In this document: one piece after another, positions 1 to 43,320 of the stretch | How the letters are laid out: the number at the start of each line of letters is the position of its first letter | How positions within the stretch are numbered: the stretch's first letter is position 1 | Assembly (NCBI GenBank): GCA_043814765.1 | Contig: JBDRJQ010000027.1 | Coordinates: 1 to 43,320 of the forward strand | From: Nanobdellota archaeon | Lineage (GTDB): Archaea > Aenigmatarchaeota > Aenigmatarchaeia > QMZP01 | Direction of reading: 5' to 3' | DNA: 43,320 nt | The notes under the pieces: model-generated | Databases searched by the model: none | What the model was told of the DNA's origin: nothing | Seen by the model: only the letters and a program-made list of their open reading frames with translations | Program-made: the position numbers and the translations under genes

Positions 1-1
1 T

Positions 2-184
2 TGGGCAGTTATCGCAATAATTATAGGAATAATATTTTTAGTATTTGCTATAATATGGCACTATAAAAATAAAATATTCAAGAAGAAACCAAAACATCAG
101 GAGCAACCTAAACCAAAAGAACATCCTAAAGAGAAGCCAAAAAAAGACGAAGCACCAAAAGAGATACCCAAAGGAGTCACCTAA
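2..184 (+). CDS. 3' end of a membrane-anchored protein (truncated by window edge)
   Basis: Frame 2 reads WAVIAIIIGIIFLVFAIIWHYKNKIFKKKPKHQEQPKPKEHPKEKPKKDEAPKEIPKGVT*: a TM helix followed by a basic, Pro-rich tail. Confidence 0.7.
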   Translation, partial: WAVIAIIIGIIFLVFAIIWHYKNKIFKKKPKHQEQPKPKEHPKEKPKKDEAPKEIPKGVT

Positions 185-340
185 ATTAAAGAACAATGGC
201 GGCAAACGTTGAGAGGGTCAATTATGGTATATTTCTGAATTCAAAGACTTATTGATGTCGTATTCGTTTTTTATTACATCTGTCAACTAGTAGAGATATA
301 TGAACACACGTTTTTAATAAACATTCCCAATATATTCATT

Positions 341-1783
341 ATGGCAGAAAAAGAAGATAAGGAACAACAAGGATTGAAATACAAAAAAGAACAGTTTAGC
401 GATTGGTATACAGACGTTGTCCAAAAAACAGAGCTGGCTGATTATGCTGCCATAGCAGGCTGCATAGTCTTTAGGCCTTATAGCTATGCAATCTGGGAAA
501 AAATAAAGGACATTTTTGATAAAATGATTAAAGAAACTGGTCATCAAAATGCCTATTTCCCACTGTTTATACCTGAGAGGTTCCTTAAAAAGGAAGCAGA
601 CCATTTCTCGGGGTTTGTTCCTGAGGTTGCCTTTATTGAAAAGAAAGAAGATGATTCTGAAAGATACGCTTTAAGGCCAACCAGTGAAACAATCATTTAT
701 GATTCATACGCAAAATGGATTCGGTCATGGAGAGACTTGCCTCTGCTGCTTAATCAATGGTGCAATATAATTAGATGGGAAGTGAAGGCAACCAGGCCTT
801 TCCTAAGGACAAGAGAATTCCTGTGGCAGGAAGGTCACACAGCTCATGTATCTGAAGAGGAAGCAGAAAAAGAGGTTGCATCTATCATGTCCATGTATGT
901 TGACCTAATTCAAAATTATTTAGCAATACCTGTATTAACCGGAAAGAAAACTGAAATAGAGAAGTTCGCTGGTGCGCTGCGTACTTATACTCTGGAATCT
1001 CTCATGCCAGATGGCAAGGCTCTCCAGATGGGTACGAGCCATAATCTTGGGCAGAGCTTTGCCATAGCGTTTAATATAAGGTTTGTGGACAGGGATACAA
1101 AAGAGAAGCATGTATGGACAACAAGCTGGGGCATTTCCACAAGATTAATAGGCGCTTTAATAATGATGCACGGCGATGACAAGGGGCTAATCCTACCACC
1201 AAAGATAGCGCCTATACAGGCTGTCATTGTGCCTATCTACAAATCTACAAACAAGAAAGAAATTCTAAAAGTCGCGGCTAAGCTAAAGAAAAAACTGAGT
1301 GATTTTTCTGTCAAAGTAGATGATAGGGATTACTACACACCAGGCTGGAAATTCAACGAATGGGAAATGAAAGGCGTTCCGCTCCGCATTGAAATAGGAC
1401 CAAAAGACATTAAACAAAAACAGGTTATTCTGGTTAGAAGAGATACTGGTGAAAAAAAAGCAGTTAAAGTATCTCAATTAGAAAAAATAATAAATACAAA
1501 ACTTGATCACATTCAATCCAACTTATTCAAGCGTGCAAAGAAATTCCTTGATAGCAATATTCATGAAGTAACCAATTTTAAGGATTTTGAGAATGTCATT
1601 AAGAAAAAGAAATGCATGGCTAAAGCCAAATGGTGTGGAGAAACCAAATGTGAAGAGGAGATTAAAGATGAAACAGGCGCCACAACCAGGCTGATTATAT
1701 CTGGAAAGAAAAAAGTCACTGGCAATTGTGTTCACTGCAACAAAAAAGCCAAAGAAGTTGTTTATTTTGCCAGGGCTTATTAG
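341..1783 (+). CDS. proS: Prolyl-tRNA synthetase, archaeal/eukaryotic type
   Basis: LRPTSET, QWCNIIRWE, FLRTREFLWQEGHT, TSWGISTR motifs; C-terminal Zn domain ending FARAY. Confidence 0.98.
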   Translation: MAEKEDKEQQGLKYKKEQFSDWYTDVVQKTELADYAAIAGCIVFRPYSYAIWEKIKDIFDKMIKETGHQNAYFPLFIPERFLKKEADHFSGFVPEVAFIEKKEDDSERYALRPTSETIIYDSYAKWIRSWRDLPLLLNQWCNIIRWEVKATRPFLRTREFLWQEGHTAHVSEEEAEKEVASIMSMYVDLIQNYLAIPVLTGKKTEIEKFAGALRTYTLESLMPDGKALQMGTSHNLGQSFAIAFNIRFVDRDTKEKHVWTTSWGISTRLIGALIMMHGDDKGLILPPKIAPIQAVIVPIYKSTNKKEILKVAAKLKKKLSDFSVKVDDRDYYTPGWKFNEWEMKGVPLRIEIGPKDIKQKQVILVRRDTGEKKAVKVSQLEKIINTKLDHIQSNLFKRAKKFLDSNIHEVTNFKDFENVIKKKKCMAKAKWCGETKCEEEIKDETGATTRLIISGKKKVTGNCVHCNKKAKEVVYFARAY

Positions 1784-2599
1784 TTAGTATTCATAATCCA
1801 GAACCAGTTCCCCGTCTGCGTTCCACATTCTTAACTGGTCCCCGTCATTGTTCCAGACAGCATGATCCTGATTCCAGTAAAGTTTTTCTCCAGTGTTTAT
1901 TCCGGTACCTGTGTAAACAGTGAAAGTTGTTTTGTTCGCGATTGTGAAATCCGGGAAAATGTAGGTTTTTTCTGTCGCGTCTGAAAGCTTCCATCCTGTC
2001 ATCTCTACGGGATAAGTGCATTTGTTCCTGAACTCAACATACTCAGCATTCAGATTGTCGTTGTCATCACCTGCAGCATTGTATTGAAACCATGATATGC
2101 CGATGCAGAAGCCGTCAGCCAAATCCTGATATTTCCAGATACCTAAGTTGCTAGCCTGCGCATAGTTCTGGGCGTCTCGAAGCTCACTTTCATACTTGTG
2201 GTCTGGTTCTATGATCAAAACTTCAGCATAACCTTCCCTGACCATGAGAACATCTATGTTCTGGTTGTTCAGCCACACATATCTTAGCGAACGCTCATAC
2301 TTGTCCTTGTCTGTCTCGTCGGTTTCTAGTGTAACATTCTTTCCATCTATAAGCTCTGTCAGCCTGTCTGTCGCTTCCTGCCAAAGAATCTGCCCTTTCT
2401 CTGGGGTGTCTATACCCAGAAGCCTCACTCTCTCTTCGTTTTCCAGCTCTATTGTATCGCCGTCTATAATGCGCGCGACAAAGGCGATATCTCCTATAAC
2501 ATTACTTTCTTCAGAAGGTACGGGTTGATTGACTAGTATTATGGATACAGCTACCGCAAAAAATACAGCAAGGATTATTATCGTGGCGTATCGAGACAT
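1784..2599 (-). CDS. Exported thermonuclease (SNase) fused to a lamin-tail domain
   Basis: N-terminal hydrophobic anchor; IIDGDT, VRLLGIDTPE, DKYERSLRYVW; C-terminal NAEYVEFRN...VWNNDGD. Confidence 0.9.
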   Translation of the reverse strand: MSRYATIIILAVFFAVAVSIILVNQPVPSEESNVIGDIAFVARIIDGDTIELENEERVRLLGIDTPEKGQILWQEATDRLTELIDGKNVTLETDETDKDKYERSLRYVWLNNQNIDVLMVREGYAEVLIIEPDHKYESELRDAQNYAQASNLGIWKYQDLADGFCIGISWFQYNAAGDDNDNLNAEYVEFRNKCTYPVEMTGWKLSDATEKTYIFPDFTIANKTTFTVYTGTGINTGEKLYWNQDHAVWNNDGDQLRMWNADGELVLDYEY

Positions 2600-2652
2600 A
2601 TTTAACGATTGTTATGAATAAATTAATAGTTATTGATAACAAAAGTGAGAGT

Positions 2653-5034
2653 ATGATTGAAGGAAAGCGCTGGGACAAATCGTTTGAAGAACCGATAAGG
2701 AAGAAATGGAAGAGTAGTGGTGTCTTTAAATTCAATCCAAAAACCAAGAAGAAAGTGTTTTCTATAGATACGCCTCCTCCATATGTTAACACTCCTATTC
2801 ACATAGGACAGGCAACCACTTACACAATACAAGACATTATAGCCCGATACAAGAGGATGCGCGGGTTTGAGGTTCTGTTCCCGTTGGGTTTGGATAGAAA
2901 TGGCCTGCCAATAGAGATGGCAGCAGAGAAGAAATTCAAAAAAACAGTTACAGATGTTGGCAGAGAGAAGTTTATCTCACTTATAGAGAAGATGCTTAAG
3001 GAAACAAGTGCAGAATCAACAGACAATTTTTACCAGTTAGGTGTGTCATTCAATTCATGGGACAGAGGAGAGAGTCCTGGTGATGTTTATTACACGGATT
3101 CAGAAAGTTACAGAGCATTAACACAGTCCACGTTTATAGATTTATGGAAACGCGGTCTGATTTACGAATCAGACAGAGTAAACAATTACTGTCCGGACTG
3201 CCAAACCACTATTGCAGATTCTGAGATACATTACAGGGAAGTTCCGACCAATTTCAATGACGTTAAATTCAAGGTAAAAGAGACAGGCAAGGAAATAATA
3301 ATAAGCACAACAAGGCCAGAGTTATTGTGCAGTTGCGCAATGATTTTGTACAATCCAAAAGATTCGCGCTACAAAGACCTGAAAGGCAAGACTGCAATAA
3401 CACCGTTATATAATAAAGAAATTCCTATAAAACCGCATCCATACGCAAAGACAGATGAAGGAACAGGTCTTGTTATGATGTGCTCCTTCGGAGACTACAC
3501 TGATGTTCGCTTCTTTAGGGAGGAAAATCTGGAGCCAATAATAGCAATAAACAGGAACGGCACAATGAATGAAAAGGCAGGTTTTTTAAAAGGCTTAAAA
3601 ATCAAGGATGCCAGGGAAAAAATAATATCCGAGCTGAAGAAGAAGGGACTGCTTGTCAAACAGGAGAAAGTTCCTCATAGATCTCCTATATGCGAAAGAA
3701 GCAAAACACCCATTGAATTTATAGGAATGCCAGAATATTATCTGAAACAGCTGGACTTCCTTCCAGATGTCAAGAGAATTTCAGACAAAGTAAAATTCTT
3801 TTCACCCCAGTCAAAACAGTTTTTAGCGGACTGGGTTAACACAGTTTCCACTGACTGGCCAATATCCCGCAGAAGATATTATGCAACGGAAATACCTTTA
3901 TGGTACTGCAAGGACTGCAAAGAGCCAATTGTTCCGCCTAAAGGTAAATACTATAAACCCTGGAAAGAAAATCCTCCCATCAAAAACTGTCCTAAATGCA
4001 AATCCAGTGATTTTGTTCCAGAATTAAGAGTTTTTGACACATGGTTTGATTCATCAATATCACCTCTTTATATTTTGAAGTATCCTTCTAAATTCTTTGA
4101 TAATGCTCAGCCATGCTCTCTTAGACCACAGGGAAGAGAGATAGTTAGAACATGGCTTTACTATACACTTCTCAGGTCGTTCCAGTTAACAGGTAAAAAT
4201 ATATTCGAAAACGCATGGGTACATTATCATGTTATTGATGAAAAGGGATTGAAGATGTCCAAATCTCTTGGCAATGTTATCTATCCTCCTGAGATACTAG
4301 AAAAATTTGGTGCAGAGCCATTCAGAGCATGGTGCGCCCTAGAAGGCAATATCACTCTATCAGACATGAGATGTTCATTTGAACGCATAGAAGGCGTTGC
4401 AAAATTCTTAACAAAGCTTTGGAATGTTGCACGCTTTGTTTCACTTTTTGAAGACAAATATAAGAAACACAAACTCATGCCAGCTGACGAATGGATACTG
4501 AAAGAGCTAAACAGACTAGTAGAATTCACTATAGAAAAATATGATAACTTTGATTTCCATGCACCAATGACAGCCATAAGACACTTCGTATGGGAGACGT
4601 TCGCATCGCATTACTTAGAGCTTGTTAAGACAAGAGCCTACAATCAGGATAAGAAGTTCAGCTTGGAAGAGCAGGGAGGAGCAATATTCACTTTAAACAA
4701 AGTTCTTGATACGCTTCTATTATTAGCAAACCCAGTGATACCTTTCATAACACACAAGCTTTACAGTGACATGCGTTGCAAGGAAATAGAGAATGAAGCC
4801 TTTCCTGAGATTGACAAGAAGATGATAAAACTAGACATACCTTTCAAAACAGAAGAGCTTGCAGAAATCAACAGCAATATATGGAAAGCAAAAAAAGACA
4901 AGGGTCTTTCTCTAAAAACACCGATAAGAGAAGTAGAGATACCGAAGAGTTTGAGCTGCCTTGAAGATGACTTCAGACTAGCGCATGGCATTGAAAAAAT
5001 AATTTACGGAAAGACTTTCAGAGTTAAGTTTTAG
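2653..5034 (+). CDS. valS: Valyl-tRNA synthetase, archaeal type
   Basis: FSIDTPPPY, HIGQ (HIGH-like), DWPISRRRY, FDTWFDSS, KMSKS; start placed at ATG 2653 (track ORF starts at 2614). Confidence 0.95.
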   Translation: MIEGKRWDKSFEEPIRKKWKSSGVFKFNPKTKKKVFSIDTPPPYVNTPIHIGQATTYTIQDIIARYKRMRGFEVLFPLGLDRNGLPIEMAAEKKFKKTVTDVGREKFISLIEKMLKETSAESTDNFYQLGVSFNSWDRGESPGDVYYTDSESYRALTQSTFIDLWKRGLIYESDRVNNYCPDCQTTIADSEIHYREVPTNFNDVKFKVKETGKEIIISTTRPELLCSCAMILYNPKDSRYKDLKGKTAITPLYNKEIPIKPHPYAKTDEGTGLVMMCSFGDYTDVRFFREENLEPIIAINRNGTMNEKAGFLKGLKIKDAREKIISELKKKGLLVKQEKVPHRSPICERSKTPIEFIGMPEYYLKQLDFLPDVKRISDKVKFFSPQSKQFLADWVNTVSTDWPISRRRYYATEIPLWYCKDCKEPIVPPKGKYYKPWKENPPIKNCPKCKSSDFVPELRVFDTWFDSSISPLYILKYPSKFFDNAQPCSLRPQGREIVRTWLYYTLLRSFQLTGKNIFENAWVHYHVIDEKGLKMSKSLGNVIYPPEILEKFGAEPFRAWCALEGNITLSDMRCSFERIEGVAKFLTKLWNVARFVSLFEDKYKKHKLMPADEWILKELNRLVEFTIEKYDNFDFHAPMTAIRHFVWETFASHYLELVKTRAYNQDKKFSLEEQGGAIFTLNKVLDTLLLLANPVIPFITHKLYSDMRCKEIENEAFPEIDKKMIKLDIPFKTEELAEINSNIWKAKKDKGLSLKTPIREVEIPKSLSCLEDDFRLAHGIEKIIYGKTFRVKF

Positions 5035-5411
5035 TCACTTACATCTTGATTATTGTAAACTGTTCTGTCCTTAAAATCAATATGCTCTGGTATTTTTTTT
5101 ATTTGCTCTACAAAACCATATATAGCAGTATCTAAATCAGTTTTTTCTGTTCTATAAACATCACTGAAATCATCTTCCCATGCAATAAAAGAGAAAAGAT
5201 TGTCTGCACTATGATAGCTAAAAGAAACTTGACCAGTTGAATCTCTTCTATCATCATAAGCCCAACTCCAAGTGAACATGTCTTTTTTTGGCCCCTTGTT
5301 TCTTACAGGACCGCGAAAATTACCATAATCTTCTTCTCCTAAATAAGGGGCTGTAGCTTCAGCTAAACAAGACCCAATCCCATTCAGCTTAATCTCAATA
5401 TTTTCATTCAT
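5031..5411 (-). CDS. Hypothetical protein (ORFan) downstream of the palindromic promoter motif
   Basis: 132-aa ORF; the track's GTG start lies inside the operator palindrome, so ATG 5411 is preferred. Confidence 0.7.
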   Translation of the reverse strand: MNENIEIKLNGIGSCLAEATAPYLGEEDYGNFRGPVRNKGPKKDMFTWSWAYDDRRDSTGQVSFSYHSADNLFSFIAWEDDFSDVYRTEKTDLDTAIYGFVEQIKKIPEHIDFKDRTVYNNQDVSD

Positions 5412-5423
5412 AATATCACTTAT

Positions 5424-5460
5424 TGTCACTTATTAATAGTGACATAGTAGGGTTTATAAA
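5424..5460 (-). promoter_or_regulatory. TATA box plus palindromic operator, copy A
   Basis: TGTCACT-TATTAAT-AGTGACA (5424-5444), 8 nt, TTTATAAA (5453-5460). Confidence 0.8.
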
Positions 5461-5544
5461 GGTTACCGCGCATCTATGCCAACCCTTAAATAATTTGGAT
5501 GACATATAGTTTTAGCTTAATTTTGAATTTCGCAGAAGATTGTT

Positions 5545-5910
5545 ATGAAAGCACAAACCCCTGAAGAAGAATTCAATCAGTACGAATCAATAGTGGATGA
5601 AATAAGAAAACGTTATGGGGCAATTTCGAAAAGCAAATACGAAAGCGTTGTGAATCTGCTTTTAGGGGGCATGCATGCAGGACTTGAATTTATTGACGAT
5701 TTGCCTTCCATGTATGACGACAACAGGAATATGCTGGAAATTTACATTACGTTATTAAAACAGCATGAAGAATTCAGGAAAGCCGAGCTTCATAGCGAGC
5801 AGGGAAGCATTCAGTTGCCCAGGACAAGAGACAATGGCATTAATGCAGCAAGAAGATATGTTCTTGAAGCTAATAAAGCATTAAATTTGGTAGAAGGGCT
5901 TGACCTGTAA
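5545..5910 (+). CDS. Hypothetical protein
   Basis: 121-aa ORF filling the intergenic space; no family recognised. Confidence 0.7.
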   Translation: MKAQTPEEEFNQYESIVDEIRKRYGAISKSKYESVVNLLLGGMHAGLEFIDDLPSMYDDNRNMLEIYITLLKQHEEFRKAELHSEQGSIQLPRTRDNGINAARRYVLEANKALNLVEGLDL

Positions 5911-5944
5911 TCGTTTTTTATACCAATCAAAACAACTATCTATC

Positions 5945-6847
5945 ATGATAGAAATTGTATTCCTTGGGACTGGTTCCGGTATTCCGAGTACTTATAGAAA
6001 ACCTGCAGCTATATGGCTTCATTACGACATGGATAGTATGCTTTGGGATTGTGGTGAAGGAACCCAGATGCAGTTAATGAAAGCTAAATGTAGCTTTATG
6101 AAGATTAAAAATATCTTCATCACTCACTGGCACGCTGATCACTGGGCAGGCCTAATAGGCCTTATGCAGACAATGGGTCTCGAGGGGCGCAAAAAACCTT
6201 TGTACATTTACGGTCCTGATGCCGAAAGATTCATTGGCGACATTTTGGATTTGGATTATTGGGGACCAAGCTATAAAATAATCCCTGTTAATGTTCCATA
6301 TGAAGGAAGCGAAGTAACAAAGATTTTTGAAGGAGAAAAGTATGACATTCTTTCTACTCCCACAAATCACGGTGTTCCTTCAGTAGCTTATTGTTTCAAA
6401 GAGCGTGATGTTAGAAACATTGATCTGAAGAAAGGAAAGAAATACGGTCTTAAGCAGAGTCCTCTTGTTGGCAAACTGAAGAAGGAAGGCAGTGTAAAGA
6501 TAGGCAACAAGACAATAAAACTGGAAGATGTTTCCAATGTTAAGAAAGGATTGAAAGTTGTTTATAGCGGTGATACAAAGCCATGCAAATCTCTGGAAAC
6601 TTTAGCAAAGGATGCTGACATTCTCATCCATGATTCCACGTTTACAGATGAGGCAGACAACAAGATGCACAGCGGCGCAAGCGACGCAGGCAGCTTAGCT
6701 AAAAAAGCAAAAGTAAACAAACTTATCCTCACTCACTTCTCGCGCAGGTACACTAATGTTGATCAAATTCTAAAAGAAGCAAAAGCTATATTCAAAGATA
6801 CTGAAGCCGCTAAAGATTTCATGAGAATCAAGCTGAAGAGAGAATGA
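5945..6847 (+). CDS. rnz: Ribonuclease Z
   Basis: FLGTGSGIP, DCGEGTQ, THWHADH, YSGDT, LTHFSRRY metallo-beta-lactamase motifs; exosite arm. Confidence 0.96.
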   Translation: MIEIVFLGTGSGIPSTYRKPAAIWLHYDMDSMLWDCGEGTQMQLMKAKCSFMKIKNIFITHWHADHWAGLIGLMQTMGLEGRKKPLYIYGPDAERFIGDILDLDYWGPSYKIIPVNVPYEGSEVTKIFEGEKYDILSTPTNHGVPSVAYCFKERDVRNIDLKKGKKYGLKQSPLVGKLKKEGSVKIGNKTIKLEDVSNVKKGLKVVYSGDTKPCKSLETLAKDADILIHDSTFTDEADNKMHSGASDAGSLAKKAKVNKLILTHFSRRYTNVDQILKEAKAIFKDTEAAKDFMRIKLKRE

Positions 6848-6934
6848 TAAACGGTTTATAAACCTTACCCTACGCATTTATAAACCATCTTTCTTTTGAT
6901 AATACATTACGTAGCAATTACAAGGATTGATATT

Positions 6935-7210
6935 ATGAGCAACTACAAATACATCAGTAACAGGATTTTGAAGAACAAGGCAGAAGAAGAGAAGGGGTTC
7001 ATAAAAGTGAGAGTGCCTAACGATTCCAACACTGCTGAAGGGATGTACAAGTGTCCTGAATGCGAAAATCAGGAAAAGGTAAGCCAGGAATTCAAGCGGC
7101 CATTTAATATAGAATGCTCCAAATGCGGATTCTTGATCAGAATGGCTAAACTAAAGGAAGAGATCAAGAAAGAGAAAGCAAAAGAGAAAAAGAGATCCAG
7201 AGGCGCTTAG
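6935..7210 (+). CDS. Small basic Zn-ribbon protein
   Basis: CPEC...CSKC pair, Lys-rich C-terminus. Confidence 0.75.
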   Translation: MSNYKYISNRILKNKAEEEKGFIKVRVPNDSNTAEGMYKCPECENQEKVSQEFKRPFNIECSKCGFLIRMAKLKEEIKKEKAKEKKRSRGA

Positions 7211-7211
7211 T

Positions 7212-7898
7212 TTAATAACCCTTATATTTTTTCTTCCTTTTGAATTTTAGATAGTAAACAGCTCCTGCTATAACTACCACAACTATAATTATAATTAATA
7301 CTGTATAAGGAAGATTCTCTGGTTTTGAAATGCTTTCTGCTACAGGTAAAGTTATATCCTCGATAATGGTTGTCAGTGTTTTTGGTTCTTCTTCAGCATC
7401 TGGTTCTGGAGTTTTTGGTGTTGGAAAGTCTCCTCCTTCAGATGGTATAATACTTCCACCACCCCCTCCTCCGCCAGAAGTGCCACCATCGGCTGGAGGC
7501 GCTGAAGTTCCACAAACAGGATTAAATGGTGCATCTTCATTTTGCGAACATAGTAAACCCCCATCACATGCTATATTCTTTGTTGTGCAGTCTGGGTTTG
7601 AAACAACTATTGATAACAAGTCAGATGAACAGAACAGTTCTACATCGCTTACACATGCGCATTTGGAAACATTATCCGTATCAATAAAACAAGAACCTTC
7701 TGCACCTAAATAATCAAACGCGGTGCATATCTCATAAATTCCTCTTTCAACACAGTCTGTGTCCAATTGCCCATTAAACGCGTGCATTTTATCATCAAAG
7801 AATCTACACTCATGTATTTCATTATATTCACATGCATCAGCTGAAACAAGAGGAACTAATAGCACGCAAAAAACCAAAACCAGAGCAAATATCTTCAT
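7212..7898 (-). CDS. Secreted Cys-rich surface protein with Gly/Pro linker and C-terminal TM anchor
   Basis: Signal peptide (LVPLVSA), about 12 Cys in the ectodomain, poly-G linker, TM helix followed by KFKRKKKY. Confidence 0.8.
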   Translation of the reverse strand: MKIFALVLVFCVLLVPLVSADACEYNEIHECRFFDDKMHAFNGQLDTDCVERGIYEICTAFDYLGAEGSCFIDTDNVSKCACVSDVELFCSSDLLSIVVSNPDCTTKNIACDGGLLCSQNEDAPFNPVCGTSAPPADGGTSGGGGGGGSIIPSEGGDFPTPKTPEPDAEEEPKTLTTIIEDITLPVAESISKPENLPYTVLIIIIVVVVIAGAVYYLKFKRKKKYKGY

Positions 7899-7964
7899 GA
7901 TTAATTATTGCTTTCTGGAACTTATATTTACTCGGAAAACAAATTATAAACATATGGTGTTTTT

Positions 7965-8855
7965 ATGAAAAAGCGTCTTCCTATCCTTCCAATGTCTATT
8001 GAAAGAGCATCTTCTCTATCAAAACACCTGCTCAGTTGGGGAGATTTCTTTTCAACAATGTTTCCATCTTTGGATTTTGAGCTGGATCAATCTGGAATAG
8101 AATTCGAACCTAGAGAATGGACGGCTTTAGCGTTGTTTTCTCTTATTTTTTATTTTGGGTGGCTCTTTTCATTCCTATTTGCTGTGCTGTTGATAGTCAG
8201 AATAGAATTGTTTATGGCACTTGCAGTTTCAGGTTTAGTGGGATTATCAATAGGCATAGCATCATTTTCTTACATAATATTTTATCCAAAACTGTATGTT
8301 AATAGAAAGGTTAAAGATGTCGAGAAAAATCTGCCCTTTGCTTTAAGACACCTTCTAATAGAGGTTCGTTCAGGTGTTCCATTATTCAATGCACTTTCTT
8401 CAGTTGCAAGGAGTAAATACGGTCAGCTATCTGTAGAGATGCAAAAAGCTGTTAACGAAATTAACACAGGAAAATCTGAGATAGCATCGTTGGAATTGTT
8501 AGCCAGACAAAATCCATCACTTTATTTCAGAAGAATTTTATGGCAAATCGTTAATGCTCTAAAGTCCGGAGCAGATATAGCATCCACCTTAAAGGAAATA
8601 GTTAACAGCGTGGCATTAGAACAGAGCGTAGAAATAAAACAGTATGGTGCTCAATTAAATCCTATAGCGTTAATGTACATGATATTTGCTGTAATATTCC
8701 CTACGCTAGGCATTACGTTTTTGCTGGTAATATCGTCCTTTATTGGACTTAGCCTGAATCTAGAGTGGATACTGATAGGCATTCTAGGGTTTTTATTCAT
8801 CATCCAATTCATGGTTATTGGGCTTATTAAAAGTAAGAGGCCAATAGGAATATAG
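7965..8855 (+). CDS. T2SS F / TadC-like pilus platform protein
   Basis: EKNLPFALRHLLIEVRSGVPL...QIVNALKSGADI; multiple TM helices. Confidence 0.9.
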   Translation: MKKRLPILPMSIERASSLSKHLLSWGDFFSTMFPSLDFELDQSGIEFEPREWTALALFSLIFYFGWLFSFLFAVLLIVRIELFMALAVSGLVGLSIGIASFSYIIFYPKLYVNRKVKDVEKNLPFALRHLLIEVRSGVPLFNALSSVARSKYGQLSVEMQKAVNEINTGKSEIASLELLARQNPSLYFRRILWQIVNALKSGADIASTLKEIVNSVALEQSVEIKQYGAQLNPIALMYMIFAVIFPTLGITFLLVISSFIGLSLNLEWILIGILGFLFIIQFMVIGLIKSKRPIGI

Positions 8856-8856
8856 C

Positions 8857-9702
8857 ATGGTTAAAATATTCAGTCACAAATTTGAAATCGCGTTCATAAC
8901 AATTGGTGCAGCTATATTGGTTTTTAATTTCTTATTCTTATTTGAGAGTGCGATATCATTTCCTATAATCAACGTTCTGGGAGGAGCAATAGCTGTTGTC
9001 CCATCAACACTTTTATTACTTAATAGCCGCAGAAAAACAAAACAAATAGAATCTCAGTTCATAAACTTTATAAGAGACTTGACAGAGTCTATATCAACTG
9101 GAATGACTTTGCCAATGGCATTACAGCATTCTTCGAAAAAAGACTACTTGGCGTTATCACCTTACATCAATGACATGGCTGCGCAGGTTGATTGGGGCAT
9201 TCCATTTTCTAAAACTCTACAAACATTTGCAAAAAAAACTAAATCAGCTCCTATAAGAAGAGCAATAAGCACAATCATAGAAACCTATAAGATGGGAGGA
9301 AAGATAGCAGATACTTTAAACTCTGTTAGCAGATCGTTGATAACAATAGAAAGAATAAAACAAGAAAGAGGCGCATCTGTTCATGCCCAAATAATAACTT
9401 CTTACATGATTTTCTTCATTTTCATATTTATTTTAGTTATACTACAAGCATTCCTAGTGCCTGCATTGACCCCAGAGCAACCGATTGGTGCATCAGCAAT
9501 TGCAGATACAGGAGTTGATAGTGAGGTTTATTCAGAGAGTTTTGTAAACTTTATTGTAATTCAAGGGCTTTTCGCAGGACTGGCAACAGGTAAGATGGCA
9601 GAAGGCTCAATAATAGCAGGCTTTAAACACTCGATACTGCTGGTAGTTGTTGGTTACACCACGTTCTCTCTGGCTCTTCAGTTCCAGTTCTCTATATTTT
9701 AA
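8857..9702 (+). CDS. T2SS F / TadB-like pilus platform protein
   Basis: FIRDLTESISTGMTLPMAL, QVDWGIPF, IQGLFAGLATGKMAEGS. Confidence 0.9.
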   Translation: MVKIFSHKFEIAFITIGAAILVFNFLFLFESAISFPIINVLGGAIAVVPSTLLLLNSRRKTKQIESQFINFIRDLTESISTGMTLPMALQHSSKKDYLALSPYINDMAAQVDWGIPFSKTLQTFAKKTKSAPIRRAISTIIETYKMGGKIADTLNSVSRSLITIERIKQERGASVHAQIITSYMIFFIFIFILVILQAFLVPALTPEQPIGASAIADTGVDSEVYSESFVNFIVIQGLFAGLATGKMAEGSIIAGFKHSILLVVVGYTTFSLALQFQFSIF

Positions 9703-9744
9703 ACATAGCTGTTTTTATTCTAAGAGAGGCATATATTAATTAAG

Positions 9745-10236
9745 GTGGATTTTTTGAAAGGTGCTCTTAAAGCTATATCGCCATTAATTGCGATTATTAT
9801 TATGATGGGTGTTGCTGTAAGCATAGGAGTTCTGATATCCAATTGGGTAACGCAATGGACAGCAGAGCAGATGGAAACTACTTCATCATCTTGCTCTCTA
9901 AACACAAACTTTGTAATTGATTCCGCAGTATTTAAAAACAGTACAAGCATTCTAACATTAAAAATAACAAACAAAAACAGCAGATCTTTGTACGGGTTTA
10001 GCGTGCAAGTAGTGAATGCTTCAGACATATTGGTTTTCAATGCTTCAGACGGTAATGTAACCTTCTCACCAAACATTACTTCTTCAAGCAAACTGCTTAG
10101 AGGCAGATCTATTTTTGTAAAGGTAAATTTAACAGGATATCCAACAATGGGAAGCAGTTTAACAGAAGTTAAAGTCTTTAACGAAGCATGCAATGCAGTA
10201 TCAACAAAAACAGAAGAGATAACACAAGAAGTTTAA
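9745..10236 (+). CDS. Archaeal type IV pilin-like protein (class III signal peptide)
   Basis: KA|ISPLIAIIIMMGVAV N-terminus; many N-x-S/T sequons. Confidence 0.85.
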   Translation: MDFLKGALKAISPLIAIIIMMGVAVSIGVLISNWVTQWTAEQMETTSSSCSLNTNFVIDSAVFKNSTSILTLKITNKNSRSLYGFSVQVVNASDILVFNASDGNVTFSPNITSSSKLLRGRSIFVKVNLTGYPTMGSSLTEVKVFNEACNAVSTKTEEITQEV

Positions 10237-10297
10237 TTTTGTAACAAACCAACAAAATGCCTAATATATATAAGGATAGAATAATAATAATAAACAT

Positions 10298-10753
10298 ATG
10301 AGAAAAAAAACCAAGAAAGGTATATCACCGCTCGTTGCTGCTATAATGTTAATAGCATTTACAATGGTAATTGCAGGAATTCTTGCCGGATGGGCAACCA
10401 GATTTACACAAACACAGCAGAGAGAAATGCAATACTGTATTGATGCCAAAGCATTCATTCAGGGTGGAAGTTACACATCTATAAACGCTACTCACGGAAC
10501 ACTTAAACTGGTTGTGTACAATAATGGTAAGGTCCCACTAGAGTTCATAGTTCTTCTTACGTACGCAGATGAAACAAAACATCCTGATAGTTTGATAGAG
10601 AGATATAAGGATACATTTACCACAGAAGGTGGTGAGATAAAAACGTTCACTATATCACCAATCTGGGATGATTTGCAGGAAGCTACAATACAGTCACAGA
10701 GATGCATGGGAGCACAGGATTTATTGCAAAAGGAATACATAGTAGGCATCTAA
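10298..10753 (+). CDS. Archaeal type IV pilin-like protein (class III signal peptide)
   Basis: MRKKTKKG|ISPLVAAIMLIAFT. Confidence 0.9.
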   Translation: MRKKTKKGISPLVAAIMLIAFTMVIAGILAGWATRFTQTQQREMQYCIDAKAFIQGGSYTSINATHGTLKLVVYNNGKVPLEFIVLLTYADETKHPDSLIERYKDTFTTEGGEIKTFTISPIWDDLQEATIQSQRCMGAQDLLQKEYIVGI

Positions 10754-10840
10754 GTTAGCTATTAAACATTTCCTGATTATTTTTATTATTAATAATCAGG
10801 CAAAAATATGTTTATAGCTGGCTTTGTTTAATATTATAAT

Positions 10841-11788
10841 ATGTACAAGTTGATGCCAGAATCTTACAAAACAAGAATAAAGGAAATGCTTGTCTTTTCT
10901 GGAAGTAAAAAAACAGCAGAAGGATTTGTTAATTATGCATTTTCTCTGAGTTTGGCAATAAGTTTTGTCACAGCAATTTTTTCAAATCAATATTTTTTCC
11001 AAGTGTGGATAATTGTATTCTTTTCAGTGTTCTTTTTATTTCACGGATTTCTCATTTTAGCAGTTGATAAAAGAACTAAATTCGTTGAAAAGATGTTGCC
11101 AGATGCATTGCAACTAATGTCTGCAAACATCAAAGCAGGATATATTCCTAGCAGAGCAATACTTCTTTCTGCTAGAAAAGAGTTTGGACCGCTATCAGAC
11201 GCGATAAGAAATGTTGGAAAGGAAATAATGACTGGAAAATCCTTACAAGACGGTTTGATGACTATAACAAAAACAATAAAATCAGACGTATTAGAAACAA
11301 CAGTAAAGCTAATAATAAAGGGTACCCGAGCAGGAGGTCAGCTTGTTACTTTATTTGAAGAAACAGCTGCAGATATTAGAAGGTTAGAAAGCGTTAGAAA
11401 AGACGTAAAAGCCAACATAATGATGTACGGAATATTCATAGGCTTTGCAGCATGCCTTGGAGCACCCGTTCTCTACTCACTTTCAATGTTCTTGGTGAAT
11501 ACTATAGGCGGTTTAGGAGCAACAGTTACAGTGCCGCAAGAGTTTTCAGGAAGACTTAGTTTAATGAAATTTGGTGTCACCATTTCACCCGAATTCCTTT
11601 TCTTGTTTTCCATAACATCACTGTTAATAACAACCATATTCGGAGGACTTATAATAGGACTCATAGGGACTGGCAAAGAAAAAGAAGGAATAAAATACAT
11701 ACCTGTGCTAACAATAATAGCACTTTCTGTATTTTTTATAACAGGATTTTTCATAGAAGTTATGTTTGGTGGCATTTTGCCAACATAA
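10841..11788 (+). CDS. T2SS F / TadC-like pilus platform protein
   Basis: EKMLPDALQLMSANIKAG, SARKEFGPLS. Confidence 0.9.
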   Translation: MYKLMPESYKTRIKEMLVFSGSKKTAEGFVNYAFSLSLAISFVTAIFSNQYFFQVWIIVFFSVFFLFHGFLILAVDKRTKFVEKMLPDALQLMSANIKAGYIPSRAILLSARKEFGPLSDAIRNVGKEIMTGKSLQDGLMTITKTIKSDVLETTVKLIIKGTRAGGQLVTLFEETAADIRRLESVRKDVKANIMMYGIFIGFAACLGAPVLYSLSMFLVNTIGGLGATVTVPQEFSGRLSLMKFGVTISPEFLFLFSITSLLITTIFGGLIIGLIGTGKEKEGIKYIPVLTIIALSVFFITGFFIEVMFGGILPT

Positions 11789-11842
11789 TTGTCAATTTAG
11801 AGTGTATTTACTTTATATAGAAAATCAACCAATTATAAAAAG

Positions 11843-12361
11843 ATGAATATGAAAACAAAAAAGGCACAAGCAGCAATGGAATATCTGATGACATACGGTT
11901 GGGCTATTTTAATAGTAATCATAGTGGCAGCAGCTCTGTTCGCTTTAGGTGTTTTCAATCCAACAGCTTGGACAGGACAACAGGCAACCGGTTTCGGTGG
12001 TCTAGGAACTCCTTCTGACTGGGAACTTAAGTCAGACGGTACGTTCAATATAAAACTTGAAAACTCTCTAGCAGGAAAGACAGTAACAGTATATAATATA
12101 ACAGCAGAACTTGGTTCAACATCAGTTACATGGACAACATATGATTATGATGATGCTCTAGGTCACCTAGTATTGGGAACAGGAGCTTCTGTGGATCTAA
12201 GCACGCTAGTGGGCACTAACAACCCATACTCTATAGACTTAGGATCACCAACAACAGGATCATCATTCTCGATAAAAATTACAATAAACATGATAACTGA
12301 AAGTGGAGCTTACCCAACAGCTGTTGTAGGAACACTAACAGGTACGGTAAAAGAAGCTTAA
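11843..12361 (+). CDS. Type IV pilin-like protein, QxxxE-type class III signal peptide
   Basis: KTKKA|QAAMEYLMTYGWAILIVIIV. Confidence 0.9.
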   Translation: MNMKTKKAQAAMEYLMTYGWAILIVIIVAAALFALGVFNPTAWTGQQATGFGGLGTPSDWELKSDGTFNIKLENSLAGKTVTVYNITAELGSTSVTWTTYDYDDALGHLVLGTGASVDLSTLVGTNNPYSIDLGSPTTGSSFSIKITINMITESGAYPTAVVGTLTGTVKEA

Positions 12362-12458
12362 ACAGCGTCATCAAGTTTAATCCAAGTATTTGGTATTTTT
12401 ATTCACTTTTTCTTATTTTTTATTTTATTAATTAAAAGTATCTAGATAAGGAGATATT

Positions 12459-12800
12459 ATGTACAAGCAGGTAATTGTTGTAAGAAAAGACCTGGACTTA
12501 AGCAAGGGCAAGCTGTCTGTTCAAGTTGCACATGCATCGGTAGACGCATACAAAAAGACAGACAAAAAAATACGTGATGAGTGGGAGAGCGAAGGGGCAA
12601 AGAAGGTTGTAGTCAAAGTGGATGATCTTAAACAGCTTCTTGAAATCAAGAAAAGATGCCATGAAGCTGGTTTATCATGCGTTTTAATTAGCGATGCAGG
12701 AAGGACAGAACTACCGCCAGGAACCACAACAGTTCTGGGCATAGGGCCATGCAAAGAAACAGATGTGGATAAGATAACAGGCAAGCTTAAAATGCTATGA
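12459..12800 (+). CDS. pth2: Peptidyl-tRNA hydrolase Pth2
   Basis: KQVIVVRKDL, GKLSVQVAHA, DAGRTE, TVLGIGP. Confidence 0.97.
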   Translation: MYKQVIVVRKDLDLSKGKLSVQVAHASVDAYKKTDKKIRDEWESEGAKKVVVKVDDLKQLLEIKKRCHEAGLSCVLISDAGRTELPPGTTTVLGIGPCKETDVDKITGKLKML

Positions 12801-12839
12801 AACAATGAATGAAATAATAGAAGCAAGAAATTAGATAAT

Positions 12840-13271
12840 ATGACAAAAAAGAAACCTACTAACGGAAGCATGCAGGATGAGATGCAGGAAAAAATAATTC
12901 TTTATCAGATGTTGCAGAATCATATAGAGCAAATAAAAAAACAGGCAATTAATCTTGAAAGAGAATTCATGGAAATTGATGGAACTCTGCAAGCAGTAGA
13001 GACGCTATCTTCTGGAACAGTTGATCACGAAACACTTGTTCCTCTAGGCTCTGGTTGCTATGCTGGAGGCAAAGTAACAAACAATAAAAAATTCCTCATA
13101 GATATTGGTTCAGGTGTTATTGTAAACAAAAAATTGCTTGAAACCAAAAAGTTTCTTGAGGACAGAAAAATAGAGAGAGAAAAAATTCTTAACGAACTTA
13201 AAAACGAACTTGAACATGCATTGAAAAAATTAAACGGTGTTACGCAAGAATTGCAAGAAATGCAAAAATAA
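12840..13271 (+). CDS. pfdA: Prefoldin alpha subunit
   Basis: Coiled coils flanking LVPLGSG...IDIGSG beta-hairpins. Confidence 0.92.
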   Translation: MTKKKPTNGSMQDEMQEKIILYQMLQNHIEQIKKQAINLEREFMEIDGTLQAVETLSSGTVDHETLVPLGSGCYAGGKVTNNKKFLIDIGSGVIVNKKLLETKKFLEDRKIEREKILNELKNELEHALKKLNGVTQELQEMQK

Positions 13272-13273
13272 AA

Positions 13274-13609
13274 TCACTGGTGCTCATACTTTTCTTTCAG
13301 TTCTATATCTATCTTGACGCCCTCTGGTATCTGAATCCTTACAACTTGTCTAAGAGCGCGCTCGTTGCTGCCTATATCTATAATTCTTCTGTGGATGCGC
13401 ATTTCCCAGCGGTCCCAGGTTGCATTTCCGTGGCCAGTACCGTCTCCGCAAGGTGTTTTAAGTGTTTGAACTCTCAGCTTCTTTGTTGGAAGAGGAACAG
13501 GTCCTCTAAAAGAAACTCCGTACTTCTTTGCTATCTCTACTACCTGATTACAGATATCTTTTATTTCTTCAAGATTTCTGCCAGCCAGTTTTATCCTTGC
13601 GAATTCCAT
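13274..13609 (-). CDS. rps10: Ribosomal protein uS10
   Basis: GPVPLPTK, TPCGDG, WDRWEMRIHRRIIDI. Confidence 0.97.
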   Translation of the reverse strand: MEFARIKLAGRNLEEIKDICNQVVEIAKKYGVSFRGPVPLPTKKLRVQTLKTPCGDGTGHGNATWDRWEMRIHRRIIDIGSNERALRQVVRIQIPEGVKIDIELKEKYEHQ

Positions 13610-13612
13610 AAT

Positions 13613-14038
13613 CTACCTCTTCGATTTTTGTTTTGCTCTTCTTGGTCCCTGACTTGAACGTGGAGGCTTGTGCGGTTCTGTTCTTCTAGGATCGTATACC
13701 AATAGATTCCGATCATAGTTTAAAAATACCTTTTTGATATCCTCTCCGAGCAGTTTTACATATCCTCTTGCTAATGCCTGTCTTGCAGCATCAACCTGGC
13801 CCATTATACCGCCACCATTTATGGTAATACTGACGTTGTATGCCTTTGCCCTGTCACCTACTAGTGTTATTGGCTCTTTAAGTTTCATTTTTACGAGCTC
13901 GTTGCTTATCAGTTCAAATGGTTTATTATTCAATTCTATTTTACCATTACCCAATTTGAATCTTGCTCTTGCAACAGCTCTCTTCCTCTTTCCAGTAGTA
14001 AATATGATCTTTTCTTTTTTAACTTCTTTTTCACTCAT
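13613..14038 (-). CDS. rps9: Ribosomal protein uS9
   Basis: GKRKRAVARA, GGGIMGQ, YDRNLLVYDPRRTEP, QKSKR. Confidence 0.97.
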   Translation of the reverse strand: MSEKEVKKEKIIFTTGKRKRAVARARFKLGNGKIELNNKPFELISNELVKMKLKEPITLVGDRAKAYNVSITINGGGIMGQVDAARQALARGYVKLLGEDIKKVFLNYDRNLLVYDPRRTEPHKPPRSSQGPRRAKQKSKR

Positions 14039-14451
14039 CTTTTACCTCTCAGTTTTTCACAAACTTTCTCCAATGTCATGTATTTGTACTTTAATTTGTT
14101 TCCTGTACCCAAATCTTTTATTTCCCTGTTTTTAAACTCATCAGGCATTCCAGTGTATACTTTAATTCTATTAAGAGCTTCTCTTCCTCTGGTAGTTCTA
14201 TAAGGAAGCATTCCTCTTACAATCCTCTTAAAAATACTGTCAGGTGTTTTTGGATAAAAAGGACCATGATAAGGGTCACCCCTTTTCACTTTTTCTGAAA
14301 AGAATGCCTCAGTTACTTTAGGGCTTCCTGAAAAAACGCACTTTTCTGCGTTCACTATAAAAATTCTTTTGCCTTTTAATGCTTCTTTAGCTACTTTTGA
14401 AGCCAGTCTTCCTGCAACATTGTTGCTTGCATCAATTACTATTTCTTCCAT
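14035..14451 (-). CDS. rpl13: Ribosomal protein uL13
   Basis: VIDAS...GRLASKVAK, VRGMLP; start placed at ATG 14451. Confidence 0.96.
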   Translation of the reverse strand: MEEIVIDASNNVAGRLASKVAKEALKGKRIFIVNAEKCVFSGSPKVTEAFFSEKVKRGDPYHGPFYPKTPDSIFKRIVRGMLPYRTTRGREALNRIKVYTGMPDEFKNREIKDLGTGNKLKYKYMTLEKVCEKLRGKR

Positions 14452-14516
14452 ATCAACCCTTTTCATTCAAACCTATACAAAAGGTCTGAACCCCAAAATC
14501 ATTCAATTGTTCCATA

Positions 14517-14882
14517 TCAACCCAGTATTCTTATTTTTGCTCCTTTTCCAGTTGCATGAGCTTTCATAAGATCTTCTATGCTCATGCACTTTCCGCCTGC
14601 TTTTTCTATTTTAGCTTTTGCAGTTGGACTAAAGCGTAGAGCAGCTACCTTTAGTGATTTTTTTATGTCACCGTTAGACAAAACAGTGCCAGGCACGACA
14701 ATAGTTTCTCCTTTCTTACTGTTCTTTTCAATATCATACACATTAACTTCAAAGGCTTTTCTTCTTGGCCTGTTTAGAGCCTTTGCTATAGCTGACCATA
14801 TAGGAACCTTTTTCTCCCTACCGTTTTCATCTAGCTCCTGAATGAGCTCTTTCAATAGAATGTTCTTGTCTCTGGTTTTCAT
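14517..14882 (-). CDS. rpl18e: Ribosomal protein eL18
   Basis: IVVPGTVL, VAALRFS, KIEKAGG. Confidence 0.95.
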   Translation of the reverse strand: MKTRDKNILLKELIQELDENGREKKVPIWSAIAKALNRPRRKAFEVNVYDIEKNSKKGETIVVPGTVLSNGDIKKSLKVAALRFSPTAKAKIEKAGGKCMSIEDLMKAHATGKGAKIRILG

Positions 14883-14929
14883 AATAAACAAGATTAACCT
14901 TTGGTTTTTAAAAAGATATCACTATTCAC

Positions 14930-15643
14930 CTATAATCCCATCAAAATAACTATCAAAATAGCTATAAATCCTGCTGAAAAGGATGCGGTCAGATTAACCA
15001 CATGCTTGTTAAACCACCCATAATCAGCCTCAAGAGTGGCACCAAGCAAGCTATCTATATTGCATCCTATAAAACCAACAACAGTTCCCAATATAACCAG
15101 TAGTATGTCTGCAGTGAAAAAAACCGTTATAACCGATACTGAAAACGCGCCTAGAACAGAAGCTGCAAGACCCGCTAATGAAACACCACCACTAGTTCCT
15201 GCTAAGACAGTTTTTGTTGGTTTTGTTATCAATCTTGGGAATTTTGAGTGAACCTGACCTATCTCAGTGGAAAAAGTGTCTGCTGTAGCGGCAGCCACGG
15301 CTCCTAGAAACCCTATCAAAGCCAATTCATTTGACGTGAGAAAGTATACTATGGCGAATATGAGCGAGGCCCCTCCATTACCCCAAACATTCTTAAATGT
15401 CCTTACCTTTTCCTCTATTCTGTACTTCTTTTTTATTTTATAGCCGTATCTGGTAACTACGTTTCCCATAATAAAGAACACTATTAGAAGAGAAAGCCAA
15501 GACAAGCCCACTGTGAAAACAAGAATGAATCCGAACACGTAAACGCTTACCATAGCAGATATATCAACTTTGCCTTTTTTGTAAAAGTATAACATAACCG
15601 CTGTCACGAGAATTACTAATAAGATAACTGTTTCTATCCACAT
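14930..15643 (-). CDS. DUF92 / TMEM19-family membrane protein
   Basis: NVWGNGG, AAATADTFSTEIG, GTSGGVS, IDSLLGATLE. Confidence 0.92.
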   Translation of the reverse strand: MWIETVILLVILVTAVMLYFYKKGKVDISAMVSVYVFGFILVFTVGLSWLSLLIVFFIMGNVVTRYGYKIKKKYRIEEKVRTFKNVWGNGGASLIFAIVYFLTSNELALIGFLGAVAAATADTFSTEIGQVHSKFPRLITKPTKTVLAGTSGGVSLAGLAASVLGAFSVSVITVFFTADILLVILGTVVGFIGCNIDSLLGATLEADYGWFNKHVVNLTASFSAGFIAILIVILMGL

Positions 15644-15680
15644 ATCATATACATCCTTTAATCATCTTTAAATAATAAAA

Positions 15681-15886
15681 TGCGGGAGGCAGGATTCTCG
15701 TTACCAAGGAAGCGTTAGCTCCTTTTGGATTAAACCTTTTCTGAAAAAGGTTTATTTCGAACCTGCGAACCCACTAAGGGACTGGATTCCTCATAATGGA
15801 AAAGCGATAAACCTTTCACAGGCTTGCGCCTCAAAACTCAATTTTTACCTTGAGTCCAGCTCGTTTGACCGCTTCGATACCCCCGC
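15681..15886 (-). tRNA. trnL: tRNA-Leu(CAA) with two introns: 37/38 (15788-15848) and T-loop 59/60 (15695-15755)
   Basis: Exons GCGGGGGTATCGAAGCGGTCAAACGAGCTGGACTCAAG / ATCCAGTCCCTTAGTGGGTTCGCAGGTTCGAA / TCCTGCCTCCCGCA join into an 84-nt class II cloverleaf; BHB-type central helices CUCA:UGAG and UUCG:CGAG. Confidence 0.92.
15708..15753 (-). repeat. Dispersed ~46-nt palindromic mini-element, copy 1 (inside the tRNA T-loop intron)
   Basis: 41/46 identical to 20051-20096. Confidence 0.85.
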
Positions 15887-15978
15887 GTATAGAAATCTTA
15901 ACTAAAGAAGAATATAAAACTGTGCTTATTTCTTATGTATCTTTTTATCCATATTTTCTTAAAAAACGGTGATTAAAA

Positions 15979-16455
15979 TTATCTTTCCATTTCGTCAAAG
16001 GTGTCTTTCAGTTTTTCAACTCTTTCATAACTCCTTTGAACGTAATCATCTATGTGTTTAGGAGTTCTTTTGTCTTCCATTTCCCTTACTTTTGCAAACC
16101 TTATATCAAGCTCCCTTACAATTTCATTCAGGCCGTCAAGGGCCCTGTTGGCTACGACAACACCGTTGGCTATTTCCTTTTCAATTTCACCAAGTGCATC
16201 CAGTGCGTCTCTAAGGCCCAAAGAAAGGGATTTCAATCTCTTTATATGATTTACGATATCATTGTACTTTTCAATTTTTATAAAAAGAGGAGGAGCAACA
16301 CTAGACTCTTCATCTGGTATGGGTTCCATTTCTAGATCTTCTGGCCTAGACATTTCTTTAATATCATTAATATCAAATTCATCTGGTCTAGGCGGTCCGG
16401 GAGGCATTCTACCAGGAGGACCTCTCATATATTTTGATTTTTTCTTCCTAAACAT
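15979..16455 (-). CDS. Hypothetical protein, Pro-rich N-terminus plus coiled coil
   Basis: PPLFIKIEKY followed by a heptad-like helical region. Confidence 0.8.
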   Translation of the reverse strand: MFRKKKSKYMRGPPGRMPPGPPRPDEFDINDIKEMSRPEDLEMEPIPDEESSVAPPLFIKIEKYNDIVNHIKRLKSLSLGLRDALDALGEIEKEIANGVVVANRALDGLNEIVRELDIRFAKVREMEDKRTPKHIDDYVQRSYERVEKLKDTFDEMER

Positions 16456-16492
16456 AAAAACACAATAATATTTTGTTTTTAATTTTAATAAA

Positions 16493-16563
16493 TGCGCCAG
16501 CCGAGATTCGAACTCGGGTTACCACCTTGGCAAGGTGGTGTCCTACCGCTAGACTACTGGCGC
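16493..16563 (-). tRNA. trnG: tRNA-Gly(GCC), no intron, CCA not encoded
   Basis: GCGCCAGTAGTCTAGCGGTAGGACACCACCTTGCCAAGGTGGTAACCCGAGTTCGAATCTCGGCTGGCGCA cloverleaf. Confidence 0.97.
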
Positions 16564-16639
16564 ATATTCAATTCCCTGACTATGATTGATTATTCTATTG
16601 AAGACGACTGTAAACAATGTAATAAGTCGTCCATTAAGT

Positions 16640-16765
16640 TTATTCTTCACCCTTCTTTACCTTCTTAACATTTATGCTTCTGCATTTAGGACAGAGCCTT
16701 GTTGCAGGTTCCATGAATATGGGTTTTCCAACCCATCCACACGCATCGCATTTATATTTAGCCAT
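16640..16765 (-). CDS. 41-aa zinc-finger microprotein (not in the ORF track)
   Basis: MAKYKCDACGWVGKPIFMEPATRLCPKCRSINVKKVKKGEE*; CxxC...CPxC; directly follows srp54. Confidence 0.8.
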   Translation of the reverse strand: MAKYKCDACGWVGKPIFMEPATRLCPKCRSINVKKVKKGEE

Positions 16766-16788
16766 AATAACCAACTCAATAACCTATT

Positions 16789-18111
16789 TTATCTCAGACC
16801 CATCTGCTTTGCAATCCTTGCAAATGGACCTCTTTTGAAGCCCTTTCCACCCTTTGTTAGTTTCATTATTTTCTTTATTTGTTTATAATATTTTAATAAT
16901 TCCCGTACTTCTGCTTCTGTAGTACCAGAACCATTAGCGAGCCTTTTTATCCTTGCCTGTTTTATGTCATCAGGCTCATTTCTCTCATACTGAGTCATGC
17001 TATCTATCATATACTGCCATTTCTTCATTTTTTCTTCTTGAATATCAAGCATACCGTCAGGAATCTTCATTCCAGACATTCCCGGAACCATTTCAGTTAT
17101 CTTTGATAGCGGTCCCATCTTCTGCATTGATTTTATCTGTTCCTGAAATTCAGTCATAGTGAACTGGCCTTCCATTATCTTTTTTACACTATTCTCGTCC
17201 AGACCTGCTTCTTTTGCTTTTTCAAGCAAACCCTGAATATCACCATAACCGATTAATCGTGAAACAAAACGCTTTGGATCGTAAAGCTCCAAATCGCCTA
17301 TTTTTTCACCCAATCCAATGAACTTGACCTTTGCGCCAGAAACAGCAGTTGCTGCCAGAGCACCGCCACCTTTAGCAGTACCGTCAAGCTTTGTTACAAC
17401 AACCCCTGTTATGCCGACAAGCTTGTTGAACTCTTCAGCCTGTTCTTTGGCAGCCTGTCCCAAATCAGCAGGAATAACCAGCAAGACTTCATCAGGTTTT
17501 ATAATATTACCAAGATCTTTCAGTTCCTTTGCCAACTCCTTGTCAAGTGCATCCCTGCCAGCAGAATCGAAAATAAGCACTTCTTCCTTAGCTTTTTTCA
17601 GCGCATTTTTAGCAATATCAGCAGGCTTCTTACCATCTGCATAGAAAGCAACATCCACTTTCTGCGCTAGCTGTTTAAGCTGCTCTTGTGCGGCTGCTCT
17701 GTGAGTGTCGCATGCAACAAGCCCTGGATTCAAACCACGCACCTTAAACCACTTAGCAATCTTTCCTATGGTTGTGGTTTTACCAGAACCAAATAATCCT
17801 ATAACAATAATCCTCTGTTTCTTCAACTGTACCGTAGCCTTTTCCTCGCCTAAGAAAGCCACAGTTTCATCATAAAGAGTCTTTATGAAATACTCTTTCA
17901 AAGAAATGCCTTCTGGAATCTTTGCCTCAAGAACCTTACTCTTTATATTTTTGGATAGCTCTGCAACCATTGCTACATCTACATCTGCCTGTATTAGACT
18001 CCTCTGCAACTCGTGAACAATCATCTCCACAGCTTCCTTGTCCACAACAGACATGCCTGCTATTTTCTTGAATGTTCCCTTCAGCGCATCCCCGAATTTC
18101 TTCAATACCAT
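16789..18111 (-). CDS. srp54: Signal recognition particle 54 kDa protein
   Basis: GLFGSGKTTT, DSAGR, TKLDGTAKGGGAL, Met-rich M domain. Confidence 0.97.
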   Translation of the reverse strand: MVLKKFGDALKGTFKKIAGMSVVDKEAVEMIVHELQRSLIQADVDVAMVAELSKNIKSKVLEAKIPEGISLKEYFIKTLYDETVAFLGEEKATVQLKKQRIIVIGLFGSGKTTTIGKIAKWFKVRGLNPGLVACDTHRAAAQEQLKQLAQKVDVAFYADGKKPADIAKNALKKAKEEVLIFDSAGRDALDKELAKELKDLGNIIKPDEVLLVIPADLGQAAKEQAEEFNKLVGITGVVVTKLDGTAKGGGALAATAVSGAKVKFIGLGEKIGDLELYDPKRFVSRLIGYGDIQGLLEKAKEAGLDENSVKKIMEGQFTMTEFQEQIKSMQKMGPLSKITEMVPGMSGMKIPDGMLDIQEEKMKKWQYMIDSMTQYERNEPDDIKQARIKRLANGSGTTEAEVRELLKYYKQIKKIMKLTKGGKGFKRGPFARIAKQMGLR

Positions 18112-18171
18112 GGTCTACTCCATGTATCAAATTAGAATATATGGTTTATAAATTATAGAATTAACAGAAAC

Positions 18172-18930
18172 CTACTTCTCCAACTCAAAAGAAGCTTCAC
18201 CGTCTTGCTTGTTAATCTCTTTGACAATCATCTCTGCGTTCTCTTCTACATTCAACTGCAATTGTTTCACGTTCTTGCTGCGGCCCACTAATAGGTATTC
18301 AGGCGCAGAAACATATTTTACCTCTATCTCTTTGTCATTAACCTTTGAAAGCACGTTCTTTATCACTTCTACTCCATTAGGCTTGTAGCATATCAGGCTT
18401 AGTTTTGCTCTGATCTCATAGGTCTTTTCTGTGTAGCTCTTTTTTGCAACTTCTATCATTGCTTCAGCCCAGTTCTTTGGAATGCCTTTTTGCTTTAGCA
18501 AATCAGGATTCTTTACAGCAACGTCAAAGCTCTTTGAAAGCGATCCTATCTCTTCCTGCAATTTGAAGCCAACTTCTTTATAGGCATCATCCAATGTCTT
18601 TTTTAGCGTTTTAGCCACAATTTCAAGCATTTTTTCCGCTTTCCCTTCACGCTTGAACTCATTTAGCTTGCTATTGGACTGTTCTTTGTGCACTCTTTTC
18701 ACAGAAAGGTTTATGTTCTCCCCTTCTATTCTCATAACACGGCACACAACAAACTGGTTCTCCTTCAAGAATTCACGTATATTTCTAACCCAGCGGCCAG
18801 CTACTTCAGAAACATGAACCATTCCTTTCTTGTCGTATTCAATTAGTTTCACTAGAACAGAATTAGGATATATTTTAAGGACTTTGCAAATGACCAGCTC
18901 ATTCCTTTCAGGATTTCCAGCTTTACGCAT
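18172..18930 (-). CDS. eif2a: Translation initiation factor aIF2 alpha
   Basis: S1 domain with HVSEVAGRWVRNIRE, INLSVKRV, YVSAPEY. Confidence 0.96.
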   Translation of the reverse strand: MRKAGNPERNELVICKVLKIYPNSVLVKLIEYDKKGMVHVSEVAGRWVRNIREFLKENQFVVCRVMRIEGENINLSVKRVHKEQSNSKLNEFKREGKAEKMLEIVAKTLKKTLDDAYKEVGFKLQEEIGSLSKSFDVAVKNPDLLKQKGIPKNWAEAMIEVAKKSYTEKTYEIRAKLSLICYKPNGVEVIKNVLSKVNDKEIEVKYVSAPEYLLVGRSKNVKQLQLNVEENAEMIVKEINKQDGEASFELEK

Positions 18931-18970
18931 TTTCTAATTACCTCTCCTATTTGTTAGCTATTTGAAAAGT

Positions 18971-19123
18971 TTATTCCTTTGCTTTAATGTTGGCTTTACC
19001 GCCCGTAGGTTCAGCTAAAACAGCTCCGCAGACAAGACATTTAACAATGCCTGCAGGTTTTGAAAATATCATCTGTTTGTTCTTGCATTTTTCACATTTA
19101 ACTTCTAGGAATTTTGATGTCAT
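18971..19123 (-). CDS. rps27e: Ribosomal protein eS27 (not in the ORF track)
   Basis: [50 protein letters not shown]. Confidence 0.95.
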
Positions 19124-19410
19124 TATACCAACTCAAATTTCTTTACTCTGAACCCCTTTTTTGTATGCATTTTTTTACATTCGCTGCAGATCAATCTCAA
19201 ATCAACTTTCTGTGTAGGTTTTTTAGTTACAGCAGGTTTAGAGTATTTTCCATGTCCGCCATAACCTCTCTTATTCCTGTCCTTGCTCTTGTTACTCTGC
19301 GAGTTTGGATGAGCCTTGCCTCTAGGTTTTTTGCTGGACTGCTTTACAGTGTGTTCTGTGTGCTTTTTGCATTTTGGGCAGTATGTTTTTACTTTCTTTG
19401 GATATTTCAT
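19123..19410 (-). CDS. rpl44e: Ribosomal protein eL42 (L44e)
   Basis: [22 protein letters not shown]. Confidence 0.96.
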
Positions 19411-19487
19411 ATTACACCAATTATCAGATTATTGTTTATATAGTTAATATAATAAGCATTATTAGGCGCTTTATTTATAAAAGTTGT

Positions 19488-20000
19488 TTATTCTGCTTCA
19501 ATCTTCCTTGCGTCTTCATGTTTTATTAGAACTTCAGAAGCGTCTTTGGGTAAAGATATTATTTCACCCTCTTTGAAAGGCCCATAAGTTTCCATATTAG
19601 TGGCTACGAACTCTGGTATGTCTTTAAGGACAGCCAGCATATCTTTCTCTACTGCCTCTTTCGACGTGCTCTTCTTGCGATTCTCTTGGAAATCCCTTAT
19701 ATTTTCTACAAGTTTATTGAAAAATACCCTTTCCTGTTCAGTTAGATTTTCTGCGACTATTCCGGATCGCACAGAATAGAGCGCCATTGTGAGTATTTTC
19801 CTCTCCCTTATTTCAAACAGGTCTTGCAGCAACCTCTGTGCAGATTCCACTTCCCACAGGTTCTCTTTCTTATCAGTCACTTTTGATTTATTTTCTAGGT
19901 AAATCTTAACTTTCTCAAAAAAATCATCAGGCAGAGAAACCGGTTTTGTTGTTGTTTTTTCGTCTGCCAAAACTTTTCGTATCCCTTCATATGTAATCAT
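19488..20000 (-). CDS. GINS complex subunit (Gins51-like)
   Basis: LPDDFF, IRERKI, NLTEQE, DIPEFV...YGPFKEG; conserved position between primase and L44e. Confidence 0.85.
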   Translation of the reverse strand: MITYEGIRKVLADEKTTTKPVSLPDDFFEKVKIYLENKSKVTDKKENLWEVESAQRLLQDLFEIRERKILTMALYSVRSGIVAENLTEQERVFFNKLVENIRDFQENRKKSTSKEAVEKDMLAVLKDIPEFVATNMETYGPFKEGEIISLPKDASEVLIKHEDARKIEAE

Positions 20001-20036
20001 AATAATAACTCCCTTTCATTGTTACATCTTAAGGTT

Positions 20037-21362
20037 TTATCCTTTTCTTTGGAAGCGTGAGCTCCTTTTGGATGAAACCTTTTTCAAAAAAGGTTTCAGA
20101 GATTTAAATGCATGGTTTATAGGATTCCTTATTATTTTTGCCTGTCCGCCGCATATATCGTTGGGCTCGCATACACCAAAATCATTGTACCAGCCTAATC
20201 CTTTGCAGTTAGGAGGCATGCGTACCCCTTTATCCTTGTACCAGCGCAGCTGGCTAAGAACATAGCTATCTCCTAGCGGATTCTTGTTCTTCTGGTTCCA
20301 TGCCATAACAAACTCATCAATTTGCTCTTTTTTCCAGTTAGCAGACGATAAGAAATTAATCAGAATGAACAGGGATCTCTTCCTTCCATCACCAAGACCT
20401 TTCTGTATATTCTTTATGCATGGCGGGAAGTGCTCTTCACCAATTGCTATGCTGGGTCTTTCCCTTAGCTTCTTCTTTTTAATTTTCACATTAACCATTT
20501 CATACCAGTCAACTGCTCCTGCTACTAGGGCTTCAGCTTCATTCTCTTCAGCCTCTTTCAGAAAACTTAAGTTAGCTTTTATTTTTTCAGGTTTAGCTTT
20601 TTCTATTTGAAAATCATCTAAGTCCCCTTTTTTTATCGGTAAAGAAACAAGGAAAGTTTTTCTGTTTATAGAATAAGGCATTCTGAACAAATGCCTTGAT
20701 GATATTAGAATAGGATCTATGTCTGCTGCCTGGAACGGATCCAAACTCTCTCCGCCCTCGTCAAAGAAATTGCCAATTGGTTTGCCGGTCTTCTCTGATA
20801 ATTCTTCAATCTTATATTTTCTGAACAATTCCTTTTCGAACCGCTCTTTCATGTAGCTTTTCAAATAAAGACCGATTTGTCTAGCCAAATCAGGAAAATG
20901 TTTTACAGATTCCAGTGTTTTTTTACCATCAACAACATTTGGTATCGATTTCCACGGAATACCTAACTGAAAGCCTGTTCCGCCAGAATATTTTATTGAA
21001 AATGTCTTTACACCATGCTTCTCTAATGCCCATATCAAGTTTCTTGTAGCTATCTTGCCATAATCAAAATCATAACAATCAATATCCAGAACAAGGTCCC
21101 AGCCAACTCTAAATTGATCATAATCACTGCCCTCTGTTTTCAGTGCCATCGGATTTGACCAGTGCTCTAAAGAACAATGAAATTCAACAGTGCCTGTTCT
21201 AACCATGGCCTTTACATCATCCGGATAAATCAACACGTTTGGTCTAGAACCAAAACTTCCATTCTTGAATACGCCAGCAATTTCTCTGTTTTTACCTATT
21301 TCCAGTAAAGCTGCCTGAATATCTGGCCTAGAGTAGTACTCAAGAATCTGATACGAATTCAT
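20037..21362 (-). CDS. Fused DNA primase PriS-PriL
   Basis: WDLVLDID and YSGGTG (PriS) in the same ORF as FPPCI...PPNC...C..C (PriL Fe-S domain). Confidence 0.92.
   Translation of the reverse strand: MNSYQILEYYSRPDIQAALLEIGKNREIAGVFKNGSFGSRPNVLIYPDDVKAMVRTGTVEFHCSLEHWSNPMALKTEGSDYDQFRVGWDLVLDIDCYDFDYGKIATRNLIWALEKHGVKTFSIKYSGGTGFQLGIPWKSIPNVVDGKKTLESVKHFPDLARQIGLYLKSYMKERFEKELFRKYKIEELSEKTGKPIGNFFDEGGESLDPFQAADIDPILISSRHLFRMPYSINRKTFLVSLPIKKGDLDDFQIEKAKPEKIKANLSFLKEAEENEAEALVAGAVDWYEMVNVKIKKKKLRERPSIAIGEEHFPPCIKNIQKGLGDGRKRSLFILINFLSSANWKKEQIDEFVMAWNQKNKNPLGDSYVLSQLRWYKDKGVRMPPNCKGLGWYNDFGVCEPNDICGGQAKIIRNPINHAFKSLKPFLKKVSSKRSSRFQRKG
20051..20096 (-). repeat. Dispersed mini-element, copy 2 (in the primase 3' end, encodes KPFLKKVSSKRSSRF)
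   Basis: 41/46 identical to 15708-15753. Confidence 0.85.
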
Positions 21363-21456
21363 ATTATCTATTGAAGTTTGGTGTTGAGCAATTTATATTC
21401 AAAGAGCAACAATTTTTTAATATGTTTAGGGATTTGTTCAGGGGTGGCATATTATT

Positions 21457-21786
21457 CTAAGCCTTGAAAATAGAAACAGCAAAAGAGTATAATCCTTTAA
21501 GCATCACTGTTATTCCTAAAAAAAAGAATATTCCCATGTTTAATCCTATAAATGTTAGAACAAAGAATAATCCTGCAGCAAGGTCGAACCATCCCAAGAG
21601 ATCAAAGTAAAATCCATTCGCTGCAGCGGTTCCAGTTGAATACGTTCCTTTAAGCAAATACAGTATTCCTATGAAAAGTATGAATGAAACACCTGCAAGT
21701 GGCACAAATCCGCTTAAAGCTAACACAATTCCAGCGAATATATCAATTATCCCTAATATGAACAACAGCATAGGAACCTGCCTCAT
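21457..21786 (-). CDS. Small 4-TM membrane protein with internal duplication
   Basis: Two LGxxDxxAG...KGxYS repeats. Confidence 0.8.
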   Translation of the reverse strand: MRQVPMLLFILGIIDIFAGIVLALSGFVPLAGVSFILFIGILYLLKGTYSTGTAAANGFYFDLLGWFDLAAGLFFVLTFIGLNMGIFFFLGITVMLKGLYSFAVSIFKA

Positions 21787-21868
21787 ATCCCGTATCGGTT
21801 CCTATAACCTCCACGAGACTTTCACCTTTACATAAGTAAAAGGTTGGTTATAAAAGTAACCCAAAGGT

Positions 21869-24517
21869 TTAAGAAGTAATCTCTATTCCAGGTTTGCCAG
21901 GCTCGCCTCGCTGCGATCTCTCTGATTCACCTTCACTTGCGTGCATTACTTTAACTGGCGTTCCAATTTCATGGGAGATGAAGTTTTCATTTTCTTTAAT
22001 GATCTTATATTCAACGATCCTCTCCATTACAGGTTTTAGCTGCATAACGTTCTTAGTTAGCTTTACTGCATAATTAGCTGCGCCTTTTTGCATCTTTACC
22101 CTGCTTTCCTTCATCATATGGAACATTATTCTCTTAGGATCCTTCTTGTTCTTGAGAGCTATTTTTATTGCAATATATTTCCACTCAGGACTTATGTAGA
22201 TGTTTATCTGTTTAGGATCTGTTTTAACTAAGTGTTTTACTGCTCTGGCATCATCTATTATTTGCTCCAATAAAGATTCTACTGCATCTATCTTTGGGTT
22301 GATTAATTTTTTATTGTACTGGGGCCATGGTGCAACTGATATTAAGCCTTTCCCTCCAAGCTTTTCCCACATCTCTTCAGCAATGTGTGGTGTCATTGGA
22401 GCAATCAATAAACATAAATTTTTTAATGACTCATTATAGCACTTGTTACTAACAAATTCTTTCTGCTTATGAAGATAATTGATAAATTCTATAATCCTTG
22501 TATTAGCCAAATTGAAATGCATTTTTTCAAAATATTCTGTAACCTCCTTTATCGTTTTATACAGCCTGTTGTAAAGATTGGCATCTCTTGATCCAGTCTT
22601 TGATCCTTTATGATCTATCATTTTATGCAGTCTGCTCAAAAACCTGTAAGTGCCTTCTATGCCATCGTCACTCCAATCCAGTTCTTTCTCAGGCAGCGCT
22701 GAAGAAAGCATGAAAAGACGCGTAGTGTCTGCCCCATATCTGTCTATCATTTCATCAGGATCCACAACGTTTCCAATTGACTTTGACATCTTTGCTCCGT
22801 CTTTTGTAACCATGCCTTGCGTTAGCAATCCTTTTGCGTACTCATCAAATTTTAGATAACCCATATCCTTCAGGAATTTGGTAATAAACCTAGAGTATAT
22901 TAAGTGCCCTGTTGCATGCTCTATACCGCCAATATACTGGTTGACAGGAGTCCAGTAGTTTACAGCTTTTCTGTCAAATATCTCTTTGCTCTTCGGTGAA
23001 CAGTATCTGTAAAAATACCAGGATGAATCTACAAATGTGTCCATGGTGTCCGTTTCCCTTTTTGCCTTGCCACCGCATTTAGGGCATAAAGTGTTAACGA
23101 ACTTCATGCTGGTTTTCATTGGATTGCCCTGCGTCTTGAAATTAACATCCTCAGGAAGCTTTACAGGCAAATCCTTTTCAGGAACAGGAACTGCTCCGCA
23201 CTTCTTGCAATATATTATTGGTATAGGCGTTCCCCAATATCTCTGTCTTGATATCAACCAATCACGAAGCCTGTATCTGATAACTCTTTTTCCCCACTTG
23301 TTTTTTTCAAAATAATCCATTATCTTTTTTGTTGCCTTGTGGATGTCCATTCCATTCAAGAAACCAGAGTTGGTCATGGTTCCTTCATCTTCTTGTACCT
23401 GTTCCATTCTTGTTATTTCTGACATGTCCAGATCCTTGCCTATAACCACTCTAATTATAGGCAAATCAAATTCTTTTGCAAACTCAAAATCTCTCTTGTC
23501 ATGTCCGGGAACTCCGACAACAGCGCCTGTTCCAACATCCATCATAACAAAATCAGTTACCAAGATAGGCATCTTCTTTTTTGTTAAATGGTTAATACAG
23601 CTTAATCCGGTAAATACCCCTGTTTTCTTTCTGTTCTCTTCCAGTCTCTCTTCCCGCGTTTTCTTTTTGGCCTGTTTTATATACGTTTCAACAACTTTCT
23701 TTTGTTCAGTTGGAATAAATCCACGTTTACTTAATAGTGGATGTTCAGGAGCCATGACTACAAAGGTGGCTCCAAAATTAGTATCAGGCCTGGTTGTTGA
23801 AACAGTTATCTTTTCTTTTCTGTCTTCAATATTATAATCTATATCAATCCACTCTTTCCTGCCTATCCAATTTTCCTGCATTACTCGAACATTTTCTGGC
23901 CATCCGCCCAGCTTTTTAATGCCCTTCAAAAGCCTGTCAGAATATTTTGTTATCTTGAAGAACCACTGCTCCAGTTTTTTCTCTTTAACATCTGATTTGC
24001 ATCTCCAGCACTTGCCATTGACCACTTGTTCGTTGGCAAGGACAGTCTTGCAGCTATGACACCAGTTAACTAGAGCCTCTTTTCTGTAAACAAGCCTTTT
24101 CTTTAGCATCTGCAAAAACAACCACTGGTTCCATTTATAGTATTCTTCTTTATGTGTTTCTACCATCCTATCCCAGTCATAACTGAAACCAAGATTGCCC
24201 AGCTGTTTTTTCATGTTAGCTATGCAATTTTCTGTCCAAATTTTTGGATTGGTTCCATCCTTCTTGGCTGCGTTTTCTGCAGGAAGACCAAATGAATCAA
24301 ATCCCATAGGATATAAAACGTTAAAACCTTGCATCCTCTTGAAACGGGCATAACTGTCACCAATAGAGTAATTCCTTACATGTCCCATGTGAATCTTACC
24401 GCTAGGATAAGAGAACATCTCAAGAACATAGAATTTTTTCCCGCTTTTTTTAGCCTTAAAAATACCAGCTTCTTTCCATTTCTTCTGCCACTTAGCATCT
24501 ATCTTCTTTAGAGACAT
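21869..24517 (-). CDS. leuS: Leucyl-tRNA synthetase, bacterial-type core
   Basis: FYVLEMFSYPSGKIHMGHVRNY, MQENWIG, DWLISRQRYWG, YIGGIEHA, KMSKS. Confidence 0.96.
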   Translation of the reverse strand: MSLKKIDAKWQKKWKEAGIFKAKKSGKKFYVLEMFSYPSGKIHMGHVRNYSIGDSYARFKRMQGFNVLYPMGFDSFGLPAENAAKKDGTNPKIWTENCIANMKKQLGNLGFSYDWDRMVETHKEEYYKWNQWLFLQMLKKRLVYRKEALVNWCHSCKTVLANEQVVNGKCWRCKSDVKEKKLEQWFFKITKYSDRLLKGIKKLGGWPENVRVMQENWIGRKEWIDIDYNIEDRKEKITVSTTRPDTNFGATFVVMAPEHPLLSKRGFIPTEQKKVVETYIKQAKKKTREERLEENRKKTGVFTGLSCINHLTKKKMPILVTDFVMMDVGTGAVVGVPGHDKRDFEFAKEFDLPIIRVVIGKDLDMSEITRMEQVQEDEGTMTNSGFLNGMDIHKATKKIMDYFEKNKWGKRVIRYRLRDWLISRQRYWGTPIPIIYCKKCGAVPVPEKDLPVKLPEDVNFKTQGNPMKTSMKFVNTLCPKCGGKAKRETDTMDTFVDSSWYFYRYCSPKSKEIFDRKAVNYWTPVNQYIGGIEHATGHLIYSRFITKFLKDMGYLKFDEYAKGLLTQGMVTKDGAKMSKSIGNVVDPDEMIDRYGADTTRLFMLSSALPEKELDWSDDGIEGTYRFLSRLHKMIDHKGSKTGSRDANLYNRLYKTIKEVTEYFEKMHFNLANTRIIEFINYLHKQKEFVSNKCYNESLKNLCLLIAPMTPHIAEEMWEKLGGKGLISVAPWPQYNKKLINPKIDAVESLLEQIIDDARAVKHLVKTDPKQINIYISPEWKYIAIKIALKNKKDPKRIMFHMMKESRVKMQKGAANYAVKLTKNVMQLKPVMERIVEYKIIKENENFISHEIGTPVKVMHASEGESERSQRGEPGKPGIEITS

Positions 24518-24568
24518 AATATTCACTATGTATATTATTTACAGAACTTGATTAAAAAATAAAAAGCG

Positions 24569-25750
24569 TTATCCGTTAACAAACTCTCCAATCTTCGCGT
24601 ATGCTTCTTCTAGCATTTCTGGCTGAGCCAAAAACACAACACGAAAATGATCTGGTGTAGGATAGCCAAACCCTGTACCATGCACGACTAGAATGTGTTT
24701 TTGATGCAATAAATCTATTACCCATTTTTTGTCATTTTCAATAGGTTTCTCTATCTTTGGGAAAGCGTAAAATGATCCCTTAGGTTTTACACAGCTAATG
24801 CCTTCTATTTCATTTAGAAGTTTGTGTGTGATATCACGATTTATTTGCATCTTATCTCGCATTTTCAAAGCTGATTTTTCTTCATGCTCTAGTGCTGGTT
24901 TTATTGCGTATTGAAATGGGTGAGGAGCGCATAGTCTTGCACGAGAGAGTTTTGCTACAGTCTCTCTTAATGGACCAATCCTGTTTTCTGCGCCGCTGAA
25001 GATCATCCATCCTGCACGCCACCCAGGAGCTATGTAATTTTTTGAAAGCCCCCCAAATGTTACAACAGGAACATCATCAGACAATGATGCTGTTGCGTTG
25101 AGCCGTTCTCCATCAAAAACTAATTTATCATATATCTCATCAGAGAATATCACAAGATCCTTTTCGTTTGCAATATCTACTATTTCTTGCAGCGTCTGCC
25201 TTGAATATAATGCTCCCGTAGGATTATTTGGGTTTATGATTACAATGCCTTTTGTTTTATCATTCACTTTTTTCTTCATATCATCTATGTCAGGTTGCCA
25301 TTCATTGTTTTCATCCATCATATAATGGTTATGTTCTGCTTCCAATAGGTTTGTTACACTATTATATAACGGATAGCCAGGGCATGGCGTAAGAATATTC
25401 TCACCAGAGTTAACCAAAGATTGCATACAAAGAGTTATTCCTTCACTTGCTCCTGTTGTTGTGATTATAGAATCTATATTAGTTTTGATGCCTTTCCTTT
25501 CAGATTCCTTTAATATGGCTTCTCTAGCTTCTTGTACTCCCATAGAGTGCGCATAACCGTTTTTATTATCTTTCATTGCTTGCACAACTGCTTCTATAAG
25601 ACTTTCTGGTGGCTTATGGCCAAAGACATTAGGGTCGCCAATGTTAAGATGTAATATTTTATGGCCTTGTTTTTTCATTTTATCTGCTTCAACAACAACG
25701 TCTCTTATGGCATAAGTGACATTTTCTGTACGTTTAGCAACTTCAACCAT
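24569..25750 (-). CDS. PLP-dependent class I/II aminotransferase (alanine aminotransferase-like)
   Basis: LNIGDP, INPNNPTG, SDEIY, GLSKNY..PGWRAG. Confidence 0.92.
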   Translation of the reverse strand: MVEVAKRTENVTYAIRDVVVEADKMKKQGHKILHLNIGDPNVFGHKPPESLIEAVVQAMKDNKNGYAHSMGVQEAREAILKESERKGIKTNIDSIITTTGASEGITLCMQSLVNSGENILTPCPGYPLYNSVTNLLEAEHNHYMMDENNEWQPDIDDMKKKVNDKTKGIVIINPNNPTGALYSRQTLQEIVDIANEKDLVIFSDEIYDKLVFDGERLNATASLSDDVPVVTFGGLSKNYIAPGWRAGWMIFSGAENRIGPLRETVAKLSRARLCAPHPFQYAIKPALEHEEKSALKMRDKMQINRDITHKLLNEIEGISCVKPKGSFYAFPKIEKPIENDKKWVIDLLHQKHILVVHGTGFGYPTPDHFRVVFLAQPEMLEEAYAKIGEFVNG

Positions 25751-25779
25751 TATAAACCCCTCCTAACAAAAGTGATAAT

Positions 25780-26397
25780 ATGAAAGGATTAACAGCAATA
25801 TCTTTAATAAGTGGGGGCATTGATTCGCCAGTTGCCGTATATTTGATGATGGAGAAAGAAGTAAACATAATAGCTCTGCATCTGGATACAAGGCCATTTT
25901 CTGATGGCACTAACTTAGAGAAAACAGAGAAAGTTCTAAAGGCCTTAGAAAAACGCTTCAAGAAGAAAATTCCACTTCATGTTATTTCCCACGCAAAAAT
26001 ACAGAAAGAAATCGCCGCGAAGTGCGACAAGCATCTGCGTTGTGTTCTCTGCCGCAGGATGATGTATCGCATTGCAGCGCAGTTGGCAGCAAAAGAAAAC
26101 GCAGACTTCATAGTTACAGGAGAAGCAATAGGACAGAAAGCAAGTCAAACACTTGAAAATATCTATGTTATTGACAAGGCAATAGAACTGCCGATTCTAA
26201 GGCCTCTTTTAGGGTATGACAAAGAGGACATTATAAAAATCGCAAAAGATATCAACACTTTTGAAACAACTGCAACAAGAGGAGGATGCTGTTCACTGGT
26301 GCCCGAGCAACCATCTACCAGAGCAACATTAGAAAGGGTAGAGGAAGAAGAGAAGAAATTGGATATAGAAAAGATGCTGAAGGATATCAACGTCTGA
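25780..26397 (+). CDS. ThiI-like PP-loop sulfurtransferase catalytic domain (no THUMP domain)
   Basis: SGGIDSPVA, CVLCRRMM, TGEAIGQKASQTLEN, LRPLLG, GGCC. Confidence 0.88.
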   Translation: MKGLTAISLISGGIDSPVAVYLMMEKEVNIIALHLDTRPFSDGTNLEKTEKVLKALEKRFKKKIPLHVISHAKIQKEIAAKCDKHLRCVLCRRMMYRIAAQLAAKENADFIVTGEAIGQKASQTLENIYVIDKAIELPILRPLLGYDKEDIIKIAKDINTFETTATRGGCCSLVPEQPSTRATLERVEEEEKKLDIEKMLKDINV

Positions 26398-26662
26398 TCT
26401 CAAAACAGTCTTCTGTACCGCGCAGACTTTCCCACTCAACTTCCACATTTTTTACTTCTGATCCGAATGAGCCTTTCCTGCAGGAGTCAATTATCTCTTC
26501 TATCTTATAATCTTCACCCTCAAAAACAGCTTCAACTCGGCCGTCTCTTAAATTTTTAACCCAGCCATTAATTTCATAGAGTTTTGCCTGGCTTTTAACA
26601 AATGATCTGAAGAATACGCCCTGAACTTTTCCCGAGATAAAAATATGGGCTCTCTTTTTCAT
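26387..26662 (-). CDS. acyP: Acylphosphatase
   Basis: GKVQGVFFR, GWVKNLRDGRVEAV. Confidence 0.96.
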   Translation of the reverse strand: MKKRAHIFISGKVQGVFFRSFVKSQAKLYEINGWVKNLRDGRVEAVFEGEDYKIEEIIDSCRKGSFGSEVKNVEVEWESLRGTEDCFEIRR

Positions 26663-26695
26663 AGTTTTATATTAATCATAAGCTTTTTATTCTAT

Positions 26696-28879
26696 ATGCT
26701 TCCTCAAGTAGTACAAAAAGTTCTGGATTTATCAGGTATAGCCAGTCTTAACCCTGTTCAGAAGAAGGCTCTAGATATGGGTCTCTTAGATGATGGTAAC
26801 ATGGTTGTGGCTGCTCCCACAGCGTCTGGCAAGACTCTGGTAGCAGAGTTCGCAGCGCTTGATGCAATAAAAAAGAACAAAAAAGTGGTTTACATTGTTC
26901 CTCTCAAGGCCCTTGCTACTGAGAAGTTTGAAGAATTCAAAGAGAAGTATGAGAATCTTGGAATAAAGGTAGGAATAAGCATCGGAGATATGGATTCAAC
27001 AGATCCATGGTTAGCCAATTATGATTTGATAATTGTTACTTCAGAAAAACTGGATTCTTTGATAAGACACGGAATCCCATGGGCAGAGATGATAGGTTTA
27101 GTTGTTGTTGATGAAGTGCATCTTTTAGACTCTCCTAATCGCGGTCCAACATTGGAAATTGTTTTAACACGTTTGATACAGCTTGCGAATCCAAAGATTC
27201 TAGCACTGTCTGCAACAATAAACAACTACAAAGAACTTGCTTCTTGGTTGAATGCTAAAGCATTGAAGTCTGACTACCGTCCTGTAAAACTATATAGTGG
27301 TGTTTACCATGAAGGAACTGTTAATTTCCAACCAAATAAAAAACTTGAATTGATTGGGAAGGATGAGCCAATCAATGAACTAATAAGCGAAGTGCTATCA
27401 AAAAACAAACAGTCTCTTGTTTTTGTATCCACACGCAGATCTGCTGAATCAGTTGCGTACAAAATAGGAAATTACATTTCTAATAAACTCTCATCAGATG
27501 AAAAAGTTAAATTGGAAAAACTCTCTGAAAAGGTCATGAAAATTCTGGATCATCCAACAAAGCAATGCGAAAAAATAGCTGATTGTGTAAAAAACGGAAC
27601 AGCCTTTCATCACGCAGGCTTAACTTCGAAGCAAAGAAAGCTCATTGAAACCTCGTTCAGAGAGGGCTTGCTCAAGGTCATTACAGCCACACCTACACTT
27701 AGCTTTGGCCTTAATCTGCCTGCGTATCGCGTCATAATAAGAGACCTTAAAAGGTTCAGCAGTTTTAGCGGAATGATATACCTCCCAACGCTAGAAATCA
27801 TGCAAATGGCTGGCCGAGCAGGCCGTCCGAAGTATGATAATGAAGGAGAAGCAATTCTGATAGCTAAAAACAAGAATGAAGCGACATATGCTTGGGACAA
27901 TTATATAATAGGAGATCCAGAAGATATCTACTCAAAGCTTGGAGTAGAGCCTGTACTAAGAACGCATGTTTTAGCACTGATATCTTCAGGCGTTACGCCC
28001 GACAAAAACTCACTATTTGATTTCTTTTCTAAGACCTTTTACGCGCACCAAAAGGGCGATATACTAGAGCTTAAGATAATACTGGAAAGAGTTCTGGCAT
28101 CATTACAGCAGTTTAGGGTTATAACTATTGGCGATGGTGAACCAGTGCAAGAAGATTTGAGTGATTTCAAATCTGCTGCAAGCATGATAACACAAGGCGA
28201 AGAACTGAAGCCAACCAGAATAGGCAAACGAGTTTCAGAGCTTTACATAGACCCAATGACTGCAAACCATCTAATAGAAAAACTTCAATATGCTGATAAG
28301 AAAGGAACAAGCGATTTTGGAATTCTTCAATTAATATCCAACACAGTGGAAATGAAACCATTGCTCTCAATGAAAAAAGGAGATATGGAAATGATAAATG
28401 ATATTATTGTAAAAGAAGAATCTAGTCTAACAGATAGAATGCCAACGCCTTGGGATATAGAGTATGATGATTTCCTGTGTTCAATAAAAACCGCAGCGAT
28501 GTTTAAAGCATGGATAGAGGAAGCAGGAGAGAACAAAATACACGAAGCATTTGCAGTAACGCCAGGAGAGTTGCACGCAAGACTCTCAAACTCTGACTGG
28601 CTTCTTTATTCAGCACAAGAGCTTGCTCTGCTTTTAGGCCTGAAAGACGTAATTAAAGACATAAGGAAACTACGCATCCGAGTCAAGAACGGTATAAAGG
28701 AAGAGCTACTGCCGCTAGTCCGTTTAAAGGGCATAGGACGTGTGAGGGCAAGGACATTATACAACTTCGGCATAACATCTGTAGACGCCTTGCGCAAGTC
28801 GCCACAAGAACGGGTTGCAAAGCTAGTTGGTGAGAAGATGGCACAGTCAATAAAGGAGCAGTTAGGTGAAACAAAATAA
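26696..28879 (+). CDS. hel308: Ski2-like helicase Hel308/Hjm
   Basis: APTASGKT, DEVH, LSAT, FHHAGL, QMAGRAGRP, C-terminal GIGRVRAR HhH; start placed at ATG 26696. Confidence 0.95.
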   Translation: MLPQVVQKVLDLSGIASLNPVQKKALDMGLLDDGNMVVAAPTASGKTLVAEFAALDAIKKNKKVVYIVPLKALATEKFEEFKEKYENLGIKVGISIGDMDSTDPWLANYDLIIVTSEKLDSLIRHGIPWAEMIGLVVVDEVHLLDSPNRGPTLEIVLTRLIQLANPKILALSATINNYKELASWLNAKALKSDYRPVKLYSGVYHEGTVNFQPNKKLELIGKDEPINELISEVLSKNKQSLVFVSTRRSAESVAYKIGNYISNKLSSDEKVKLEKLSEKVMKILDHPTKQCEKIADCVKNGTAFHHAGLTSKQRKLIETSFREGLLKVITATPTLSFGLNLPAYRVIIRDLKRFSSFSGMIYLPTLEIMQMAGRAGRPKYDNEGEAILIAKNKNEATYAWDNYIIGDPEDIYSKLGVEPVLRTHVLALISSGVTPDKNSLFDFFSKTFYAHQKGDILELKIILERVLASLQQFRVITIGDGEPVQEDLSDFKSAASMITQGEELKPTRIGKRVSELYIDPMTANHLIEKLQYADKKGTSDFGILQLISNTVEMKPLLSMKKGDMEMINDIIVKEESSLTDRMPTPWDIEYDDFLCSIKTAAMFKAWIEEAGENKIHEAFAVTPGELHARLSNSDWLLYSAQELALLLGLKDVIKDIRKLRIRVKNGIKEELLPLVRLKGIGRVRARTLYNFGITSVDALRKSPQERVAKLVGEKMAQSIKEQLGETK

Positions 28880-28885
28880 AATATC

Positions 28886-28912
28886 TTTATAAGCAGGTTA
28901 TGATAATTATCA
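28886..28912 (+). promoter_or_regulatory. TATA box and 12-bp palindrome upstream of the candidate ncRNA
   Basis: TTTATAAG at 28886-28893; TGATAATTATCA at 28901-28912. Confidence 0.55.
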
Positions 28913-28920
28913 CCAATAAA

Positions 28921-29059
28921 GGGAGTTGAAACCGCGAAATCTTGGCTCAGCGTTTTACGAACTAACCGGTTGTCCATGCCTTGGCCCCAAGGATTAAGAA
29001 CATTGCCGGATGTTCAATGAGCAATGAGGATTACGTTCCTCGGACTTGGGTTAACTCCC
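28921..29059 (+). ncRNA. Candidate structured ncRNA of unknown family
   Basis: Closing stem GGGAGUUGA/UUAACUCCC; internal helices GCUCA/UGAGC, CCUUG/CAAGG, GAACAU/AUGUUC, GAGGA/UCCUC; locally GC-rich; flanked by TATA box and terminator. Confidence 0.65.
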
Positions 29060-29066
29060 TATTGGC

Positions 29067-29090
29067 GATATTCAGTGAATATCCTTTTTT
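29067..29090 (+). terminator. Hairpin plus oligo-T terminator
   Basis: GATATTC-AGT-GAATATC-C-TTTTTT. Confidence 0.6.
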
Positions 29091-29258
29091 ATTAGTCATC
29101 CTATGTAACGGGAATCATCCCAGAAGCTTTATTACATGCAAACATACCCTCCACCTCCAAGGATATTTTTTTTCTCGCTTTAAATGAATATTTCAGAATT
29201 AATTCTCACATACTACAGAAAGATTACATAATCTCTTAAATATCAAATTATAATGTTG

Positions 29259-30365
29259 TTAGTGCTTTCTGCTAATAGTTTCCTGCGTCTTTTTTGTAAT
29301 GTATATTGGTGGTATCTTTAACTTTTCCCACAGAGACTTTATGTTGGATAAAAGAAAGTCGTTTATTCCTCCTGGGTCGTAAGCCTTCAGAACCGTGAAA
29401 ATATATTTAGGCTTGAAGTTAGGTGGGTAGTATGCCAAATATTTCGGTTCCCAGAAAGTTGGGCCGAATTTTTGCTTGTAGTGATAAAGCGGTTTGAAAT
29501 GGTAAAAATAATTCAGGTTGTTATATGCAAATTTAAGAACTTGTCGGATAAACTGTCCTTTTTCTTTATCGCTTGTTACGTTTGATAGTGGAGCAGACCC
29601 CAAACTCACCAAAGAGTATCCCTCTTCTTTAAGCGTCTGGAAGGCCTCTGTTACAAGAAGTTCTGTAGTGCCTTTTATTGTCTTTTTCTTTCTCCTCATT
29701 ATGTCAAAATACATGCCATGCCTGGCGAAAAATGGCACGCAAACTAAAAATGCCTCTATGTTTTTTTTCTTGTTAACAACCAAGAAATATTTTCTATCAC
29801 CAGGCTCTTTGAATGAAGGACCACCGACCAAAAAAGAGAATTCACCTGTTTTTTTCTCCTTTAGCCATCCCTCTGATATGAGTGCTATTTGTTTTTCTAT
29901 CTTCCCATTCCTCCTTTCTTTTGGTTTGTATTCTATTACACTAAGACCATTTCTTTTTGCATAGCTTATATGATTTCTTAAAGTCATGAATGCAGAGCCA
30001 GACAAATTCCAAGAAGCCAGGTCAAAGAAAGGCTCTTCACCTATCTTTATGTAGCCGAAACCCATGATTTCAAGAACTTCTTTGAATTTTTTTGTTGTCG
30101 CCTGAAAGCAGCAGTCCTTTCCCATGTTTCTGCAAAAATTCCTAAATTCATGAACAAACTTCATTACGTCAGAATCTGAACAGACGGCGTCTCCAGCAAC
30201 AAGAAAGGTGTTTGTTATGTCTACATATGCTATAACGCCTTCTATTTCCTGTTCACTGAAGAAATATTTTTTATCATTACTAAGGATGTTGTAAGAAGAA
30301 GAGTTGTAACCATATTTCTTCAAAAAATCCAAGACTCGGGCCCTTTCGTTTTGTGATTTTTTCAT
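29259..30365 (-). CDS. Standalone MprF-like aminoacyl-phosphatidylglycerol synthase domain (DUF2156)
   Basis: AGDAVC, KIGEE, GEFSFLVG, FDIMRR...GTTELL, SLGSAPL, FYHFKPLYHYKQKFGP.WEPKYLAY; no TM region. Confidence 0.88.
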   Translation of the reverse strand: MKKSQNERARVLDFLKKYGYNSSSYNILSNDKKYFFSEQEIEGVIAYVDITNTFLVAGDAVCSDSDVMKFVHEFRNFCRNMGKDCCFQATTKKFKEVLEIMGFGYIKIGEEPFFDLASWNLSGSAFMTLRNHISYAKRNGLSVIEYKPKERRNGKIEKQIALISEGWLKEKKTGEFSFLVGGPSFKEPGDRKYFLVVNKKKNIEAFLVCVPFFARHGMYFDIMRRKKKTIKGTTELLVTEAFQTLKEEGYSLVSLGSAPLSNVTSDKEKGQFIRQVLKFAYNNLNYFYHFKPLYHYKQKFGPTFWEPKYLAYYPPNFKPKYIFTVLKAYDPGGINDFLLSNIKSLWEKLKIPPIYITKKTQETISRKH

Positions 30366-30375
30366 TTGTTAAATT

Positions 30376-30663
30376 TTATTTTTTGGTTATATATACAAGG
30401 GGGATTAATCCACCTAACTGCAAAAGGTTCAGTATCAGATTGTGCAAGAATATTTCATCAGCGTAGTCAACTCCGGACAACATCCTAAGATAAATGGCTG
30501 ACAGATTGTTCAATAAGAGCAGTGCGGAAAAAATCAGCAACCCCAACGTGAATTCTGATTTTATTTTTCTGAAGCTTGACCAGTAAAAACTGACTAAATA
30601 TGTCAGAAGTAATGAATTGATTATTCTTACGAAAACTATCATATACAGAAGCTCTATAGTCAT
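30376..30663 (-). CDS. Small 3-TM membrane protein
   Basis: KSEFTLGLLIFS motif; follows the wHTH regulator. Confidence 0.8.
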   Translation of the reverse strand: MTIELLYMIVFVRIINSLLLTYLVSFYWSSFRKIKSEFTLGLLIFSALLLLNNLSAIYLRMLSGVDYADEIFLHNLILNLLQLGGLIPLVYITKK

Positions 30664-30700
30664 AATATCAATATTCCATTTATCTATATTTATTCTTATT

Positions 30701-30991
30701 TCACATTTTCTTCAAAATTTCTTCAAATGTGCTGATTTCGGACTGAAATATATCGGTTAGGAAGTAAACCTCCCCGTATTTTTTGCTGTCGCATGCTATG
30801 AATTCATTATCTACAAGAATTTTTATATGATGAATTATGGTCCTGTAGTCCAGCCCAAGTTCTTTACTTAGCTGATGTGAGTTGAATGGTCTCTGCCTTA
30901 ACAGTTCTATAATCTTTATTCTATTCAATCCTCCTTTGGTTCCTGCAAAGGTATACCACATAAGATGCCTTAGTCTCTGAGGAGTTATCAT
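30701..30991 (-). CDS. Winged helix-turn-helix (ArsR-like) transcription regulator
   Basis: GTKGGLNRIKII...RPFNSHQLSKELGLDYRTIIHHIKIL...YGEVYFL. Confidence 0.9.
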   Translation of the reverse strand: MITPQRLRHLMWYTFAGTKGGLNRIKIIELLRQRPFNSHQLSKELGLDYRTIIHHIKILVDNEFIACDSKKYGEVYFLTDIFQSEISTFEEILKKM

Positions 30992-31047
30992 AAGATAGTT
31001 TTGAATTTCCTATTTAAATCGATAATTTCTGAATTATATATTTAAAA

Positions 31048-31066
31048 CGGTCTTTCATCAAGACCG
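31048..31066. promoter_or_regulatory. Inverted repeat upstream of the wHTH operon
   Basis: CGGTCTT-TCATC-AAGACCG next to a TTTAAATA TATA-like box on the minus strand. Confidence 0.5.
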
Positions 31067-31108
31067 CTATAAACAACAATAAATTATTAGAATTATATGC
31101 TATTGAGT

Positions 31109-31225
31109 TTATTTCTTTGCGACCCCTGATTCAAAGGATTTCAAGCTTGAATCTGTGTTGGTTTTGTTTTTAGCGACTTCTCTTCTTGCTGGTTTTCCCT
31201 TGACAGTCATATTTTTAGCTTTCAT
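31109..31225 (-). CDS. 38-aa basic microprotein (not in the ORF track)
   Basis: MKAKNMTVKGKPARREVAKNKTNTDSSLKSFESGVAKK*, preceded by a GGTGAT Shine-Dalgarno. Confidence 0.55.
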   Translation of the reverse strand: MKAKNMTVKGKPARREVAKNKTNTDSSLKSFESGVAKK

Positions 31226-31290
31226 ATTATCACCAATAACTCATTATTAGACCAGAATTTAAACTTATTTCATAATTACTACATAATAAT

Positions 31291-31617
31291 ATGATCGGAA
31301 AAAAACTGTATCCAGAAAAGTTCTGCAAAACAATAGAGCATGCAGACAGTCTTTGGAAGCAGACCAAGGGCCTGATGTTTAGAAAATCCATACCAAAATA
31401 TCATGGTATGCTTTTCACCTTTAATCACGAAGCCAAGCATGGCATATGGATGCTCTTCATGCGCTTTCCGATAGATATTTACTTCTTGGATAAAGACATG
31501 AAAGTCGTATATCAAGTAAAAAACGCGAAACCATTAAATCCACTGAAACCTTCCACATGGAAAGTTTATACACCTAAAAAACCAGCCAAGTATGTTTTAG
31601 AGGTCAAATCCAATTGA
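31291..31617 (+). CDS. DUF192 family protein
   Basis: GLMFR, GMLF, WMLFMRFPIDIYFLD, AKYVLEV. Confidence 0.92.
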   Translation: MIGKKLYPEKFCKTIEHADSLWKQTKGLMFRKSIPKYHGMLFTFNHEAKHGIWMLFMRFPIDIYFLDKDMKVVYQVKNAKPLNPLKPSTWKVYTPKKPAKYVLEVKSN

Positions 31618-31667
31618 TAATGCCATAATCACTATTTTTTGAATTGTCTAATGTTACTGTTATATCA

Positions 31668-32000
31668 TCAATTCCTGAAAAGGCTGGCAAGTGCTCTTGA
31701 AATGTAACCTTTACCGTCATCTATAAACGTATTGAAATTCAGTCCTTTACCAGGTACCCAATACTTGTTAAGATCAATGTCGCCAGTAATTGGGTCTTGA
31801 ACCCTGTTTACATACCATCCTCTTTTTTCATCCCATTCTGGTTCAGTCCAGCGTCTTTCATAAGGAATTTTTTTACCGTCTATATCGAAATAAAAATAAC
31901 TTCTTCCATGAGTTCCAAATCTAAAAGGATATTTTGAGCTAAGAGGATATTTTGAGCTAAGTGTTTCCTCGCTTCTCTTTTCAACTGTTTTTTTAGCCAT
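31668..32000 (-). CDS. Hypothetical protein (ORFan) downstream of the palindromic promoter motif
   Basis: GGTGAT SD before ATG 32000; contains an 18-bp tandem duplication (LSSKYP x2). Confidence 0.7.
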   Translation of the reverse strand: MAKKTVEKRSEETLSSKYPLSSKYPFRFGTHGRSYFYFDIDGKKIPYERRWTEPEWDEKRGWYVNRVQDPITGDIDLNKYWVPGKGLNFNTFIDDGKGYISRALASLFRN

Positions 32001-32020
32001 TATAATCACCATGACTTTAT

Positions 32021-32057
32021 TGTCACTTAATAATAGTAACATTTAAGAGCTTATAAA
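32021..32057 (-). promoter_or_regulatory. TATA box plus palindromic operator, copy B
   Basis: TGTCACT-TAATAAT-AGTAACA (32021-32041), 8 nt, CTTATAAA. Confidence 0.78.
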
Positions 32058-32078
32058 GCTATCGGTGTGCTCAAAAAA

Positions 32079-32699
32079 CTAATTAACATACCTTTTGGGT
32101 ATTGCATCAGCTGACAGAAAAATGTTCCCTGCTCCCTGCTTGGCTCTTTTGAAAAGTGCCAATTCTTCGTTGGGTGTAATAGTACCGTCCCAATTTTCTG
32201 GGAGATAGCTCTGAGTTAACCTAATTACCATATCACGAAGTTCTGTTATGTAAAATTCTGTGGTGAATTCTGCCTGTTCTGTACCTGCTTTTATATCATC
32301 GTATTTTTCCAGGTTTGTGCCAACACCCAATTCGTAAGCTTGGCCTCTTATATCTTCATTCAATACATCTTGTTCATATACTTCTCTAAGATAATTCAAT
32401 GTTTTTCTCTCAACTTCTGTGTGCTTTTCTTTGTTGTTTCCTGGCTCGTAAAGAAGCTCAAATATTTCATGTGTCTTTACGTACTCCAAAAATCCAGGAT
32501 TTTCTTTTAGATCTTCTCTTAAAAGTATTTTGTTTTTTCCATAAAGAGCAAAACCTAGATTATCTTCAATATAATCGTCAAACATGTCTGGTTCATTAAC
32601 ATAAACAATTTCTACTTGCCCTAATCCATCTACATCTATTAATTCAACACCATCATTCTCTTCTGCTTCCATTATTTTTTTATATAAATCTTTTACCAT
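32079..32699 (-). CDS. Acidic hypothetical protein with an HExxE metallopeptidase-like motif
   Basis: YVKTHEIFE plus a downstream His; GGTGAT SD before ATG 32699. Confidence 0.7.
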   Translation of the reverse strand: MVKDLYKKIMEAEENDGVELIDVDGLGQVEIVYVNEPDMFDDYIEDNLGFALYGKNKILLREDLKENPGFLEYVKTHEIFELLYEPGNNKEKHTEVERKTLNYLREVYEQDVLNEDIRGQAYELGVGTNLEKYDDIKAGTEQAEFTTEFYITELRDMVIRLTQSYLPENWDGTITPNEELALFKRAKQGAGNIFLSADAIPKRYVN

Positions 32700-32732
32700 A
32701 CTAATCACCAATTAAATCTTCCATATTTTTAT

Positions 32733-33122
32733 TTACTCGCTGAGGACATACTCTCCATTTTCTTCAAATACTATTTCTCCATAGAAATCTTCACCTTCTG
32801 TAAAGAGATCAGATTGGTAAGTTTGATTAAGTATTAATAAAGTTTCATCTGCTGTTTTTCTATTTGAAACCCCTACATATTCTGTTTTTAGGACATAGTC
32901 GAATTCTGACAAATATGAAAACATTTCTGGATCCATTGAAGGTAAATCCTCTTTCACCCTGTTTATATCTTCAAAAAGGTAAAAATTTACTCCTTCCGGA
33001 ATTTCAGCAGTTTTTCTAATTTTAAGTATTAACGATTCAATTTCATCTGCTTTAGTAGTACATTTAAAAAACCCATATGCTCTCCCAATTTCCATATTTC
33101 CAATTTCTGTATTGCATGTCAT
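32733..33122 (-). CDS. Hypothetical acidic protein downstream of the palindromic promoter motif
   Basis: ORF 32733-33155; the track's GTG start lies in the operator, so ATG 33122 is preferred. Confidence 0.7.
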   Translation of the reverse strand: MTCNTEIGNMEIGRAYGFFKCTTKADEIESLILKIRKTAEIPEGVNFYLFEDINRVKEDLPSMDPEMFSYLSEFDYVLKTEYVGVSNRKTADETLLILNQTYQSDLFTEGEDFYGEIVFEENGEYVLSE

Positions 33123-33149
33123 ATTAACCAATTTACAGTGACTATTATT

Positions 33150-33186
33150 TGTCACTTAATAATAGTGACATAATAGGGTTTATAAA
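33150..33186 (-). promoter_or_regulatory. TATA box plus palindromic operator, copy C
   Basis: TGTCACT-TAATAAT-AGTGACA (33150-33170), 8 nt, TTTATAAA. Confidence 0.8.
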
Positions 33187-33205
33187 GCTTTCTTCATTAT
33201 TGAGC

Positions 33206-33718
33206 TTAAAGGGATATATAATGTCTTTTCATGAATGTCCAGACAATCACACTAATGCTTATGCCTATAATGGATCCTACAAATATATCTATCAAAGTAT
33301 GAACTCCTAGAACATATCTTGAATAAACAACAATCAGCGGCAATGCAGATAATGCCAAAAAACTAGGTTTTCTTACTATTAGAAAAGAGCTTGTGAAAAA
33401 GGCAAAAATTATTGCTGAATGCCCTGAAGGAAAGGATGGAGTTATCGGACAGTACGGATCGCATGCGCTTATTTCTAAACTTTCACACGGGGTGCATGGT
33501 CTTTCTGCATTGAAACCAATCTTCATTCCCTGAACAACAACCATTGTTATTATCAGCGCTGGTATGAATATTTTGAGAAATTCTCTGAAGGTTTTCATTT
33601 TCTTTGGAAAATCGTCTCTTGCCATAAAGTAAAAAACAACAAACAAAACTGCAAGAACGCTCCAAAGATAAGGATCTCCTAACAGACTGATATATTGCCA
33701 GAGAAAAACAAATTCCAT
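33206..33718 (-). CDS. PAP2-family membrane phosphatase
   Basis: K......RP, SFPSGH, SRYVLGVH...D. Confidence 0.92.
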   Translation of the reverse strand: MEFVFLWQYISLLGDPYLWSVLAVLFVVFYFMARDDFPKKMKTFREFLKIFIPALIITMVVVQGMKIGFNAERPCTPCESLEISACDPYCPITPSFPSGHSAIIFAFFTSSFLIVRKPSFLALSALPLIVVYSRYVLGVHTLIDIFVGSIIGISISVIVWTFMKRHYISL

Positions 33719-33734
33719 ATAATATATATTGTTT

Positions 33735-35441
33735 TTATTCTTCTAAAAGCTCTCTTTCTTCTTTGGTTAGTCTTGCCTTTACTTTCCCCAATTCTTTTCT
33801 GTGATAATCCATTATGAAGTTATCCAAAATATCGCCTTCAAGAACTTGTTTTCCTATAGTGACGTCATCCATCGAAACAGCCGCTTTGTCACCTGTTTTT
33901 ATCATCTTTACATTATTACCCTCTTTCTGCAGTTCCTTTATCTCACCAACTACTTTGCCTTTCTTATGCAACCGGTAACCTGGTTTAACAGTACCCTTGA
34001 CAACTTCTACACCAAAAACAGCAGGTTTTTTCTGCCTGAAAACATAGCCTGGAAGAACCCTTATTCTTCCCGGATGCGTGACAGTGTCAAGTATCTTTTC
34101 CTGGCAACGGCATGATTCGTCCTTTTTCCATTTATCATGATTTTCAACAAGCCTGTATATTACGTCAGAATGAAATAATGCAACACAGTTATCTTTTGCC
34201 AGTTTAATTATGTCTGGAGAAACCTTAACACTGAATGCGAATATTACTGGATCTTCTTGCGCTCGCATCTCCATTACATCACTCTTGGAAACAGTTCCTA
34301 CATTAGCTTTGCGAACATGAACTATTCCTTTGAATGTTTTAATCAGCGCTTCTAAGGATCCTAATGTATCTGCCTTTAGAATAACACCATCATTGTCAGT
34401 CTCTATCTCTACCTCATCCATTTCGTTTTCTACCTGTTCTTGTGCTTTTGTTGTGCTCTTTTCGCTTCGCACTGCGCGAAGCGGTGAACCGGCAATGACC
34501 CTTTCTAAACCAGGAGCAGCTATCTTTACACCATCTGCAGCTATAACATAGTCCACGCTATCAAAGTCTTTTTCTATTCGTATGTCTTTCAGAGCTTTTG
34601 GCTTCAGTAATGCTTTGACCTTTGTTTTTATTGTTTCCTCACCGCCTATAACAAGAGTATCTCCTTTCTTTATTTCACCATCGTAAACAATAACATCTAT
34701 GGTAGTTCCTAAACCCTTGAATTCCTTAACTTCAAGAACAGTGCCTTTGCCTTCGCCTTTTTCTACCTCTAATCTATCTTTCAAAAATCTCTGTGATATT
34801 CCTGTGAGAAGCATTAATATTTCTGGTATTCCTTCACCTGTTGTAGCAGATACCGGAACAATAGATATCTTTTTAGTGTAATCATCCACACGATCATATC
34901 TTTCTGAGTTGAATCCCATCTGACCCAATTTCCCTACAATCCTGTACAATTTTTCTTCAAACTCATCCTGTGATCTCTTAGGCTGCTGGCTGAAGGACGT
35001 TACAAAGAAATTTTCTGGATGAGGAGACCATCCTGAAATTCTATCAAATTTAGTTGCGGCGACTATGAAAGGAGTCTTGAACTGTTTCAGGAAATTCAAA
35101 GACTCTTCTGTCTGGGGCTGGAAACCTTCATTGATATCTATAACCAGTATGCCCAAATCAGCTATAGCCCCGCCACGTTTCCTCAAAGTGGTGAAAGCCT
35201 CATGTCCAGGAGTATCTATAACAAGCAAGCCAGGTATCTTTATGTCAATTTTAGCCTGATCTAACAAAGGTCCGCATATCTTTTTGATTGTAGAGTTAGG
35301 AACATAACTAGAAGATATGTGTTGGGTAATCAATCCGGCTTCTCCGCGAGCTACAGCGCTTCCTCTAATCCTGTCTATAAGACTTGTCTTGCCATGATCT
35401 ACATGGCCTACTAACGCTATAATCGGAGACCTGATAGCCAT
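33735..35441 (-). CDS. infB: Translation initiation factor aIF5B (IF-2)
   Basis: GHVDHGKT, GEAGLITQHI, DTPGHEAF, KADTLGSLEAL. Confidence 0.97.
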   Translation of the reverse strand: MAIRSPIIALVGHVDHGKTSLIDRIRGSAVARGEAGLITQHISSSYVPNSTIKKICGPLLDQAKIDIKIPGLLVIDTPGHEAFTTLRKRGGAIADLGILVIDINEGFQPQTEESLNFLKQFKTPFIVAATKFDRISGWSPHPENFFVTSFSQQPKRSQDEFEEKLYRIVGKLGQMGFNSERYDRVDDYTKKISIVPVSATTGEGIPEILMLLTGISQRFLKDRLEVEKGEGKGTVLEVKEFKGLGTTIDVIVYDGEIKKGDTLVIGGEETIKTKVKALLKPKALKDIRIEKDFDSVDYVIAADGVKIAAPGLERVIAGSPLRAVRSEKSTTKAQEQVENEMDEVEIETDNDGVILKADTLGSLEALIKTFKGIVHVRKANVGTVSKSDVMEMRAQEDPVIFAFSVKVSPDIIKLAKDNCVALFHSDVIYRLVENHDKWKKDESCRCQEKILDTVTHPGRIRVLPGYVFRQKKPAVFGVEVVKGTVKPGYRLHKKGKVVGEIKELQKEGNNVKMIKTGDKAAVSMDDVTIGKQVLEGDILDNFIMDYHRKELGKVKARLTKEERELLEE

Positions 35442-35488
35442 TTGAATCACCCATAAATATACATAGAGAAGAACATAATATATAAAGT

Positions 35489-36833
35489 ATGATAGATATA
35501 CGTCTCCTGCGCGAAAAACCAGAACTTGTTAAGAAGAATCTACATAAGCGTGGAATTAAATTGGATGTGGACAAAATCATAAAACGCGACAAGGAATGGC
35601 GTGAAAATCTTAAGAAAATGGAAAAGTTGCGTCACCAAAAAAATCAAATAACAGAAGAAATAGCAAGAACCAAGAAAAAAATTGCTATAACAAAGGTACG
35701 TAAAATAAACAAACAGATAAAAAAAACTGGAAGTTGATATTGATAAATTGAGATGTGAAATAGATATAGAATTAGCGAGATTACCAAACATCCTGCATAA
35801 AGATGTTCCCAATGGCAAGGATGAAAATGATAACACAACATTAAGGAAATGGGGTAATATACCCAAATTCAAATTCAAGACGCTTGGCCATGAACAGATA
35901 ATGGACAGGCTTAATCTCGGTGATGCAGAAAAAGCAGCCAAAATATCTGGTGCAAGATTTTATTTTCTAAAGAACGAGTTGGCAATGATGGATTTTGCTC
36001 TTATGATTTTTGCCATAGATTTTTACACTAAAAAAGGATATGAGCTTCTGCACACACCAATGATGATGAGAAGAGAGCCGTTGGAGGGGGTTTTGGATCT
36101 TGCCGAATTTGAGAGCACAATGTATAAGATAGAGGATGAAGACCTCTACATGATAGCAACAGCAGAGCACCCAATTATTTCAATGCATAAAGAAGAAGTT
36201 TTTAACGAAAAAAATCTTCCGAAGAAATACGTTGGTTGGAGCTCATGTTTCAGAAAAGAAGCAGGAAGCCATGGAAAGGACACCAAAGGCATATTCAGGA
36301 CACACCAATTCAACAAAGTTGAGGTTGTTGTTTTCTCCAAACCAGAAGATTCCTGGAAAATATTTGACCAGATGCTAAAGGACACAGAAGAACTGTATCA
36401 AAAACTAAAGATTCCTTACAGGCTAGTTAACTTGTGCTCTGGTGATTTAGGAGGCAAATCAGCAAGAACAGTAGACCTAGAAGCTTGGATACCTGCTCAA
36501 AAGAAGTACAGAGAAATTACATCATTATCCAATTGCACTGATTATCAGGCTAGAAGACTAAGAATACGCTACGGTACAGAGGGCAAGAAGCCTACTGGCA
36601 TACCGCACATATTAAATAACACAGCAATAGCTACAGGCAGAACAATGGTTGCTATATTAGAGAACAATCAGAAAGCAGATGGTTCAATTAAAGTTCCAGA
36701 TGCCCTAATATCTTTCATGGGAGGCCTTGAAAAGATAGCGCCTCATCAAGAACTGATTGAAAATGAAGAAAAGAAAACAAAGGAACTAAAAGAAAAAGCA
36801 AATAAGCTAAAAGAAAAAGCAAAGAAGAAATGA
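35489..36833 (+). CDS. serS: Seryl-tRNA synthetase interrupted by one extra A in an A8 run (35719-35726)
   Basis: MIDIRLLRE...coiled coil in 35489-35737; catalytic motifs IATAEHP, CFRKEAG, HQFNKVE, SNCTDYQARR in 35748-36833; removing one A joins the frames (QIKKLEVDIDKLRCE). Confidence 0.9.
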
Positions 36834-36851
36834 GCTTGTTCTAGAAAAACA

Positions 36852-36888
36852 TTTATAAACAGTGTACACTAAATAGTAACGTTACTAT
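36852..36888 (+). promoter_or_regulatory. TATA box followed by two perfect palindromes
   Basis: TTTATAAA (36852-59), AGTGTACACT (36861-70), ATAGTAACGTTACTAT (36873-88). Confidence 0.6.
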
Positions 36889-37032
36889 GTTAATATCTCG
36901 CTATCTCGCGTTAAAAACGCTATCATGCTCTACACATTTCAAAATATCCGCAACGCAAGACATCTTGTGTCGCGAAGAAGATAGAAGTTCATGAAACATG
37001 CGTAGAGAAATCAATTTTTTAGGAGGATTAAC

Positions 37033-37200
37033 ATGGGACTGACTGGATGGTCTCTAATAATTATCTTTCTTCTGCTGTTGATAATCATGCTTTTCAGGCA
37101 CGCCGAGAGAAAAGGCGTTAAAAGAGAAATTGAAATGCGTGACCGGACAGCAGAAGAAGTACCACATACAAGTTCACAATACATTCTCAAAGACGAATGA
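37033..37200 (+). CDS. 55-aa single-TM microprotein (not in the ORF track)
   Basis: AGGAGG SD; MGLTGWSLIIIFLLLLIIMLFRHAERKGVKREIEMRDRTAEEVPHTSSQYILKDE*. Confidence 0.7.
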   Translation: MGLTGWSLIIIFLLLLIIMLFRHAERKGVKREIEMRDRTAEEVPHTSSQYILKDE

Positions 37201-37218
37201 GAAAGGAGACGAGATCTA

Positions 37219-37569
37219 GTGAACGATAGCTGGACAAACACATCGCTCAAGTCGCTCATATCGAGTTACTGTGAGCATCTTACCGAAGCTGAAAACATGA
37301 TGGGAGGAAACGAATCCGTCCAAAATGTTATCGATTTTTCCGTTGCAGTTTCCATAAGTGAAAACGGAAGCGTTTCTGGGCTGGAAGAACTGGAATTATC
37401 AATGTCCGATGCGATGGAAAGAGTTGGGAACATTGATGAATCCAGCCTCACATGGAAGGAACGTGCAGGCAGGTTGAGGGTATTAAGCATACTGGAGCGA
37501 CTTGCAATTCCTGTCAGTCGACTTAGGTTCAACATAGATGCCATGAAAAAACACAGTACCCATCACTAA
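37219..37569 (+). CDS. Hypothetical protein
   Basis: AAGGAG SD, GTG start, 116 aa, in series with its neighbours. Confidence 0.6.
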   Translation: MNDSWTNTSLKSLISSYCEHLTEAENMMGGNESVQNVIDFSVAVSISENGSVSGLEELELSMSDAMERVGNIDESSLTWKERAGRLRVLSILERLAIPVSRLRFNIDAMKKHSTHH

Positions 37570-37586
37570 AGAAGGAGGAAAAACGC

Positions 37587-37703
37587 GTGACTGAAAAATT
37601 CGGTCAAACTCTCGTTTGGACTAATGAGAAATACACCGACAGGTTTCCTGTAGGTAAAGCTCGGCTTTGGCTCTACGGCGAGAGGAAGTTCAAGAGGATT
37701 TAA
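37587..37703 (+). CDS. 38-aa microprotein (not in the ORF track)
   Basis: AAGGAGG SD, GTG start: MTEKFGQTLVWTNEKYTDRFPVGKARLWLYGERKFKRI*. Confidence 0.55.
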   Translation: MTEKFGQTLVWTNEKYTDRFPVGKARLWLYGERKFKRI

Positions 37704-37736
37704 CATGTTATCTACCAACCGATAAGGAGGTTTTAA

Positions 37737-38039
37737 ATGAGCCCTTCTCCAGAGGCATGGGTAAACATCTTCAGTAAGCCGCTGAACAGGGATTTTGTGA
37801 TAGGTTTGTTCCAAGCATGCTTCGACTATTTCTGCGAAAATCCTAACATCAAACTACAAAACGATGTTTGGAAGGAAGTTAACAGAGATGAATACATGCT
37901 TGCTATTGATCACAGTGGCGACGAACCAATCAGAAAGATTGTCGCAATAATTCCCAGCGAGTCGGATCCAGTGAATTTGTTCAATCTCATGGAACGACGT
38001 CTCACTGATGATGAGTATCCTAAATTCCAGCCTTCCTAA
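37737..38039 (+). CDS. Hypothetical protein
   Basis: TAAGGAGGT SD before ATG; 100 aa. Confidence 0.7.
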   Translation: MSPSPEAWVNIFSKPLNRDFVIGLFQACFDYFCENPNIKLQNDVWKEVNRDEYMLAIDHSGDEPIRKIVAIIPSESDPVNLFNLMERRLTDDEYPKFQPS

Positions 38040-38137
38040 TGGAGAGAGGATGAGGTTTCGGATTAAGGAGTTTCCGAAGTCTGTTGAAGGCAGACGCAAA
38101 TGAAGGAGTTCCCCAACTCTTTCAGAGAAGATGGTAG

Positions 38138-38168
38138 GGGTGGTAAGAAGTTTTTACCACCCAGTTTT
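38138..38168 (+). terminator. Hairpin terminator closing the small-ORF operon
   Basis: GGGTGGTAAG...TTTACCACCC followed by AGTTTT. Confidence 0.65.
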
Positions 38169-38260
38169 ATATATGTCTATTTATAGGGATATATAACTAA
38201 CAACCTCACATTCGTGAGGGATATAATATAAGATTTAATAGTTTAATACAAATATCTGAC

Positions 38261-38665
38261 ATGGAAGAGGTTCGTGTTCTCGGAAGGTTCGTAACACTTG
38301 ACGACAGAGGAAATATCAAAGACATAAATGCTGGTAACGATGATACGGGTCTCGATATATTCTGCGAGAACATAGACGGAACTGAGATAGACGGATTGCG
38401 ATTCGATGCAAAAAAACAGGATGGTGTAAAAGTTGAGATAACAATATCCGGTGAAGATGTCAGTGATCAATTCCATCCAAACGATGTCACAAGGATAGGA
38501 ATGCCGGTTATGCAGATAAGATCAAAAAATCCAGACGGTAAAAAAACTGCGTTGGCTCTAAACAAGTTTTTGTTTCGTGTAAACAAGCTTTTAGAGAAAG
38601 AACCTTTCAATCATGAAAGGAAAATGAAAGCAAATACTATTTTGATAAAAGAAATCCTGAATTAA
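38261..38665 (+). CDS. Standalone fragment resembling the middle domain of archaeal phosphoglycerate mutase ApgM
   Basis: RFVTLDD.GNIKD..AG...ISGEDVSD...KKTALALNKF...LLEKEPFNHER...ANTILIK parallels the ApgM FAT..DRRAG...N..R...AN.IL.R segment. Confidence 0.65.
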   Translation: MEEVRVLGRFVTLDDRGNIKDINAGNDDTGLDIFCENIDGTEIDGLRFDAKKQDGVKVEITISGEDVSDQFHPNDVTRIGMPVMQIRSKNPDGKKTALALNKFLFRVNKLLEKEPFNHERKMKANTILIKEILN

Positions 38666-38738
38666 TTGTTAAGACTTTTATATAACCAATACAAAATAAT
38701 CTTATCAATTGTATTTCTAATTATGAGGAGATGTGAAT

Positions 38739-39446
38739 ATGCAAGGTGTACAAGGTCAACCGCCAAATTATATGGCTTATGATAGAACGATTGTAGTGTT
38801 TTCTCCGGACGGGAGATTACTTCAGGTAGAATACGCTAGACAGATGGTTAAGAACGGTAGCACATCTGTCGGCATAAAAATTAATGATGGAGTGCTATTA
38901 GGCACTGTTAGGATACAAACGCCTTTGGCAGTAGCTGAATCATATAAAAAAATATATGAAATAGATAACCATATTGCTCTTGTATCTTCTGGTTCCATTG
39001 CAGACGCAAGGGATCTTGTTTCAATAGGAAGAGTAAAATCGCAGGTAAACAAAGTTACTTATGGAGAACCGATATCGGTTAGCTCTCTTACAACATATCT
39101 TTGTGATAGAAAACATATGGTAACACAGTACGCAGGAATAAGACCGTATGGCGTCGGACTTCTGGTTGGAGGAGTTGAAGACTCGACTCCAAAACTGTAT
39201 GAAACAGAGCCCTCAGGAACAATGATAGAGTGGAAAGCTCAGGCAATAGGAAGAGGAGCTGATAAAGCCAAGAAAGTGCTAATAAGTGAATACAAAGACA
39301 ACTTGGATCTAAAGACCGGAGCAAAACTACTTCTAAAGGCAATAAAAACTGCAGAAAAGAGTGTTGACAATGAGAATATAGAAATGGTTGTTGTAAAAAA
39401 TACTGGAATTAAAAAGATAGATATTAATGATCTTAGCAAAAAATAA
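38739..39446 (+). CDS. psmA: Proteasome alpha subunit
   Basis: YDRTIVVFSPDGRLLQVEYA, RPYGVGLL, LYETEPSG. Confidence 0.96.
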   Translation: MQGVQGQPPNYMAYDRTIVVFSPDGRLLQVEYARQMVKNGSTSVGIKINDGVLLGTVRIQTPLAVAESYKKIYEIDNHIALVSSGSIADARDLVSIGRVKSQVNKVTYGEPISVSSLTTYLCDRKHMVTQYAGIRPYGVGLLVGGVEDSTPKLYETEPSGTMIEWKAQAIGRGADKAKKVLISEYKDNLDLKTGAKLLLKAIKTAEKSVDNENIEMVVVKNTGIKKIDINDLSKK

Positions 39447-39486
39447 AATCGGTTAACACAAGCAGTTCTGCACAGAGGATGATATA

Positions 39487-40185
39487 ATGGTTTCACTTGA
39501 GGACGCGGTCATAGCGCGCATAATAAAGAATAAAATACAGTTTGAAATTCTCGTTGATCCAGAAAAAGCAATGGATTTTAAGAAAGGAAAGAATATTTCT
39601 ATAGAGAACATACTTGCTATTTCTGAAATTTTCAAGGATGCTAAAAAGGGTGAGAGAGCATCAATAGAAGAGCTTAACAACACCTTTAACACAACGGATA
39701 TTTTCAAAATAGCGACTGCTATACTCAAGCACGGTCACATACAAGTAACCACAGAACACAGAAGAAAAGAAGTTGAAAAAAAGAAAAAAGAAATAGCAGA
39801 CATCATATCAAAGAATGCTGTGGATCCAAAGACAAAACTTCCTCATCCTGTAAACAGAATCATGAACGCAATGGAAGAGGCTCATGTTAACATAAACCCT
39901 GAAAAACCATCAAGGGATCAAATAGAGAATGTTGTAGAAAAAATAAGAACAATTCTTCCTATAAGCATAGAGAGAATAGAAATAGCAGTGAGAGTGCCTA
40001 TTCAGTATGCAGGAAAGGTGAGTTCTGCTATACGTTCCATAGCTCCTGTAAAGAGCGAGGAATGGAAATCTGATTCATGGACTGCTGTGATAGAAATTCC
40101 TGAAGGAATGCAATCCAGCATATATGACAAATTAAACGAAATGACATCAGGCAACGTAGAAGTGAAGATTTTGAAGGGGAAATAA
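39487..40185 (+). CDS. Ribosome maturation factor SBDS/Sdo1
   Basis: FEILVDP, IFKDAKKGERAS, DPKTKLPHPVNRI. Confidence 0.96.
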   Translation: MVSLEDAVIARIIKNKIQFEILVDPEKAMDFKKGKNISIENILAISEIFKDAKKGERASIEELNNTFNTTDIFKIATAILKHGHIQVTTEHRRKEVEKKKKEIADIISKNAVDPKTKLPHPVNRIMNAMEEAHVNINPEKPSRDQIENVVEKIRTILPISIERIEIAVRVPIQYAGKVSSAIRSIAPVKSEEWKSDSWTAVIEIPEGMQSSIYDKLNEMTSGNVEVKILKGK

Positions 40186-40239
40186 TAGCATACTTATAAA
40201 CACTTAAGAGAAATAAAAGAGATTAAGAGGAGAGATTAT

Positions 40240-41013
40240 ATGACAGAAAAAACAAAAGAAGCACAAAATACAGCACCCAAGGAGGTGCCTAAAGAGAAAA
40301 CAGATACATTAAACAATGGGGTGCCTAAAGAGAAAACAGATACATTAAAAAACGATAAAGAGATTGTTGTACCTGGAGAAGAATTAGTAAAATCAATGGA
40401 TTATGTACCTGGAAAAAACTGTTTCAGGGAAGGAGACTCAATACTATCAAAAAAATTGGGTATGGTCCATATAAACAACAGGGTAATATCAGTAATACCT
40501 CTTTCTGGTGCATACTTACCAAGAACAGGCGATATGGTAATTGGTAAGGTTGAAGACATCCAATCCAATGGATGGCTTATCGATGTTCGTGCACCCTACC
40601 AAGCATTTTTACCGCTGTCAGGCGTTAAAGAGTTCATAGACACTAACAAAACTTTGTTATCAAGTGTGTTTGGACCAGGTGATTACATATACACAAAAAT
40701 AAATTCAGCTAGCGGTGATAGCATACACCTTTCAATGCAGGATAACATGTGTAGAAAATTCAACAATGGACAGATTATTAAGATAGGTTCTGTTAAGGTA
40801 CCAAGACTTATCGGTAAGCAAGGTTCTATGATAAACTTGATAAAAAACAAAACTGGATGCAGAATAAATGCAGGACAGAACGGTTTTATCTGGATAGAAG
40901 GGGAGAATGAAGACATGGCCAAAAAGGCAATAAAAATGATTGACAAAGAGTCTCACATTAGCGGTCTAACAGATAAAATATCAGCATTGCTTGAAGGCAA
41001 AAAGGAGAAATGA
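40240..41013 (+). CDS. rrp4: Exosome RNA-binding subunit Rrp4
   Basis: IVVPGE, YLPRTGDMVIG (S1), KVPRLIGKQGSMI (KH). Confidence 0.95.
   Translation: MTEKTKEAQNTAPKEVPKEKTDTLNNGVPKEKTDTLKNDKEIVVPGEELVKSMDYVPGKNCFREGDSILSKKLGMVHINNRVISVIPLSGAYLPRTGDMVIGKVEDIQSNGWLIDVRAPYQAFLPLSGVKEFIDTNKTLLSSVFGPGDYIYTKINSASGDSIHLSMQDNMCRKFNNGQIIKIGSVKVPRLIGKQGSMINLIKNKTGCRINAGQNGFIWIEGENEDMAKKAIKMIDKESHISGLTDKISALLEGKKEK
40285..40349 (+). repeat. 36-bp-period tandem duplication in the Rrp4 N-terminal extension
   Basis: GTGCCTAAAGAGAAAACAGATACATTAAA at 40285 and 40321 (VPKEKTDTL x2). Confidence 0.9.
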
Positions 41014-41699
41014 TTATGACTAAAAGAGAAGACGGAAGAAAACCCGATGAAATAAGGCCTGTTGAAATTACAGCAGGCATATTAGAAAATGCAGATGGAT
41101 CTGCAATTGTTAAATTCGGAAAAACAGTTGCTATAGCAGCTGTATACGGACCAAGGCCTTTGCATCCAAAACACCTACAGGAATCTGATCGTACTGTTCT
41201 TAGAGTGCGATACAGCATGGTTCCATTCTCAACAACCGAGAGATGTAGACCTGGACCATCAAGAAGAAGCAGGGAGATATCAAAGGTAACACGCGAAGCA
41301 CTAGAACCGGCTATTTTCCTTGATGAACTACCAAAAACTGTTATAGATGTTTTTATTGACATAATTCAGGCAGATGCAGGTACAAGAACAGCTGGCATAA
41401 ACGCAGCAAGCGTAGCACTAGCCGACGCTGGAATATCAATGAGAGATCTTGTTGCATCTGTTGCCGCTGGTAAAATCGGCAAACAATTGACAATTGATTT
41501 GGCAGGCAAAGAGGAAGAAGAGACTTCTTGTGATATACCAGTAGCTTACATGCCAAGAACAAAGAAAATAACTCTTTTACAAATGGATGGTGATTTGCCA
41601 ATAAGTGACGTAAAAGATGTTATAAAACTTGCAGCCAAAGGTTGCGATGAAATATACAAAAAGCAGAAAGATGCTTTGAAGAAAAGGTGGAAAAAATGA
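41010..41699 (+). CDS. rrp41: Exosome subunit Rrp41
   Basis: REDGRKPDEIR, AAVYGPR, PSRRSREIS, QADAGTR. Confidence 0.96.
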   Translation: MIMTKREDGRKPDEIRPVEITAGILENADGSAIVKFGKTVAIAAVYGPRPLHPKHLQESDRTVLRVRYSMVPFSTTERCRPGPSRRSREISKVTREALEPAIFLDELPKTVIDVFIDIIQADAGTRTAGINAASVALADAGISMRDLVASVAAGKIGKQLTIDLAGKEEEETSCDIPVAYMPRTKKITLLQMDGDLPISDVKDVIKLAAKGCDEIYKKQKDALKKRWKK

Positions 41700-42457
41700 A
41701 CATACAAATAAAACATGTTAAAGAACTCGCTTTAAAGGATAAGAGAATTGATGGCAGAAAACTTAATGAATACAGGAAGATTCTCATAGAGAAGAATCCT
41801 ATACCAAAGGCAGAAGGTTCTGCCAGAGTTAAGATAGGTGATAGCGAGGTTATAGTTGGAATAAAGATAGATGTTGGTGAACCATTCTCAGACAAGCCAA
41901 ACGAAGGAGTTATTATGACAGGCGCAGAGCTATCACCAATAGCATCACCTGATTTTGAAACAGGTCCTCCTAGAGAGGATTCAATAGAGTTGGCAAGAGT
42001 GGTTGACAGGGGTATAAGAGAATCTAAAATGATAGATATGGAAAGCCTTTGCATAAGGAAGGGCGAAAAGGTCTGGATGGTTTTTATTGATATACACATA
42101 ATCAATCATGACGGAAATCTTATAGATGCAGCAGCATTGGCAGCTGTTACTGCTTTAAGTGACAGCAAAATACCAACATATGAAAAAGAAAAAGTTAATT
42201 TTGAAAAGAAAACAAAAAAATTAGCTATCAGGTCCAAGCCTATAACAATAACAGTGGCTAAGATTTCTGATAAAATTATAGTCGATCCTAATCTAGAAGA
42301 AGAAAATGCTATGAGTGCAAGAATAAGCGTAGCAATAAATGATAATGGAAACATATGCGCTATACAAAAGGGTGGAGATGCACTTACAGAAAAGGAAATA
42401 AGTGATATGTTCGATATAGCTTTAGAAAAGTCAAAAGAGCTAAGAAAACTAATATAA
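41696..42457 (+). CDS. rrp42: Exosome subunit Rrp42
   Basis: RIDGR, AEGSARV, IELARVVDRGIRES, HDGNLIDA. Confidence 0.96.
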   Translation: MNIQIKHVKELALKDKRIDGRKLNEYRKILIEKNPIPKAEGSARVKIGDSEVIVGIKIDVGEPFSDKPNEGVIMTGAELSPIASPDFETGPPREDSIELARVVDRGIRESKMIDMESLCIRKGEKVWMVFIDIHIINHDGNLIDAAALAAVTALSDSKIPTYEKEKVNFEKKTKKLAIRSKPITITVAKISDKIIVDPNLEEENAMSARISVAINDNGNICAIQKGGDALTEKEISDMFDIALEKSKELRKLI

Positions 42458-42486
42458 TAAACTTTTAAAAAAAGTTTAATCAAAAA
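42458..42486 (+). repeat. Degenerate copy 3 of the mini-element core
   Basis: TAAACTTTTAAAAAAAGTTTAATCAAAAA versus intron TAAACCTTTTTCAGAAAAGGTTTAATCCAAAA. Confidence 0.6.
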
Positions 42487-42498
42487 TAAGTGGTTCAC

Positions 42499-42714
42499 AT
42501 GACAAAAACAAAAAAAGTTGGTTCAGCAGGAAGATTTGGAATACGTTACGGAAGAAAGATAAGGCAGAGACTGATAAAAGTAGAAAAGGAATTAAAAGCA
42601 AAACATAAATGTCCAAGCTGCCTGAAACCCGGATTAAAAAGAGAAAAAGCAGGCATCTGGGTTTGTAAAAAATGTGGATTAAAGATCGCCGGCAAGGCTT
42701 ATAAGCCTAAATGA
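42499..42714 (+). CDS. rpl37ae: Ribosomal protein eL43 (L37ae)
   Basis: GRFGIRYG, CPSC, GIWVCKKC. Confidence 0.96.
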   Translation: MTKTKKVGSAGRFGIRYGRKIRQRLIKVEKELKAKHKCPSCLKPGLKREKAGIWVCKKCGLKIAGKAYKPK

Positions 42715-42750
42715 ATAATAGTTAAAAGATGCAGGCGTTGAGAGTAAATT

Positions 42751-42888
42751 ATGTACAAATGTCAAAACTGTGGCAGGGAAATTGATATAGACCTTTCTAG
42801 TGATAAAAAAATTCAGTGTCCCTTTTGCGGTTTTAGAATTATAAAGAAAATGAGACCGCCTGTTATTAAAAAAGTTTTAGCTGATTAA
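42751..42888 (+). CDS. rpoP: RNA polymerase subunit P (Rpo12) (not in the ORF track)
   Basis: MYKCQNCGREIDIDLSSDKKIQCPFCGFRIIKKMRPPVIKKVLAD*. Confidence 0.93.
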   Translation: MYKCQNCGREIDIDLSSDKKIQCPFCGFRIIKKMRPPVIKKVLAD

Positions 42889-42903
42889 ACAAGGAGAATT
42901 ATT

Positions 42904-43230
42904 ATGACAGAGCAGGAGCAAATATTGATTCAGGCGCAAGCATTTCAACAGCAATTGCAGTCTGTGTTATTTCAGAAAGAAACATTAAGCATGCAGATGA
43001 TTGAAATAAAGAGAGCCAACGAGGAATTAGAAAAAACAAAAGAATCTACTGTTTATAAGATTACAGGTCCATTACTAGTAAAGGTAGGCAAGAAGGAAAT
43101 AGAAAAAGAACTTAACGAAAAAGAGGACACAATCAGCCTAAGAATTAAGACTCTTGAGAAAAACGAGATGAAAATAAAGGACAAACTAAACAGTCTGAGA
43201 GAAGAATTATCAAAGAAAGTTGGTGGTTAA
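42904..43230 (+). CDS. pfdB: Prefoldin beta subunit
   Basis: Coiled coils around VYKITGPLLVK; conserved operon position. Confidence 0.93.
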   Translation: MTEQEQILIQAQAFQQQLQSVLFQKETLSMQMIEIKRANEELEKTKESTVYKITGPLLVKVGKKEIEKELNEKEDTISLRIKTLEKNEMKIKDKLNSLREELSKKVGG

Positions 43231-43320
43231 ATGTCTTGCAGTGAAGCAATAGTATTGTTAAAAGAAATAGCTAAAGACAGGGGTGTTCCGAGGAACATAA
43301 AGAATATGCTAGAGGAGTCC
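43231..43320 (+). CDS. UPF0147-like protein, 5' part (truncated by window edge)
   Basis: MSCSEAIVLLKEIAKDRGVPRNIKNMLEES; the D..VPRNI motif. Confidence 0.75.
   Translation, partial: MSCSEAIVLLKEIAKDRGVPRNIKNMLEES

Follow-up and report, generated by a model that had tools for sequence, protein, structure and literature searches.

A dispersed two-hairpin repeat in tRNA introns, behind stop codons and in a primase tail of a compact DPANN genome

Introduction

In a stretch of 43,320 nucleotides (in the following the window) from a DPANN archaeon with a very compact genome of 0.86 Mb (G000), most of the T-loop intron of a tRNA-Leu gene reappears near the end of a primase-like gene. This raises the question of what kind of sequence occurs in a tRNA intron as well as in a reading frame, and how it came to be in both. 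A first-pass annotation of the window had proposed a miniature repeat, which works or spreads at the RNA level, is tolerated only in neutral sites and may be linked to the origin of non-canonical tRNA introns. Here, this proposal was followed up by computational analysis.

Results

The sequences at 15708-15753 and 20051-20096 align over 46 bases with five mismatches (89.1% identity, blastn), in agreement with the 41 of 46 positions counted before. A 23-base pattern of the common core matches just these two sites in the window, where 100 shuffles expect 0.00. On the transcribed minus strand the hairpin 1 loop holds three of the mismatches and the hairpin 2 loop a fourth. The fifth affects the 3' foot of the pair that closes hairpin 1 and is compensated by a T to G exchange immediately beyond the 46-mer (TAAACC..GGTTTA versus GAAACC..GGTTTC). 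The position check thereby confirmed the earlier description of four loop mismatches and a compensated fifth. Chance similarity of the 46-mers was ruled out by the blastn alignment, the shuffle test and the covariance-model matches given below. At the gathering score no Rfam family matched in the window, and at E<=1 the nine loci searched gave no family except one tRNA and two C/D-box matches far under the cut-off. A third, shorter copy follows the rrp42 stop codon, and all three copies are in sense orientation to their host transcripts, as annotated (Table 1).

Table 1. Module copies and their host features in the window.
Feature	Position	Strand	Details
tRNA-Leu(CAA) gene, two introns	15681..15886	-	exons 15849-15886, 15756-15787, 15681-15694
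T-loop (59/60) tRNA-Leu intron, 61 nt	15695..15755	-	1 nt + module + 13-nt 3' segment
Copy 1, long form	15708..15754	-	hairpin 1 15731-15754; linker ATCCAAAA 15723-15730; hairpin 2 15708-15722
Canonical (37/38) tRNA-Leu intron, 61 nt, without full module	15788..15848	-	ARAGORN after removal of the T-loop intron
Gins51 gene, directly downstream of primase copy	19488..20000	-	Pfam Gins51_C 2.3e-15, Sld5 1.4e-11
Primase-like ORF, 441 aa	20037..21362	-	module is part of the basic C-terminal tail
Copy 2, long form, in primase ORF	20051..20097	-	hairpin 1 20074-20097; linker 20066-20073; hairpin 2 20051-20065
Copy 3, short form	42458..42486	+	hairpin 1 42458-42478; tail ATCAAAAA 42479-42486; rrp42 stop 42455-42457 adjoins

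The full module has a length of about 46-52 nt and consists of hairpin 1, the conserved single-stranded ATCCAAAA and hairpin 2. Hairpin 1 has the form (T/G)AAACCTTTT-loop-AAAAGGTTT(A/C), hairpin 2 the form GGAG..-loop-..CTTCC with a bulged U, and a short form comprises hairpin 1 and the tail only. As the length of hairpin 2 varies, MAFFT/RNAalifold on the raw copies recovered six hairpin 1 pairs only and was replaced by the covariance-model alignment. This alignment leans towards the structure, being a fit to the model with eight opposite-strand echoes among its rows. In it, 92.8% of the cells are paired, 8 of 13 pairs are altered on both sides, and 35 doubly changed cells were observed against 5.3±2.1 in shuffled data (none of 500 shuffles reached the observed value). 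The closing pair of hairpin 1 co-varies (T-A, G-C, C-G) like a stem and unlike a duplication. The hairpin 1 loop spans 3 to 60 nt across genomes, which rules out a dimeric operator site.

With the covariance model 49 matches were obtained in G000 at E<=0.05; seven are opposite-strand echoes of the palindrome and one more shares a locus, which leaves about 41 distinct loci of the module. Matches are present in 39 of the 61 genomes of the order. Both counts support the dispersed miniature repeat proposed by the first-pass annotation. Fifteen of the 20 long forms (matches above 43 bits) lie in tRNA introns at 37/38 and 59/60 (T-loop), 13 of them backed by ARAGORN and two by reading of the flanks. 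The tRNAs concerned are Leu, Ser (two genes), Thr, Val, Pro (two), Ala, Trp, Cys and Asn, plus two unassigned. The other five long forms, including the primase copy, are located outside tRNAs, and none of the 21 weaker short-form loci is found in a tRNA intron. With about 26 loci outside tRNA genes the module is not confined to these genes.

Orientation proved non-random, as had been suggested: the intron copies are sense in 15 of 15 cases, and of 21 intergenic ones 18 share the direction of the upstream gene and three run antisense to it, these context counts resting on crude longest-ORF gene calls. The strict sense orientation in the introns needs an added assumption, either selection or copying from intron to intron. 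Twelve of the 22 intergenic copies have hairpin 1 overlapping, or at most 5 nt away from, the stop codon of an upstream ORF that runs in the same direction. A variant module is situated directly 3' of the end of tRNA-Ser(GCT).

The tRNA-Leu gene that harbors copy 1 was missed by ARAGORN and by Rfam on the unaltered sequence. When the 61 nt of the T-loop intron were deleted in silico, ARAGORN reported tRNA-Leu with a score of 106.9 and a 61-nt canonical intron, so that removal of the insert restores the cloverleaf as removal of a bulge-helix-bulge (BHB) intron should. The anticodon is CAG under the ARAGORN intron placement and CAA under the BHB-consistent one. Copy 1 is the best covariance-model match (73.5 bits), and the 13-nt segment behind it pairs with the T-loop. 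By inspection, the splice region shows the T-stem, the helix UUCG/CGAG with one G-U pair and the bulges AA|A and AA|U, followed directly by hairpin 1, whereas the MFE fold pairs UUC/GAA and not UUCG/CGAG. Since hairpin 1 starts 0-2 nt past the 5' splice site in the intron copies, it would replace the inner helix of the BHB motif, and the motif read by inspection at copy 1 would be a relaxed one because the 3' strand of hairpin 1 is discontinuous with the central helix. An EndA reading frame of 406 aa gave two matches to the catalytic domain, which fits a predicted broad-specificity endonuclease.

Copy 2 (70.2 bits, rank 4 among the matches) codes for about residues 422-438 of the primase-like ORF and thus lies within its last ~18 codons, where the first-pass annotation had placed it. 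Homologues of this ORF are present in 40 of 41 related genomes, and its Pfam PriL match is weak and under the cut-off. The G..C closing pair of this copy removes both TAA triplets, so that the frame continues through the module. An mRNA intron was rejected here: the flanks form an 8-bp imperfect helix alone, a second bulge is absent by inspection, and removal would leave the ORF unfused to gins51. Copy 3, the shorter copy reported earlier (24.2 bits, E=0.016), contains hairpin 1 and the tail only and is located between the second RNase PH (rrp42-like) gene and rpl37ae. In agreement with the first reading, no BHB could be drawn at copies 2 and 3 from folds and inspection.

Comparison with relatives shows that closely related genomes have gained or lost module copies at the DNA level. 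The orthologous tRNA-Leu gene in the congener G001 has identical exons, a canonical intron of 39 nt at the corresponding position that differs in part of its content, and at the same T-loop position a module-free intron of 38 nt, which forms a strict helix-bulge-helix-bulge-helix. The primase of G001 has a tail shorter by 24 nt, and in 10 other genera the tail is unrelated. A close relative with neither this tail nor the module in the tRNA-Leu intron, as looked for by the first-pass annotation, does exist. The G001 sites are not clean "empty sites": a weak half-hairpin likeness remains in the primase, and the rrp42 spacer, ~13 nt shorter, contains half of the hairpin. For tRNA-Pro(GGG) the T-loop intron has 14 nt in G024 versus 62 nt with the module in G000, the last 8 nt (TATGAAAA) being the same, and the T-loop intron of tRNA-Pro(TGG) in G001 is ~70 nt long, module-free and at the same position. 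In tRNA-Thr(TGT) and tRNA-Cys both G000 and G001 carry the module. The rpl23-rpl2 spacer measures 15-18 nt in G016 and G005, which belong to other genera, versus 43 nt in G000, where the extra 28 nt lie directly past the stop codon. Conversely, G001 has one insertion of 71-75 nt (C16) that is absent from G000 and a 146-nt composite insertion (C17), and one of its copies is antisense to a gene whose start codon adjoins.

Gain of an intron at an orthologous tRNA site was not seen for Leu(CAA) and Pro(TGG) in G001 or for Pro(GGG) in G024. As the relatives' introns at these positions hold unrelated, module-free content, the tested T-loop intron positions predate the module, and the suggested link to the origin of non-canonical introns is not supported. 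Judged from these alignments, the module colonises pre-existing introns at the three T-loop sites and does not found them.

Among the reverse transcriptase, Y1 transposase and TnpB domains searched, no mobilising enzyme could be assigned in the genomes covered, which are 83-95% complete. RVT_1 reverse transcriptase is absent from the five module-rich genomes G000, G001, G012, G019 and G024 and present in 10 of 36 others; as module and RVT_1 do not co-occur, a reverse transcriptase link was ruled out. Y1 transposase (PF01797) gave no match in G000, G001, G012 and G019 and one in G024, and in G000 neither the TnpB zinc-ribbon domain nor Y1_Tnp was found above the cut-off. An IS200/IS605 or omega-RNA end (cf. 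PMC12558985) seems unlikely, since TnpA is absent in G000, G001, G012 and G019 and in G024 the TnpB genes and the copies are on different contigs. An integron attC site seems unlikely as well, judged by the core-site consensus, which the module does not fit. Besides hairpin 1, which is located at one end of the module, no terminal inverted repeats were detected, and no consistent target duplication apart from a possible 4-nt ATGG in a single case.

The short form extends to MAGs labelled ANME-1, Methanosarcinales and Bathyarchaeia. When 16 loci were examined in MAGs with the labels ANME-1, Methanosarcinales and Pacearchaeota, six had the order stop codon, hairpin, ATC(C/A)AAAA, and a 17-30-nt core is near-identical across families whose primases are ~50% identical. 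Both the conserved core and the short forms in other phyla would be unexpected for selfish drift and may indicate a conserved function. Among viral carriers, the strict hairpin pattern had no match and a 17-mer had 19, none with the complementary arm. Within the literature searched, the core sequence was absent, and the articles on DPANN tRNA introns and repeats contained nothing on such a module.

Discussion

Because copies come and go between relatives, the module has the look of a small element that can insert and lasts only at harmless sites. We regard it as probable, if only somewhat so, that the two 46-mers belong to a non-autonomous interspersed repeat that forms hairpins. The copies do occupy places where added sequence is harmless, which upholds the earlier idea of neutral-site tolerance; that they persist only there is what we infer. 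Three kinds of site would offer this. Inside existing tRNA introns, the short tRNA-specific 3' segment could still pair with the exon. At or after stop codons of the compact genome, the module's own TAA would often act as stop codon and the remaining spacer would be the ribosome-binding site. Once, a copy would be tolerated within the lysine/arginine-rich, poorly conserved primase tail. A benefit, for example termination or protection of transcripts by a hairpin at the 3' end, would be possible and is not required.

The most serious alternative, which we nevertheless consider unlikely, treats the short form (hairpin 1 plus AUCCAAAA) as a functional, conserved archaeal 3'-end signal, borrowed by tRNA introns as inner helix. 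It could be a terminator, a 3'-end-protecting hairpin or a protein-binding site, with copies multiplying because they are useful and not because they are selfish. The frequent contact with stop codons, the co-orientation with upstream genes, the variant behind tRNA-Ser(GCT), the conserved core and the stop-hairpin-tail order in other MAGs all argue for it, as do copies between convergent genes, whereas divergent spacers hold only one of 22. However, the tail is A-rich and without a U-tract, the sole U-run (4-5 U) being in the 5' arm of the hairpin; only ~26 of ~885 called genes carry the module, and 22 of the 61 genomes of the order are without a match. The same operon junction without the module in other genera, together with the differences between congeners, indicates that it is dispensable at those sites, and, if the module terminated efficiently, its T-run would do harm within a tRNA intron. 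A bolder version, which seems to us rather improbable, takes hairpin 1 plus AUCCAAAA as an undescribed stop-proximal signal of very distant archaea that is read by a conserved factor and was recruited in this DPANN order as inner helix for tRNA splicing. These archaea may comprise DPANN and the MAGs labelled ANME-1, Methanosarcinales and Bathyarchaeia, and the factor may end or process transcripts. If true, introns would be built around a "3'-end here" mark directly past the 5' exon, which is expected if these interrupted tRNA genes stem from pieces transcribed separately or in part still act as such.

Very improbable is a spread via RNA, in which a BHB intron, once excised and perhaps circularised, enters other RNAs by reverse splicing and returns to DNA as a copy. 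The uniform sense orientation of the intron copies would fit, just as the primase copy, which is sense and of the long, intron-type form, and the introns of G000 and G001, which differ over the whole distance between the splice sites except for a similar 3' segment that pairs with the exon. However, the distribution of RVT_1 leaves the RNA-level spread proposed by the first-pass annotation unsupported, no BHB was found at the primase or rrp42 copies by folds and inspection, and both the G001 copy antisense to its adjoining gene and the three antisense intergenic copies speak against it.

We give least credence to a promoter cassette, in which the downstream gene (e.g., gins51 past the primase copy or rpl37ae past rrp42) is driven either by a BRE/TATA-like AAAAGGTTTAAT or by a TATA box that reaches into the foot of hairpin 1: a co-oriented downstream gene follows 14 of 22 intergenic copies, in some cases 21-29 nt from TTTAAT, and a TATA-like TTTAWATAAAC precedes several copies, but the start codon may be anywhere from 21 to >100 nt away, a Shine-Dalgarno sequence lies at the required transcript start (rpl2 GGTGAT; C36 GAGAGGT), the gene ahead is convergent in 8 of 22 cases, tRNA genes use ordinary TTTAWATA boxes with one exception that uses the module, and the hairpin 1 loop differs too widely between genomes.

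As a non-autonomous hairpin repeat, the module resembles very small MITEs or bacterial REP elements. REP/BIME sequences are extragenic palindromes of bacteria mobilised by RAYT (Y1) transposases, and like them the module is a short imperfect, noncoding palindrome with tens of copies behind genes and within operons in a biased orientation. In contrast, its host is archaeal, it has a second hairpin, a conserved single-stranded linker and tRNA-intron sites, and of the five module-rich genomes named above, 83-95% complete, only G024 has a Y1 match. MITEs and the palindrome-associated elements derived from IS200/IS605 (PATEs) are small, non-autonomous, hairpin-bearing and polymorphic between relatives; the module shares the hairpin, the insertion without long target duplications and the polymorphism, but is far smaller (30-52 nt), and neither terminal repeats past the hairpin nor a parent element or TnpA was found in G000.

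On the question of how archaeal tRNA introns arise and turn over, G000 offers one concrete process, an insertable hairpin that fills many introns. The module would supply the interior at two tRNA positions, the intron sites being older. It also occupies the only other places of this very compact genome that are neutral, one of them at the end of an essential replication gene. It provides testable material on the tolerance of a broad-specificity splicing endonuclease, on the movement of small repeats without an obvious transposase and on a possible role of stop-codon hairpins in archaeal transcript ends.

For transposed tRNA introns of the Thermoproteales type, a DNA-level mechanism of spread is assumed (2010 study, as related in PMC4090602). 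As there, a very similar intron sequence is found in tRNAs of differing identity and position, here in 15 copies. However, the repeated unit is the inner part and not the whole intron, it is also present at stop codons, in spacers and in a protein tail, and three T-loop introns predate it. According to a preprint on tRNA intron gains in Asgard archaea (bioRxiv 10.64898/2026.10.13.758758), tRNA genes are heavily interrupted, introns lie where a BHB can form, and their arrival route is stated as open; in G000, by contrast, a recognisable repeat family supplies the intron content.

Copies in the window and their host genes

The repeat, here called the module, occurs in a long form (hairpin 1, a conserved linker and hairpin 2) and a short form (hairpin 1 with a tail). 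The first-pass annotation had matched two 46-mers, one in the T-loop intron of tRNA-Leu (copy 1) and one in the tail of a primase ORF (copy 2), and blastn returned the same 41 identical positions out of 46. Its placing of the five mismatches was also reproduced, with the loop of hairpin 1 holding three, that of hairpin 2 a fourth and the closing pair the fifth, where a compensating change is present, and the shorter copy it had placed after the rrp42 stop (copy 3) was found. A 23-base core pattern has only two sites in the window, both in the 46-mers, and none was expected from shuffles. Both 46-mers lie on the minus strand, sense to their host genes.

Features and coordinates of the module and associated elements (G000, genome holding the window; G001, its congener; G019, another module-rich genome)
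Feature	Contig	Position	Strand	Remark
tRNA-Leu, host of copy 1	window	15681-15886	-	without ARAGORN or Rfam call
Segment of tRNA-Leu deleted in silico	window	15695-15755		
Canonical intron of tRNA-Leu	window	15788-15848	-	
Copy 2	window	20051-20097	-	encodes about residues 422-438 of the 441-aa ORF
Copy 3	window	42458-42486		between stop of second RNase PH gene and rpl37ae
Second hairpin	window	~16595-16634	-	upstream of tRNA-Gly (16492-16564)
Second hairpin, further copy	G000 C20	33.8k		
Third hairpin	G000 C29	45572-45745		nested with module copies
Third hairpin	G000 C20	26600-26700		nested with module copies
Module-like coding sequence L194	G001 C9	9521-9551		lysine-rich
Module-like coding sequences	G000 C37	9448; 21748		lysine-rich
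Module-like coding sequence	G000 C28	35415		lysine-rich
Primase orthologue L042	G001 C82	424-1718		
Tandem array L029	G019 C47	1400-1950		
Tandem array L032	G019 C41	6280-6640		
EndA reading frame	G000 C37	39348-39830		406 aa
Long-form tRNA hosts	G000			Leu, Ser-TGA, Ser-CGA (both introns), Thr-TGT, Val-GAC, Pro-GGG, Pro-TGG (both introns), Ala, Trp, Cys, Asn, plus two tRNAs assigned by flank reading only

After the in-silico deletion ARAGORN recognized tRNA-Leu with a score of 106.9, and a 61-nt canonical intron became visible. A consistent reading of the bulges gives the anticodon CAA; the intron placement of ARAGORN prints CAG. Homologues of the 441-aa primase-like ORF, which is followed by Gins51, occur in 40 of 41 related genomes. 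It matches the Pfam primase large-subunit domain below threshold, and the NCBIfam search gave it no name; it is putatively a fused primase of the Nanoarchaeum-like kind.

A structured repeat family across the genome

That the repeat is dispersed, as had been claimed, was borne out by a genome-wide search. Approximately 30 copies were detected in the 859-kb assembly by nhmmer, blastn and a hairpin-plus-tail scan, and a covariance model built from 19 copies gave 49 matches at E<=0.05, which leave ~41 distinct loci once seven opposite-strand echoes of the palindromic hairpin 1 are set aside. Copy 1 ranks 1st (73.5 bits), copy 2 4th (70.2) and copy 3 43rd (24.2). The module matched no Rfam family.

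Pairs were counted in an alignment of 50 matches from G000, G001 and five further genomes (G005, G024, G027, G031, G046); 92.8% of the cells pair and both-sided changes occur in 8 of 13 pairs. Doubly changed cells number 35 against 5.3+-2.1 in shuffled alignments, a value reached in none of 500 shuffles, and sliding the 3' partners by one column lowers pairing to 68%. All these figures lean towards structure, as the alignment was fitted to the model and contains echoes. The closing pair alone appears as T-A, G-C, C-G and A-T.

Long forms in tRNA introns

Both hairpins are present in the 20 loci above 43 bits, 15 of them in tRNA genes and all 15 sense. Nine of these 15 sit in the T-loop (59/60) and six at the canonical position (37/38); the remaining five long forms are the primase copy, a copy that immediately follows tRNA-Ser(GCT) and three spacer copies. 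In each tRNA-intron copy hairpin 1 begins 0-2 nt past the 5' splice site, the point at which a bulge-helix-bulge motif has the beginning of its inner helix, and the remainder of the intron is a short tRNA-specific 3' segment able to pair with the exon. For tRNA-Leu, inspection pairs UUCG with CGAG and leaves AA|A and AA|U as bulges, a pairing from which the MFE fold departs slightly. The exclusively sense orientation of the intron copies is, we infer, best accounted for by selection or by copying from one intron to another.

A second recurring hairpin, of the type GACGRCTTAT..loop..ATAAGYCGTC, lies upstream of at least five other tRNA genes in G000 besides tRNA-Gly, 5-45 nt from the tRNA genes, and is found within the T-loop intron (107 nt) of tRNA-Val(GAC) as well. 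It could serve tRNA genes as a promoter or leader element, or could belong to a further repeat family. Nested with module copies is a third hairpin repeat (..GGTCTTATCTCCAATATAATGGAGTAAGAGAT..), and certain long forms carry an unrelated hairpin in place of hairpin 1.

Short forms and stop codons

All 21 weaker loci have the short form, and tRNA introns hold none of them; a short form within the tRNA-Arg(CCT) intron scores below the model threshold, and so do two T-loop variants that have diverged. By crude ORF calls (885 ORFs), 12 of 22 intergenic copies have the stop of a co-oriented upstream ORF either overlapping the opening bases of hairpin 1 or no more than 5 nt away from it, as in [TAA]ACC.., [TAG]AAACC.. 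and [TAA]TAAAC... The upstream gene is co-oriented in 18/21 cases and the downstream gene in 14/22, and only one copy occupies a divergent spacer. The chief alternative to an insertable unit is a signal that functions at 3' ends.

Module-like sequences (TGAACCTTT..AAGGTTCA ACCCAAAA) were also seen within lysine-rich coding regions; they may be more coding-sequence copies like that of the primase, or low-complexity look-alikes.

Gain and loss between relatives

Exons of tRNA-Leu are identical in G001 and both introns are at matching positions, and its T-loop intron (38 nt) is unrelated to the module and folds as a strict helix-bulge-helix-bulge-helix. The T-loop intron of tRNA-Pro(GGG) measures 14 nt in G024 versus 62 nt in G000, with TATGAAAA ending both, and that of tRNA-Pro(TGG) in G001 (~70 nt) is without the module. 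Because the introns of relatives at these three T-loop sites (Leu, Pro-GGG, Pro-TGG) are module-free, sequence comparison places the intron before the module there. The canonical intron of tRNA-Pro(TGG) holds a module variant in G001 as in G000, and the Thr-TGT and Cys tRNAs carry the module in both. In tRNA-Leu the canonical intron exceeds that of G001 by 22 nt; the extra part holds GAAAGGTTTATCGCTTTTCC, which resembles half a module.

Primase identity between the congeners is 80% over residues 1-296 and 72% over 291-424. The tail ends ..FKSLKPFLKKVSSKRSSRFQRKG before the stop in G000 and, 24 nt shorter, ..FKSLNPTRKFRKRKK before the stop in G001; tails in ten other genera are short, basic and unrelated. 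The G001 site is not a clean empty site because a weak resemblance to hairpin 1 remains. The usual ..GGTTTAATCC would give a stop in this frame (GTT TAA), which remains open because the copy reads GGTTTCATCC instead, paired with GAAACC. The G001 orthologue matches in two pieces; they overlap at residues 291-298 and the first contains a TGA. A frameshift, a faulty assembly or a broken gene may lie behind this.

The rrp42-rpl37ae spacer is ~13 nt shorter in G001, with half of the hairpin present. At the rpl23-rpl2 junction G016 and G005 have 15-18 nt (stop, Shine-Dalgarno, start) versus 43 nt in G000, where the 28 extra nt come straight after the shared TAA. In G001 and G024 (L225, L228) rpl2 is preceded by a gene whose product ends ..GGRRGRRI or ..RRGRRV at the stop, not by rpl23; gene order around rpl2 varies within the family.

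Conversely, G001 has a long-form insertion of 71-75 nt which is absent at the G000 site (C16); once the insertion and one ATGG copy are both removed, the two align without gaps. A composite insertion of 146 nt in G001 (C17) abuts the start of a gene and runs antisense to it. The third hairpin repeat is also contained in G001 composite insertions.

Distribution across archaea

The core 18-mer, with one mismatch allowed, was found in 9 of 41 genomes (18 times each in G000 and G019, 14 in G012, 11 in G001, 4 in G024), and its reversed control pattern in none of the 41. Covariance-model matches (0-35 per genome) occur in 39 of 61 genomes of the order, by family 23/36 in f1, 8/9 in f2, 5/5 in f4 and 1/8 in f6. 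The hairpin-1 loop is ~16 nt in G012 and G019, where copies are again found within tRNA introns, past the ends of genes and as tandem arrays. The G019 arrays of this long-loop module have a 62-68-nt period and identical 'spacers', in a record partly masked as N.

An exact 17-mer scan of one genome per prokaryotic species gave at least 117 stretches. Among the 82 matches listed (80 loci), a complementary arm lies upstream in 20 loci, all archaeal MAG records; listed matches lacking it look like chance. Among the arm-bearing records are some with the labels Methanophagales, Methanosarcinales, Bathyarchaeia, Aenigmatarchaeota, Pacearchaeota and Woesearchaeota. Weak model matches, 2-9 per genome and on different contigs, were obtained in five such genomes, and the hairpin lies 0-7 nt after a stop codon in 6 of 16 loci examined. 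Wrongly binned contigs, or an extrachromosomal element held in common, may still account for the matches in other phyla.

A conserved GGGAGGGTTGRTAAG motif and a GC-rich hairpin (GGGGGYCTGGCCCCTTA) flank the short form at L074, L085, L086, L119, L128, L138, L213 and L216, loci from MAGs that bear the labels ANME-1, Methanosarcinales and Bathyarchaeia. Because the same composite is common to three distant lineages, a shared mobile or extrachromosomal element is suggested.

Proposed mode of spread and known systems

We propose that the module is an insertable hairpin unit, similar to REP elements or MITEs, that would move as DNA. In a very compact genome, selection would leave it in three kinds of site only: the interior of pre-existing introns, the gap separating a stop codon from the ribosome-binding site that comes next, and the disordered, basic tail of a protein. 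Searches detected no Y1 transposase in G000, G001, G012 or G019, no RVT_1 in these or G024 (10 of 41 genomes searched have one), no TnpB domain above cut-off in G000, and no viral carrier of the module.

The module core had no match in the literature searched. Within that literature, the nearest parallel is the transposition of introns in Thermoproteales (PMC4090602). EndA of G000 is one 406-aa reading frame with two tRNA_int_endo catalytic-domain matches, probably a multi-unit enzyme of the broad-specificity kind; it fits the three-unit, broad-specificity EndA type described for ultrasmall archaea (PMC3239211).

Follow-up and report, generated by a model that had tools for sequence, protein, structure and literature searches.

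The window, by which we mean the whole stretch of 43,320 nucleotides analysed here, contains a Hel308-type helicase gene that ends at position 28879 and, on the opposite strand, a gene whose product matches LPG_synthase_C (DUF2156; E = 3e-58) and which ends at 29259. Between the two gene ends, an earlier note on this DNA had placed an independently transcribed, structured RNA of a family it did not recognise; the flanking genes, and several of the sequence features it named, are as described there. A TATA-like box (box 1, TTTATAAG, 28886-28893), read from the sequence, lies on the plus strand and faces right. The stretch GGGAGUUGA (28921-28929) starts 27 nt past this box and pairs with UUAACUCCC (29051-29059), GCUCA (28945-28949) pairs with UGAGC (29018-29022), a crisp hairpin GAGGA-UUACGU-UCCUC occupies 29026-29041, and past a linker hairpin (29067-29083) comes a T6 run at 29085-29090, which is A6 when read on the minus strand. 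Other parts of that description had to be redrawn. GCUCA/UGAGC, thought to close a multiloop with three separate hairpins, is in the computed fold the base of a single long arm of nested helices, and the supposed pseudoknot between GCCGG and CCGGU is an ordinary nested helix in the minimum-energy fold. The structure also begins earlier than the proposed RNA start at 28921, as CCAAUA at 28913-28918 pairs with UAUUGG at 29060-29065 in a helix that is conserved in relatives. The gene model was incomplete, and its RNA is the larger half of a bigger non-coding unit.

That unit extends to the right. In a whole-locus alignment, conservation continues past the proposed terminator to an 11-mer (GGAAUCAUCCC) at near-constant distance, and then to a second TATA-like box. 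In the window this box (box 2, TTTAAAT, 29179-29185) lies on the minus strand and faces left, towards a Shine-Dalgarno-like word (GGAGGUGGAGGG, 29158 to 29147), an AUG-started frame of 14 codons (29145 to 29101) and a K-turn hairpin, GGGAUGAUUCC-CGUUACAUA-GGAUGACU, into which the frame runs and which is read on the minus strand from 29121 to 29094. Beyond box 2, whole-locus alignments A1 and A2 contain a further conserved block (GAAUAUUUCAGAAUUAAUUCU..., 29187-29235), a possible operator, with a palindrome at 29189-29212. Two more minus-strand genes accompany the RNA module, encoding a small membrane protein (30376-30663) and an ArsR-like wHTH repressor (30701-30991); in the window, the DUF2156 gene stands between the module and this pair (30376-30991).

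The larger half of the unit, at 28909-29070, is a Y-shaped RNA domain defined by a covariance-model match and by covariation, in which two arms leave a three-way junction at the end of a rod. This rod is made up of P1 (CCAAGG/CCUUGG in relatives), P2 (GGAGA/UCUCC) and an inner helix; beyond it lie the junction, a variable arm P3 closed by GCUC/GAGC, and an almost invariant hairpin P4. In the R2 alignment, the 5′ half of P1 in the window is CCAAUA (28913-28918), paired with UAUUGG (29060-29065), so that relative to CCAAGG/CCUUGG the helix carries a two-pair compensatory change. The 5′ half of P2 is GGGAGUUGA, which aligns with GGAGA/UCUCC of the relatives. P3 spans 28945-29022, with GCUCA/UGAGC as its conserved base and a private, window-specific insertion of 68 nt (28950-29017) as its tip; across sequences the tip measures between 8 nt and about 70 nt. 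Six of the 8 aligned sequences retain the base GCUC/GAGC; it can also be made out by eye in a seventh, G018, where the model misaligned it, and in L073 it reads GCGG/CCGC. The most conserved stretch, and the hallmark of the family, is P4 together with GGACUUGGG (29026-29050). The stem of P4 varies (GAGGA/UCCUC, GGGA/UCCC, ACGGAA/UUCCGU) and its loop stays U-UNCG-U-like on the plus strand, with GGACUUG on the 3′ side of the hairpin in homologues.

By itself, the plus-strand fold of the window is no better than chance (-42.9 kcal/mol, z = -1.61, with 13 of 200 shuffles equally good), and the minus strand gives z = -2.41. The significance of the domain therefore comes from its homologues and their covariation rather than from the window sequence alone. 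Since sequence alignment could not align the homologues (MAFFT with RNAalifold on the raw sequences recovered only P4, or P1 and P4, because of length variation), a covariance model was seeded from one sequence with its minimum-energy fold and then iterated. In the resulting 8-sequence alignment, which is fitted to the structure and whose pair counts thus lean towards the seed fold, 88.1% of cells are paired and 23 of 34 pairs show double-sided change, with compensatory changes maintaining pairs in five helices. Column shuffles matched the real alignment in 0 of 500 cases on four of five measures and in 1 of 500 on the fifth, and slid-partner controls paired at most 51.5% of cells. The folds of single sequences provide support that is independent of this structure-fitted alignment and free of its bias: four homologues, folded singly, share one Y shape (z = -4.82, -4.08, -3.51 and -3.03). 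Model R2, which was built without the window, matches 28909-29070 with 29.4 bits (E = 3.9e-6), the next match in the 43 kb scoring 10.9 bits, and model R3 scores the window domain at 57.7 bits. The stem-loops belong to a conserved folded RNA of an undescribed family from a group of tiny archaea. Its fold is real, with pairs that covary, and covariation among homologues was one of the checks that the earlier note had proposed.

The newness of the family, which we regard as firm, rests on Rfam 15 and on literature searches for structured RNAs in DPANN archaea or Aenigmarchaeota and for L7Ae regulation. At the gathering threshold, the only Rfam 15 match in the whole window was a tRNA at 16493-16563, a sensitive scan of 28800-29300 gave only three chance-level matches (E = 6-8), and eight homologue loci gave none. 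A full-text search for structured RNAs in DPANN or Aenigmarchaeota gave nothing specific. The signatures of SRP RNA, RNase P RNA, 5S rRNA and tRNA, which the earlier note could not find, were also missing from the locus in model searches. SRP RNA (contig C32, 133.8 bits), a full-length RNase P RNA candidate (C29, 57.8 bits, below the 84-bit cut-off) and tRNA all match at other loci, which rejects these identities; ARAGORN found only the tRNA-Gly at 16492-16564 in the window. An AAGUC/GACUU pairing recalls RNase P P4, as a resemblance only, the genome having its own RNase P RNA candidate. That the window RNA might be a circularly permuted version of the f6 form was rejected on helix order, and a hammerhead-like identity, suggested by CAGAUGA...CGGAC in G057, was rejected because other members do not conserve this core. 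A minus-strand protein-coding gene through P4 was likewise rejected: the KSEERNPH frame is open in G057 and G059, and a TAA closes it in the window, where it also lacks a start.

Covariance models are needed to trace the family, which is understated by plain DNA search and by a 24-nt pattern alike. Among 61 relatives, a DNA search returned only 26-34-nt matches, in two genomes of another family (G057 and G059), the strict 24-nt pattern was present in 4 of 91 genomes, and an exact-pattern scan added one metagenome contig, L073. At E ≤ 0.1, the final model R3 detects the domain in 13 genomes out of the order's 91: that of the window itself, 7 of 46 others of its family, 4 of 14 of the family in which the domain was first seen, and a single doubtful case in a third family. 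This distribution shows the domain to be dispensable. The weaker R3 matches share the P4 hallmark. Matches at L068 and L074 were dropped as chance matches in an rpoB-like and a transporter-like coding frame, L082 (G004, 20 bits) was dropped as coding, and L080 (G028) and L089 (G045) were retained as doubtful only. The counts given below refer to the nine best loci (window, G057, G059, G064, L073, G074, G063, G018 and G068) or to the 14 loci examined, which add G014, G067, G022 and two paralogues (G074:C25 and G018:C3).

On the minus strand, the smaller half of the unit reads GGGAUGAUUC-hairpin-GAUGACC, with a G-C stem, a GAU bulge, G.A and A.G pairs, a U.U pair and a distal stem, a pattern that matches the one given for L7Ae-binding K-turn stem-loops (PMC6298567). 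A three-nucleotide bulge with tandem G.A/A.G, as in an L7Ae-type K-turn, can be read at 29121-29094, and Watson-Crick C- and NC-stems are both present. The core GG-GAU-GA-U...U-GA-C(U/C) occurs in the window and in all 14 loci, its sheared geometry being predicted from sequence; the C-stem is GG/CC in most examples and a weaker GG/CU in the window. On the plus strand, the site offers no G.A pairs and cannot form a K-turn. A regular-expression search of the collected loci gave 99 distinct matches, of which 37 had at least three nested distal pairs. Among these 37, U.U stands at 3b.3n in 30, the third distal position is mostly C-G (23) or U-A (10), and the deeper pairs vary freely, so that the distal (NC) stem covaries across genomes. 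The window genome encodes an L7Ae-family protein on another contig (C28:61886-62164, 106 bits), for which the hairpin is a candidate docking site.

The K-turn adjoins the Y domain in all 14 loci examined, at 14-27 nt past the model end in the nine best and at 37-137 nt from the domain in the five others, the two paralogues included; R3 scores 18.9 and 12 bits beside G074:C25 and G018:C3, respectively. In other families, the K-turn hairpin stands without the Y domain, which R3 found at none of 19 such loci, and the genes that follow it differ between families; one family has it 42-88 nt ahead of a gene for a small Zn_ribbon_RPB9 protein.

The promoter-like boxes are also conserved in position. 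Box 1 is present in all nine best loci; in eight its distance to the model start is 21-24 nt, and in L073, whose match begins 8 nt inside, it is 30 nt. Box 2, facing the opposite way, lies 63-71 nt before the K-turn in eight of the nine, and a Shine-Dalgarno-like word with an AUG lies 35-44 nt before the K-turn, again in eight of nine. The frames opened by this AUG comprise 7-28 codons and often end in the K-turn's own UGA, and the peptides, in our own translations, are unrelated. The second group of loci (G014, G067, G022 and the two paralogues) has no box 2 and no convincingly placed box 1; TATA-like words lie 38 nt before the model start in G067 and 48-50 nt before it beside the G074 paralogue. 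Box 1 is nearly palindromic and could instead serve the next minus-strand gene. Runs of at least four T between domain and K-turn were seen by eye in five of the nine best loci and are not conserved, and on the minus strand, from K-turn to domain, no run of at least four U occurs in the loci read. Of the independent plus-strand gene of the earlier note, the promoter-like box has held up; its free-standing nature and its end at T6 are conjectural.

The repressor (30701-30991) matches Pfam HTH_5 (E = 7.6e-8), and its NCBIfam matches, to ArsR/SmtB and SdpR, are weak and fall short of the cut-off; neither cassette protein has a match in PHROGs. An ArsR-like gene stands beside the module in at least eight of the nine best loci, the contig of L073 ending too soon to show cassette genes, and a small membrane protein gene does so in seven of those loci as well as at the doubtful locus of G045. 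Of the 91 genomes, 41 contain paralogues of the repressor, most of which have no RNA nearby; G009 has the same row of ArsR-like, membrane protein and DUF2156-sized genes and no RNA match, and the matching stretch in G053, scanned with the model only, gave none either. A link between the RNA and the DUF2156 enzyme, floated as speculation in the earlier note, finds no support here: among RNA loci with flanks read, DUF2156 adjoins in the window only, and the sister species (G001) keeps DUF2156 without the RNA. In that species, the stops of helicase and DUF2156 lie about ten bases apart with the module absent, the repressor and membrane protein pair is also missing upstream of DUF2156, and the next gene is conserved on each side. 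Module and gene pair were therefore gained or lost together at this site, with DUF2156 as a bystander, and the domain is firmly coupled, in the physical sense, to the minus-strand K-turn and to an ArsR-type cassette. In eight of the nine best loci, the cassette genes share the strand of the K-turn. On the same strand, a co-directional gene follows the domain in seven of the nine. Among the products are a CorA transporter (272 bits), a ZIP-like protein that stays under the Pfam cut-off (30 bits), one PLDc_N protein and several secreted small proteins that match no family; the window and G063 have no such following gene on the minus strand.

Tests of which strand bears the domain are split between plus and minus. 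The counts of G-U pairs and A-C cells (12 each, in an alignment fitted to the plus strand) favour neither, and nor does fold energy, which is better on the plus strand in three of seven sequences and on the minus strand in four. Towards the minus strand point the fold z score (better on minus in five of seven), the K-turn, which forms on this strand only, and, in the loci read, a minus-strand stretch from K-turn to domain that is free of U-runs. As a general rule, structured RNAs are A-rich at their unpaired positions; the unpaired junction letters, read on the plus strand, comprise 95 U and 53 A, with U exceeding A in all eight sequences, and by this rule they fit a minus-strand RNA. Towards the plus strand point box 1, which keeps its set distance even in the window, although no minus-strand gene is there to be served by it, and the P4 loop variants UACG, UGCG and UUCG, which look UNCG-like only on the plus strand. 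A covarying fold requires selection on one strand only, and two well-placed facing promoters suggest that both strands are transcribed, in which case the minus transcript necessarily runs antisense through the Y domain. In the sole RNA run, metatranscriptome contigs that contain 7% of the sampled words aligned, at 90-95% likeness, to portions of the helicase and DUF2156 genes only, with zero coverage at 28005-29721.

Our preferred reading, to which we give somewhat less than an even chance, is that of a regulatory RNA module with two promoters and convergent transcription, belonging to an accessory cassette; its observed parts are the fold, the covariation, the K-turn motif, the conserved boxes and the co-occurrences. 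The module would comprise roughly 300 non-coding nucleotides (28886-29185) with its two promoter-like boxes face to face. From box 1, a plus-strand RNA of about 150-180 nt would fold into the Y-shaped domain. From box 2, a minus-strand RNA would start near the short frame, form the K-turn hairpin for L7Ae and, meeting no U-run, continue antisense through the whole Y domain. The two would make up a convergent sense/antisense control unit of the cassette with its ArsR/SdpR-like repressor and small membrane protein. In seven of the nine best loci, the minus-strand transcript would continue into the following gene, such as that for the CorA transporter or the ZIP-like protein, and the extent of read-through and translation would be set by the two RNAs pairing or colliding and by L7Ae bound to the K-turn. 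In the window, where no gene follows, the module would act only on itself or in trans. The firing of both promoters, the binding of L7Ae and each regulatory step are what we infer beyond the observed parts. The convergent reading is weakened by the second-group loci, which lack box 2 and a convincingly placed box 1, and by the window and G063, where a following minus-strand gene is missing.

The strongest rival, which we judge rather unlikely, is a single minus-strand RNA of about 230-260 nt that would start from box 2, pass the short 5′ frame, the K-turn and a linker rich in A, and enter the reverse complement of the Y domain, as an L7Ae-bound RNP RNA or as the structured leader of the following gene, the plus strand being non-functional. 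A strand-specific K-turn that always accompanies the domain, and that the second-group loci retain although they lack box 2 and a convincingly placed box 1, would be natural features of such an RNA, as would the A-rich unpaired letters (on the minus strand in 8/8 sequences), the better minus-strand z score in 5/7 and the lack of a G-U excess on the plus strand despite an alignment fitted to it. The orientation of the cassette genes (8/9) and of the following genes (7/9) agrees with it as well. However, box 1 is held at a set distance from P1 in 9/9 best loci, even in the window, which has no minus-strand gene to use it, and a promoter placed between leader and gene would bypass the leader; fold energy favours the plus strand in 3/7 sequences, and the P4 loop variants UACG, UGCG and UUCG have UNCG character on the plus strand only.

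The model of the earlier note, a free-standing plus-strand small RNA of about 150-180 nt from box 1 to T6 with the K-turn as a separate syntenic neighbour, we consider doubtful. In its favour are box 1 in all nine best loci, the P4 loop, UNCG-like on the plus strand, and T6 at 29085-29090, with T-runs of at least four at this place in five of nine loci by eye; the K-turn hairpins found across the phylum without the domain also mark the K-turn as an element in its own right. But such an RNA leaves unexplained why the K-turn adjoins the domain in 14 of 14 loci, across three gene contexts and two paralogues, its unpaired positions would be U-rich, four of the nine best loci have no T-run between domain and K-turn, and G014 and G022 have no promoter box before the domain.

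Far less probable is an element acting at the level of DNA or a mobile element, a small non-autonomous insertion or a set of protein-binding sites, in which the hairpins would be incidental. Presence at the same site differs between two species of one genus, the distribution is patchy (13/91 genomes), G022 carries the domain in two tandem copies, and an AT-rich 15-nt inverted repeat lies at 28874-28888 and 29159-29173, all of which a mobile element could account for; yet the compensatory changes in five helices would be needless for a DNA site, each genome has one copy or two diverged copies rather than a dispersed repeat, no direct repeats were found at the ends, and the P4 pattern has no match in viral contigs.

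A very divergent 5S rRNA is scarcely credible, and the idea was weighed because the window genome has no detectable 5S gene. RF00001 finds none in it (G000) or in the sister species (G001), and finds one above cut-off in 47 of 61 genomes (G000 and 60 relatives), several with insertions that bring relatives' 5S genes to 149-182 nt. The domain resembles 5S rRNA in its size (about 120-160 nt), its closing helix and its three-way junction with two arms, and archaeal 5S rRNA can have its own promoter. In contrast to 5S rRNA, the domain RNA gives no RF00001 match at the locus even at E ≤ 10, against the 38 bits or more expected of a 5S gene, lacks the conserved 5S loop sequences, and is dispensable and patchy; members of the family have 5S sequences that are highly alike, unlike the domain RNA, the sister species lacks the locus altogether, and G059 and G018 carry a canonical 5S beside the domain RNA, for which reasons the identity was rejected. 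The missing gene may simply be unassembled in a genome of 859 kb in 39 contigs that is 88% complete.

The closest known counterpart of the K-turn hairpin is the stem-loop in the leader of archaeal l7ae genes, through which L7Ae autoregulates (PMC5539422, PMC6298567); the expected ligand, L7Ae, is the same, and in both the K-turn lies close to a Shine-Dalgarno word and AUG, a few tens of nucleotides after the promoter. It is nevertheless not an l7ae regulatory stem-loop, as the l7ae gene lies on another contig; the frame beside the K-turn has 7-28 codons and is not conserved, and in this order the K-turn is followed by a covarying domain of 110-160 nt. With archaeal box C/D sRNAs, the hairpin shares C-like (GGGAUGA) and D-like (AUGA) words that form a K-turn. 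An sRNA of this type would have C, D′, C′ and D boxes and single-stranded guides of 10-12 nt, whereas here the words enclose a hairpin of 10-31 nt whose spacer is self-paired, with no internal C′/D′ boxes and no single-stranded guides, and this identity was rejected.

CopA/CopT, RNAI/RNAII and Sok/hok are convergent sense/antisense control units of plasmids and of type I toxin-antitoxin loci. The module resembles them in its two facing promoters (here, promoter-like boxes) a few hundred nucleotides apart, in a short structured RNA that is fully complementary to the leader of a longer transcript, and in a short frame within that leader. It differs in being archaeal, K-turn-bearing, chromosomal and single-copy, in having no conserved toxin-like peptide, and in being known from sequence alone. 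The M-box, NiCo and yybP-ykoY RNAs are metal-sensing leaders of bacteria, and the likeness to them consists of a junctioned conserved fold upstream of metal transporter genes in some loci (CorA, ZIP-like) and of an ArsR/SmtB-type regulator in the cassette. Unlike these leaders, the domain has no Rfam match and no evident ligand pocket, a promoter-like box stands between fold and gene, and in two of the nine best loci no gene comes after the fold.

To our knowledge, very few non-coding RNAs of DPANN archaea have been described beyond rRNA, tRNA, SRP RNA and RNase P RNA, and a full-text search pointed to no characterised regulatory RNA from these organisms. That the module is a new archaeal control device, in which a K-turn/L7Ae-gated transcript and a fully complementary, separately folding Y-shaped RNA arise from facing promoters, travel in one cassette with an ArsR/SdpR-type repressor and its small membrane partner, and control metal-transport genes of DPANN archaea, or else a new L7Ae RNP RNA, is rather improbable; a single new RNP RNA of this kind has no counterpart among the K-turn RNPs of C/D and H/ACA RNAs, RNase P and the ribosome. 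Should the convergent reading be true, it would be a rare case of archaeal antisense control coupled to a K-turn protein switch. Model R3 of the covarying fold can be used to find more members, and the sister species forms a natural presence/absence pair for the study of function. A looser K-turn pattern, which occurs in 143 of the 371 genomes of the phylum (some of them by chance matches in coding sequence) and in about 15 genomes for a reversed-pattern control, marks a candidate L7Ae regulon outside l7ae. At L131, L132 and L159, a look-alike rod with ACCCAAG and a GGA..UCC hairpin can be seen by eye after the K-turn.

The K-turn hairpin that adjoins the Y domain (window 29094-29121, minus strand) looks like a putative phylum-wide L7Ae target, distinct from the l7ae leader. 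A search of 371 genomes from the phylum finds its pattern, GGGAUGAKUY..RGAUGACC, in 143, a count that includes chance matches in coding sequence, while the reversed pattern, used as a control, matches about 15 genomes. Matching genomes usually carry a single copy, and a TATA-like box is often found 25-30 nt ahead of the hairpin, with further examples from the phylum at loci L131-L160. In family f18, the hairpin is followed 42-88 nt beyond by a gene for a zinc-ribbon protein of 58-76 aa (loci L141, L144, L146, L148, L150 and L154). Of these six proteins, the two that were tested both match Pfam Zn_ribbon_RPB9 (E values of 3e-7 and 6e-6), and the remaining four were assigned by eye.

On the same minus strand of the window, an SD-like GGAGGUGGAGGG and an AUG-started frame of 14 codons occupy 29101-29158, where the end of the frame lies inside the K-turn hairpin. 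An SD-like word, an AUG and a short frame precede the K-turn in eight of the nine best loci, and the peptides these frames would encode are 7-28 residues long and mutually unrelated.

The arrangement of the module varies among relatives. In genome G022 (locus L087, C44:3905-4087), two copies of the Y domain are placed head to tail, with a single downstream K-turn hairpin common to both. In the window, the 380-nt non-coding module and the gene pair for the ArsR-like and membrane proteins sit either side of DUF2156. By comparison with window 28879-31291, the sister species G001 (L163 on C18 and L164 on C67) keeps the helicase, DUF2156 and DUF192-like genes but lacks both the module and the gene pair at these loci. 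A 15-nt AT-rich inverted repeat (window 28874-28888 and 29159-29173, 87% complementary) encloses the Y domain and the K-turn, and may have arisen by chance in AT-rich DNA.

The 5S rRNA genes of many relatives carry insertions that bring their length to 149-182 nt, among them G004:C46:3340-3513, G059:C5:16234-16395 and G052:C30:1842-1990 (loci L059, L053 and L051). The insertion lies within the conserved CCCAU..CGAAC loop region in G004 and G059, whereas it occupies the other arm in G052, and larger insertions give lower model scores. A 5S gene scored above the cut-off in 47 of the 61 genomes searched; whole-assembly searches detected none in the window's genome (88% complete) or in its sister G001 (83% complete), where the gene may be unassembled or unusually divergent. 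A candidate RNase P RNA in the window's genome (C29:6798-7150) matches the full length of the archaeal model over 353 nt, and its score of only 57.8 bits falls short of the gathering score of 84. In genome G041 (L060), an intact tRNA with a GTC-type anticodon arm adjoins the 5S gene; in G047 (L043, C14, about 2860-3130), the same 5S-adjacent tRNA is split within the T-arm region by about 200 nt, possibly a long intron or an insertion.
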